Assembly: GCA_964619725.1 (NCBI GenBank)
Contig: CAZUFC010000087.1
Location: forward strand, 1-38,267
Direction: 5' to 3'
Source of the DNA: an uncultured bacterium
GTDB lineage: Bacteria > CSSED10-310 > CAZUFC01
DNA: 38,267 bases
The position numbers and the translations under genes were made by a program. Positions 1-38,267 of the stretch are shown here, piece after piece. Numbering within the stretch: the first letter of the stretch is position 1; the number at the start of each line of letters is the position of its first letter. A model generated the notes under the pieces. That model was not told the origin of the DNA and ran no database searches. It worked only from the letters and a program-made list of their open reading frames with translations.

Positions 1-51
1 ACCTGGCGTAATCTCGATATGCTTATCAATGATTTTTGTCGTCACGCTCAT
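1..51 (-). CDS. 5' fragment of probable DUF433-family protein (runs off window)
   Basis: Minus strand from ATG at 51 reads MSVTTKIIDKHIEITPG to the window edge. HIEITPG resembles the DUF433 N-terminus that precedes GGKP. Only 17 codons are visible. Confidence 0.45.
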   Translation of the reverse strand, partial: MSVTTKIIDKHIEITPG

Positions 52-178
52 CTCCAACGCCGGTTTGATCAGTCCCAAAAGAACATTTCTTCTGATGGAA
101 AACAACTGTTGCGTTTTACTTTGTAATTCTGATATGGATAAACGCTGGAACAGGGTGTTCCTTTGGGGTAAAGATAAC

Positions 179-1732
179 ATGGTCAAAAAATTAACATTAT
201 TTCTTCTCATTGCGGCGCTGATGAATTTAAACGCCTGCGGACGGTCAGGCCGGGGAGTCGGCAAGCACCTGATTTTAATCACGGTGGATACTTTGCGGGC
301 TGATCATCTGAGTTGTTACGGCAATCCTGAAATTTATACGCCTAATATGGATGTCCTCGCAAAAGAGGGACTGCTTTTTGAAACCTGCATCGTCCCTATG
401 GGCAAAACCACTCCTTCTCTCGCAACGCTTCTTACCGCGAAGTATCCTCACGAGCATACCGTCCGTTCCGTCATGGATGCTTTGCCGGAAGAGGTCGACA
501 CATTAGCCGAAATATTAAAAGAACATGGTTTCACGACAGCTTTTGCGAATGCGAATATTTTGCTTACTGAGCGCAGCGGCATAACCCAGGGATTCGATTA
601 TTATGAGGATTTGCAGGGAACGACCATCGAATTGAATGACAAGAACAATGACAGAAAAAACGATCAGTTGATCAGCGCTCAGAAGAAAAGAGTTCTCCCG
701 GAAAATCGCCCCACCGATATGCTGATGGAGGTTTATAGAAAATCCTCTGAAAAAGAAATGCGTGAGAAACCACATGAAGCATACAGCGCTAAACATCTGA
801 CCGATCTAGCGGTCAACAGGCTCGATTCACTAAAGGATCAAGAAAGAATATTCCTGTGGGTTCACTATATGGACCCGCATTGGGATTACATGCCGCCCTA
901 TCCATGGAAAAACATCCATTCAAAGCAGGAACCGGAATCATTTATGGAATATATGGGGCAGGCCATGCCCATCATTCAATTTAAAAATACCATGTCGGAT
1001 GAGTTGATCCGCTATTTCAAGGGACTTTATACCGAGGAAGTCGAATACACGGATTATCATATCGGTCGATTGCTCAGGAAACTCTGTGAAACGGGACTTT
1101 ACGATGAAAGCCTCATCGTTTTCAGCGCAGACCACGGAGAAGCTCTGGGCGAAAAAGATATCTATTTCGGACATGGAGATGATCTCTACGAAGGCAATCT
1201 GCGCGTTCCGTTGATTTTTCTCTCGAAAAACGGCATCCCGGATAACCGCTTGAGCGATTATCCCGTCGAATTCATCGATTTGTTCCAGACTTTTTGCGAT
1301 CTCCTGGCCGTCCCGGTTCCGGCAGTGTCGGGAAATTCTATCGCTGACATAGTCCTCTCCGGTTCCGAGCCGGAAACGCCGCCGGACCATGACCTTATTT
1401 TTGCCGAAACAGATAGCTGGAGCCCCGAACAGAATCCCCGGAAATACATCGACGGCATCCAGGGGAAGTGGCGCATGGCTATGAACGACAGATACAAGCT
1501 AATCTGGATACCGCACAGAGAAGAATCCATCTATGAATTATACGACTGGAAAAACGATCCCGCTGAATTGAATAATCTGGCAGGAAAAGGTATGAACGTT
1601 GAAGAAAACCTCAGGGATAATCTGCATACCTGGGTCGCTCGGGATGCCTCATACAAGGACGATTCGCCTCAAAAACCGCCTGAGGACAGCAGAGTCCTGG
1701 AAAAATTGAGAGAACTGGGTTATATTCAGTGA
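179..1732 (+). CDS. Sulfatase/alkaline-phosphatase superfamily lipoprotein
   Basis: Motifs LITVDTLRADH, WVHYMDPH, FSADHGE and ELYD..NDPAE..NLA. Start moved from 29 to ATG 179, which gives a signal peptide with lipobox LNAC. Confidence 0.88.
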   Translation: MVKKLTLFLLIAALMNLNACGRSGRGVGKHLILITVDTLRADHLSCYGNPEIYTPNMDVLAKEGLLFETCIVPMGKTTPSLATLLTAKYPHEHTVRSVMDALPEEVDTLAEILKEHGFTTAFANANILLTERSGITQGFDYYEDLQGTTIELNDKNNDRKNDQLISAQKKRVLPENRPTDMLMEVYRKSSEKEMREKPHEAYSAKHLTDLAVNRLDSLKDQERIFLWVHYMDPHWDYMPPYPWKNIHSKQEPESFMEYMGQAMPIIQFKNTMSDELIRYFKGLYTEEVEYTDYHIGRLLRKLCETGLYDESLIVFSADHGEALGEKDIYFGHGDDLYEGNLRVPLIFLSKNGIPDNRLSDYPVEFIDLFQTFCDLLAVPVPAVSGNSIADIVLSGSEPETPPDHDLIFAETDSWSPEQNPRKYIDGIQGKWRMAMNDRYKLIWIPHREESIYELYDWKNDPAELNNLAGKGMNVEENLRDNLHTWVARDASYKDDSPQKPPEDSRVLEKLRELGYIQ

Positions 1733-1792
1733 CGATCCGGCGATTTCACACCTGGTTCCGCAAGATAAAAACGTCAATAAAGGAAAATTAAA

Positions 1793-3286
1793 GTGAGGTT
1801 TGAAGCGTTATGGGCGCCGGCATTAGTCGCTGCCGCGATCCTTCTGGGTTGCGGTAACGGCGAAAGGAGCAAGCCCGGCCTGCTTCGTCAAAAAAAGCCG
1901 CTGCATCTGGTTTTCATCACTGTGGACACTCTAAGGAAAGACTATTTGGGATGTTACGGCAATCCTCGAATATACACGCCCCATATGGATGAATTATCAA
2001 AAAAGGGGACCTTGTTTCAGACCTGCCTGGCGCCGCTTGGAAAAACCAATCCTTCCATCGCGTCGATTTTAACCGCCAAATACCCTCATGAACATTCTGT
2101 TCGGTCACTATGGCACGTTTTACCCGAAAAGGAAACCACTTTGACCGAGGTGTTGAAAGAACGAGGTTATGCAACAGCCTTTGTGAACGGAAATAATCTC
2201 TTGGGCCCGCAAAGCGGCATAACTCAGGGCTTCGATTATTATGAAGGTCCGCAAGGAGGATTCATCCGGTACTGGGATAAAACGAAAGCTGAAAACTTTA
2301 CGATCAAAGAAGAAGAGCAAAATCCGCTGAGAATATTGAGCGCTGCTTCGGCCGAACGCATCACCAATCTGGCGATTAAAAGAATCGAAAAGCTCAAAGA
2401 AAGAGAAAAAATATTCTTGTGGGTTCACTACATGGACCCTCACTGGTCATATCATCCTCCTTCTCCCTGGAATCGAACCCATACGAAATCTGTGGATGCC
2501 GATTTCGAGAAGTTAGCTGCCGAATCGCTCCCCGTTCTCCAATTCCAGAATTCCCTTTCCGATAACATGATAGAATACTTCAAAGGCCTTTATGCCGGAG
2601 AAGTGGAATACACGGATTACCACATCGGACGTCTCCTCAATAAGCTTACTGAATGCAACATTCTACACGATTGCCTTTTAGTATTCAGTTCTGACCACGG
2701 TGAAGCCCTCGGAGAAAAAGAGTTCTTCTTCTGTCACGGCGATGACGTCTACAGAGAAAGTCTGGACATACCGTTGATCTTTTATTCAACAGAAGATTTG
2801 CCCTTCTCCGACATCCTCGAACAACCCGTGCAAACAACCTCCCTCTTTTCCGCCGTCATAAAGCTGCTCGGAACCGGCGATACAATGCAAAAATACGATA
2901 TCCCCCACAGGCCGCTCATCGATAAAATTGATAATGACGAAAACAATTATCTTTTCGCCGAAACGGACGGTTGGACGCCCAAAGAGAATCCTAGACGTTA
3001 CATACCAGGCGCTCTCGGAAAATGGAGAATGATCAGAGACGATCGCTATAAACTCATAAGAATCCCCCATCCTGAAAAAGATATCCTCGAATTGTACGAT
3101 CTGAAAAACGATTCTGCGGAATTAATCAACCTGGCCGGAAAAAATTCGCGCCGGGAGGAAATACTTAAAGCAAAGCTTGAAGAATGGGCGGCGGAAGACC
3201 CGGCTTCAAAGGACGATACTCCGGAAGAACCGCCAGACGAGCCGTCGATAAAACAGAAGTTGAAAAGTCTGGGGTATATCCAGTGA
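1793..3286 (+). CDS. Sulfatase/alkaline-phosphatase superfamily lipoprotein (paralogue of upstream gene)
   Basis: FITVDTLRKD, WVHYMDPH, SSDHGE; lipobox LLGC; GTG start after AAGGA. Collinear with 179..1732 and ends in the same LGYIQ. Confidence 0.88.
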   Translation: MRFEALWAPALVAAAILLGCGNGERSKPGLLRQKKPLHLVFITVDTLRKDYLGCYGNPRIYTPHMDELSKKGTLFQTCLAPLGKTNPSIASILTAKYPHEHSVRSLWHVLPEKETTLTEVLKERGYATAFVNGNNLLGPQSGITQGFDYYEGPQGGFIRYWDKTKAENFTIKEEEQNPLRILSAASAERITNLAIKRIEKLKEREKIFLWVHYMDPHWSYHPPSPWNRTHTKSVDADFEKLAAESLPVLQFQNSLSDNMIEYFKGLYAGEVEYTDYHIGRLLNKLTECNILHDCLLVFSSDHGEALGEKEFFFCHGDDVYRESLDIPLIFYSTEDLPFSDILEQPVQTTSLFSAVIKLLGTGDTMQKYDIPHRPLIDKIDNDENNYLFAETDGWTPKENPRRYIPGALGKWRMIRDDRYKLIRIPHPEKDILELYDLKNDSAELINLAGKNSRREEILKAKLEEWAAEDPASKDDTPEEPPDEPSIKQKLKSLGYIQ

Positions 3287-3302
3287 ATCCGGTGGGTTGA
3301 AG

Positions 3303-4334
3303 TTATTTACGTGGTTCGAAGTATTTGTTGAGGCCGTCGCCGAGGAGGAAGAGGGCAGAGAGTGAAATTATGATGAACAAGGCGGGGAAGGCGGCGACCC
3401 AGTAGACGCCCTCGAAGAAGTAGGGTCCTCCTTCGACGGTGAGGTTCCCCCAACTGGGGAAAGGTTCCTGAACGCCGAATCCCAGATAACTCAGGGCTGT
3501 TTCGATGAGGATCGCATCCGCGTATCCGAGTATGACGGCAGAGAGAATTTGTCTTTTGGAGTTTGATATAAGCAGGTGTTTAAGGATAATTCTGGAATGA
3601 CCGGCCCCGATGCTTTTTACAGCTTCGACGAAACCTGATTCTTTGAATTTTCTTATCCTGGCGTAGATGACTTCAGCGGTTCTGGGTATGTTGAGGAAGC
3701 CGAGTGCGGCCATTACAAGGTATATATCGGGTTTAAAGAGGGCGGCGACGAGGAGAATGAGTATCAGTCTTGGAAAGGAGCGAATAACCTGGATAAGGTA
3801 GAAGACGGTTTTTTCGACAAAGCCGCCGAAGTAGCCTGCAGAGGAACCGAGGAAAAGGCCGAAGAGAAGTGCAATGGAGACGGAAAGGAGACCGGGAAGG
3901 ATGTAGGCATCGGCGCCGGCGGCTATCCGGCTGAGGATGTCTCTTCCATTGATGTCCGAGCCCAGGGGATAGACCGGTTGTGTGCTGTTTTTTGAATTTT
4001 CTGCTTTGGGATTGAGTTTTAAATCTGTCTGGTCATCCAGAGAAAAAAAGTCCTCCTGGGTAGCATTGCGCTGTTTTTTTACAGGGGATTCCCGGTTGTA
4101 GAAGAACAGGCTGAAAATATTGTTTATGAATTTAGAATCCGGCGGAGTATGTGAACGATCCAGGTTGTTTGAATAAGGATCATAGGGAATGATGTTGAAC
4201 CTGGCGGCGGCGATGACTGCGACGACGAGCGATAGGAGAAGAAGGCCAGCAATTAAAGTCGGAAAACCTCTTTCTGTGAAACGGAAGAATGTTCTGTGAA
4301 GAAGGCTGTTTTTAATCCTGTAGGTTTTTTTCAT
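3303..4334 (-). CDS. Opp/Dpp-family ABC transporter permease (OppC/DppC-like)
   Basis: LGSDINGRDILSR, EAA loop FVEAVKSIGA, ETALSYLGFGVQEPFPSWG. Confidence 0.9.
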   Translation of the reverse strand: MKKTYRIKNSLLHRTFFRFTERGFPTLIAGLLLLSLVVAVIAAARFNIIPYDPYSNNLDRSHTPPDSKFINNIFSLFFYNRESPVKKQRNATQEDFFSLDDQTDLKLNPKAENSKNSTQPVYPLGSDINGRDILSRIAAGADAYILPGLLSVSIALLFGLFLGSSAGYFGGFVEKTVFYLIQVIRSFPRLILILLVAALFKPDIYLVMAALGFLNIPRTAEVIYARIRKFKESGFVEAVKSIGAGHSRIILKHLLISNSKRQILSAVILGYADAILIETALSYLGFGVQEPFPSWGNLTVEGGPYFFEGVYWVAAFPALFIIISLSALFLLGDGLNKYFEPRK

Positions 4335-5326
4335 CAGGGGGCGTCTGCTGATTTACTTGAACTGCGCAGCCGCGGGTCGACCCGAAGCATGATGATTAGA
4401 TTAATGACATGGACCAGACTTACGACGGCAACGGCTATCAAAGTAATGATCATAATAAGGCGATAATCTCTCGTTTCAGCGGCTTTCCAGGATAGATAAC
4501 CCAATCCTTTCAAGTTGAAGATGCATTCCAGCACGACGGCGCCGCCCATAAACCAGGCGAATTTATTATTGATGAGTAGAAGGACCGATATTACGGAGCC
4601 TTTGAAAAAGTGTCCGAACAGGGGGACCCCGCGTGAAAGGGCTCCTCTGATGTGATCTTCGGTTTTCAAATCTTTCAATTCATCGCGGATATGACGAAAA
4701 AAACCGGTCAGGTTACCGTCTCCGATGGTAAGAATGACGAAAGGGATGCAGAAAACCAATAATTTTCCGAAAGAGCCTGCTTCAGAAAAGGCGTGGGGAA
4801 GGGGGACCTTGTTAAAATAGTGAACGGACCCCAGAAAGGTGAAGTATCCCAGAATAAAAACGGGCGCTGCGGAAAGAAGGTAAAAAAACAAGGTCAGCAG
4901 CGGTGAAAGCATTGAATGCTCTTTGAATGAAACGATAATTGCCGATGGTATGGCTATGAAAAGCGACAGGGCCAGTGAACCGATGCAGAGCATCAGAGTT
5001 ATTTTTAATCCGTTCCACACGACAGCCGTAATGGGCAAGCCCTCCCTGGTCAGTCCCAATTTTCCCTGAAAGAGGTCGAAAAGCCATGACTTATAGAAAA
5101 TCAAACCGCCGGACGATATTCCCGGTTCACCTTTTAATCCTGTATCCGGTCCCGGCGCCAGGACGACGAGGAGACTTATGAGAAGCGAGGCTCCAATCAT
5201 TACCGCGGCAGCATTCAATATTGATTTTAGAACATAAGCGGCAAATGATGTTTCGTGGACCGTCGCATATTGAATTGAAGGTTTTGAAGTTTTTGTCCCG
5301 GAATTGCTTGATGGAAAAAATTTCAT
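4334..5326 (-). CDS. Opp/Dpp-family ABC transporter permease (OppB/DppB-like, divergent)
   Basis: Multiple TM segments, GGAVVLECIFNLKGLG...RDY, terminal VDPRLR; 1-nt overlap with the oppC-like gene. Confidence 0.82.
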   Translation of the reverse strand: MKFFPSSNSGTKTSKPSIQYATVHETSFAAYVLKSILNAAAVMIGASLLISLLVVLAPGPDTGLKGEPGISSGGLIFYKSWLFDLFQGKLGLTREGLPITAVVWNGLKITLMLCIGSLALSLFIAIPSAIIVSFKEHSMLSPLLTLFFYLLSAAPVFILGYFTFLGSVHYFNKVPLPHAFSEAGSFGKLLVFCIPFVILTIGDGNLTGFFRHIRDELKDLKTEDHIRGALSRGVPLFGHFFKGSVISVLLLINNKFAWFMGGAVVLECIFNLKGLGYLSWKAAETRDYRLIMIITLIAVAVVSLVHVINLIIMLRVDPRLRSSSKSADAP

Positions 5327-5450
5327 CAGAGACAGGCCGACTTCCGGTTCATTTTTTTGTATTTGAATACAGGCAATTCGGGCATTCCTTCATCAGGATA
5401 AGCGGCGCCGGGAATTTTTTTCAGGCGCGTTATAGGGGAATAACTTATTG

Positions 5451-7064
5451 TCATTGAAAGGGGTAGAGTTTAATCCGAAAATAAACAGAATCGTTATTGG
5501 ACCAGGAACCCAGAATTGTTTCGTCATCGCCTTCGAAGCGGTCGTATCCTATAAAAAGTCGGGCGTTATCGAAGATGGAGAAGCCGAGTTCCGGGTTCAT
5601 GTAATAGTCGCCGTCATCCAAAGTGGACAGCCATCTGAATTCCAGGAAGAGTTTGCTGTTGAAAAAGGCGGCGCCCAGATGACAGCCCAGCGGATGATAA
5701 AGCGCCGGGACCAGGGGATCGTCCGGTTCATCTAAAATTCTGAATTCCATCAGGCTGAGGTCTGAGGTCCAGTCTTTCAACGGTATGAAGTCTTTTATGC
5801 CGGCGGACACGGCCATCTGGTCGCCGGAAGAAATTTTGAAATTATAGTGGTGATAGGGGTAGTCTAAATTATACGCGGCCTTGAAAAAAACTTTAAGCGG
5901 CAAAAGATCGTAAATCGCTTTCAGGGCCCAGGTTTCTCTTTTTTTGTAAGTGAACCAACCGCGGTACCGCTGTTCTATGATTTGCAGAAATTCAACGGCA
6001 TCGATCATGTGATCATCCAGAATATCCTGCACATTTTTGTCCGTTTGAAGCAAAGGCATATCATACCAACCGTTAAAGTAATATAACCTTATGGACAATC
6101 CTTGTTGAGCAACCCCGGCAAGCAGCAGAAATTCGCTGTTTGAAAAGTAATTCTGCGGCTCCTGGAATTCAGGTGTAAGGCTTGTTCTGTAAGGAGCGAC
6201 GTCAGGATTACGGCTCCTCAGCAATTCTTCAAGGTATTCGTAATCTTTTAAAAAATCATATTCAGAAGGAAGATTCTGGAGGTTAAATCTTATGCTGAAC
6301 AAAGGGTTCCTGAGGAGGGCCCATGGGGAGCCGAACAAATCGAATTCAGAACCTTCAAAAAAGGGAAACCAGGCGGCGCCGAACTCCAGATTCTCATGAG
6401 AAAATTGAGTATGAACGAAGGATGAAGGTTGATGCGACCAGAGTGATTCGTGACTGAAAGGGTTCGTAAGATTGGGAGTCGACAGGAAATTTAAAGGGGA
6501 CCAGAGTTCGTTCGTTTCCGCATCGAAAACTGTATGACCGATCCTGACCTTCCAGAATGAATGCTCAGCATGCAATGTGAAATCTCTCAATCGCCAATGG
6601 TACTGCGTTTCCGTTTGATAATCCGTGAAAAGTCCGTATTCTCCCGTTCCCTCCATGGTCAGCCTGGAATGAGCGCTCAGGGGAAAACGGGTCGAAATGC
6701 CGGCAGCCATGTTGAAATTGACGTATTTTTCGGAGTATAAATCTTCTTCCATATCAGCATCAAAACGCCCCAGGAGAAAAGTTTCAATCTCCATGGCTGA
6801 TACGCGCGGCTCCTTTCCCATTTCATTATCGCGCTCGTCATAGCCGCCTACTTCATATTGCTCAGGTTCATGCGGCAGCGATGATCTCGATTCCGGCAGC
6901 GTTTCAAATGATTCCTCATTCACTCCATCTGTCGTATCGTCGAATTCTTCGAATTCGTCGGCGCCATAACTCTGAGCAACCATGATAAGGATGAAAAAAA
7001 TGACCCATAAAACTTTTGCGGCGTCTGGCCAACGATCTGAATAAAATAACTTGAATTCCATCAC
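5451..7064 (-). CDS. Secreted protein, probable outer-membrane beta-barrel with acidic N-terminus
   Basis: Signal peptide ending SYGA, acidic low-complexity region, alternating aromatic strands, terminal strand VYFRIKLYPF. Confidence 0.55.
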   Translation of the reverse strand: MMEFKLFYSDRWPDAAKVLWVIFFILIMVAQSYGADEFEEFDDTTDGVNEESFETLPESRSSLPHEPEQYEVGGYDERDNEMGKEPRVSAMEIETFLLGRFDADMEEDLYSEKYVNFNMAAGISTRFPLSAHSRLTMEGTGEYGLFTDYQTETQYHWRLRDFTLHAEHSFWKVRIGHTVFDAETNELWSPLNFLSTPNLTNPFSHESLWSHQPSSFVHTQFSHENLEFGAAWFPFFEGSEFDLFGSPWALLRNPLFSIRFNLQNLPSEYDFLKDYEYLEELLRSRNPDVAPYRTSLTPEFQEPQNYFSNSEFLLLAGVAQQGLSIRLYYFNGWYDMPLLQTDKNVQDILDDHMIDAVEFLQIIEQRYRGWFTYKKRETWALKAIYDLLPLKVFFKAAYNLDYPYHHYNFKISSGDQMAVSAGIKDFIPLKDWTSDLSLMEFRILDEPDDPLVPALYHPLGCHLGAAFFNSKLFLEFRWLSTLDDGDYYMNPELGFSIFDNARLFIGYDRFEGDDETILGSWSNNDSVYFRIKLYPFQ

Positions 7065-7132
7065 CTTCTAACGTCTATCCTCCTTCTTTAAATGTCTTGC
7101 GGCTCCTCTCATTCGTCAGGAATGAGACCAGG

Positions 7133-7555
7133 TTAATCCATAAGTTCTTTCCACATGGCCCTTTCGATTACGCTGATCAGTTCGTTTATCCTTTGCCTGG
7201 ATTCTATAATCGTATCAAGTATGGCCCTTAACGGCTCCATGCGGGATTCGGATAATGAACCCAAAGCCACCTTCTCCATGTTCCAATTCGGGAATATTCT
7301 TTGATTAGCGTTGTCTTCCGCATTTAACAGCAGCACGTCCGTATGACGTTCGTCATTCACGATTTTCCTGTAAAGTTCATCGATTTTCTCGTGAGGCCCT
7401 TCGATTACTTGAAAAAACAACCTGCCGCTGGTCATCAATACGCCCGTTATGTCGTTCTTTTCGTTATCCCTGGCGGATTGCTTTACAAGGTCGTTTATCT
7501 CTTCCAAAGTCAATTCCCGATTGTAACGGCTGATGTATTTTAATCGTTTCAACAT
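7133..7555 (-). CDS. Stand-alone BLUF blue-light photoreceptor (140 aa)
   Basis: Y7, N31, ITGVL, FFQVIEG (Q49), DERH, W91-x-M93. Start at ATG 7555 preceded by GGAGGA. Confidence 0.93.
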   Translation of the reverse strand: MLKRLKYISRYNRELTLEEINDLVKQSARDNEKNDITGVLMTSGRLFFQVIEGPHEKIDELYRKIVNDERHTDVLLLNAEDNANQRIFPNWNMEKVALGSLSESRMEPLRAILDTIIESRQRINELISVIERAMWKELMD

Positions 7556-7722
7556 TTTCCATTCCTCCTTTAAAATTGAACCACTCACTCCTTCCTACCA
7601 AATATCCGTTCAATGGTCAATATCTGTCGAAAATAGGAGATTGGAAAACTATAAGCGGTTTTTTGAAAGACGGCTTCTGCCGATGCCGGAATAATTGGCC
7701 ATTGTGTGCCGAAGAATTATCC

Positions 7723-7761
7723 TTCACATTTGTTGACAAACTTTAGACAAAATTTTATCCT
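7723..7761 (+). promoter_or_regulatory. Sigma-70 promoter overlapped by CarH/LitR-type TnnACA direct-repeat operator
   Basis: TTGACA (7733-7738), 17 bp, TATCCT (7756-7761). TnnACA units at 7723 (TTCACA), 7733 (TTGACA) and 7744 (TAGACA), spaced 10-11 bp. Confidence 0.75.
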
Positions 7762-7821
7762 GTTAAAAGCTCCGAAAAGCGGCATGAGCAAATACGGAAA
7801 ACTGCGACAAGGAAAAAAATA

Positions 7822-8751
7822 ATGACGAACAAATTCTCAATTAAAATTGCATCGCTCAGATCGGGTTTGACGACTCACGTCATCAGAGTCTGGGAAAAGA
7901 GATACGGAGCGGTTAAACCTGAAAGAACCTCCACGAACCGACGCATATATTCGGAAGAAGAAATCGAACGGCTGAGGTTGTTGAACAAAGCGGTGAAAGC
8001 GGGATACAGCATCGGACGAATTGCCGAACTGGATACCAAAGAAGTAATCAAATTATTGATGAAAGACGATACGGAACTGCGCAATCGCGAAATTACCCCT
8101 GAAGATGCTGGAAAGGAGGAGGCGGCTGATGGATTCTTCAAGGAGGCTTTCGATCACGTGGAAAGCCTTAATTCAGAAGGACTAAAGGCGACCCTCACGC
8201 AAGCTGAAATGCAATTGGCGCGACCGGTCTTGATCGATCAGGTCGTTGTTCCCATATTGCAAAAAATAGGCGAAAGCTGGCGTGAAGGAGAAATTAAAAT
8301 ACTCCATGAACATAAAGCTATTGAAACTATAAGAAATGCCCTGCAATCCATGACCGTTTCACAGTCCTCTTTTTCGGATTCCGCAAAAACAATCGTATTC
8401 GCCGTTCCTGCCAAGCATTTCCATGACCTGGGAGCTTTGATCGCTGCAGTTTCCGCTATCTCAGAAGGCTGGAAAGCCGAATTCCTGGGACCTAATCTTC
8501 CGGCTGAAGAAATCGCCGCTGCTGCCCTCATGTTGAAAGCCAGAATTGCTGCCGTCAGCATAGTCTATCCGGAAAACGATGCCGAAACTATGGCTGAATT
8601 GAAAAAACTAAGGCAATATCTGCCCGAAGATATTGAAATGATCGTCGGCGGAAGAGCCGCCGCCTCCTATTCCAAAATCCTCGATGATCTAGGCATCAAA
8701 ATAATTCCGGACATGCCGGCCTTTCGATTATACCTCTCCTCATTGTCATGA
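7822..8751 (+). CDS. carH: MerR-family adenosylcobalamin-dependent photoreceptor repressor (CarH/LitR-like)
   Basis: MerR HTH with RVWEKRY, W-x9-EH motif (WREGEIKILHEH), B12-binding Rossmann domain with HFHDLG, LGPNLP and IVGG. Confidence 0.85.
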   Translation: MTNKFSIKIASLRSGLTTHVIRVWEKRYGAVKPERTSTNRRIYSEEEIERLRLLNKAVKAGYSIGRIAELDTKEVIKLLMKDDTELRNREITPEDAGKEEAADGFFKEAFDHVESLNSEGLKATLTQAEMQLARPVLIDQVVVPILQKIGESWREGEIKILHEHKAIETIRNALQSMTVSQSSFSDSAKTIVFAVPAKHFHDLGALIAAVSAISEGWKAEFLGPNLPAEEIAAAALMLKARIAAVSIVYPENDAETMAELKKLRQYLPEDIEMIVGGRAAASYSKILDDLGIKIIPDMPAFRLYLSSLS

Positions 8752-8756
8752 TTGAG

Positions 8757-8898
8757 TCATTTTGATAGTGTCTCATTTTGATAGTCAACTCCGGTCAGGT
8801 GTGACCAGGCATGCTGATTTAAAATGAGTTTTTGAACAAGCGCTGTTTCATTCAATAAAATCGGGTGAACGCGTGAAGAAAAAGCTATCAAAATGAGA
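8757..8898. promoter_or_regulatory. Repeated activator-binding (enhancer-like) sites, unit 1
   Basis: TCATTTTGATAG at 8757-8768 and 8773-8784; inverted copy CTATCAAAATGAGA at 8885-8898. Confidence 0.7.
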
Positions 8899-8984
8899 GA
8901 AAATATTATGGCTGAAAGGGAATGAATTTCGTCAAATATTCTTGAACCATTCCAGAACAATGGTTTGTACAGAAACAGAATAAC

Positions 8985-9000
8985 AGGTATGATAATTGCT
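8985..9000 (+). promoter_or_regulatory. Sigma-54 (-24/-12) promoter 1
   Basis: AGGTATGATAATTGCT, with GG 8986-8987, N10, GC 8998-8999; about 90 bp downstream of the proximal site. Confidence 0.65.
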
Positions 9001-9010
9001 ACTGAGAGAG

Positions 9011-9346
9011 GACGGCCTCTAAAGCCGCAAGGCGAATGAATTGGGGAATTCGGGGGTTATCAAAATTCCGGGAAACAGGGAGGCAGGCAAAGAGGCAGAA
9101 ACGAGAGGCGCAGAGAGTGAAAACGGAAATCGAAAGCAAAAGGTTAAAGCGAACGTGGGACAGTATGCTGAAAGCGAAAAGCGGAGCTGACGAGAGGTTG
9201 ACGGATTGATTAATAGATGGACTGATCATGATTAGATCGAATGGAGACGTTTCATAAACAGGCAGGAACCGCAAAGCTCTGCCTCCCGATTCGCCGGAAT
9301 TGCAATTCATTAATGAGAGCCATTCCATAATCTCGAAAAGAGATTA
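9011..9346 (+). ncRNA. Candidate structured non-coding RNA 1 (long closing stem, purine-rich interior)
   Basis: Nested pairings 9035-9043/9303-9311, 9064-9071/9294-9301 and 9078-9087/9278-9287; GCC-GCAA-GGC hairpin 9024-9033; 3' hairpin 9328-9346; begins just after a sigma-54 motif. Confidence 0.5.
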
Positions 9347-9395
9347 AAGGGTCGATGCTGGACTGGCGCTGCGGTTAAAGAATTTTTTTCTATTC

Positions 9396-9450
9396 AGTGG
9401 CTGTCCAGCATTAAATTTTGAATCGAGATTCGAGTTTATGGACAGACACT
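9396..9450 (+). repeat. 55-bp MITE/REP-like element A
   Basis: AGTGGCTGTCCA...TGGACAGACACT terminal inverted repeats; close copies at 30474-30528 (reverse) and 31978-32032. Confidence 0.85.
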
Positions 9451-9478
9451 ATCTAAAATGGAGACCTCCAACCCGCCG

Positions 9479-9604
9479 CTATCATTTTGATAGAATTCTT
9501 CAGAGTCAATCAAAATCATATAAAATGTGTTTAAATCAAAGCGTAATAATAATAAACTTAAAAAGCAGCCCAATTTAGCCGAAATAAAGCTATCAAGATG
9601 ATAG
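9479..9604. promoter_or_regulatory. Repeated activator-binding (enhancer-like) sites, unit 2
   Basis: Palindromes CTATCATTTTGATAG 9479-9493 and CTATCAAGATGATAG 9590-9604. Confidence 0.72.
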
Positions 9605-9681
9605 ATTTGTTGAAGCGCTTCAAATGAAGAAATAGTGAAGAAATAAACGCCGGCGGTAATCTGAGAGGACGGTGGGAAATA

Positions 9682-9697
9682 TGGTATGGAAATTGCT
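9682..9697 (+). promoter_or_regulatory. Sigma-54 (-24/-12) promoter 2
   Basis: TGGTATGGAAATTGCT, with GG 9683-9684, N10, GC 9695-9696. Confidence 0.72.
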
Positions 9698-9707
9698 TCT
9701 CATAAAG

Positions 9708-10054
9708 CGTGATATGTTGGACGAAGGGGTCTTAAGTCGGATTCCAGGAACGGGAAAAAGTTAAGAAGGTTTTATTGAAGTCAAGATCATCATAAAGTAA
9801 AAAGGTCAGGGAATGAAGAGTCATAATAATATAGAAGTTTCATGTGCAGCCGGCGCGGTCCAGTCTCACAACACCGGCAATATAATTCCAAGACCGATCT
9901 TCGTCCAAGCCTTTCAAAAAGAAGCCATTCAATAAAAGCCTTCACGCGCGCCGCGCCGGTTGAGCACATATATGAAAGCCTGTGGAGCAGCACAGCATTA
10001 ATTGGGATTATTTTTGTGCCAGGCGCTCCATATTCGCAAGGCCTATCCTTTTTT
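9708..10054 (+). ncRNA. Candidate structured non-coding RNA 2 with three crossing long-range helices
   Basis: Pairings 9717-9733/9890-9908, 9765-9779/9928-9943 and 9838-9858/9951-9977; 3' hairpin 9981-10032; T6 at 10049-10054. Confidence 0.55.
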
Positions 10055-10091
10055 GCCTTAAGAAAAATTCGCCGTTTATGGACAGTCACTA
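10055..10091 (+). repeat. Partial copy of the repeat family (element B internal end joined to an element A-type terminus)
   Basis: GCCTTAAGAAAAATTCGCCGTTTATGGACAGTCACTA matches parts of 30474-30676 and 31830-32032. Its terminal CTA is the TAG stop of the regulator gene. Confidence 0.7.
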
Positions 10092-11456
10092 ATTAAGTTT
10101 GTAGCGTTTAATTTTTCTGTAGAGAGTAGCCTCACCTATACTGAGAATTTTCGCCGCTTTGCGTCGATTACCTTGAGCTCTTTTCAGAGCATCGATGATG
10201 GCTCTTTTTTCGTAAGCTTCAATTGAGCCTTCTTTAAGCATGATCATACCGTCGTTTTGTTTATTGGGATCGATTTGAGAGAAGCGGATTCTTTCTGGGA
10301 GGTCTTCGGGATTAATGATTTCGCCGGAGCTGAGCACGATGGCGCTTTCGACGGAATTTTCAAGTTCTCTGACGTTCCCGGGCCAGTAGTAATCATGGAA
10401 TATTTGGAAGGCCTGATCGGAGAATTTTTTTTGAACGTTGTTCTGTCTGCAGAACATATTAAGGAAGTAGTCGATGAGGGGAACGATGTCTTCTTTTCTG
10501 TCTCTGAGCGGAGGGAGTTTAATTTGAACGACGTTAAGGCGATAGAAGAGGTCTTCCCTGAATTCGTTGGTTTTCATTTTTTCTTCCAGGTCGCATTTAG
10601 CGGCGGATATTAAGCGAGATTTAACGGGGAAGACGTCGACGCTGCCGACGGGGCGGACTTCTTTTTCCTGAAGGACTCTGAGCAGCGAAGCCTGAGCGCT
10701 GAAGGGCAGATGATCGACTTCATCCAGGAAGACGGTGCCGTCGCCTGCTGAGCGGAAGAGCCCCTTGGTGGAATGAACGGCGCCGGTAAAAGCGCCTTTG
10801 GTATGGCCGAAGAGTTCAGATTCGATAAGATTAGGATTAACTGCGCCGCAGTCGATAGGGAGGAAGGGCTGTTTTTTTCTGTTGCTGAGATTATGAATGG
10901 CTTTTGCGACGAGTTCTTTACCTGTGCCTGATTCGCCCTGGATAAGAATGGAATTGGATTTCGGGGCCACTTTCATAATCATATTGAAAATGCGGTTCAT
11001 GGAAGGGGATGAGCCGATAATATTATCGAAATGGACGGCTGCCTCTGTTTCTCGATTGAGATGGAGGTTATGTCTTTCAGTAGCTTTGTATCGACAAGCT
11101 CTTAAGACTCTCTCCAGGATAATTTCCGGGTGCACGGGTTTTTCAAGATAGTCGAAGATGCCTTTTTTCATCAATCTGACGGCTGAGTCGATGCTTCCGT
11201 ATCCTGTCAGGATCAGGACAGCGGTTTGGGGGGTTTCTTCCAGGATTTTATTGACGAGTTCTTCGCCCGTCATTTCGTCCATGCGTAGATCTACGATGAC
11301 GGCATGAAAATAGTAAGAGCTGATTTTTTCCAGGGCTTCATAACCGTTGACTGCCGTTTGAACGACAAAGGGTTCGTCATCGAAAATTCTGGTTAAAAGA
11401 CGTCGTATGCTGGAATCGTCGTCAACCACAAGGATATTATATTTTTCTTTTTTCAT
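10089..11456 (-). CDS. Sigma-54-dependent response regulator (NtrC/AtoC family: REC-AAA+-Fis HTH)
   Basis: VVDDD...VDLRM...LTG...KP receiver, [36 protein letters not shown]-terminal TLYRKI. Confidence 0.95.
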
Positions 11457-11536
11457 AACTGTCGCTCACGAAAAAAAATTTATCACGAAACTCCAATAAT
11501 AAATGAAGCTGAAGACGCTTAATACGGAGAATCTTT

Positions 11537-11740
11537 TTATAAACAGTTGACCTCTTCAATTTTCGACAAACATGACCAGTTGCAATCCCAGTTGTCGATA
11601 TCATGAAATCGGGGATTATCGCAGGAAACGCTTTTTATTTTTTTCTGACCGTTTTGAATCATCCATTCGACGATCAAAACGGCATCCCGGTCGCATTCAG
11701 AACAATGAAAACGTTTGATTTCGCATCGTTTCATGTTCAT
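11537..11740 (-). CDS. Small Cys-rich protein (67 aa), possible metal-binding
   Basis: GGAGG Shine-Dalgarno upstream; CSEC...SCDNP...CNWSC; co-oriented upstream of the regulator. Confidence 0.65.
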   Translation of the reverse strand: MNMKRCEIKRFHCSECDRDAVLIVEWMIQNGQKKIKSVSCDNPRFHDIDNWDCNWSCLSKIEEVNCL

Positions 11741-11839
11741 TTTTTTATCCTCCCTTCGTCAATATCGGTTCTGAGGAAGGCTTATTTCAACAGAGAGGTA
11801 AGCGGTAATCCAGAGCAGAAAACCAACCCATCCTTTTCA

Positions 11840-11868
11840 ATTTTATAATAAAAGGTCATAATTTTCAA
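11840..11868 (-). promoter_or_regulatory. Sigma-70 promoter for the Cys-rich gene and regulator
   Basis: Minus strand TTGAAA, 17 bp, TAAAAT; AT-rich context lowers specificity. Confidence 0.45.
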
Positions 11869-12044
11869 AGATTCTGCAACCAGTGACAGCACGGATCATC
11901 ACGGACAAGAGAAGAAGCGATGCGCTAAAATTATAGCCTCATTTGATTTTTTCTGCTTTTCATGTTGCGTCAGGAGCTCAGGGTAAGATATAGATTGAAG
12001 GGTGGAATGCACAGGTAATAGATTTATTCAAAGGAACGCGGAGC

Positions 12045-13400
12045 ATGAATCGAGACAGGATAAAAATTTTAAACAAGGGAAAAGAGCAATCCGGAAGATA
12101 TGTATTATATTGGATGCAGCAGGCTCAAAGAGCATCCTTCAATCATGCGCTTGAGTATGGGATAGAGCGGGCGAATGAACTGGATAAACCGCTGATCGTT
12201 TTATTTTGTATAACGGAAAATTATCCGTCTGCGAACTCAAGGCATTACCGTTTTATGTTGGAGGGATTAGACGATGCAGCAAAAAAGCTGTCAGAACGCG
12301 GTATAAGATTGGTATTCAAAAAAGGAGAGCCGGCGGAAGCTGCAGCGGATTTAAGCGAAGAGGCTTGCCTGGCGGTAACGGATTGCGGATATACTCGAAC
12401 ACAGAGGAAATGGCGCGACAGCGCCTCATCATTGATGAGATGTCCTTTTATCATGGTTGAGAGCGACGTAATCGTTCCGGTGGAGCGGGCGAGCGAGAAG
12501 GAAGAATTCGCCGCTCACACCATTCGAAAGAAGATAAACCGTTTACGGAAGGAATATTTGACGCGGGTGGAAGAAATCCCGGTCAGGCGTGATTCTTTAA
12601 ACTTGCTCATTGATAGAGAAGGCGTTTTCGCAGAAGTTCCTTCGCTCGGGGAGCTGAAGGAAATAGACAGGAGGGTCTCGGAAAGCAGATTTTACAAGGG
12701 CGGCGCTTATCAGGCGGAAAAATTACTGGAAGAATTCATCGGGGATAAATTGCGGCATTATGCGGAACAAAGGAATGATCCGAACCGGGACAATTTGTCG
12801 AAAATGAGCCCTTATTTGCATTTCGGTCAGATTTCTTCGGCATATATTGCGTTGAAAGTTTTAGAGCATGGTGGGGAAGGAGTGGAAGAATACCTGGAGG
12901 AGCTGATAATCCGTCGCGAATTAAGCATGAATTTCGTTCATTATAATCCTCATTACGATACTTTTGAAGGATTGCCGGATTGGGTGAAGAAGACATTGAT
13001 CCGGCATGCGGGAGATGAGCGGGAGTATGAGTATGATTATGAAGCCTGGGAAGCTGCTGAAACGCATGATCCTTACTGGAATGCGGCGCAGAAAGAGATG
13101 ATGATAACGGGGAAGATGCACGGCTATATGAGGATGTATTGGGGGAAGAAAATTCTGGAATGGACATCCGGTCCTGAGGAGGCATATCGGATTCTGATAA
13201 GATTAAACGACAAATATGAGTTGGACGGCCGCGATCCGAACGGATATGCGGGAGCAGCGTGGTGTTTCGGAAAGCATGACCGGGCGTGGAAAGAGAGACC
13301 GGTATACGGAAAAATCCGTTATATGAACGACAGGGGTCTCAAGCGCAAATTCGATGCCGATGCTTACGTGCGCCGGATGAATGAATTGGAAAAGACGTGA
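12045..13400 (+). CDS. phrB: Class II CPD photolyase
   Basis: VLYWM..AQR...NHAL, LSKMSPYLHFGQIS, IIRRELS.NF, MHGYMRMYWGKKILEW, DGRDPNGY. Confidence 0.95.
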   Translation: MNRDRIKILNKGKEQSGRYVLYWMQQAQRASFNHALEYGIERANELDKPLIVLFCITENYPSANSRHYRFMLEGLDDAAKKLSERGIRLVFKKGEPAEAAADLSEEACLAVTDCGYTRTQRKWRDSASSLMRCPFIMVESDVIVPVERASEKEEFAAHTIRKKINRLRKEYLTRVEEIPVRRDSLNLLIDREGVFAEVPSLGELKEIDRRVSESRFYKGGAYQAEKLLEEFIGDKLRHYAEQRNDPNRDNLSKMSPYLHFGQISSAYIALKVLEHGGEGVEEYLEELIIRRELSMNFVHYNPHYDTFEGLPDWVKKTLIRHAGDEREYEYDYEAWEAAETHDPYWNAAQKEMMITGKMHGYMRMYWGKKILEWTSGPEEAYRILIRLNDKYELDGRDPNGYAGAAWCFGKHDRAWKERPVYGKIRYMNDRGLKRKFDADAYVRRMNELEKT

Positions 13401-13413
13401 TCCGCGTTAAATG

Positions 13414-13452
13414 CGACAGAGGCCCTCATTTCGTCCATGAGGCCCTCTGTCG
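13414..13452. terminator. Hairpin between convergent genes, probable terminator
   Basis: CGACAGAGGCCCTCAT / ATGAGGCCCTCTGTCG, 16-bp stem with one mismatch; T-rich sequence follows. Confidence 0.7.
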
Positions 13453-13465
13453 AATCGTTTTTCGT

Positions 13466-15574
13466 TTATTGATAGCTGAATTCACAGTCATCCAGTGCAA
13501 TTAATTCCGAATTTTCCATACTGAATTCAGCGGCCCAGAATTTAAGTCCGGAAGCCGAACCGGCATTGGCCGGCCAGATGAAATCAAGCATGGTTTCCTG
13601 GTAAGAGCCGTAGGGAGAAATTCTGATACGTCCGTCGATCTGATTCGTCCATTCCGGCCAGTAGAAAAAATCGCCGAAAACGTCGAGAACGATAGCTTCA
13701 AAGATTTCGATTTCAGGTTCCGGATTATTGACTTTGTATGTGAGTATGAAATTGTCGCCTGCGCTGTAGACGGTCTTGTTCGTGGAAATTTCAATCTGAT
13801 GCGCCAGGGGATTGTAGGATTCTGCGGAAAGAATTTCAAAATCGTCGATGTTCCAGCCTCCGAAAGTCAGACCTTGATCCGTTTCGAGCAGGAAGGAAAT
13901 CTGAACTTCTCTGTTTCCGTCCGCCAGCTCGGAAATGTCATAGACGCATTCAGTCCACCTGTTGTCGAGGAGATGCTGATTGAAGGGGTTGCGCCATATT
14001 TCTTCTCCATTGACCTGAATGACGGCATAATCATAACGGCTTTTTTCCACGGTCAACCATCTTCGGAACCTCAGATAAGTTCGCTTGCCGTCAGAACAAT
14101 CGAAGAGAGGGGAGAGAAGATAGTTATGGGCTCGGTTACGGTATTTTCCATTGCCGACAAGTTTGTTTCCCCAGATTCTTTCACCGGACCAGGCAGTAAG
14201 CGGGTCCAGCAAAGTTCCTTCTTCCGGAACGCCGTGCTGCCAGTCGTCAACGCCCTGATAGGCACCGTGCGTCCATCCTGCATCCTCTTCGGACTCAAAA
14301 TCGTTGAAATAGATGATTTTCTGGGGACCGGCAAAAACGCCGAAATTAAATACCGCAGGGTCTCCGCTTGAAGTTATGGACAGCTCGAATTCCAGCCAGG
14401 TCCCGGCAGGAACGGCATTATCCAGCTCTATAACGAAATGCGGAGCCATAGATTGCCTGGTTTCCTGCGGCGGGATGTCCGGGAAAGCGGCTGATCCGGT
14501 CAGAATGCGGACGCCCTCCGTGGAAGCGGTTAATTCCGCTTCAACCTGAGAACCGGTTTCGCGACCGTAATTTTCCAATGTAACTGCGAGAGAAAAAGAC
14601 TCTCCGGAAACAGGAACATCGTCGTTGCCGTCTTGGACCTCATAATCCAGAAAACGCAACTGCACCGGGGGAATCATTCTATGCTGAACCGTGGCCGCTC
14701 CGTACCCGATGTTGCAATCGCCGTATTTTATGTAGAAATATCCGTCTATTCCGAAATCGAGACCCCACGAATTCTTGACGATCCAGGCTCCTGAATCGCA
14801 CACTGCGTCGTCCCAACCGACGATGACTACGCCGTGATTGACGCTGGACGGAGAGCCGGAATGCTCATAACAGCCGCCCGTATAATAACGGAGATCATCA
14901 TACACATACATGGCAGACGCGACCGGTCCGACGTTCACCAACGCTTCCTTGATTCCGTCTACGCTGTCGTCTATGTAATTATATCCCGTTACGCCGACAT
15001 AAAAATCACAGTCATACATGGTGCACGGAACATTGTTCGATGCCTCATAAGGCATGCACTCCTCCAGGACAGCCCCCGTCTCCATTATGAAATCCCACGC
15101 ATTGGCGTACCAGCCTCCATTGCAACCGCTGTCATACGGATCGCATGAAACCAGCGCCTGCTCGGATAAATCCAATGCAGTCCCTTCATCGATCAAAACC
15201 TGAGACTCCAGCGGCCCCATTGCGGAAAAAGCCCAACATGATCCGCAGTCCATTTGATCCCTCACCGGCGTTACGCCGCCTAATTCCCGCCAGTCAAATC
15301 TCTCGGGAAACGTCAATCTGTCGCCGCTTCTGCCGATCTCAGGTCGCACAAAATCCTCAGGAGCACGCAATGTCAACAGACTCCTGAATTCCTCGTCTGA
15401 AAGATGAGATATGGAAGTCTCTCCAGCCTCCCAATCCAATCCCTCACCTTCTATTCTATCTCTCACAGATTGCAGTCTCTGCTCATATCCTTCATCGTTC
15501 GTCATGGCAGGTTGAATCAAAAGCATCGAAAAAGACAGAAAAACCGCACACAAACTTAAACTCATATTTCTCAA
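13466..15574 (-). CDS. Secreted papain-family (C1A) cysteine protease with C-terminal beta-rich accessory domains
   Basis: Signal peptide, FDWR, QMDCGSCWAF, NHGV, KNSWG; jelly-roll-like region ending GWNIDD; TTG start after GGAGG. Confidence 0.92.
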   Translation of the reverse strand: MRNMSLSLCAVFLSFSMLLIQPAMTNDEGYEQRLQSVRDRIEGEGLDWEAGETSISHLSDEEFRSLLTLRAPEDFVRPEIGRSGDRLTFPERFDWRELGGVTPVRDQMDCGSCWAFSAMGPLESQVLIDEGTALDLSEQALVSCDPYDSGCNGGWYANAWDFIMETGAVLEECMPYEASNNVPCTMYDCDFYVGVTGYNYIDDSVDGIKEALVNVGPVASAMYVYDDLRYYTGGCYEHSGSPSSVNHGVVIVGWDDAVCDSGAWIVKNSWGLDFGIDGYFYIKYGDCNIGYGAATVQHRMIPPVQLRFLDYEVQDGNDDVPVSGESFSLAVTLENYGRETGSQVEAELTASTEGVRILTGSAAFPDIPPQETRQSMAPHFVIELDNAVPAGTWLEFELSITSSGDPAVFNFGVFAGPQKIIYFNDFESEEDAGWTHGAYQGVDDWQHGVPEEGTLLDPLTAWSGERIWGNKLVGNGKYRNRAHNYLLSPLFDCSDGKRTYLRFRRWLTVEKSRYDYAVIQVNGEEIWRNPFNQHLLDNRWTECVYDISELADGNREVQISFLLETDQGLTFGGWNIDDFEILSAESYNPLAHQIEISTNKTVYSAGDNFILTYKVNNPEPEIEIFEAIVLDVFGDFFYWPEWTNQIDGRIRISPYGSYQETMLDFIWPANAGSASGLKFWAAEFSMENSELIALDDCEFSYQ

Positions 15575-15722
15575 TTGAAGTTACCTCCGAAAATTGTTTT
15601 GATTGTTCATTCGTCTCAACCCAAACTTAATATAATTCCAATGAACAACCAAAGTCAAATGTTCAGAAAAAATCCTACCGCAGTAAAACAGGCTGAATCA
15701 TGATTTTAAGGGCTGCGGAGCT

Positions 15723-16709
15723 TCAGTATGATTTCATTGGTCCGCCGCAACGAGGACATCTCAAATTCGGTCCGCCGTAAGGCAGTATGACCCCGCATTT
15801 CGGACATGTCGTATTCTTGGGGCCGCCTTTCCTTTTTCCCGCGTTTCGGCGGCCGCCTCCACCCTCCTTACCTGGACCGCGGTTGTTTCTGTAAGTTTTC
15901 TGCCGGGATTTGGACCTGTCACGGTAAGGCTGGCCCGTCCTGCCCGTCATTACATCTTTAAGATGAGATTCCAGTTTTTCCTTATTAGGATATACATTCT
16001 GAAAGTAAAGACGACTGAATAATTCCTTTAAATAATGTTGTCCATCCAGGGAGTCATTCCTGATCATACGTAAAAAATCGCGCCTGATCCGGCCGAATAT
16101 GTATTCGGGCATGGCCGAAGCATTCTGCAGCCATTTCAAAGCGCCCTTGCGCTGTTCCTTTTTCTTTTCTATCGACTGAATCAGTCCTATCTCCAGCGCC
16201 TTTTTCGCACTGATCGTTTCTCCGCCCAGGCAAATCCTTCTCGCATTGTTATCGCCCACGCTGCGGGAGAGTATCAGGTAACGGACGTAATTGCGCAAGT
16301 CGCCCGGTTCGAAAATGAATTTCGCCTCCGCTTCTGCGCTCCGGTAATCCGCTAGAAGACAAATGTCCAATGCAGTATTGCGCACTTCACCGTCCAGGAG
16401 CGTCGCCAGAGGTTGTTCAAACCCTGTCAGAAAAGTTAAATCCCTGAAGTAATGGTTTAACAATTCGTTGGGGTCGTTTAGTTTTGTTTCCCTGAAAGGA
16501 TTGGAATCAAAACCATTGCAAAAAACCCCTGCGGGACCCGTAATAACCGCTGCCTGTACCCGCGTGTCCAATTGCACCCCTTCCAGCGCTTCGTCAAGGT
16601 TAGTTATAAAGTTAAGATTAAATTCATCGGAATTATCCATTTTCTTAACTTCCAGAACTGAAATGATTCCTTCATCTGACCTTTTTAATGTTATCCACTC
16701 CATTTTCAT
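15723..16709 (-). CDS. Degenerate enoyl-CoA hydratase/crotonase-fold protein with basic tail and C-terminal Zn ribbon
   Basis: VITG...FCNGFD, LLADYR, GETISAKKALEIGLI; CPKC-x10-CPRC. Confidence 0.75.
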   Translation of the reverse strand: MKMEWITLKRSDEGIISVLEVKKMDNSDEFNLNFITNLDEALEGVQLDTRVQAAVITGPAGVFCNGFDSNPFRETKLNDPNELLNHYFRDLTFLTGFEQPLATLLDGEVRNTALDICLLADYRSAEAEAKFIFEPGDLRNYVRYLILSRSVGDNNARRICLGGETISAKKALEIGLIQSIEKKKEQRKGALKWLQNASAMPEYIFGRIRRDFLRMIRNDSLDGQHYLKELFSRLYFQNVYPNKEKLESHLKDVMTGRTGQPYRDRSKSRQKTYRNNRGPGKEGGGGRRNAGKRKGGPKNTTCPKCGVILPYGGPNLRCPRCGGPMKSY

Positions 16710-16830
16710 CTCCTCATGAATTTACCGAGCGTGAATTGAAAAATTCAACGTTTAGGGATTCTCCGGCATAAAATTATAAATCAGGAAGACGATGCAACGA
16801 CGTTAAGAAAAAACGGTGATCACAGACCGG

Positions 16831-18399
16831 TCATTTTTTCTTTTTTTTAAGGAATTTTTTAAGAAAGCTTTTATTTTTTTCTTCTCTGATTGATTTCAAT
16901 AATTCATTAGCATCTCTGTAGTCGGAATCCCAGGCCAGGGCCATTTTCGCTTGTCTTTCGGCCTTGGTTTCGTTGCCTAATATGCGATAAATTTTTCCCA
17001 GGTGCAAATGATATTCGGGATTCTCTCTATCCAGAGAAATAGCGCGTTTAGCGTTTAATTTAGCTTCTTCCAGGTTTCTGTTTCTATCCAGTTGTATTCG
17101 GCTCAACAAGTAATAGAAATTCTGTTCCTTGGCGTTTTTTTTGATGGCTTTAATGACGGTTTCTTCAGCTTCCTTCAGTTTTCTGTTCTCAAACAGGGAG
17201 AGAGCTTCATCATAAAGAGCTTTAGCTTCTCTTTTTCTGGGGGAAGCTGTAATAGTTGAGTCTGAAGTTGAATTAGAGGCGGATTGCTGCTGAGAATCCT
17301 GGTGGAGCGTGTCGGCTTTTTTTTGAGTATTTTTAATTTTAGAATTTGGTGTTGCGAAGTTTTTAATTTTACTGTCGGCGATTCTGGAACCTTTTTTCTT
17401 TTTTTTGTCTTTCTTTTTATCTTTAACAGGGCTGACCCTACTGACTTTAGGCGATTCTTTGAAGAAAATCTCATCATGTTTCAGAGATTTTTCCGTTTTT
17501 GCCAGAGTATTATCATAACGGCTTCTTTTGAGGGGATCGGAAAGAATTCTAAAGCCGGTATGGACAATTTGGAAAATATCGTCGAGTAGGGTTTGAATAT
17601 CTCTTGTCAATTGAGTCTTATACATATCGGAGTGATAAGTTTTCATTAATCTGGCGGCGACTTCACGAAGAGTTTTCGTATCGATATCTCGGGGAACTCC
17701 GAAGATGGTATAATAGTCCTGCTGGGAGTAGGTATCGTAGATTTTCTGAAGTTCTTCTCTGGTGAAGTCGAAATCCCTCTGTCCCAGGGAAATATGTTTT
17801 ATTCTTTTCTGGATGGACATGGTGTCGATTGAGGAGTTGGAGTCGGAAGATTTGGAATTATAGGGACCGTTCTGCAATTCTTCGGGACTGGAGAAAAATT
17901 TCAGTTTGTAATCGGAAGAACTGTTTGAGGAATTGGAAGAAGATTTTCTTTTTCGGGATTGTTCGTAATGGGAGAAGCTGTGATCTCTGTTTTTTTGGTT
18001 GGAGTTTTTAAAGCTGATGATATCCCACATGGCCAGTCTGCAGAGTGATTTCAATGTATTCCAGGGCGTCATGCCGGAGATTCTCTGAAGTTCTTTGACG
18101 GTGATTTGTCCGTTGATGCGCGTGAGAAGGAAGACTTCCTGAATGGAGGTGCGGGCTTTATTCCACAAGTTTTCGTCCCTGTTCATGATATAGGGACGCA
18201 TATTGACCGAGGGAATCGTGCGTTGAATGATGCCGTCGATTTTGCTTTGCAATTCCTCAGAAATTTTCTCAAATTTCTGTGAATTAAATGTCTGCAAAGA
18301 TTTAACAGCCAGATCATAGGCTTCGATATAGTATTTATCGCTTGTTAAGCGTTCTATTTCATCTAATGTTTCCGATTCGGTCATTTGACCGTTCCTCAC
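16831..18399 (-). CDS. J-domain-like and TPR protein
   Basis: DYYTIFGV...YHSD...ILSDPLKRSRYD, followed by a Lys/Ser-rich linker and about three TPR units. Confidence 0.78.
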   Translation of the reverse strand: MRNGQMTESETLDEIERLTSDKYYIEAYDLAVKSLQTFNSQKFEKISEELQSKIDGIIQRTIPSVNMRPYIMNRDENLWNKARTSIQEVFLLTRINGQITVKELQRISGMTPWNTLKSLCRLAMWDIISFKNSNQKNRDHSFSHYEQSRKRKSSSNSSNSSSDYKLKFFSSPEELQNGPYNSKSSDSNSSIDTMSIQKRIKHISLGQRDFDFTREELQKIYDTYSQQDYYTIFGVPRDIDTKTLREVAARLMKTYHSDMYKTQLTRDIQTLLDDIFQIVHTGFRILSDPLKRSRYDNTLAKTEKSLKHDEIFFKESPKVSRVSPVKDKKKDKKKKKGSRIADSKIKNFATPNSKIKNTQKKADTLHQDSQQQSASNSTSDSTITASPRKREAKALYDEALSLFENRKLKEAEETVIKAIKKNAKEQNFYYLLSRIQLDRNRNLEEAKLNAKRAISLDRENPEYHLHLGKIYRILGNETKAERQAKMALAWDSDYRDANELLKSIREEKNKSFLKKFLKKKKK

Positions 18400-18466
18400 T
18401 AGCGGCAGGGAAGGGAATCGCCTCTACTCATAATAATTCATAAAATTAAAAATTCAAGTGAAAAGA

Positions 18467-18895
18467 CTATTGACCGGCGACATTAATTCGAGTTAAGGCT
18501 CTTTGCAAGGCAGCATAGGCTCTCGGCATGTTCCAATCGCCCGACCATTCGCCCAGAATGCGTTTTTCGGCTCTTTTTTTGGCTTTACGTGCCCTGTCGA
18601 TGTCTATTTCTTCAGCTTTTTCAGCGGTTTCGGCGAGGACGGCGATGCGTGGAGGATCATTTTCGACCTGGAAGAATCCTCCTTTACAGATTACGATGCA
18701 ATTCCAGGAATCCTGGTTGCGATAACGGAGCGGGCCGGTATCGAGGAGTCCGACCATCGGCGCATGTCCCTTTTGAATTCCTCTGGACCCGTCGTGAGCC
18801 GAAAGGGTTATTTCATCGACTTTTCCTGAGAAGATGATTTTTTCGGGTGTAACGACCAGCAGTCTGAAGGAAGCATCATGATTTACAGTCGACAT
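18467..18895 (-). CDS. atpC: F1 ATP synthase epsilon subunit
   Basis: VVTPE, GHAP, GGF, IDIDRA; last gene of the atp cluster. Confidence 0.93.
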   Translation of the reverse strand: MSTVNHDASFRLLVVTPEKIIFSGKVDEITLSAHDGSRGIQKGHAPMVGLLDTGPLRYRNQDSWNCIVICKGGFFQVENDPPRIAVLAETAEKAEEIDIDRARKAKKRAEKRILGEWSGDWNMPRAYAALQRALTRINVAGQ

Positions 18896-18919
18896 TAATA
18901 AGTCTCCGTGTCTGCAGCA

Positions 18920-20311
<1,392 letters not shown>

Positions 20312-20338
20312 TTACCTTCTGCTCCTTAGCCTTTGCTC

Positions 20339-21313
20339 TCATTTTTTAAGGGCTTCCGCCCCGCTTACGATCTCTATTAATTCCCTTGTGATGGCCGCCT
20401 GACGGGCCTGATTATATTCAAGGGTCAAATCTTCTATCATTTCTTCTGCATTCCGTGAAGCGTTATCCATCGCCGTCATCCTGGCCCCGTGATCGCCCGC
20501 ACGCGACTCAAGAAATATCCTGTGTATGCGGGCTTTGACGTACCTCTCCAGCAGAGTTTCAAATATCCTCTCAGGACTCGGATCAAAAGCATACTTCATA
20601 GGCGCAGACCTGATGCATTCGCGGTCCTCATAAGGAACGCAGAAATCCGGCGGCACCTCCTCATCCATCTGAAAATGATCCCTGGGCACAGGAAAGAGCT
20701 GTTCCGTTTTGACTTCCTGATGCAACGCGGAATAAAATCGGTTATAAATAAATAATATCCTGCGAGTTTCTCCGCCCATGAAACTCTTTTTCAATTTTTC
20801 AGAAAATTCTGAAGCAAAGGAAAAATCGTAAGAACCTAAAACGCCGGCGAACAATTCGGAAAAGCCGATATGTCTGGGCCGGAAATAATCTTCGCCTTTT
20901 TTGCCTACCAGGATGAGTGAATAATCCTCTTCGTCTAATTCTTGCAGTACTTGCTCGACGGTTCTGAAAACATTCTGATTGAAGCCGCCGCATAGGCCGC
21001 GGTCAGAAGCGACCCCGATTATGGTGGTCGGCGGAATTTTTTCCACAATTGCTGACTTTGTCCGGTCTTTTTTGTCTGGAGCTGATTTTTCCGGAGTATT
21101 TTCCTGTTCCAGAAGGGGATGATTAAAATGAGGATAACGCCAGAGGATGTCTTCGATAAGGACCCGGATCATTTGCGCGTAGAGCCTGGAATTGCTGATT
21201 TCTTCCTGAGCCTTCTGCAGTCTGGCGGCTGAAACCATTTTCATGGCTCTTGTTATTTGCTGAGTATTAATGACGCTTTTTTTTCGCCGTCTGATGTCTC
21301 GCAGATTCGCCAT
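20339..21313 (-). CDS. atpG: F1 ATP synthase gamma subunit (with two insertions)
   Basis: ITRAMKMVSAA, SDRGLCG, ARMTAM, YNQARQAAIT. Confidence 0.97.
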   Translation of the reverse strand: MANLRDIRRRKKSVINTQQITRAMKMVSAARLQKAQEEISNSRLYAQMIRVLIEDILWRYPHFNHPLLEQENTPEKSAPDKKDRTKSAIVEKIPPTTIIGVASDRGLCGGFNQNVFRTVEQVLQELDEEDYSLILVGKKGEDYFRPRHIGFSELFAGVLGSYDFSFASEFSEKLKKSFMGGETRRILFIYNRFYSALHQEVKTEQLFPVPRDHFQMDEEVPPDFCVPYEDRECIRSAPMKYAFDPSPERIFETLLERYVKARIHRIFLESRAGDHGARMTAMDNASRNAEEMIEDLTLEYNQARQAAITRELIEIVSGAEALKK

Positions 21314-21315
21314 AT

Positions 21316-23379
21316 CTAGTTACCCACGCCTACCGTATCCGATTCTTCTTTCTTTTCCCCGGCTTGTTCATCGCTTTTTAAAAAATCAGGCATAACCTGT
21401 GCCGCAGCGGCTTTTATCTCCCGTATGTTTTCCTCATCTTCAAGGCCTTTATTGAAAATTTCAAATATTAATTCTCGCTTCGATTCCACAATAAAATCGG
21501 ATACTTTTTCCAGGAAATCGTCGTGCCGTTCGCTGCCGATCTTCTGCAGTTCCTGAGTCAGGATAACGTTGAACTGAGTTTTTATAGCGTTCATTTCCTG
21601 TTGCAGGAACCAGCTATGGAAGTCCGCAATAAAAGCGTCGAAATCTTCGGTTAATTTTTCGTCCAGTTCTCTTCCCTCAAAAACTTCCAGCATAACTTGC
21701 GCCTGTTGGGACCCGTGGTCTGTCATCTGGTAATCCACGAATTGCGACCGGTAATATGCGTGCATATTATCCGGCAGTTTATTTTGAAGCTCTTTAAGTT
21801 TTTTGAACAGTTCGTCCGAAGATTTTTCGAGGAGATCGAGCTGGAATTGAGCGGTAAAGGCCGAAAGGGCTTCATCAAGGGAATTTTGAACGACGTCGGA
21901 TAATGTTTTTTCTCCAAGTATTATGTCGCCTATTTTTTTACCGGAATACTTTTCGTCGACTGATTCGGGCACAAAGTTTTCCATAAACTGGTACATTTCT
22001 GATTCATACTGTCGAATGATCGATATGGGGATGAAGTCGAGGTACCCCATTACGGCGGCGTAAATAGCGATGATCTGTTTTTGAACGGGCAAAGGTTTGT
22101 ATTGATCCTGTTTGAGTACTTCAGTCATACGGTAGCCCTGGGCAAGCTGTTTTTGAGTGGCGCGGTCCAGGTCGCTGCCGAATTGCGCAAAAGCTTCCAT
22201 TTCACGAAATTGAGCCAGGTCGACCCTGAGTCTTCCGGCTATTTTGCTCATGGCTGAAATTTGGGCGGCGCCGCCGACTCTGGATACGGAAAGTCCGACA
22301 TTAATGGCGGGTTTGACGCCCGAATGGAAGAGATCGGTTTCCAGGTAAATCTGGCCGTCGGTAATGGAAATGACGTTGGTGGGGATGTAGGCCGAAACGT
22401 CGCCCGCCTGAGTTTCAATAATAGGTAAGGCCGTAAGAGAACCGCCCCCTAATTCGTCGTTTAATTTTGAGGCGCGTTCAAGCAACCGGGAGTGAGTATA
22501 AAAAATATCGCCCGGGAAGGCTTCCCGTCCCGGCGGTCTTTTCAGAAGCAGTGACAATTGCCTGTAGGCGGCCGCCTGTTTGGTCAGATCGTCGTAAATG
22601 ACCAGGACATGACGTCCGCGGTCCATGAAATATTCTCCCATGGCGCAGCCGGAGTACGGCGCCAGGTACTGCAACGGCGCAGGGTCACCAGCGGATGCCG
22701 CCACCACGATGGTGTATTCCATCGCCTCATGCTCCTCCAATATTTTCACGGTGCGGGCGATTGTGGAAGCTTTCTGTCCGATGGCCACATAAATGCATAT
22801 GACGTCCTCGCTTTTCTGATTCAGGATCGTGTCCACGGCTATAGCGGTTTTGCCTGTCTGGCGGTCTCCGATAATCAATTCGCGCTGTCCGCGGCCGATA
22901 GGTATCATGGAATCGATAGCCTTGATTCCCGTTTGCAGAGGTTCTTTTACCGGCTGGCGGTCCGTAACGCCGGGCGCCAGTCTCTCAATCGGCATATAAT
23001 TCTCCGATTCGATCTCGCCCTTGCCGTCCAACGGTCGGCCTAAAGGGTCCACGATTCTTCCTATCAGTCCTTCGCCGGTCGGTATCTCGATAATGCGTTT
23101 CGTTCGCCAGGCGCTGTCGCCCTCCTTGATGCTCAGATAATCACCCATTATCGCCACGCCCACGTTGTCCTCTTCAAGATTGAGCGCCAGGCCGTAAATA
23201 TCCTTTTCAAATCGAATCAGTTCGCCTGCCATGCATTTTTCAAGTCCGAAGATACGGGCAATACCGTCGCCAGATTCCACAACTTTGCCTACTTCGCTGA
23301 CTTCTATGCCCTCTTTTCCTTGATAATCCTCAATTTTTTTCCTGATGTATTCCGTTATATCGCCTGAACCTAACGCCAT
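21316..23379 (-). CDS. atpA: F1 ATP synthase alpha subunit with 175-aa C-terminal extension
   Basis: [25 protein letters not shown]; the canonical sequence ends near residue 512 of 687. Confidence 0.98.
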
Positions 23380-23392
23380 TGTAAATTTCCTT

Positions 23393-23938
23393 TTATGCTG
23401 AGCCGATAAGGCTTCTGAATTGATTTAAGCGGTTGCGAATCGAGCCGTCCAGAATCATATCGCCCACACGCGTGATGATTCCGCCAAGCAGCTCAGTCTC
23501 TACCTCATAATCCAAATAAACGCTTTTTCCGGTTAATCGCTCGATTTTTTTAACCAAGGCCGATATTTCTTCCTCTTTCAAAGGCGCTGCCGAACGCACG
23601 CTTACTTTTATTCTTCCTAAAAATTCGTCGCCGGAATGCCTGAACTGCACCAGTATCTCATCCAACAAATGCAAACTGCGCGCTTCCAGCAAAACCATGA
23701 TGAACGACCGGACAGGCTCGCCCGTATCCAGACGCTTGCATATCTCGCTGAATAACTCCTGCTGCTCGTCCAGAGAGATCAAACCGCCCCGTATGACGGT
23801 CTGCAATTCAGGAAACTCGTTCAAAAGATCGACGAGACGCTCCAAATGCGTTGCTGTCCGGTCAATGCTTTCCAGCGTCTTTTCCTCTAAACTCTCCAGA
23901 AGGGCCTCAGAAAATTTTTTCCCCTGCGAACTTACCAT
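23393..23938 (-). CDS. atpH: ATP synthase delta subunit
   Basis: [24 protein letters not shown]; gene position. Confidence 0.92.
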
Positions 23939-24594
23939 TTATTAAAAGCCTCTTCAAAATCATCAATATATTCATTAGTCCACCGGCGCTGATCCTCTTG
24001 CGATATCTCGCTCTTCCAGCGCTTTTCGACAAGCTCCAACGCCTTATTCAATCCCTTCTCAGCTATATCGCGCCGCAACTGCTCCTCCTGCTCTTTCAAT
24101 TGTTTCTCGAACTGTTCGCGACTCTTCTGCTGCTCCTTTTCCGATTTGTCCTTCAACAACCGCTTTTCTTCCTCGCTCTTTGCCGCTATCGCCTCTTCTA
24201 TCTTCTCGCGGCGCTCGTCAATCCGCGAATAGGCGCTTTCGAGTTCCTCCAATGAACTCTTTTGACGCTCTATCGTAACTTCGGCCTGTTCAAAATCTGT
24301 CTTTATGACTTTTTCACGCTTACTGAAAAAAGCGGCGATCTTCTTCCTGAATAAAAACAAAGGAAGGCCGAATAAAAGCAGCGCGTTGAAGACCCTGTAT
24401 ATTTCACCCGATGAACCGTGCTCCTCATGACCCCCTTCATGATGCTCGCCGTCATCGTGCTGTTCATGAGCATCAGGGACCGAACGGGAGGCTTCAGTCG
24501 AATGCTCTGAAGCAATGCCTGTGGACAGGGAATATACGCCGATTACCGCTAAAAAAAGTAAAAGCGCTGTCGAACAGATAATTTTTTTACTCAT
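23932..24594 (-). CDS. atpF: ATP synthase b subunit with His-rich N-terminal extension
   Basis: Hydrophobic N-terminus, His-rich loop, TM helix, FF..R, long charged coiled coil; gene position. Confidence 0.8.
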   Translation of the reverse strand: MSKKIICSTALLLFLAVIGVYSLSTGIASEHSTEASRSVPDAHEQHDDGEHHEGGHEEHGSSGEIYRVFNALLLFGLPLFLFRKKIAAFFSKREKVIKTDFEQAEVTIERQKSSLEELESAYSRIDERREKIEEAIAAKSEEEKRLLKDKSEKEQQKSREQFEKQLKEQEEQLRRDIAEKGLNKALELVEKRWKSEISQEDQRRWTNEYIDDFEEAFNKW

Positions 24595-25037
24595 AACGGG
24601 ACGTCTTTGGATTTGGGTTTCAGCGATTGAAAAATGTGCGTCGCTATCTTCTCGGATTCGGATTCTATCTCTCGGCTGAGACTATTCCGCTTTTGCTCAA
24701 GCTCCTTCTCGAAGTCCTTTTGAGTCCTGATGCGTTCTTCAGCCTGGCGGGTTTGCTCGATCCTTATTAGCTCCTGCATTTCCTTAATTTCCCTTTGCTT
24801 TTTCCGGCGCGCCTCTTCCTTGAACTGTTCTTCGGAGTCTTTTATCTTGCTTCTGAGGAGTTCCGTTTTTCGTTTGAGGTCCTCTTTTTCCAGAATATTC
24901 TGACGTTTGATTTGTTCCCGGCGGATTATGACCGTTCTCAGCTCACTGAAGAGAATCCGATCCATAAGGATGAGAAAAATCAGGATACTGATGATTTCCA
25001 GGACCAGGCTGTAATCAAGGCTTATCATAAGCGGCAA
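24591..25037 (-). CDS. atpF: ATP synthase b' subunit
   Basis: ISLD, single TM helix, ILF...I..RE, coiled coil; start could be ATG 25028. Confidence 0.75.
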   Translation of the reverse strand: MPLMISLDYSLVLEIISILIFLILMDRILFSELRTVIIRREQIKRQNILEKEDLKRKTELLRSKIKDSEEQFKEEARRKKQREIKEMQELIRIEQTRQAEERIRTQKDFEKELEQKRNSLSREIESESEKIATHIFQSLKPKSKDVPL

Positions 25038-25186
25038 AAAGGATGCGCCGCCCGAACAGGACAGCGGGTTGTGGTTTCAAGCATCGGGACCGCGCTGAAA
25101 GAATCCCGATTTGGTAATAAAATAGAAATAAGTCTGAAATGTCAAGACATTTTGCGGGAAAATCTAATCATAAAGGAAAGATAATC

Positions 25187-25241
25187 AGGTTCTGTCCGGC
25201 ATGAGAAATTGAATTGTGCATCGAGTCTGTGGACAGGCGCG
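25187..25241 (+). repeat. Degenerate copy of element A downstream of parB
   Basis: CTGTCC...TGGACAG core at 25192-25236 has the same 45-bp length as the other copies and keeps GCAT, TGAAT and TCGAGT at the same offsets. Confidence 0.6.
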
Positions 25242-25261
25242 CATCCTGAAAGCGTCCGGAA

Positions 25262-26110
25262 TCAGCCTTGTTCGATGATGGAAAGTATATGGTCCAGGTC
25301 TTCGTTGCTGTAGTAATCTATGATTATTCTTCCGCCTTTTTTGGCCTTGGGTTTAATTGCGACTTTTGTTTGAAGTGATTCCATAAGGCGGTTTCGTATG
25401 AATTCCAGTTGAGCATCAAGCCGGGTTCTGTTCTTTTTGGTTGTGGCCGGGGTTTTATTCAGGGAGGAGACGAATTTTTCAGTATCCCGCACGGATAGTT
25501 CCTTTGTGAGAATTTCATCCCTTACCATAAGAATCAGCTCGGATTCTTTCAATGTAAGAAGGACTTTCGCATGTCCGGCGCTTATTTTTCCCTCTGCTAC
25601 GTCCTTTTTGACCGGTTCGGGGAGATTAAGGAGTCTTACGGCGTTGGAGATGGTTGTTCTGTCTATGCCGATTTTTTGGGAGAGTTTTTCCTGCGTCAAA
25701 CCTTCCATATCCATCAGGAGACGGAAAGCGGCAGCTTCTTCAATAGGATTCAAGTCCTGCCTGTGTATATTTTCTATCAAGCCGATAATCATGGATTTTT
25801 CGGCTTCGGCTTGAATGATGATGGCGGGTAATTGTTTCAGTTCGGCCATTTTAGCGGCGCGAAAGCGTCTTTCACCGACGATGAGCTCATATTTTCCATT
25901 TTTTTTCTTTAATATTACGGGCTGTAGCACGCCTTCAGCTTTTATGGATTGAGCGAGGCTTTCGAGTTGATCCTGATCAAATTTTTTTCTTGGCTGGCGT
26001 GGATTGGGAGTAATATCGCCGATAGGCACATAGGCGAACCGTGACTGATCATCTTTTTCAATGTCTGGAATAAGGGCTCCTAAGCCTTTACCTAATCCTC
26101 TTTTTTTCAT
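25262..26110 (-). CDS. parB: Chromosome partitioning protein ParB/Spo0J
   Basis: Start moved to ATG 26110 (MKKRGLGKGLGALI); NPRQPR, GERRFRA, IEN..RQDLNPIEEA. Confidence 0.96.
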   Translation of the reverse strand: MKKRGLGKGLGALIPDIEKDDQSRFAYVPIGDITPNPRQPRKKFDQDQLESLAQSIKAEGVLQPVILKKKNGKYELIVGERRFRAAKMAELKQLPAIIIQAEAEKSMIIGLIENIHRQDLNPIEEAAAFRLLMDMEGLTQEKLSQKIGIDRTTISNAVRLLNLPEPVKKDVAEGKISAGHAKVLLTLKESELILMVRDEILTKELSVRDTEKFVSSLNKTPATTKKNRTRLDAQLEFIRNRLMESLQTKVAIKPKAKKGGRIIIDYYSNEDLDHILSIIEQG

Positions 26111-26864
26111 TATTGAGTATCTCCGCTGCAAGATTGAGATAAGCGCGGGCGCCGGAGGAGCGGATATCATAAAGGATAATGGGTATACCGTGACTCGGCG
26201 CTTCCGACAGCCGTACGTTTCTGGGTATGACTGTTTTGAAAACCTTATCGCCGAAGTGATTTCTGACTTCTTCGACGACTTCATTGGAAATATTGGTTCT
26301 GGCGTCGTGCATAGTCAGGACGACGCCTTTAACGGACAGTTCTGGATTGAGCGATCTGCGGACCCTTTTGATGGTTTCCAGCAACTGGGTTATTCCTTCC
26401 AGGGCGTAATATTCGCATTGGAGGGGAATAATGATTGAATCTGCGGCTGTAAGCGCGTTGACGGTGAGCAGTCCGAGAGAGGGAGGACAGTCCACGATGA
26501 TGTAGTCGTAATTGTCTCTGATGCTTTTTAATTCTTCCTTAAAAAGGCTTTCTCTGTTTTCAGCGTCGATCAGCTCCACTTCAGCGCCGATGAGTCGCAT
26601 ATCCGAGGGAACGGCCGACAGAAATTCCATGCCTCCGTCGACGATTACCTCGGACAAGGCCGCCTCACCTAGAAGCGCTTCATAAAGACCTCTCTTCCGG
26701 CGTTCGGCGGTAATTCCCAGTCCGCTGCTGGCATTGCCTTGCGGGTCCATATCAATCAGTAATGTTCGTTTTTCCGCCGCAGCCAGACAAGAAGCCAGGT
26801 TAACGCTGGTAGTGGTTTTTCCCACTCCTCCTTTCTGATTGGCGACGGCCGTGATTTCGCTCAT
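26088..26864 (-). CDS. parA: Chromosome partitioning ATPase ParA/Soj
   Basis: NQKGGVGKTT, DPQGN, DCPPSLG, EAPSHG. Confidence 0.97.
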   Translation of the reverse strand: MSEITAVANQKGGVGKTTTSVNLASCLAAAEKRTLLIDMDPQGNASSGLGITAERRKRGLYEALLGEAALSEVIVDGGMEFLSAVPSDMRLIGAEVELIDAENRESLFKEELKSIRDNYDYIIVDCPPSLGLLTVNALTAADSIIIPLQCEYYALEGITQLLETIKRVRRSLNPELSVKGVVLTMHDARTNISNEVVEEVRNHFGDKVFKTVIPRNVRLSEAPSHGIPIILYDIRSSGARAYLNLAAEILNNEKKRIR

Positions 26865-26957
26865 AAGTTTAACTCCCGTCAGGGGAAAAAAATGTAACTG
26901 ATTATGACGGCATCGTCAAGAAGAAGTCCGCGCCTTTAAAAAACAAAATTCCGGTAT

Positions 26958-27323
26958 TTATGCTTTTCTATTTCCATAAGATGAAGTCCGCGTATTTGCC
27001 CTGGCCATCTTATGGATCATATCCTTCTGGACTTTTACGAATTGGATGCCCAACTCGCAATGTTTCAGCAACCCCCTGGTTTCGGCCCAGATTATTTTTC
27101 CGTGTAAGGAATATTCATTTTCCTTATCCTTAATGCTGAGGTGAATGGAAGAGCCTGGCGGAATGAAACGGTCTGTTTTGAGCAGCGCGCCTGCACGGCT
27201 GAGGTTTGTGATTATGCCGGAGCCGATGAGGTATTTTTCGTTTTTTCTCCGGCAATAGAAATCAGCCTTGAGACGCACTTTTCGGCGGGAGTGTTTTCTT
27301 CTTTCCTTCATGTCATGACTCAT
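26958..27323 (-). CDS. Single-domain PilZ protein (c-di-GMP receptor)
   Basis: RxxxR (RKHSR) and NxSxxG (NLSRAG), terminal GIQF. Confidence 0.88.
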   Translation of the reverse strand: MSHDMKERRKHSRRKVRLKADFYCRRKNEKYLIGSGIITNLSRAGALLKTDRFIPPGSSIHLSIKDKENEYSLHGKIIWAETRGLLKHCELGIQFVKVQKDMIHKMARANTRTSSYGNRKA

Positions 27324-27442
27324 TTCCCATTAAAGTTGCAGGATTCGAACAAAAAGAGCAAAATTGATGCTTGAATTTATATTATTATGAATTTTATATT
27401 TCATTTATTATGCGTTTATCCGCGCGCTCTCCGTCAACAATA

Positions 27443-30118
27443 TCATTCCCATCCCTTCCGGCGCGCTTTTAAGCCGGCTTTTTCCTGGAGTTCAGCCAGT
27501 TTGTTCAGGGCCTGTAAAGGGGTTAAGCTGTTGATGTCGATATTTTTGAGTTCTTTAAGGAGCGGATCGGGCGGAGCGGAGAAGAGGGAGAGTTGTTTGG
27601 GTATGGGACGTGAGGAGGAGAGGGGATTTTTCGATTTGTTTCTTGATTCAGCGATAGAGGGATTTCCTTCGAAATCAAGCTGGATATTTTCCAGGTTGCT
27701 CAGTATTTCTTTGGCTCTTTCGATAACTTCATTCGGTAGTCCGGCCAGGCGAGCGACCTGTATGCCGTAGCTTTTGTCGGTGCCGCCGTTTCTGATTTTT
27801 CTGAGGAAAATAATTTCATCGTTCCATTCTTTGACTGCAATATTGTAGTTTTTGACTCCTTTTTTGGTCAGAGCCAGTTCCGTTAGTTCATGATAGTGGG
27901 TGGCGAAGAGGGTTTTAGCGCCGATTTTTCTTTTGTCGTTTATGTATTCAGCGACGGCCCAGGCTATGCTTAAACCATCGAAAGTGCTTGTTCCGCGACC
28001 TATTTCATCGAGTATTATCAGGCTTTTTGAAGTAGCGTTATGCAGGATGTTCGATGTTTCATTCATTTCTATCATGAAAGTGCTTAAGCCCCCGAAGAGG
28101 TTGTCAGAGGCGCCGACGCGGGTGAAAATACGGTCAACCAGGCCGATTTTCGCATATTTTGCGGGAACGAAGCATCCTATTTGCGCCATCAGAACGATAA
28201 CCGCGGTCTGCCTGATGTAAGTCGACTTTCCCGCCATGTTGGGACCGGTGATGATCAGCAACTGGTTTTCATCGCAATCGAGGAGCGTATCGTTCGGAAC
28301 GAAGGCTTCGGCGGGATTTATGCGCTCAACTACGGGATGTCTTCCTTCGCGTATGTCTATAATGCTGTCTTCAGCAATTATCGGACGGATATAATTGAAA
28401 TGTCTCGCCGTTTCCGCGAAGGAAGAGAGAACGTCCAGGTGCGCGATCAGAGAGGCGGCCTGGAGTATAGCCGCAGACCGGGCAGCGGTTCGCCGCACAG
28501 CTTCAAGAAAAAGATCATATTCGATTTGGTTTATTTTCTCCTCAGCCTCAAGCACCTTTATCTCATATTCTTTCAATTCAGGAGTAATGAACCTCTCCGA
28601 ATTGACCAGGGTCTGTTTTCGCTCATAATAATCCGGAACCTGATCCGTCTTTGAACGGGGAATTTCGATAAAATAGCCGAATATCTTGTTGTATTTGATT
28701 TTAGTTTTTTCAATCCCAGTTGTTTTTCGCTCACGCTGCTCCATGGCCGCAATATAGTTTTTTCCCTCGTAACGGATGGAGCGCAGTTCGTCCAGTTCCG
28801 AGTTATAGCCTTTCCTGATCATTTTTCCTTCGCGGATACTGACGGGCGGATTATCTTTTATGGTCTGTTCAAGTTCGTCGACCAGCGGGGGAATATCATC
28901 GAGTGAATCGGTCATGGCAGTAATCATGGGATTCTTGAGTTTTCGAGCCGCATCGGCCAGGACGGGCATTTTTTTCAGCGATTCGCGCAGGGCTGCCAGG
29001 TGCCGGGCGTTGGCCGCGCCCATGCAGATGCGGCCGTTAAGACGCTCGATGTCCTGTATGTTCTTTAATTCCCCCTGGCAACGCTTGAGGAGGTCGGCAT
29101 CGGCCAGGAAGGTTTCCACGGCATCCAGGCGGAGGTTCAACGCTTCTTCGTCCATCAGAGGCTGAAGCAGCCATTTTTTGAGGAGTCTGCCGCCCATGGG
29201 GGTTGAGGAGCGGTCCAGCATATCGATAAGCGAGCCTTCCCTTTGCCCCCGGAAGATGGTTTTGGTCAGCTCCAGGTTCCTTTGAGCCGCCGCATCCAGG
29301 ACCATAAAGCCTTCCCGCCTGAAAACACGGATACTTTTTATATGGTCCAGGGTCTGTTTTTGAGTTTCCTGAAGGTAACCCAAAAGGGCCCCGGCCGCAC
29401 TGATGCCTGCCGGAAAATCATTCACTCCGAACGCATGCAGGGAATGCACGCCGAAATGGTCCGTCAGGATATCGCGGGCATAGTCCTCGGCAAAATTCCA
29501 TTCATCCAGCGGTTCAATCCGGACGCTTTCAGGAAGAGGAAGACGCCCCAGCGCGCTTTTGTTTTTGTATAAATTACCCGGTACGATCAGTTCGCGGGGA
29601 ACGTAGCCTGAAAACAAAGCCGTTATGTCTTCACGAATGCTCTTTCCCCTGAATTCCGCCACAAAAAAATCGGCCGTCGTCAAATCAGCATACGCCGCCC
29701 CCACCGTTTCCTTGTCCTTTATGTACAACGCTGCCAGATAATTGTATTCCTTCGATTCCAGTATGTTTTCATCCATCACCGTCCCGGGCGTTATCACCCG
29801 TATGACTTCCCGCTTGACCAAACCCTTTGCCGCCTTTGGGTCTTCTATCTGTTCGCAGATCGCTACCTTGAAATTTTGCTGTATCAGCTTGGCGATGTAT
29901 GAATCCACCGAATGATAAGGAACTCCGCACATCGGAACAGCATTTTCCGACTTCCTGTCCCGGGAGGTCAATACGATGTCCAGCGCTTTCGATGCTTTCT
30001 TCGCATCATCGAAAAACATTTCGTAAAAGTCGCCCATACGATACATCAGTATAGCATCCTCATACTGCTTCTTGATCTGAAGATACTGTTTCAGCATGGG
30101 GGTGACTTTTTCAGACAT
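27443..30118 (-). CDS. mutS: DNA mismatch repair protein MutS
   Basis: TPMLKQY, GDFYEMF, TGPNMAGKST, DEIGRGTST, SYGIQVA. Confidence 0.99.
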   Translation of the reverse strand: MSEKVTPMLKQYLQIKKQYEDAILMYRMGDFYEMFFDDAKKASKALDIVLTSRDRKSENAVPMCGVPYHSVDSYIAKLIQQNFKVAICEQIEDPKAAKGLVKREVIRVITPGTVMDENILESKEYNYLAALYIKDKETVGAAYADLTTADFFVAEFRGKSIREDITALFSGYVPRELIVPGNLYKNKSALGRLPLPESVRIEPLDEWNFAEDYARDILTDHFGVHSLHAFGVNDFPAGISAAGALLGYLQETQKQTLDHIKSIRVFRREGFMVLDAAAQRNLELTKTIFRGQREGSLIDMLDRSSTPMGGRLLKKWLLQPLMDEEALNLRLDAVETFLADADLLKRCQGELKNIQDIERLNGRICMGAANARHLAALRESLKKMPVLADAARKLKNPMITAMTDSLDDIPPLVDELEQTIKDNPPVSIREGKMIRKGYNSELDELRSIRYEGKNYIAAMEQRERKTTGIEKTKIKYNKIFGYFIEIPRSKTDQVPDYYERKQTLVNSERFITPELKEYEIKVLEAEEKINQIEYDLFLEAVRRTAARSAAILQAASLIAHLDVLSSFAETARHFNYIRPIIAEDSIIDIREGRHPVVERINPAEAFVPNDTLLDCDENQLLIITGPNMAGKSTYIRQTAVIVLMAQIGCFVPAKYAKIGLVDRIFTRVGASDNLFGGLSTFMIEMNETSNILHNATSKSLIILDEIGRGTSTFDGLSIAWAVAEYINDKRKIGAKTLFATHYHELTELALTKKGVKNYNIAVKEWNDEIIFLRKIRNGGTDKSYGIQVARLAGLPNEVIERAKEILSNLENIQLDFEGNPSIAESRNKSKNPLSSSRPIPKQLSLFSAPPDPLLKELKNIDINSLTPLQALNKLAELQEKAGLKARRKGWE

Positions 30119-30473
30119 TTACGGCATTCCTTTTTTGTGCGCAGCTTTTTCCGGCGCATTCCCCAAAAACGGAATCCGTCCGGAATCCAGCTCATTTCCT
30201 GAAAAATATTGACCGTTATCAATCATTTGACCGCCGGCGTCTGGAGTAAAACAATCATCGCAAATCAATGTGAGACGAAAAAACCTCAATCGATTTCATG
30301 GTTAACCTTTAACATTTTTGCTTCAGAAGTCAAGCCGATTCTTGCCTGAAATCCGACGCGCTGAGCATAGGGGCCGAAAGAGATCGTTCCTCTTTGCTGC
30401 GTTAAGGTCGTTACCCGCGTTAGTATGGACCCGGCATGCCGAATAAAAATGAGTTTTTGGACAGGCGCTAACG

Positions 30474-30676
30474 AGTGTCTGTCCACAAACTCGAATCTCG
30501 ATTCAAAATTTAATGTTGGACAGCCACTTGGGTTTTTGATCCATAAACGGGTGAATTTTTCTTAAGGCCAGGAAGGCAAAGATTTGCGAGGCAGGGGTAT
30601 TGCTTATACGTTGACTGAGCAAATCCGAAGCCTGACGCTGCAAAGGGGCAAATACGCCGTTTATGGACAAAAACTA
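30474..30676 (-). mobile_element. 203-bp composite MITE-like repeat (element A + element B), left copy
   Basis: Ungapped reverse complement of 31830-32032 (25 mismatches by hand count, about 88%). Element B has ends GTTTTTG(A)TCCATAAACG / CGTTTATGGACAAAAAC. Confidence 0.8.
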
Positions 30677-30933
30677 ACGAGTCGAGGTTTCAAAGAACTG
30701 TTGAATCTTTTAAACGCGAAAGAGGTATTTTTGATCAATGCCGAAATTTTTTTTTGCAGGAAAAAGCGATTTAAGGCATTCGAGAAGAATCCGAAAACCG
30801 GCGCGTAATTTCTTCAGAATCATTTCACCATGAAGAGCATGAAGGCCATGAAGAGATATGAATCCATCATCATAAGACCTGCATCAGCTATGTTTTCCCT
30901 GAACTCATCAACCGTTTCTCCCCGGCTGAAAGT

Positions 30934-30976
30934 TCCCAAAAGCAATTTGACATATTTGGGAGTCGGCGCTTAATAT
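30934..30976 (+). promoter_or_regulatory. TA operon promoter with inverted repeat around the -35
   Basis: TTGACA 30947-30952, 18 bp, TAATAT 30971-30976; TCCCAAA-N14-TTTGGGA at 30934-30961. Confidence 0.5.
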
Positions 30977-30998
30977 AATTAGAGCGAGGAAGAAATTT

Positions 30999-31397
30999 AT
31001 GGCGAAAACTGCAACAGACTTGAAAGAGGCCGGCTGGCCGGAAGAAGAAATGCGGAAATACGATCCGTGGAAACATTTAAAACGGCACAAAAGGGATCCG
31101 GCCATGCGTCTTCGTCGCGAGCGCGCATTGAAAGTCGCCCGAAGAGCGGCCAGAATTTTGAAAATGGAGTTTGAAGCAGACCGCGTCGTGATTTTCGGTT
31201 CTCTGGCCCATAACGCCTGGTTTACGCCTCGCTCCGACATTGACATCTATGTCGAGGGAATTCCAGCCGGCCTTTTTTTCAAGGCGGAAGCTGCTATTGA
31301 AAATATTGATCCTGAATTCAGGATCGATCTTATCCATGAAGAGGAATGTACCGGCGTTATGTTGAAAAAAATTGACGAAGAGGGTTTAGAATTGTGA
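30999..31397 (+). CDS. Minimal nucleotidyltransferase (MNT) antitoxin
   Basis: FGS-x10-DID motif, third Asp in IDL; GAGGA RBS. Confidence 0.9.
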   Translation: MAKTATDLKEAGWPEEEMRKYDPWKHLKRHKRDPAMRLRRERALKVARRAARILKMEFEADRVVIFGSLAHNAWFTPRSDIDIYVEGIPAGLFFKAEAAIENIDPEFRIDLIHEEECTGVMLKKIDEEGLEL

Positions 31398-31828
31398 ATG
31401 AATGGCGGTCCGGAGAAGCCGAACGCATTTCAAATGAATTGCGCCTGGTGAATGAAATTGTAACTCAAGTTCAATCGGACTGGGAAAAATTCGTCCGCAC
31501 AGGTGATGATGCTTATCTTAAAGCCACGGCCTATGATCTTCATGGGTTCTATACAGGATTAGAAAAGATATTCAAAACAGTTGCCGGTTCGATAGATAAT
31601 GAAATCCCAACCGGAGAAACCTGGCACAAAGACTTAATTGAACAAATGACCAAAGAATTCCCGGAAATACGTCCCGGTTTGATTTCTGTCAGCAGCAGAG
31701 AACTATTGGATGAATATCTTCGTTTCAGGCACAGAATACGAAACATATATTCGTTCAACATTGTCCCGACTCTGGTCAGGGACCTTATTCAAAAACTTCC
31801 TTCCATATTCAGTCAAATAAAAACATAA
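31394..31828 (+). CDS. HEPN (HepT-like) toxin
   Basis: LHGFYTGLEKIF, WHKDL, FRHRIRNIY; GTGA overlap with the MNT gene. Confidence 0.87.
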   Translation: MNEWRSGEAERISNELRLVNEIVTQVQSDWEKFVRTGDDAYLKATAYDLHGFYTGLEKIFKTVAGSIDNEIPTGETWHKDLIEQMTKEFPEIRPGLISVSSRELLDEYLRFRHRIRNIYSFNIVPTLVRDLIQKLPSIFSQIKT

Positions 31829-31829
31829 A

Positions 31830-32032
31830 TAGTTTTTGTCCATAAACGTCGAATTTTCCCCAATACTGAGTCAGTCTTCGGATTTGCTCAGTCAAAGTAT
31901 AAGCAATACCCCTGCCTCGCAAATCCTTACCATCCTTGTTTTAAGAAAAATTCGCTCGTTTATGGATCAAAAACCGCAGTGACTGTCCAGCATTAAATTT
32001 TGAATCGAGAATCGAGTTAGTGGACAGTCACT
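31830..32032 (+). mobile_element. 203-bp composite MITE-like repeat, right copy
   Basis: Element B about 31830-31975, then element A 31978-32032; inverted relative to 30474-30676. Confidence 0.8.
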
Positions 32033-32733
32033 AAATAGGAAATTTCGTTTCATTCCTCGAAGAAAATGCCGATCAGCATTGACTCATAGAAGGCGTAAGA
32101 ACCCTTTGCGAGCAACTGCAATATCCCTGTCTTTTGACGCTGCTGAAGCGCTTTCGAAGTTTAAACCTTTCCAATCCTTTCAGGGTTCTCATATTGATTG
32201 CATCGGTACTTAGCAAAACGGCGCGACACTTTTTCATCAAATATTTGACTGATTGAAATCCCCATAAGGAACGTACTCTGACCCACAAATATCTGTTTGA
32301 CGGACTGTCGAACCTATTGAAAAAAGTGTATTCCCGCTTTGACCAGGACCTGAATTCCAATCTCTTTGCGTTTATCGGCGCCGGAGACGTTTTCTTCGTC
32401 CGCTTTCCACTCTTGTTCGCGTCAATTCGTGAAGTTTCGCGGATGAAAAAAAAGAACTGCGGTATCCATTAACATTCGTTCATTCTTTTCGATAGCGATA
32501 CTGACTCCGATCCCGATTAGCGTCTCTCCACGAAGACATTTTTAACTCTGCATGCCCGGATGGACATGCGATGCGAGTTTATGGACAAAAAACGGTTAAC
32601 TGATGCGTCAGACAAGAGGTTTCATCCGCCGGCACGGCGAATTGTAAAGTTATATGGGCGGGTATTGCGTCAGGCGTATCCGAAGGTCAGATTAATAAAG
32701 GGTAAAGATATGCATATATGGATGCAAGCCGCT

Positions 32734-32762
32734 TTGACTTTGTGTTCATCATTATTTATTCT
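32734..32762 (+). promoter_or_regulatory. Sigma-70 promoter of folD
   Basis: TTGACT, 17 bp, TATTCT. Confidence 0.55.
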
Positions 32763-32850
32763 ATCCGGCAACTTTCCTTCTGAATCAGAACGGTTCGTTC
32801 CGTCTGATGATGACAGGAAAAGTTTTATTTTAATCCTTTAATAGGCAAGG

Positions 32851-33807
32851 ATGTTGAAAATGGAAGCAAATCTGCAGGTAAAATGGATGCGCGGGAAAAC
32901 GGTATCCGAATCGATTCGTCAGGAATTAATTCAAGAAATACAAGAATTCCGGGATAAAGGAATAAGGGCTCCACATTTAGCGGTCATAATGGCCGGTGAG
33001 AATCCGGCATCCGAAATATACGTTCGGAACAAGATGAAAGCCTGCGAAGAGGTCGGCATAACGTCTGAAACGATCCGTATGGATGCGGGCAGCAGTACGG
33101 AAAAGATAATGAGAAAGGTCAAGGAATTGAATGAAGACGAGGGAACGGATGCTTTTCTCATTCAACTGCCTTTACCTGAGGGAACTGATGAAAAGAAGAT
33201 ATTGGATGCTGTGGTCCCTGACAAGGATGCCGACGGTTTTCATCCGGTGAACCTGGGTAAGTTGTTGTTGAACGAACATATTGCTGCGCCGTGCACTCCG
33301 GCCGGCATAATGGAAATACTGGATTATTATGGGATTGAAATGGAGGGTAAAAAGACGGTTGTAGTGGGACGAAGCCGCATAGTAGGCAAACCGGCCGCTG
33401 TTCTGGCTTTGAACAGAAACGCGACGGTGACGATATGTCATTCGCGCACGAGGAATCTGGCCGAGGAATGCCGGCGGGCGGACATTCTGATTGCGGCTGT
33501 GGGCGTTCCCGGCTTCATTACCGCAGATTTTTTGAAGCCGGGGTCAGTCAGAATAGATGTGGGAACGACTTACATAACGCAGGAAAATGTTCCTGACTGG
33601 CTGAAGAATTCTGATTCGCCGTTGAAAAAGAAGCTGGAAAAACGGGGTAAAGTCCTCCTCGGCGATCTCCGGTTGCCGGAAACAGGGGAAGTGGAGGGAT
33701 ACCAGACGCCTGTTCCGGGCGGCGTGGGTCCCATGACGGTGACCATGCTGATGAAAAATACCGTGGAATTATGGAAACAGGAGAATCAGGTTCTGATCGA
33801 CGGGTAA
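32851..33807 (+). CDS. folD: Methylenetetrahydrofolate dehydrogenase/cyclohydrolase
   Basis: YVRNK, QLPLP, KDADGFHP.NLG, PCTP.G, GRSRIVGKP, TPVPGGVGPMT; start may be 32860. Confidence 0.97.
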   Translation: MLKMEANLQVKWMRGKTVSESIRQELIQEIQEFRDKGIRAPHLAVIMAGENPASEIYVRNKMKACEEVGITSETIRMDAGSSTEKIMRKVKELNEDEGTDAFLIQLPLPEGTDEKKILDAVVPDKDADGFHPVNLGKLLLNEHIAAPCTPAGIMEILDYYGIEMEGKKTVVVGRSRIVGKPAAVLALNRNATVTICHSRTRNLAEECRRADILIAAVGVPGFITADFLKPGSVRIDVGTTYITQENVPDWLKNSDSPLKKKLEKRGKVLLGDLRLPETGEVEGYQTPVPGGVGPMTVTMLMKNTVELWKQENQVLIDG

Positions 33808-33939
33808 GCGATGTGTCTCTTGAAAGCCGTTGGAGTTAATGTTATAAAATCACTGGATGCGATACGACATGAACCGGGAAAAGAATCGAGTTACCATAGT
33901 TGTTTTGGCATTCATCGGATTTTTGACGGGAGTTCTGTT

Positions 33940-34836
33940 ATGCGTATATTAGCTGAGGTTTCCATATTTTTAATGCTTTTAAGCCTGTCCGTTTCGGCTT
34001 TTGCCGCACAGAAAATAGAAAATAAAATCGCAACGCTGCAATTCAACTCGGAAAACATCTCCGAAGAACTGGTCGCAAAATTCAGCGAGGAACTCAGGGA
34101 AGCTCTGCGCGGCAACGGGTACGAAGTTCTATCCAGGGAAGAGATGGAAGAAAAGACGGAGGAACTTTCAGAAGAATTGTTTCCCTGTCCGGAGAAAAGT
34201 TGCGCTATAATCATCGGAAAGGCGTTGGGAGTTGATAAGGTAATAATCGGATATTTTCGTTATCATAGCGGATCGATTGAGGGCGAATTTTCCAGGATTG
34301 ACGTATCGACGGGCGTAATCGAAGACAAACAGGGTCTCACAGTAAAAAACGAGACGGCTTATTTCGAGGAACAGATTCAAAAAATCACCGAAGAATTGGG
34401 TGATCGATTCAGCGGGAAGCCTGCTGATGAGTTTTCCGGAAGAAAGCGGGTTGAGGATATAGAGCTTGTGCCGTTGGACGAACCTGAATCAAAGCGAGCG
34501 GGAATATTCACGATGCTCAAGGGCGATAAAATTCCCGCTAAATTGAGATTCGATTTTTCAAAAAAGGGATATGCGAAATCTGATGCTGATTCTGATTTTT
34601 TCATGGACCCGACAGGCAATTATTTCTTTTTCCCTTACGGAGGCAAACTGATTCTCAAGTCACCCTTTTCAGCCGTTCAAACTCCGCCTGCAGAAGTGAA
34701 ATTGCTGGTGCGTTCAATCGTGATAGAAGTCGGAGCGATGTACTGGGTAAGGACGAAAGAAAACAAATACGCCAAGATAATGATAAAGGGCAGCCGTGAA
34801 GAAGAATTGATCCTCGATTACGCCTATCCCTATTGA
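33940..34836 (+). CDS. Secreted protein with CsgG/TolB-N-like N-terminal domain
   Basis: Start moved to ATG 33940 (GGGAG upstream; signal peptide ending AFA); C...CAI.IGKALGVDKVIIG pattern. Confidence 0.55.
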   Translation: MRILAEVSIFLMLLSLSVSAFAAQKIENKIATLQFNSENISEELVAKFSEELREALRGNGYEVLSREEMEEKTEELSEELFPCPEKSCAIIIGKALGVDKVIIGYFRYHSGSIEGEFSRIDVSTGVIEDKQGLTVKNETAYFEEQIQKITEELGDRFSGKPADEFSGRKRVEDIELVPLDEPESKRAGIFTMLKGDKIPAKLRFDFSKKGYAKSDADSDFFMDPTGNYFFFPYGGKLILKSPFSAVQTPPAEVKLLVRSIVIEVGAMYWVRTKENKYAKIMIKGSREEELILDYAYPY

Positions 34837-34966
34837 GGAGTGAAGAAGCGTATTCCGGCGATGCGGGGCCCTCATTGCTGTTGCAAACAGATAAACCCGG
34901 TTTATCCGGTAAAAAGCCGGCGGAAACCGAAGGAATCATATTACCTCTGATTTAACGCGTAAGAAA

Positions 34967-36235
34967 ATGGATAAAGGTTCTGACATCAGGCACATCAAAC
35001 CCGGAGACCCGGAATTCCAGGAACTGTTTAAAGGCGTATTTTTACCATGGGACAGGCCGTTATGGATTATGGGCGTTGTTCCGACAGGCTTCCGAACAGC
35101 AATCCTGAATTCCCGGAAATCAAGAAAAGTCAACCCCGGCGAGTCATGGCTCATAGAAACCCAAAAGGCGGTAAGAAATATTGCGGCAGAGGGGAAAACG
35201 ATTATTACCAGTATGGGCATGCTGCATTATGATTTCGTATTGCACTGTGCGATGAAAGAAGAAGCAGGAATAATCGTCGTTCTCGATACCCGGCTTCCTC
35301 CCATGATGACGGAATCAATGAGAAAGTCGCAGGCTGTTTACGAGGACTTTTTTCTGTCCGGGATAACTACCTGGGTTTCTTTTACAGGGGAAGAAAAACA
35401 AGCCTGCGGCAGGGCCGAACGGAGAAAAATGAGGGACAGGCTTGTGGTTTCACTTTCTCATGAACTGGCTCCGGTAAGGATAAGAAAACAGGGAAACATG
35501 TGGAATTTAATGAAGGAGTTCGCCGAAAACGGTGGAAAGATAAGGACCGTCGCGGGCGATCACTTCTTGGAGAGTCCATCGGAGAGGAGAGGCAAGAAAA
35601 ACGATCCGGGAAAAAGGGGTAATGTCGAAAATGCAGGCGAAAAATTAAGATATGCCGGCAATATCGGCGAGGATTTCCTGTTTCATTACACCCGTTCGCA
35701 TCCCGGACCCTGGCCCGGCCAAAGTATAACGGAATATTTCAATTCGCTCATTGAAAGAAAATCCGAATCCGCTCATTCGGGATACCATACGCTGTGCAGA
35801 ATTTTACGACAAAGGAGCATAAATGCGGGAGCGCGACTAATCAGGGGACGGCATCCCGTGGTGTGTTTCACGGAATTAGGACCTGAGTGCATACACAAGA
35901 TACGTCAATGGCAGAGTCACCTGATACGCTGGAATTTCGAACCCTATGCGATCGCCTTCAGACGTTCGTATGCTGAGCGGAAGCGCGTTCTGCCCGTGTT
36001 GTACCGGCATTCATCGGAATACCCGGATATTGAACCTTCTTCTAAGTATTTATTTCAGAAGCATGAGCCGCCGGATACCGACTGGAGCCAGGAACGCGAA
36101 CACAGGAAATCAGGAGATTTCAATTTTGATGATTGTCGGGAGGAGGATTTTTTTGTCATAGTTCCCGATGTAAAAGAGGCTGAAAGCATAGTAAGGAAAT
36201 TTGACGTAAGGGCTTATGTATTTTGCTGGGATTGA
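34967..36235 (+). CDS. Hypothetical fusion: DprA/SLOG-like N-terminus and ADP-ribosyltransferase-like (AbiGi/DUF2971-type) C-terminus
   Basis: N-terminal TIITSMG...IIVVL...RDRLVVSLS; C-terminal FHYT, VCFTE, YAIAF, WSQEREHR. Confidence 0.55.
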   Translation: MDKGSDIRHIKPGDPEFQELFKGVFLPWDRPLWIMGVVPTGFRTAILNSRKSRKVNPGESWLIETQKAVRNIAAEGKTIITSMGMLHYDFVLHCAMKEEAGIIVVLDTRLPPMMTESMRKSQAVYEDFFLSGITTWVSFTGEEKQACGRAERRKMRDRLVVSLSHELAPVRIRKQGNMWNLMKEFAENGGKIRTVAGDHFLESPSERRGKKNDPGKRGNVENAGEKLRYAGNIGEDFLFHYTRSHPGPWPGQSITEYFNSLIERKSESAHSGYHTLCRILRQRSINAGARLIRGRHPVVCFTELGPECIHKIRQWQSHLIRWNFEPYAIAFRRSYAERKRVLPVLYRHSSEYPDIEPSSKYLFQKHEPPDTDWSQEREHRKSGDFNFDDCREEDFFVIVPDVKEAESIVRKFDVRAYVFCWD

Positions 36236-36275
36236 ATTCATGCGATGATAAGTTTTTAAGAAGAGTAAAAGGAAA

Positions 36276-37862
36276 ATGAAAAAAAACGGCAAAATAACTT
36301 TGGCGGCATTCGTTGCAGCAATAACGCTTCTCATTTTACATCAGGCGGCGATAAGCAGTTATACGGCGGATGATGCTTTTATCAGTTTCCGTTACGCGTT
36401 GAACCTGCTGAAAGGCCACGGACTGGTTTTCAATGAAGGCTCAAGAGTGGAAGGATATACGAATTTTTTATGGGTAATGCTCAGCGCGGGTTGGACGGCA
36501 TGCGGAATCCCGCCGGAACTCGGCGCTAAAATTTTCAGTTGTCTCATCTCCATCGGCCTGCTGATCATGCTGGGCAAAACGCTTAAACAAAAGTCCGGCA
36601 GCAGTTTACCGTTACTGGCGCTGATCCTCCCGGCGCTTGATCCTTATTTCAACTATTGGGCCGTATCAGGCATGGAAACTGCCCTCTTCGTATTTTTGAT
36701 ATTCGCCGCTTTTCAAGTCGGCAGCGATGCGATGAAAGCATCCAAACCGGCAAAATCGTTCGTCGCCGGCCTGCTTTTCGGCACAGCATATTTGACGCGA
36801 CCGGAAGGAATATTGGCATTTGCATTGACCGCGTTATTCTTTTTCTTCGCTGAAAAGAGAAACAATCAGGGAATTTACCGGAGCACGGCGTTCATCACAG
36901 CGGGTCTGCTCCTGATAGCTTTACCCCATTTCATCTGGCGATACTGGTATTACGGCTCTCTTTTACCCAACACATACTACGCCAAAACCGGCGGAGGTTT
37001 TTTCCAGATTCTGCGGGGGATATTTTATGTCATGGATTGGTTCGATCCGGCAGTAATTATGCTCTTCGCCGCCGCGATCATCAGTATCATAAGCGTAAAA
37101 GACAAAAAAGCAAGGGCCGGCGGTTTTATATGCGCCGGATTCATTCTTTACGCGATTAAAGTAGGCGGCGATTCATTGGGCATGAAAAGATTCATGGTTA
37201 CTCTGCTTCCGTTTCTGTATTTCATCGTCGGGATGGGACTGAAACAAGGCAGGGGAGTCCTCCAGGCGGCCGTTCTTGCGCCGGTCACAGGAATATTGGT
37301 CTTCCACGGTTATGGAACATTTTCGAAAATAACCGAACCGCAGGTCTATTCAAGAGCCGAAGAGGTTAATCACCCAAAAGCCGTGCTGGGACGTTGTTTA
37401 AAAAAATACGGCAGGGACGGCGCATCGGTCGCCACCAACGTCATAGGAAGATTGCCTTTTTATTCCGAGCTGACGGCATACGACGTTTTCGGTCTGACCG
37501 AACCCCATATAGCGCATCAGAATTTCAAATACCAGGGTCTAAGACCGCCAGGACATGAAAAAAGCGATCCCCAATATATACTCAGCAAACGACCCACCTT
37601 CGCTCCGGCAGGCGAGCTGGTCGTCGCTCCTCCTTTCGTAAGAAAACTCAATGAATTCGTCAGAAAACGGTTCGATGTTCATGATGACGGTTTCCGATTA
37701 TTTGCACCGCCGATGGATATATATGAAATTACAGAATTAAAATGTGGGAACAGATTAGCAAAAATTCCCGTATTGAAACAAAAAAAGAAGCAATTACATA
37801 TAATGTCGGGAAAAGTTGGACGAATGCCGATCATTCGAAAGCGGTCGAAAATCAAAAAATAG
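36276..37862 (+). CDS. Polytopic GT-C-fold glycosyltransferase-like membrane protein
   Basis: DDAFISFRYA.NL..G.GLVFN...VEGYTNFLW, SGMET, TRPEG, LPNTYYAK. Confidence 0.8.
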   Translation: MKKNGKITLAAFVAAITLLILHQAAISSYTADDAFISFRYALNLLKGHGLVFNEGSRVEGYTNFLWVMLSAGWTACGIPPELGAKIFSCLISIGLLIMLGKTLKQKSGSSLPLLALILPALDPYFNYWAVSGMETALFVFLIFAAFQVGSDAMKASKPAKSFVAGLLFGTAYLTRPEGILAFALTALFFFFAEKRNNQGIYRSTAFITAGLLLIALPHFIWRYWYYGSLLPNTYYAKTGGGFFQILRGIFYVMDWFDPAVIMLFAAAIISIISVKDKKARAGGFICAGFILYAIKVGGDSLGMKRFMVTLLPFLYFIVGMGLKQGRGVLQAAVLAPVTGILVFHGYGTFSKITEPQVYSRAEEVNHPKAVLGRCLKKYGRDGASVATNVIGRLPFYSELTAYDVFGLTEPHIAHQNFKYQGLRPPGHEKSDPQYILSKRPTFAPAGELVVAPPFVRKLNEFVRKRFDVHDDGFRLFAPPMDIYEITELKCGNRLAKIPVLKQKKKQLHIMSGKVGRMPIIRKRSKIKK

Positions 37863-38061
37863 TCGAATTGGAACGGAAGGGAAGGATATTTTCCACAGGT
37901 AGAAAAAATTTTAATTATCCTCATAAATCACAAAACTCGTTAAATCCGATCAACCACAATATAACAACATGATAAGAACTCATTCGCGGCGGCTCTAATA
38001 TTGTTGAAACCGATGATTTTTTTCTTTATTTGCGATATTTACAGTAAATCGTTGCAGTCGT

Positions 38062-38169
38062 GTCATATTATGACGAAAAAAAGTTTGTGACATTCTTGTC
38101 AGGAGTTCAGAAATTCGATAACTGCCGAACGAATTGACAAAACTTACGTGATATGGTGCGAATCTTGCC
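38062..38169 (+). promoter_or_regulatory. Sigma-54 promoter with upstream palindromes, for a gene beyond the window
   Basis: TGGTGCGAATCTTGC (GG 38155-38156, GC 38167-38168); GTCATA-T-TATGAC 38062-38074; TGACA-N4-TGTCA 38088-38101. Confidence 0.55.
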
Positions 38170-38267
38170 AGATTAATACTCGCAAAACGTTCATCATCTT
38201 TGAATTGGATTGATCGTGTCCTTCCGGTAAGCATGCACAGGGCAAATTTTTTTCCACGGCAAGGCAT

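Follow-up and report, generated by a model that had tools for sequence, protein, structure and literature searches.

The window, meaning the whole 38,267-nucleotide stretch of DNA that was analysed, contains a 1.3-kb gap (8752-10088) flanked by a CarH-like gene and the gene for a response-regulator sigma-54 activator (EBP), which converge on it. The initial annotation described this gap as lying downstream of an NtrC-family gene, which is right in that it adjoins the EBP 3' end, but the two genes are convergent and the units within the gap run towards the EBP gene. On the plus strand of the gap, one layout occurs twice, consisting of a distal site, a proximal site 111-115 bp further on and a -24/-12 promoter. 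This duplicated enhancer/promoter layout had been reported before, and every motif then named was located in its reported place. No tRNA or tmRNA genes were found in the window.

The EBP gene (10089..11456, minus strand) encodes a protein of 455 aa with receiver, AAA+ and C-terminal HTH_8 domains (Pfam Response_reg, 9.9e-26; Sigma54_activat, 3.1e-65; HTH_8, 3e-12). Its translation carries DD12-13 and D56 in the receiver and GESGTGKE (Walker) and GAFTGA in the AAA+ domain, and the protein is complete as an NtrC-type response regulator, with the acceptor Asp, the GAFTGA AAA+ domain and a Fis-type HTH all present. None of the NCBIfam equivalog cut-offs was reached, the best being AtoC, where the score was 412 bits and 714 would be needed. 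The earlier description of the EBP as an orphan regulator stands to the extent that the window ORFs scanned against Pfam include no kinase gene.

Eighty nucleotides upstream of the EBP gene lies a conserved gene for a 67-aa 4-Cys protein (11537..11740, minus strand), which has a strong ribosome-binding site and is probably co-transcribed with the EBP gene. A profile of the 4-Cys protein matched in none of 13 same-phylum genomes, and in the protein atlas it falls into unnamed clusters only. Genes for blue-light (BLUF) and B12-light (CarH) proteins and a photolyase gene flank the putative 4-Cys/EBP operon.

The distal enhancer of unit 1 (8757..8785) is composed of two direct TCATTTTGATAGT copies (8757-8769 and 8773-8785) 16 bp apart, a sequence that corresponds to the proximal half-site read in reverse complement. 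Its 15-mer at 8770-8784 has two mismatches against CTATCA-N3-TGATAG; what had been taken for a site of one palindrome type is instead a pair of tandem half-site repeats. The proximal enhancer of unit 1, CTATCAAAATGAGAG (8885..8899), has one mismatch to the palindrome and is centred 94 bp before the GG of the first promoter, P1. In unit 2, both the distal enhancer CTATCATTTTGATAG (9479..9493) and the proximal enhancer CTATCAAGATGATAG (9590..9604) are perfect palindromes, the latter centred 86 bp before the GG of the second promoter, P2, and a weaker site related to the distal palindrome lies at 9506-9520. The proximal sites of both units open with AAAGCTATCAA, and the distal-to-proximal spacing is 115 bp in unit 1 and 111 bp in unit 2. 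In each unit, the sites are centred some 111-119 and 222-234 bp ahead of the predicted start; both promoters have upstream activator sites at distances of roughly 80-150 bp or more.

A genome-wide motif scan, proposed in the initial annotation, found the perfect palindrome CTATCA-N3-TGATAG at only two places in the 9,173,508-base assembly, both in the gap and 111 bp apart. With up to one mismatch, the palindrome occurs at 16 places in the genome versus 4 in the reversed control. When up to two mismatches are allowed, the window contains five matches against a shuffle mean of 1.17, a count reached by none of 100 shuffles, and four of the five fall inside the gap. Only at this locus, apart from one weak case (C10:74268), does the palindrome (up to two mismatches) have a sigma-54-like site no more than 350 bp away.

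P1 (AGGTATGATAATTGCT, 8985..9000, plus strand; GG 8986-8987, GC 8998-8999) and P2 (TGGTATGGAAATTGCT, 9682..9697, plus strand; GG 9683-9684, GC 9695-9696) are promoters of the sigma-54 type, with predicted starts at about 9011 and 9708 as judged from the usual spacing of about 12 nt past the GC. Both have GG-N10-GC, with exactly 10 bases, in a TGGCAC-N5-TTGCW-like context. They are the only two matches in the window to the promoter pattern with two mismatches allowed, a number that 19 of 100 shuffles also reach and that is not significant; both are exact matches to the pattern. GGYAYRNNAATTGCT, the sigma-54 form enriched in this genome (28 matches versus 2 in the reversed control), fits both P1 and P2. 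Sigma-54 itself is encoded, by a single rpoN copy scoring 210 bits against PF04552. The enhancer/promoter architecture is genuine, occurs twice and has next to no counterpart elsewhere in the genome.

The EBP next door is most likely the activator of P1 and P2, judged solely by its adjacency among the 37 EBP-like places that the genome holds. The recognition helix is near-invariant among eight EBPs of 46-100% identity, so comparing HTH sequences cannot tell whether the palindrome belongs to this EBP. The gap DNA matched its own genome only and nothing in 40 other genomes. The four closest EBP relatives are proteins of 48-52% identity, and the best in the 13 same-phylum genomes reach 42%, while those in genome and metagenome loci reach 37-40% at best; across the genome and metagenome contigs and the 13 same-phylum genomes, the matches are at paralogue level (31-42%).

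Coding potential behind the promoters was assessed with hexamer, ribosome-binding-site and homologue tests, which agree with the earlier statement that no convincing protein gene follows either promoter. The seven ORFs in the gap all have hexamer scores between -0.27 and 0.11, compared with 0.34 for the genes of the EBP, CarH and BLUF proteins; six of them rank no higher than the 1.2nd percentile of true coding segments, and one reaches the 7th. Possible starts in the gap are preceded by 4-nt AAGG/GAGG cores only. Among the genome matches to a wider promoter pattern, 44 of 50 have an ORF of at least 60 aa starting within 400 nt, and in 40 of these 44 a GGAG/GAGG/AGGA core is present within 16 nt upstream of such an ORF start; P1 and P2 belong to the 10 of 50 matches that lack an ORF of this kind together with a ribosome-binding core. 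By these sequence measures no ORF behind P1 or P2 looks coding, with a test power that is limited for very short ORFs or small unconventional proteins. Some 300 bases past each promoter are thus devoid of a convincing protein gene, which makes regulatory RNAs a probable output, and the best reading of the locus, which we give about an even chance, is that the two units make non-coding RNAs.

P1 and P2 could instead drive short mRNAs, for a basic protein of 57 aa (9036-9209) and one of 40 aa (9813-9935). These two ORFs have ATG starts 25 and 105 nt past the predicted transcription starts, an AAGG core is located upstream of each (at a spacing of 7 nt for the 40-aa ORF), and the plus strand of the first putative RNA is 66% purine, a frequent trait of coding strands. 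Against this, their hexamer scores (-0.085 for the 57-aa and -0.081 for the 40-aa ORF) fall below the 1st percentile of true coding sequence and resemble those of antisense ORFs, although such short ORFs give weak statistics in all of the tests used. The AAGG core of the 57-aa ORF is just 3 nt before its ATG, and other genes with sigma-54 promoters in this genome mostly have strong sites of the GGAGG type. No homologues of either ORF were found in a set of 5.8 billion proteins or, at E <0.2, in the 13 same-phylum genomes, with a word-based search that is insensitive for such short, biased sequences. Short mRNAs are therefore possible but unlikely products of the two promoters.

If the units do make non-coding RNAs, the first of them would be purine-rich and structured. 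The unique part of putative RNA1 (9011..9310, plus strand; 66% purine) has a 5' hairpin and a closing helix of 23 nt (9064-9086/9279-9301) around a purine-rich interior. Its predicted fold is of modest strength (z -2.35), with 1 of 200 shuffles folding as well and the opposite strand giving z -1.52. Past RNA1 lies a long hairpin (9324..9442, plus strand; -47.1 kcal/mol, z -4.68) in which a forward copy (9396-9456) of a dispersed repeat folds back on a degenerate inverted one. This predicted hairpin has no canonical U-tract and is a candidate for the 3' end or a stabiliser of putative RNA1.

The putative RNA2 region (9708..10032, plus strand) is unique in the genome and runs towards the EBP 3' end. 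It shows no fold signal (z 0.06). The Rfam search that had been proposed together with the motif scan gave no curated RNA family: none of its families, CrcZ, Qrr and GlmY/GlmZ included, matched anywhere in the window at the gathering thresholds, and relaxing the limit to E 10 for the gap brought up just two chance-level matches (E 0.33 and 9.1), both on the opposite strand. The earlier proposal of two RNAs of about 300 nt is partly supported, by the duplicated architecture and the lack of coding signals, but RNA2 has neither a fold signal nor a terminator. Pairing of RNA1 or RNA2 with the leaders of neighbouring mRNAs was also considered. Against the leaders of the 4-Cys ORF, EBP, CarH, BLUF and photolyase genes, duplexfold gave z -2.1 to +1.3 (60 shuffles each); the duplexes were implausibly long, and such pairing, including that with the activator's leader, is unsupported.

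The position of unit 2 also allows for cis-antisense control, in which transcription from P2, and any read-through from P1, would damp the convergent EBP gene by antisense pairing or polymerase collision. P2 is aimed at the EBP 3' end, 380 nt away. No intrinsic terminator is predicted on the plus strand between 9708 and 10088, the 3' region of RNA2 (9960-10100) is unstructured (z 0.53), and the first terminator-like plus-strand sites past P2 lie within the EBP gene itself, at 10642, 10779, 11041 and 11225. A missing predicted terminator is weak evidence, as the prediction excludes Rho-dependent and repeat-associated termination, and antisense control leaves unit 1, which ends in the -47 kcal/mol hairpin, unexplained. 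This explanation, which comes next in likelihood and is likewise improbable, would if true make the locus a negative feedback loop instead of the source of a trans-acting small RNA.

The two putative RNA genes do not appear to be copies of one another. A BLAST comparison of the units detected nothing alike beyond the sites and the promoter, and in a global alignment the regulatory parts scored z -0.61 and the transcribed parts z 1.0. A recent tandem duplication is rejected, given that there is no alignment signal outside the motifs. The units resemble each other only in sites, promoter and spacing, which fits selection on the motifs, and the putative transcribed regions share no common sequence and hence are not a duplicated RNA family.

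Part of the gap is derived from a dispersed repeat of about 60 nt that is present in several hundred copies and of which one copy closes each unit. Copies lie at 9396-9456 and 10033-10096, and at about 9310-9371 there is a degenerate inverted one; the copy at 10033..10096 is of type B and overlaps the EBP stop codon (10089-10091). Contigs from four DNA runs are short, of low depth and identical to the window, with no informative variants in the gap, and a 172-nt contig from a second study matches 9731-9891 with one difference. Among the listed pieces of the four DNA runs, no independent contig bridges the repeat copies at 9396-9456 and 10033-10096, so the adjacency of unit 1, unit 2 and the EBP gene depends on the original assembly.

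The repeat copies at the end of each unit and the degenerate inverted copy are also what would be expected if the units were relics, that is, former protein genes that have decayed or been displaced by repeat insertion, with promoters that are now idle. RNA2 has no structural signal and there are no relatives to show conservation. This is countered by the two perfect palindromes of 12 bases and the pair of promoters close to consensus, which have been kept at matching spacing while the intervening sequence diverged beyond recognition, a pattern that is not that of neutral decay. No ORF fragment with a homologue was found in the gap either, and a relic origin is quite doubtful. The idea that the RNAs are CsrA-type sponges acting through GGA motifs is rejected as highly improbable: the genome has one csrA gene and RNA1 and RNA2 have 11 and 7 GGA motifs, but these counts are at the level of shuffled sequences (means of 10.0 and 6.1; P 0.42 for GGA and 0.25 for A.GGA in RNA1 against composition-matched shuffles), and csrA directly adjoins fliW, an arrangement in which the CsrA antagonist is FliW and not an RNA.

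Under the preferred reading of two non-coding RNAs, the gap would constitute two independent sigma-54-dependent transcription units on the plus strand. An EBP, most likely the response regulator next door, would bind the CTATCA-N3-TGATAG sites as dimers and, once phosphorylated on D56 by a kinase encoded elsewhere, would oligomerise and open the closed sigma-54 complexes at both promoters. The resulting transcripts would be two non-coding RNAs, unrelated to each other and each about 300 nt long or longer. RNA1 would be purine-rich, with a long closing helix, and would be ended by the stable repeat-derived hairpin, and RNA2, which has no recognisable terminator, may run on into the activator gene from its 3' end, as an antisense transcript. 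In this scheme we infer transcription, its start and end points, the acting EBP, the non-coding function and any target. A more elaborate version, a light-linked sigma-54 circuit in which the 4-Cys/EBP operon would control two unrelated RNAs, RNA2 would exert negative antisense feedback on the activator gene and the repeat-derived hairpin would have been co-opted to terminate or stabilise RNA1, is speculative and improbable as a whole.

The initial annotation regarded the arrangement as an undescribed module, which is too strong. For the Desulfovibrio vulgaris Hildenborough EBPs DVU0653 and DVU0679, the target given is an ncRNA located downstream of the EBP's own gene (Kazakov et al. 2015, PMC4641369). 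Those systems and the present locus have in common a GAFTGA response-regulator EBP, activator sites upstream of a sigma-54 promoter, a (here putative) non-coding target just past the EBP gene and a regulon that seems limited to its target. Unlike there, two tandem units with unrelated transcribed sequences are found here, and these are convergent towards the EBP gene; the orientation and sizes of the Desulfovibrio RNAs are outside this comparison. The host also belongs to a different, sparsely sampled phylum, and its units are known from sequence alone.

In Pseudomonas, crcZ lies immediately downstream of cbrB in the same orientation, and a cbrB-crcZ transcript can be processed to give it (PMC5113210). 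CbrB-CrcZ/CrcY resembles the present locus in combining an NtrC-family response regulator with RpoN, in having a (here putative) RNA of several hundred nucleotides by the regulator gene and in having two such RNAs per activator. It differs in that the units here are convergent with the regulator gene and have no Rfam match, and in that CrcZ and CrcY resemble one another and target Hfq/Crc, whereas the two regions here are unrelated and the genome has no Hfq match above the family cut-off.

LuxO sites are palindromic with a 3-bp spacer, and the Qrr RNAs are about 100 nt long, mutually homologous, Hfq-dependent and terminator-ended. None of these Qrr traits (length of about 100 nt, homology, Hfq dependence, terminators) was seen here. 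In Vibrio, the NtrC-type response regulator LuxO switches on several Qrr genes together with sigma-54 (bioRxiv 10.1101/2021.07.01.450815; PMC11407668). The likeness consists in an NtrC-type regulator, sigma-54, several (here putative) RNA genes and palindromes with 3-bp spacers.

Since this type of module has already been published (Desulfovibrio EBP-ncRNA, CbrB-CrcZ), the locus is a further putative case and the gain is incremental. If transcribed, the units would provide two new sigma-54-dependent regulatory RNAs and a compact regulon of one activator and two targets, in which activator, binding site and output are for that reason directly testable. They would do so in a thinly sampled lineage, for which the collection searched has genomes of just 13 other species. 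The convergent layout would offer a simple testbed for antisense feedback on an EBP gene. The locus would add to the view (PMC4641369) that response-regulator EBPs dedicated to adjacent ncRNAs are widespread among free-living bacteria.

The gap at 8752-10088 is flanked by convergent genes for a CarH-like MerR/B12-binding regulator (7822-8751, + strand) and for a 455-aa response-regulator sigma-54 activator (EBP; 10089-11456, - strand), and contains all the motifs listed in the initial annotation, arranged as two tandem units. In unit 1, a distal site made of two direct copies of TCATTTTGATAGT (8757-8769 and 8773-8785) is followed by a proximal site, CTATCAAAATGAGAG (8885-8899), and the promoter P1, AGGTATGATAATTGCT (8985-9000, +). 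In unit 2, the distal (CTATCATTTTGATAG, 9479-9493) and proximal (CTATCAAGATGATAG, 9590-9604) sites are perfect CTATCA-N3-TGATAG palindromes, with a weaker related site at 9506-9520 and the promoter P2, TGGTATGGAAATTGCT, at 9682-9697 (+). Distal and proximal sites are 115 bp (unit 1) and 111 bp (unit 2) apart, and the proximal-site centre lies 94 and 86 bp, respectively, upstream of the -24 GG. In unit 1, the sequence separating the distal from the proximal site includes a 42-nt stretch (8803-8845) that recurs as some 10 weak copies in the rest of the genome, one of which (window 30428-30469) adjoins a copy of a dispersed repeat; part of this spacer may also be repeat-derived.

The twin enhancer/promoter layout is confirmed. 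The perfect palindrome occurs in two places in the entire assembly, both in the gap. With at most one mismatch it occurs in 16 places genome-wide versus 4 in a reversed control, and with at most two mismatches it is found five times in the window, where shuffles average 1.17 and none of 100 reaches 5. The window count of the promoter pattern with two mismatches was not significant (2 found, a count reached by 19 of 100 shuffles). P1 and P2 both match the pattern exactly, and genome-wide the forms GGYAYRNNAATTGCT and GGTATGNNAATTGCT have 28 and 6 matches versus 2 and 1 in the reversed control, indicating that P1 and P2 conform to the sigma-54 promoter consensus of this genome. Among the 277 palindrome-like sites in the genome (at most two mismatches), only the four in the gap and one weak case (C10:74268) have a sigma-54-like site within 350 bp.

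The best explanation, to which we give an even chance, is that the units produce two sigma-54-dependent, EBP-activated non-coding transcripts; EBP would activate transcription from both. The proposal that the adjacent regulator drives two regulatory RNAs is partly supported, by the architecture, a single rpoN in the genome, an intact EBP and the lack of a coding signal. The choice of activator stays provisional: the genome has 37 EBP-like places, and the palindromes are tentatively assigned to the adjacent EBP by adjacency and published precedent. EBP combines a D56-containing receiver domain, the GESGTGKE and GAFTGA motifs and an HTH_8 domain, the HTH being nearly invariant across eight EBPs of 46-100% identity and so of no help in assigning sites. 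Pfam searches detected no histidine kinase domain in the window ORFs they covered. Upstream of the EBP gene, at a distance of 80 nt, is a 67-aa ORF (11537-11740, -) that carries a strong GGGAGGA ribosome-binding site and is probably co-transcribed with that gene. Its product belongs to no Pfam family; a search of 1.84 billion representatives gave 38 homologues (E up to 0.001), and the family, of uncharacterised small proteins with four invariant cysteines, went undetected in the 13 same-phylum species genomes searched, which are related to the source genome no more closely than by phylum. This four-cysteine protein may be part of the input to EBP.

P1 and P2 might instead drive small-protein mRNAs, which we consider unlikely. 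A slightly wider promoter pattern has 50 genomic matches. In 44 of these, an ORF of 60 aa or more begins no further than 400 nt downstream, and 40 of the 44 have a GGAG/GAGG/AGGA core at most 16 nt upstream of a start of such an ORF. The 10 matches lacking a core-preceded ORF of this kind include P1 and P2. A hexamer model was trained on 1,737 long ORFs of the other contigs. It gives 0.34 for each of the EBP, CarH and BLUF genes and -0.27 to 0.11 for all seven gap ORFs (57, 49, 40 and 84 aa on +; 109, 99 and 67 aa on -), the range of antisense ORFs. The best ribosome-binding core at starts in the transcribed regions is a 4-nt AAGG or GAGG. No homologue of the 57-aa or the 40-aa ORF turned up in a 5.8-billion-protein collection (by a word-based search insensitive for short proteins), nor at E <0.2 among the 13 same-phylum genomes, and the source genome contains no paralogue of either. 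Scores, weak cores and missing homologues together leave a coding output unsupported, but very small or atypical products could still lie behind these promoters.

Putative RNA1 (9011-9310; 66% purine) has a fold z of -2.35, equalled in 1 of 200 shuffles; the opposite strand gives -1.52. Its predicted structure starts with a hairpin at the 5' end and is closed by a 23-nt helix (9064-9086/9279-9301) seen in MFE and centroid structures alike. RNA1 is followed by a 119-nt hairpin (9324-9442; -47.1 kcal/mol, z -4.68) without a clear U-tract, formed by two copies of a dispersed palindromic repeat of about 60 nt, one degenerate and inverted, the other forward. The type-A copy at 9396-9456 and the type-B copy at 10033-10096, which overlaps the EBP stop codon, belong to this family, with further window copies at 30474-30568 and 31941-32033. 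The usual layout is B, about 11 nt, then A; the isolated type-A copy itself forms a hairpin (z -3.97). That a repeat bounds each unit fits transcript ends there. BLAST hits of the family number 331 (type A) and 253 (type B) genome-wide, 203 of them within 300 nt of contig ends, and the repeat probably fragments the assembly; the order unit 1, unit 2, EBP passes through these high-copy repeats and therefore depends on the assembly.

Putative RNA2 (9708-10032) shows no fold signal (z 0.06), no terminator-like + strand site and an unstructured 3' region, and the first such sites past it lie inside the EBP gene (10642-11244), so it may run antisense into that gene. Antisense feedback on EBP is a slightly less probable reading than small-protein mRNAs. 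That the units are relics is more doubtful still, because they are alike only in enhancer sites and promoter, at matching spacing, which points to selection on the motifs rather than recent duplication; neither the RNA1 nor the RNA2 region recurs in the genome, and the two show no relation to each other. A CsrA sponge is very improbable: GGA motifs in the two RNAs do not exceed composition, and csrA lies beside fliW (G000:C7:53364-53893, -), the gene order of the flagellar partner switch. In this roughly 91% complete assembly nothing reached the Pfam cut-off for Hfq, duplex predictions lent no support to pairing between either RNA and the mRNA leaders of neighbouring genes, and the Rfam scan recovered no family for window or gap.

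Two further consensus sigma-54 promoters were seen in the genome. G000:C74:40092 (-) has no ORF of at least 60 aa downstream, and G000:C51:26877 (+) only a 92-aa TTG ORF whose start lacks a ribosome-binding core; a stem and T-run follow at about 220 and 330 nt, respectively. Both may represent additional sigma-54-dependent small RNAs.

The source assembly comprises 9.17 Mb in 344 contigs (90.9% complete, 6.5% contamination), and the window DNA was found in microbial-mat metagenome runs. Three light-related genes ring the locus, encoding a BLUF protein (7133-7588, -), the CarH-like regulator and a class II-type photolyase (12045-13400, +). Upstream of carH, tandem TTGACAAA / TAGACAAAA repeats beside a sigma-70-like -35 element may be an operator. 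The remaining genes are chromosomal housekeeping (ATP synthase, ParAB, MutS, FolD). The ATP synthase alpha-type subunit (21316-23379, -) has 687 aa, with Pfam domains stopping at residue 485 and leaving a C-terminal extension of about 200 residues unexplained by them. At 30999-31828 (+), a nucleotidyltransferase (Polbeta) gene overlaps a HepT-like gene by 4 nt, and the pair looks like an MNT/HEPN-type toxin-antitoxin pair.

The logic of the gap locus has already been published in other bacteria. The Desulfovibrio vulgaris sigma-54 regulome is reported to include four non-coding RNAs, and the target given there for each of the response-regulator EBPs DVU0653 and DVU0679 is an 'ncRNA downstream of' the EBP's gene (PMC4641369). 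In Pseudomonas, crcZ is described as lying downstream of cbrB in all genomes analysed and as requiring CbrB and RpoN (PMC5113210), and LuxO-Qrr is another described sigma-54 activator/RNA case. Unlike these systems, the gap locus, which matches no curated RNA family, combines two tandem units with unrelated putative transcripts, a convergent orientation and a repeat-derived 3' hairpin.

What the first reader, a model, noticed from the sequence alone, without database searches (positions are those of the whole stretch)
9708..10054. Candidate RNA with three long, mutually crossing helices (A B C A' B' C')
Seen: A, TTGGACGAAGG-GGTCTT (9717-9733), pairs with AAGACC-ga-TCTTCGTCCAA (9890-9908), 17 bp. 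B, GAAGG-TTTTATTGAA (9765-9779), pairs with TTCAATAAAA-g-CCTTC (9928-9943), 15 bp. C, TTTC-ATGTG-CAGCCGGCGCGG (9838-9858), pairs with 9951-9977, about 21 bp with two bulges. The partners come in the same order rather than reversed, so all three helices cross; one hairpin or one inversion cannot explain this. Each has a 9-10 bp perfect core, and three within 260 nt is unlikely by chance. Helix A starts about 9 nt after the predicted +1, and a 3' hairpin (9981-10032) and T6 follow. Inference: a multiply pseudoknotted or knotted RNA, a conformational switch, or an RNA that multimerises through intermolecular pairing. I do not recognise it as a known family.
Basis: partly seen in the sequence, partly recalled or inferred. 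Interest (0 to 1): 0.85.

Follow-up and report, generated by a model that had tools for sequence, protein, structure and literature searches.

The report
Sigma-54 RNA with crossing self-complementarity
A gene-free stretch beside a sigma-54 response-regulator gene most likely makes a regulator-controlled RNA whose front and back halves match at three places in an unusual same-order pattern, but no relatives exist to compare, so it is open whether these matches truly pair or are coincidence.

Summary
The three same-order inverted-repeat pairs are real: perfect cores of 10, 10 and 9 bp at the stated coordinates. None of 2000 local shuffles gives three such stems. Genome-wide the pattern is much less rare: equal or better triples turn up in 6 of 14 shuffled 9.17-Mb genomes. 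The helices alone therefore do not exclude chance.

The new result is the setting. The exact palindrome CTATCA-N3-TGATAG occurs only twice in the genome, at about -111 and -222 from that +1. The neighbouring gene encodes a sigma-54 activator. A diverged twin module lies upstream (promoter 8985-9000).

So 9708-~10050 is probably a regulator-controlled transcript with no supported ORF. A second orphan sigma-54 unit on contig C74 has two perfect 11-bp crossing helices.

Against a structured RNA:
- The MFE z-score is about 0.
- There is no strand bias in the pairing.
- There are no homologues, so no covariation test.
- The claimed 3' hairpin and T6 partly lie in a MITE fragment.

Verdict: probable sigma-54 RNA; the pairing is plausible (about 0.4) but unproven.

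The parts
9479..9493 (.). Distal upstream activator site: exact palindrome CTATCA-N3-TGATAG, about -222 from +1. A degenerate partner lies at 9506-9520.
   Evidence: It is one of only 2 exact copies in the 9.17-Mb genome (0.67 expected).
9590..9604 (.). Proximal upstream activator site: exact palindrome CTATCA-N3-TGATAG, about -111 from +1.
   Evidence: The same palindrome lies next to 44%-identical activators in 2 other genomes.
9610..9623 (.). Perfect 14-nt palindrome TTGAAGCGCTTCAA between the activator site and the promoter. Role unknown.
9682..9697 (+). Sigma-54 (-24/-12) promoter P2, TGGTATGGAAATTGCT. It implies +1 at about 9708.
   Evidence: one of 10 non-coding genome matches to TGGYAYG-N4-TTGCW (0, 2 and 4 in 3 shuffles). 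PWM hits mostly precede ORFs; rpoN is present.
9717..9733 (+). Arm A (5').
9765..9779 (+). Arm B (5').
   Evidence: The B' word CATTCAATAAAA recurs at 8849-8860.
9838..9858 (+). Arm C (5').
   Evidence: The word GCCGGCG, which lies in C (9849-9855), also occurs at 9649-9655.
9890..9908 (+). Arm A' (3'). A perfect TATAAT lies just upstream at 9881-9886.
9928..9943 (+). Arm B' (3').
9951..9977 (+). Arm C' (3').
9981..10032 (+). Stable 3' hairpin. Its 3' strand overlaps the start of the MITE fragment.
10022..10096 (.). Right-end fragment of a ~147-nt MITE (10022-10082) fused to the right arm of the 65-nt palindromic repeat (10074-10096). It contains the T6 and abuts the stop codon of the activator gene.
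10089..11456 (-). Sigma-54-dependent response regulator (receiver + AAA+ sigma-54 interaction domain + Fis-type HTH). It is the presumed activator of P1 and P2.
   Evidence: Homologues beside the same palindromes.
8757..9000 (+). Twin regulatory module I: two direct half-sites at 8757-8785, a near-palindrome at 8885-8899, and sigma-54 promoter P1 AGGTATGATAATTGCT at 8985-9000 (+1 about 9011).
   Evidence: The upstream parts of the two modules align at z 3.4 (1 of 200 shuffles).
9011..9458 (+). Presumed transcript T1. It is purine-rich, has nested long-range stems (9035-43/9303-11, 9064-71/9294-9301, 9078-86/9279-87) and ends in copies of the palindromic repeat (9324-9371 degenerate, 9390-9458).

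Best explanation
Positions 9708 to about 10050 (+ strand) form a sigma-54-dependent transcription unit, here called T2.

How it is switched on: the neighbouring response regulator (10089-11456) binds the two CTATCA-N3-TGATAG palindromes at about -111 and -222. It then activates the -24/-12 promoter at 9682-9697.

What it makes: the product has no supported ORF and is most likely a regulatory RNA.

What the helices do: the weakly folded 3' part carries three exposed segments (A', B', C') followed by a stable hairpin. These segments match, in the same order, three sites in the 5' part (A at +9, B at +57, C at +130). I read them as RNA-RNA pairing sites that bring the two halves together. Two forms are possible:
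- In cis: the three helices meet like a three-way junction (linkers of 31, 31 and 7 nt), but the far ends are joined B-to-C and A'-to-B' instead of by hairpin loops.
- In trans: between copies or processed pieces, following the multi-site logic of the P1 c4 antisense RNA.

Shown: the complementarity, the promoter and activator-site motifs, single-copy status, and identical sequence in three samples.

Inferred: transcription, activator binding, any pairing, and any function.
For: - Complementarity is confirmed and beyond local chance: 0 of 2000 shuffles.
- Promoter: GGYAYG-N4-TTGCW has 61 genome hits, 43 of them non-coding, against 2, 8 and 6 non-coding hits in 3 shuffles. The stricter form has 10 non-coding hits including this one.
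- Of 158 PWM hits, 84 are followed within 200 nt by an ORF of 60 aa or more, 57 lie inside long ORFs and 17 are orphans. P2 is counted among the 84 only because of an unsupported 84-aa ORF.
- rpoN is present.
- The exact palindrome occurs twice in 9.17 Mb, both times here.
- In a scan of GTDB genomes, 9 loci carry the palindrome plus promoter. In 2 of these 9 an activator 44% identical to this one sits directly upstream of paired palindromes.
- A twin module lies upstream.
- No Pfam family and no homologue for the small ORFs.
- Arms A', B' and C' are 0.5-0.6 unpaired when the 3' part is folded alone.
- A second orphan sigma-54 unit (C74:40093-39862, - strand) has two perfect 11-bp crossing helices, the second followed by T7. 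None of 3000 local shuffles has two stems of 11 bp or more.
- Only 2 of the 189 crossing pairs with both stems of 10 bp or more in the genome lie within 150 nt downstream of a sigma-54 motif: these two.
- T1 and T2 show no residual similarity (z 0.2), whereas their regulatory parts do (z 3.4). Perfect 9-10-bp matches therefore persist in fast-diverging sequence.
Against: - Triples of equal or better quality arise in 6 of 14 shuffled genomes. 4 of 147 null triples reach the gapped score.
- The MFE is no better than shuffles: z +0.68 for 9700-10060, -0.23 for 9708-9980.
- The duplex energies show no preference for the transcribed strand. A: -24.3 vs -25.8; B: -16.2 vs -15.9; C: -36.1 vs -32.1.
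- The B' word has a third copy at 8849-8860, outside either transcript. GCCGGCG, which lies in C, recurs at 9649-9655.
- The whole spacer is rich in short repeats. At 10 nt or more: 9 direct vs 1.7 expected, 10 inverted vs 2.7 expected. Most are activator sites and repeat arms.
- There is no canonical terminator.
- The hairpin and T6 are partly MITE-derived.
- With one of the two loci being the discovery locus, my estimate for the C74 coincidence is only p about 0.01-0.17, depending on the null (from the counts).
- Helices of 15-20 bp that all cross have no solved natural precedent known to me.
Confidence: 0.4

Rival explanations
1. Coincidence. The region is (probably) a sigma-54 transcript or merely a regulatory spacer, and the three inverted-repeat pairs are a chance constellation with no role.
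For: - Shuffled genomes give 6-17 triple-crossing loci each.
- The energy of this locus is matched in 6 of 14 shuffled genomes, and its gapped score by 4 of 147 null triples.
- A better-scoring triple lies inside an ORF.
- Another core-level triple lies in this same window at 31209-31545.
- MFE z is about 0, and there is no strand bias.
- The scan has produced other 'crossing helices' notes, so selection effects are large.
Against: - 0 of 2000 local shuffles.
- No null triple has all three helices at an extension score of 12 or more (0 of 147). That criterion was chosen after the fact.
- The first arm starts 9 nt after the +1 of one of the strongest sigma-54 motifs in the genome.
- A second orphan sigma-54 unit shows the same kind of crossing pairing.
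Confidence: 0.35
2. DNA-level relic. Short patches were copied in inverted orientation within the spacer (template switching or local rearrangement), or they are recurring protein-binding words. The pattern would reflect DNA history rather than RNA pairing.
For: - The spacer 8752-10088 is enriched in short exact repeats in both orientations.
- B and C belong to three-copy word families with members outside the transcript.
- The two regulatory modules look like an old ~700-bp tandem duplication.
- The arms differ by indels, as diverged copies would.
Against: - Three independent inverted patch copies within 260 nt without selection is hardly more likely than chance.
- Apart from activator sites, repeat arms and local palindromes, few other repeats remain.
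- No mechanism predicts the preserved order.
Confidence: 0.1
3. Interior or end of a mobile element: the helices belong to a MITE- or IS-type element.
For: - The region is bracketed by same-orientation copies of GTTTATGGACAG-CACTA (9434-9456 and 10074-10096).
- 10022-10082 is a MITE right end.
Against: - 9475-10021 is single copy by BLAST and nhmmer.
- The MITE left end is absent: 159 of 300 shuffles score as well.
- No match in plasmids or phages.
- No transposase or recombinase among the 30 window ORFs scanned.
Confidence: 0.03
4. Invertible DNA switch: the inverted-repeat pairs are sites for DNA inversion.
For: Three inverted-repeat pairs overlap a promoter-proximal region.
Against: - The three pairs have unrelated sequences.
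- No recombinase was found in the window.
- No strand-changing joints at 9460-10030 in the contigs of 3 runs. Contigs cannot show minority forms.
Confidence: 0.02

Closest known systems
Sigma-54-dependent small RNAs driven by an NtrC-type activator (Qrr with LuxO, CrcZ/CrcY with CbrB, GlmY with GlrR). The family facts are recalled. Of PMC11407668, PMC4878744 and PMC6296734 I saw only the search listing and the starts of the abstracts.
   Same: - A -24/-12 promoter.
- Palindromic activator sites 100-250 bp upstream.
- The activator gene next door.
- No credible ORF.
   Different: - No sequence or Rfam match.
- Much longer than Qrr.
- No clear terminator.
- Convergent with the activator gene.
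- Three same-order internal complementarities.
- Expression not shown.
c4 antisense RNA of phages P1/P7 in the immI operon. Passages of PMC8198154 were read. The a/b site details are recalled, and the lead came from earlier finding e1-6103919.
   Same: An RNA segment and its several short target sites lie on one transcript in the same order. This gives an A B ... A' B' pattern without any knot.
   Different: - No match to the Rfam models.
- Not a phage immunity operon.
- Three sites of 15-20 bp rather than two short ones.
- Processing is unknown.
ROOL, GOLLD and OLE RNAs (PMC12286853; abstract and passages read).
   Same: In those RNAs, contacts first read as tertiary or pseudoknot pairings proved to be bridges between copies. 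That is a precedent for reading crossing pairs as intermolecular.
   Different: - Those bridges are short kissing loops and A-minor contacts in RNAs of 600 nt and more, backed by covariation.
- Here there are long helices, a single sequence and no Rfam match.
H-type pseudoknots (general RNA knowledge, recalled).
   Same: Any two of the three helices have the S1-S2-S1'-S2' order.
   Different: - Stems of 15-20 bp exceed one helical turn.
- The connecting loops are 31-110 nt.
- All three stems cross one another.

Membership tests
Any Rfam 15 family (including C4, Qrr, GlmY/Z, ROOL, GOLLD, OLE) | Match to the family covariance model | tested here: not met
   over 8700-10400, both strands, E up to 10, the only match is U54 snoRNA at 22.5 bits (gathering score 40).
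Sigma-54/bEBP-controlled sRNA locus | -24/-12 promoter (GG-N10-GC with TTGC) | tested here: met
   The published consensus TTGGCATNNNNNTTGCT was seen in a passage of PMC6615313.
Sigma-54/bEBP-controlled sRNA locus | Palindromic upstream activator sites about 100-250 bp upstream | tested here: met
   exact palindromes at -111 and -222, unique in the genome.
Sigma-54/bEBP-controlled sRNA locus | Cognate activator and rpoN present | tested here: met
   adjacent activator; rpoN. Binding is inferred from 2 of 9 loci in other genomes.
Sigma-54/bEBP-controlled sRNA locus | The transcript exists and is non-coding | not testable with these tools
   No RNA run is listed. The small ORFs have no Pfam match and no homologues.
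Sigma-54/bEBP-controlled sRNA locus | Defined 3' end (intrinsic terminator) | tested here: not met
   no + strand terminator-like site. The hairpin 9981-10032 is followed by T6 only after 15 nt, and that T6 lies inside a MITE fragment.
P1/P7 c4-type antisense cassette | Same-order multi-site complementarity on one transcript | tested here: met
P1/P7 c4-type antisense cassette | Similarity to the c4 RNA, and phage immunity genes (icd/ant) downstream | tested here: not met
   (no model match). (chromosomal housekeeping and sensor genes only).
Conserved pseudoknotted or knotted structured RNA | Covariation that supports the helices | not testable with these tools
   No homologue was found in:
- 41 relatives
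- the 14 genomes of the phylum
- metagenome contigs near the activator (best 40% identity)
- plasmids and phages
- the own genome
The other runs hold near-identical DNA.
Conserved pseudoknotted or knotted structured RNA | Folding energy better than shuffled controls | tested here: not met
   z +0.68, -0.23, -0.16 and +0.2. These are pseudoknot-free folds only.
MITE / mobile-element end | Multi-copy sequence with terminal inverted repeats | tested here: not met
   9475-10021 is single copy and the left end is absent. Only 10022-10096 is repeat-derived.
Invertible DNA switch | Nearby recombinase and both orientations present in reads | tested here: inconclusive
   No recombinase among 30 ORFs. 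No joints in contigs, but raw reads were not available.

The most novel reading that the evidence does not exclude
A natural regulatory RNA, switched on by sigma-54 and its neighbouring response regulator, in which three 15-20-bp helices all cross (A B C A' B' C'). It would form either a threaded three-helix junction or a strand-swapped multimer. The two-helix version on contig C74 would be a second member of the same architectural class, in a barely sampled phylum.
Probability: 0.12. Interest if true: 0.85.

Novelty: new variant of a known kind. Interest (0 to 1): 0.55.

Why it matters
If the pairing is real, this would be a natural RNA whose long helices are all mutually crossing. No solved natural RNA known to me has that topology. 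It would sit in a simple, testable circuit of one response regulator, two unique operator palindromes and a sigma-54 promoter, beside blue-light and B12 photoreceptor genes.

Even without the fold, the locus has value:
- It gives a clean operator-activator assignment (CTATCA-N3-TGATAG) that recurs across phyla.
- It shows two orphan sigma-54 transcripts in a 1.3-kb 'empty' spacer of a phylum with only 14 sampled species.

It is also a caution for the scan. Triples of crossing 9-10-bp stems arise about once per two shuffled 9-Mb genomes.

Tried and rejected
- Rfam: nothing.
- tRNA/tmRNA: none.
- Homologues of the DNA: none in 41 relatives, the phylum (1 of 14 genomes, itself), plasmids and phages, or as paralogues by nhmmer at E up to 10.
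- Metagenome scan with the activator protein: 7 loci, best 40% identity, none with the palindrome.
- CarH-like orthologue loci in 4 phylum genomes: no similar spacer features.
- Sequencing runs: no RNA holder is listed.
- Contigs of X1-X3 cover the region with 0, 0 and 1 differences. They offer no variation for covariation and no inversion joints.
- Small ORFs (40, 57, 84, 99, 30 and 109 aa): no Pfam match below E 0.09. No homologues for the 40-aa and 57-aa ORFs.
- MITE left end inside the unique region: not present.
- Strand preference of the helices: none.
- T1 vs T2 homology: none.
- C74 RNA homologues in the phylum: only a 28-nt hit at E 0.003, taken as spurious.
- Earlier-findings look-ups by place and by sequence: empty.
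- A covariance-model search was not built. A single sequence of more than 260 nt with pseudoknots exceeds what the model tool can represent.

Full report
**1. Observation.**
- A: 9717-9726/9899-9908, 10 bp perfect. It extends to 17 pairs with one G.T and a 2-nt bulge.
- B: 9770-9779/9928-9937, 10 bp perfect, plus 5 more pairs across a 1-nt bulge.
- C: 9850-9858/9951-9959, 9 bp perfect. It reaches 12 with a G.T, or about 19 with two interruptions.
- The order is A B C A' B' C', so every pair crosses every other.
- Independent contigs from three sequencing runs reproduce the stretch with 0, 0 and 1 differences. It is not an assembly artefact.

**2. How unlikely is it?**
- Locally it is very unlikely. 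0 of 2000 dinucleotide shuffles of 9708-10054 have three stems of 9 bp or more.
- At genome scale it is not. I scanned the whole 9.17-Mb genome and block-shuffled copies for three mutually crossing perfect stems of 9 bp or more within 350 nt.
- The real genome has 32 such loci. Five shuffles gave 13, 17, 13, 7 and 6.
- Four of the real loci lie wholly in repeats (C284, C76, C313, C55).
- With gapped extension this locus scores 37.0. That score is reached by 4 of 147 null triples from 12 shuffled genomes.
- Its summed duplex energy of -75.9 kcal/mol is reached by 7 of 173 null triples, in 6 of 14 shuffled genomes.
- A locus inside a 2.4-kb ORF scores better.
- The bare pattern is therefore expected about once per two genome-equivalents, or roughly 0.002 per 38-kb window. 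In a very large scan that is not evidence by itself.

**3. Surroundings.**
- The finding lies in a 1.34-kb ORF-poor spacer. On one side is a MerR/B12-binding (CarH-like) gene (7822-8751, +). On the other is a convergent sigma-54-dependent response regulator (10089-11456, -).
- A BLUF gene and a photolyase gene lie nearby.
- The 30 large ORFs of the window include no recombinase or transposase.
- 9475-10021 is single copy in the genome.
- To its left is a 65-nt palindromic repeat (9390-9458; 343 BLAST hits).
- To its right is the last ~60 nt of a ~147-nt MITE (10022-10082) fused to the right arm of that palindromic repeat.
The consensus scan finds no + strand terminator.

**4. The promoter.**
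- TGGTATGGAAATTGCT at 9682-9697 fits the sigma-54 motif. A passage of PMC6615313 gives the consensus TTGGCATNNNNNTTGCT.
- In this genome GGYAYG-N4-TTGCW has 61 hits. 43 of them are non-coding, against 2, 8 and 6 non-coding hits in three shuffles.
- The stricter TGGYAYG-N4-TTGCW has 14 hits, 10 of them non-coding including this one, against 0, 2 and 4.
- I built a PWM from these sites. Of its 158 hits at 14 bits or more, 84 are followed within 200 nt by an ORF of 60 aa or more, 57 lie inside long ORFs and 17 are orphans.
- The motif therefore marks real promoters in this organism, and rpoN is present.
- With GC at 9695-9696 as -13/-12, +1 falls at about 9708.

**5. Activator sites.**
- The exact palindrome CTATCA-N3-TGATAG occurs only twice in the whole genome, at 9479 and 9590 (0.67 expected).
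- These positions are about -222 and -111 from +1.
- A second module lies upstream. It has two direct half-sites at 8757-8785, a one-mismatch palindrome at 8885, and the promoter AGGTATGATAATTGCT at 8985-9000 (+1 about 9011). The sites fall at about -240 and -119.
- The regulatory parts of the two modules align better than shuffles (z 3.4; 1 of 200). The transcribed parts do not (z 0.2; 82 of 200).
- I scanned the GTDB species genomes for the palindrome, 70-100 nt, then the promoter motif. This gave 9 loci, against about 4 expected by my own rough count.
- In 2 of the 9 (a deltaproteobacterial MAG and Dethiosulfatibacter) an activator 44% identical to the window's sits directly upstream of paired palindromes.
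- I infer that the neighbouring regulator binds these palindromes and activates both promoters.

**6. What is made?**
- The ORFs inside T2 (40, 84, 30 and 99 aa) and T1 (57 aa) have no Pfam match.
- The 40-aa and 57-aa ORFs have no homologue among 5.8 billion proteins.
- T1 (9011 onwards) has nested long-range stems and ends in copies of the palindromic repeat.
- T2 carries the crossing stems.
- Folded alone, the 3' part of T2 (9886-9980) is weak (-12.1 kcal/mol). Its arms are 0.5-0.6 unpaired, and a stable hairpin follows at 9981-10032.
- That is the look of a seed region followed by a 3' hairpin.

**7. A second case.**
- Among the orphan sigma-54 motifs, one on contig C74 (TTTGGCATGGGAATTGCT, - strand, about 40094) is followed by two perfect 11-bp stems in crossing order: +16..26/+167..177 and +41..51/+184..194 nt downstream of the motif.
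- The second stem extends to about 14-19 bp and is followed by T7.
- 0 of 3000 local shuffles have two stems of 11 bp or more.
- Genome-wide there are 189 crossing pairs with both stems of 10 bp or more (39-53 in five shuffles). Only two of them lie within 150 nt downstream of a sigma-54 motif: C74 and this locus.
- From those counts I estimate the chance of the extra case at about 0.01-0.17, depending on the null. That is suggestive, not decisive.
- The C74 RNA has no Rfam match and no convincing homologue in the phylum.

**8. Against a structured RNA.**
- Pseudoknot-free MFE is ordinary: z +0.68 for 9700-10060, and between -0.23 and +0.2 for three T2 spans.
- The duplexes are as stable on the untranscribed strand.
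- The B' word has a third copy at 8849-8860, and GCCGGCG (within C) recurs at 9649-9655. Both lie outside T2.
- The spacer as a whole is rich in short repeats.
- Covariation cannot be tested. There is nothing in 41 relatives, nothing in the 14 genomes of the phylum, at best 40% identity around the activator in metagenome contigs, and nothing in plasmids or phages.

**9. Mechanism.**
- Geometrically the three helices meet like a three-way junction. The linkers are A to B 31 nt, C to A' 31 nt, and B' to C' 7 nt.
- The far ends are joined B to C (58 nt) and A' to B' (19 nt) instead of being closed by loops.
- This is possible for a free 3' tail, but I know of no precedent at these helix lengths.
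- There is a knot-free alternative, prompted by earlier finding e1-6103919. In the P1 c4 system, an antisense segment and its several targets lie on one transcript in the same order (passages of PMC8198154; site details recalled).
- Pairing between copies is a further option. Contacts in ROOL, GOLLD and OLE that were first read as tertiary proved to be intermolecular (PMC12286853).
- I commit to 'regulator-controlled RNA whose 3' part pairs with three sites of its 5' part' at 0.4. Chance gets 0.35, DNA-level relic 0.10, mobile element 0.03 and inversion switch 0.02.

**10. Novelty.**
- The locus type, an sRNA driven by sigma-54 and an adjacent activator, is known.
- The same-order triple complementarity is not.
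- The simultaneous, fully crossing fold is the boldest reading not excluded. I put it at 0.12.

Noticed in passing
window 9390-9458 (degenerate copy at 9324-9371): A 65-nt palindromic repeat: 12-bp arms AGTGnCTGTCCA/TGGACAGnCACT around a 31-nt loop. It gives 343 BLAST hits across the genome, many at contig ends.
   Followed up: partly
window 10022-10082; e.g. G000 C122:23978-24150: A ~147-nt MITE with ~25-nt terminal inverted repeats (GTTTTTGTCCATAAACGGCGAATTT...). It gives 235 BLAST hits, 84 of them 45 nt or longer. It usually abuts the palindromic repeat, with which it shares the word GTTTATGGA. No parent transposase was sought.
   Followed up: partly
window 8757-9458: Twin module I: activator sites, sigma-54 promoter (8985-9000), and a purine-rich presumed transcript T1. 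T1 has three nested long-range stems and an unsupported 57-aa basic ORF starting 35 nt after the promoter motif.
   Followed up: partly
G000 C74:39862-40094 (- strand; L043): An orphan sigma-54 promoter followed by a ~200-nt ORF-poor stretch with two perfect 11-bp crossing helices. The second helix is followed by T7. There is no Rfam match.
   Followed up: partly
L036 (4905-5029 when oriented), L042 (7413-7636): The CTATCA-N3-TGATAG palindrome, in pairs about 32 bp apart, lies upstream of sigma-54 promoters and next to activators 44% identical to the window's. This is seen in a deltaproteobacterial MAG and in Dethiosulfatibacter. It looks like a cross-phylum operator-activator pairing.
   Followed up: partly
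window 7133-13400: A cluster of light-related genes surrounds the spacer: a BLUF protein, a MerR+B12-binding (CarH-like) regulator and a photolyase. The two sigma-54 transcripts may belong to a light response.
   Followed up: no
window 31209-31545: A second core-level triple of crossing stems (9, 10 and 9 bp) lies in the same window. It overlaps ORFs next to a HepT-like toxin-domain gene (31394-31828). It illustrates the background rate.
   Followed up: no
window 9881-9886: A perfect TATAAT hexamer sits just upstream of arm A', with no good -35. On the other strand the scan reports a promoter-like site at 9907-9879.
   Followed up: no
G000, genome-wide: 17 sigma-54 PWM hits have no ORF of 60 aa or more starting within 200 nt downstream. 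Several of these have long-range stems of 9 bp or more, so there may be a set of sigma-54-dependent non-coding RNAs.
   Followed up: partly
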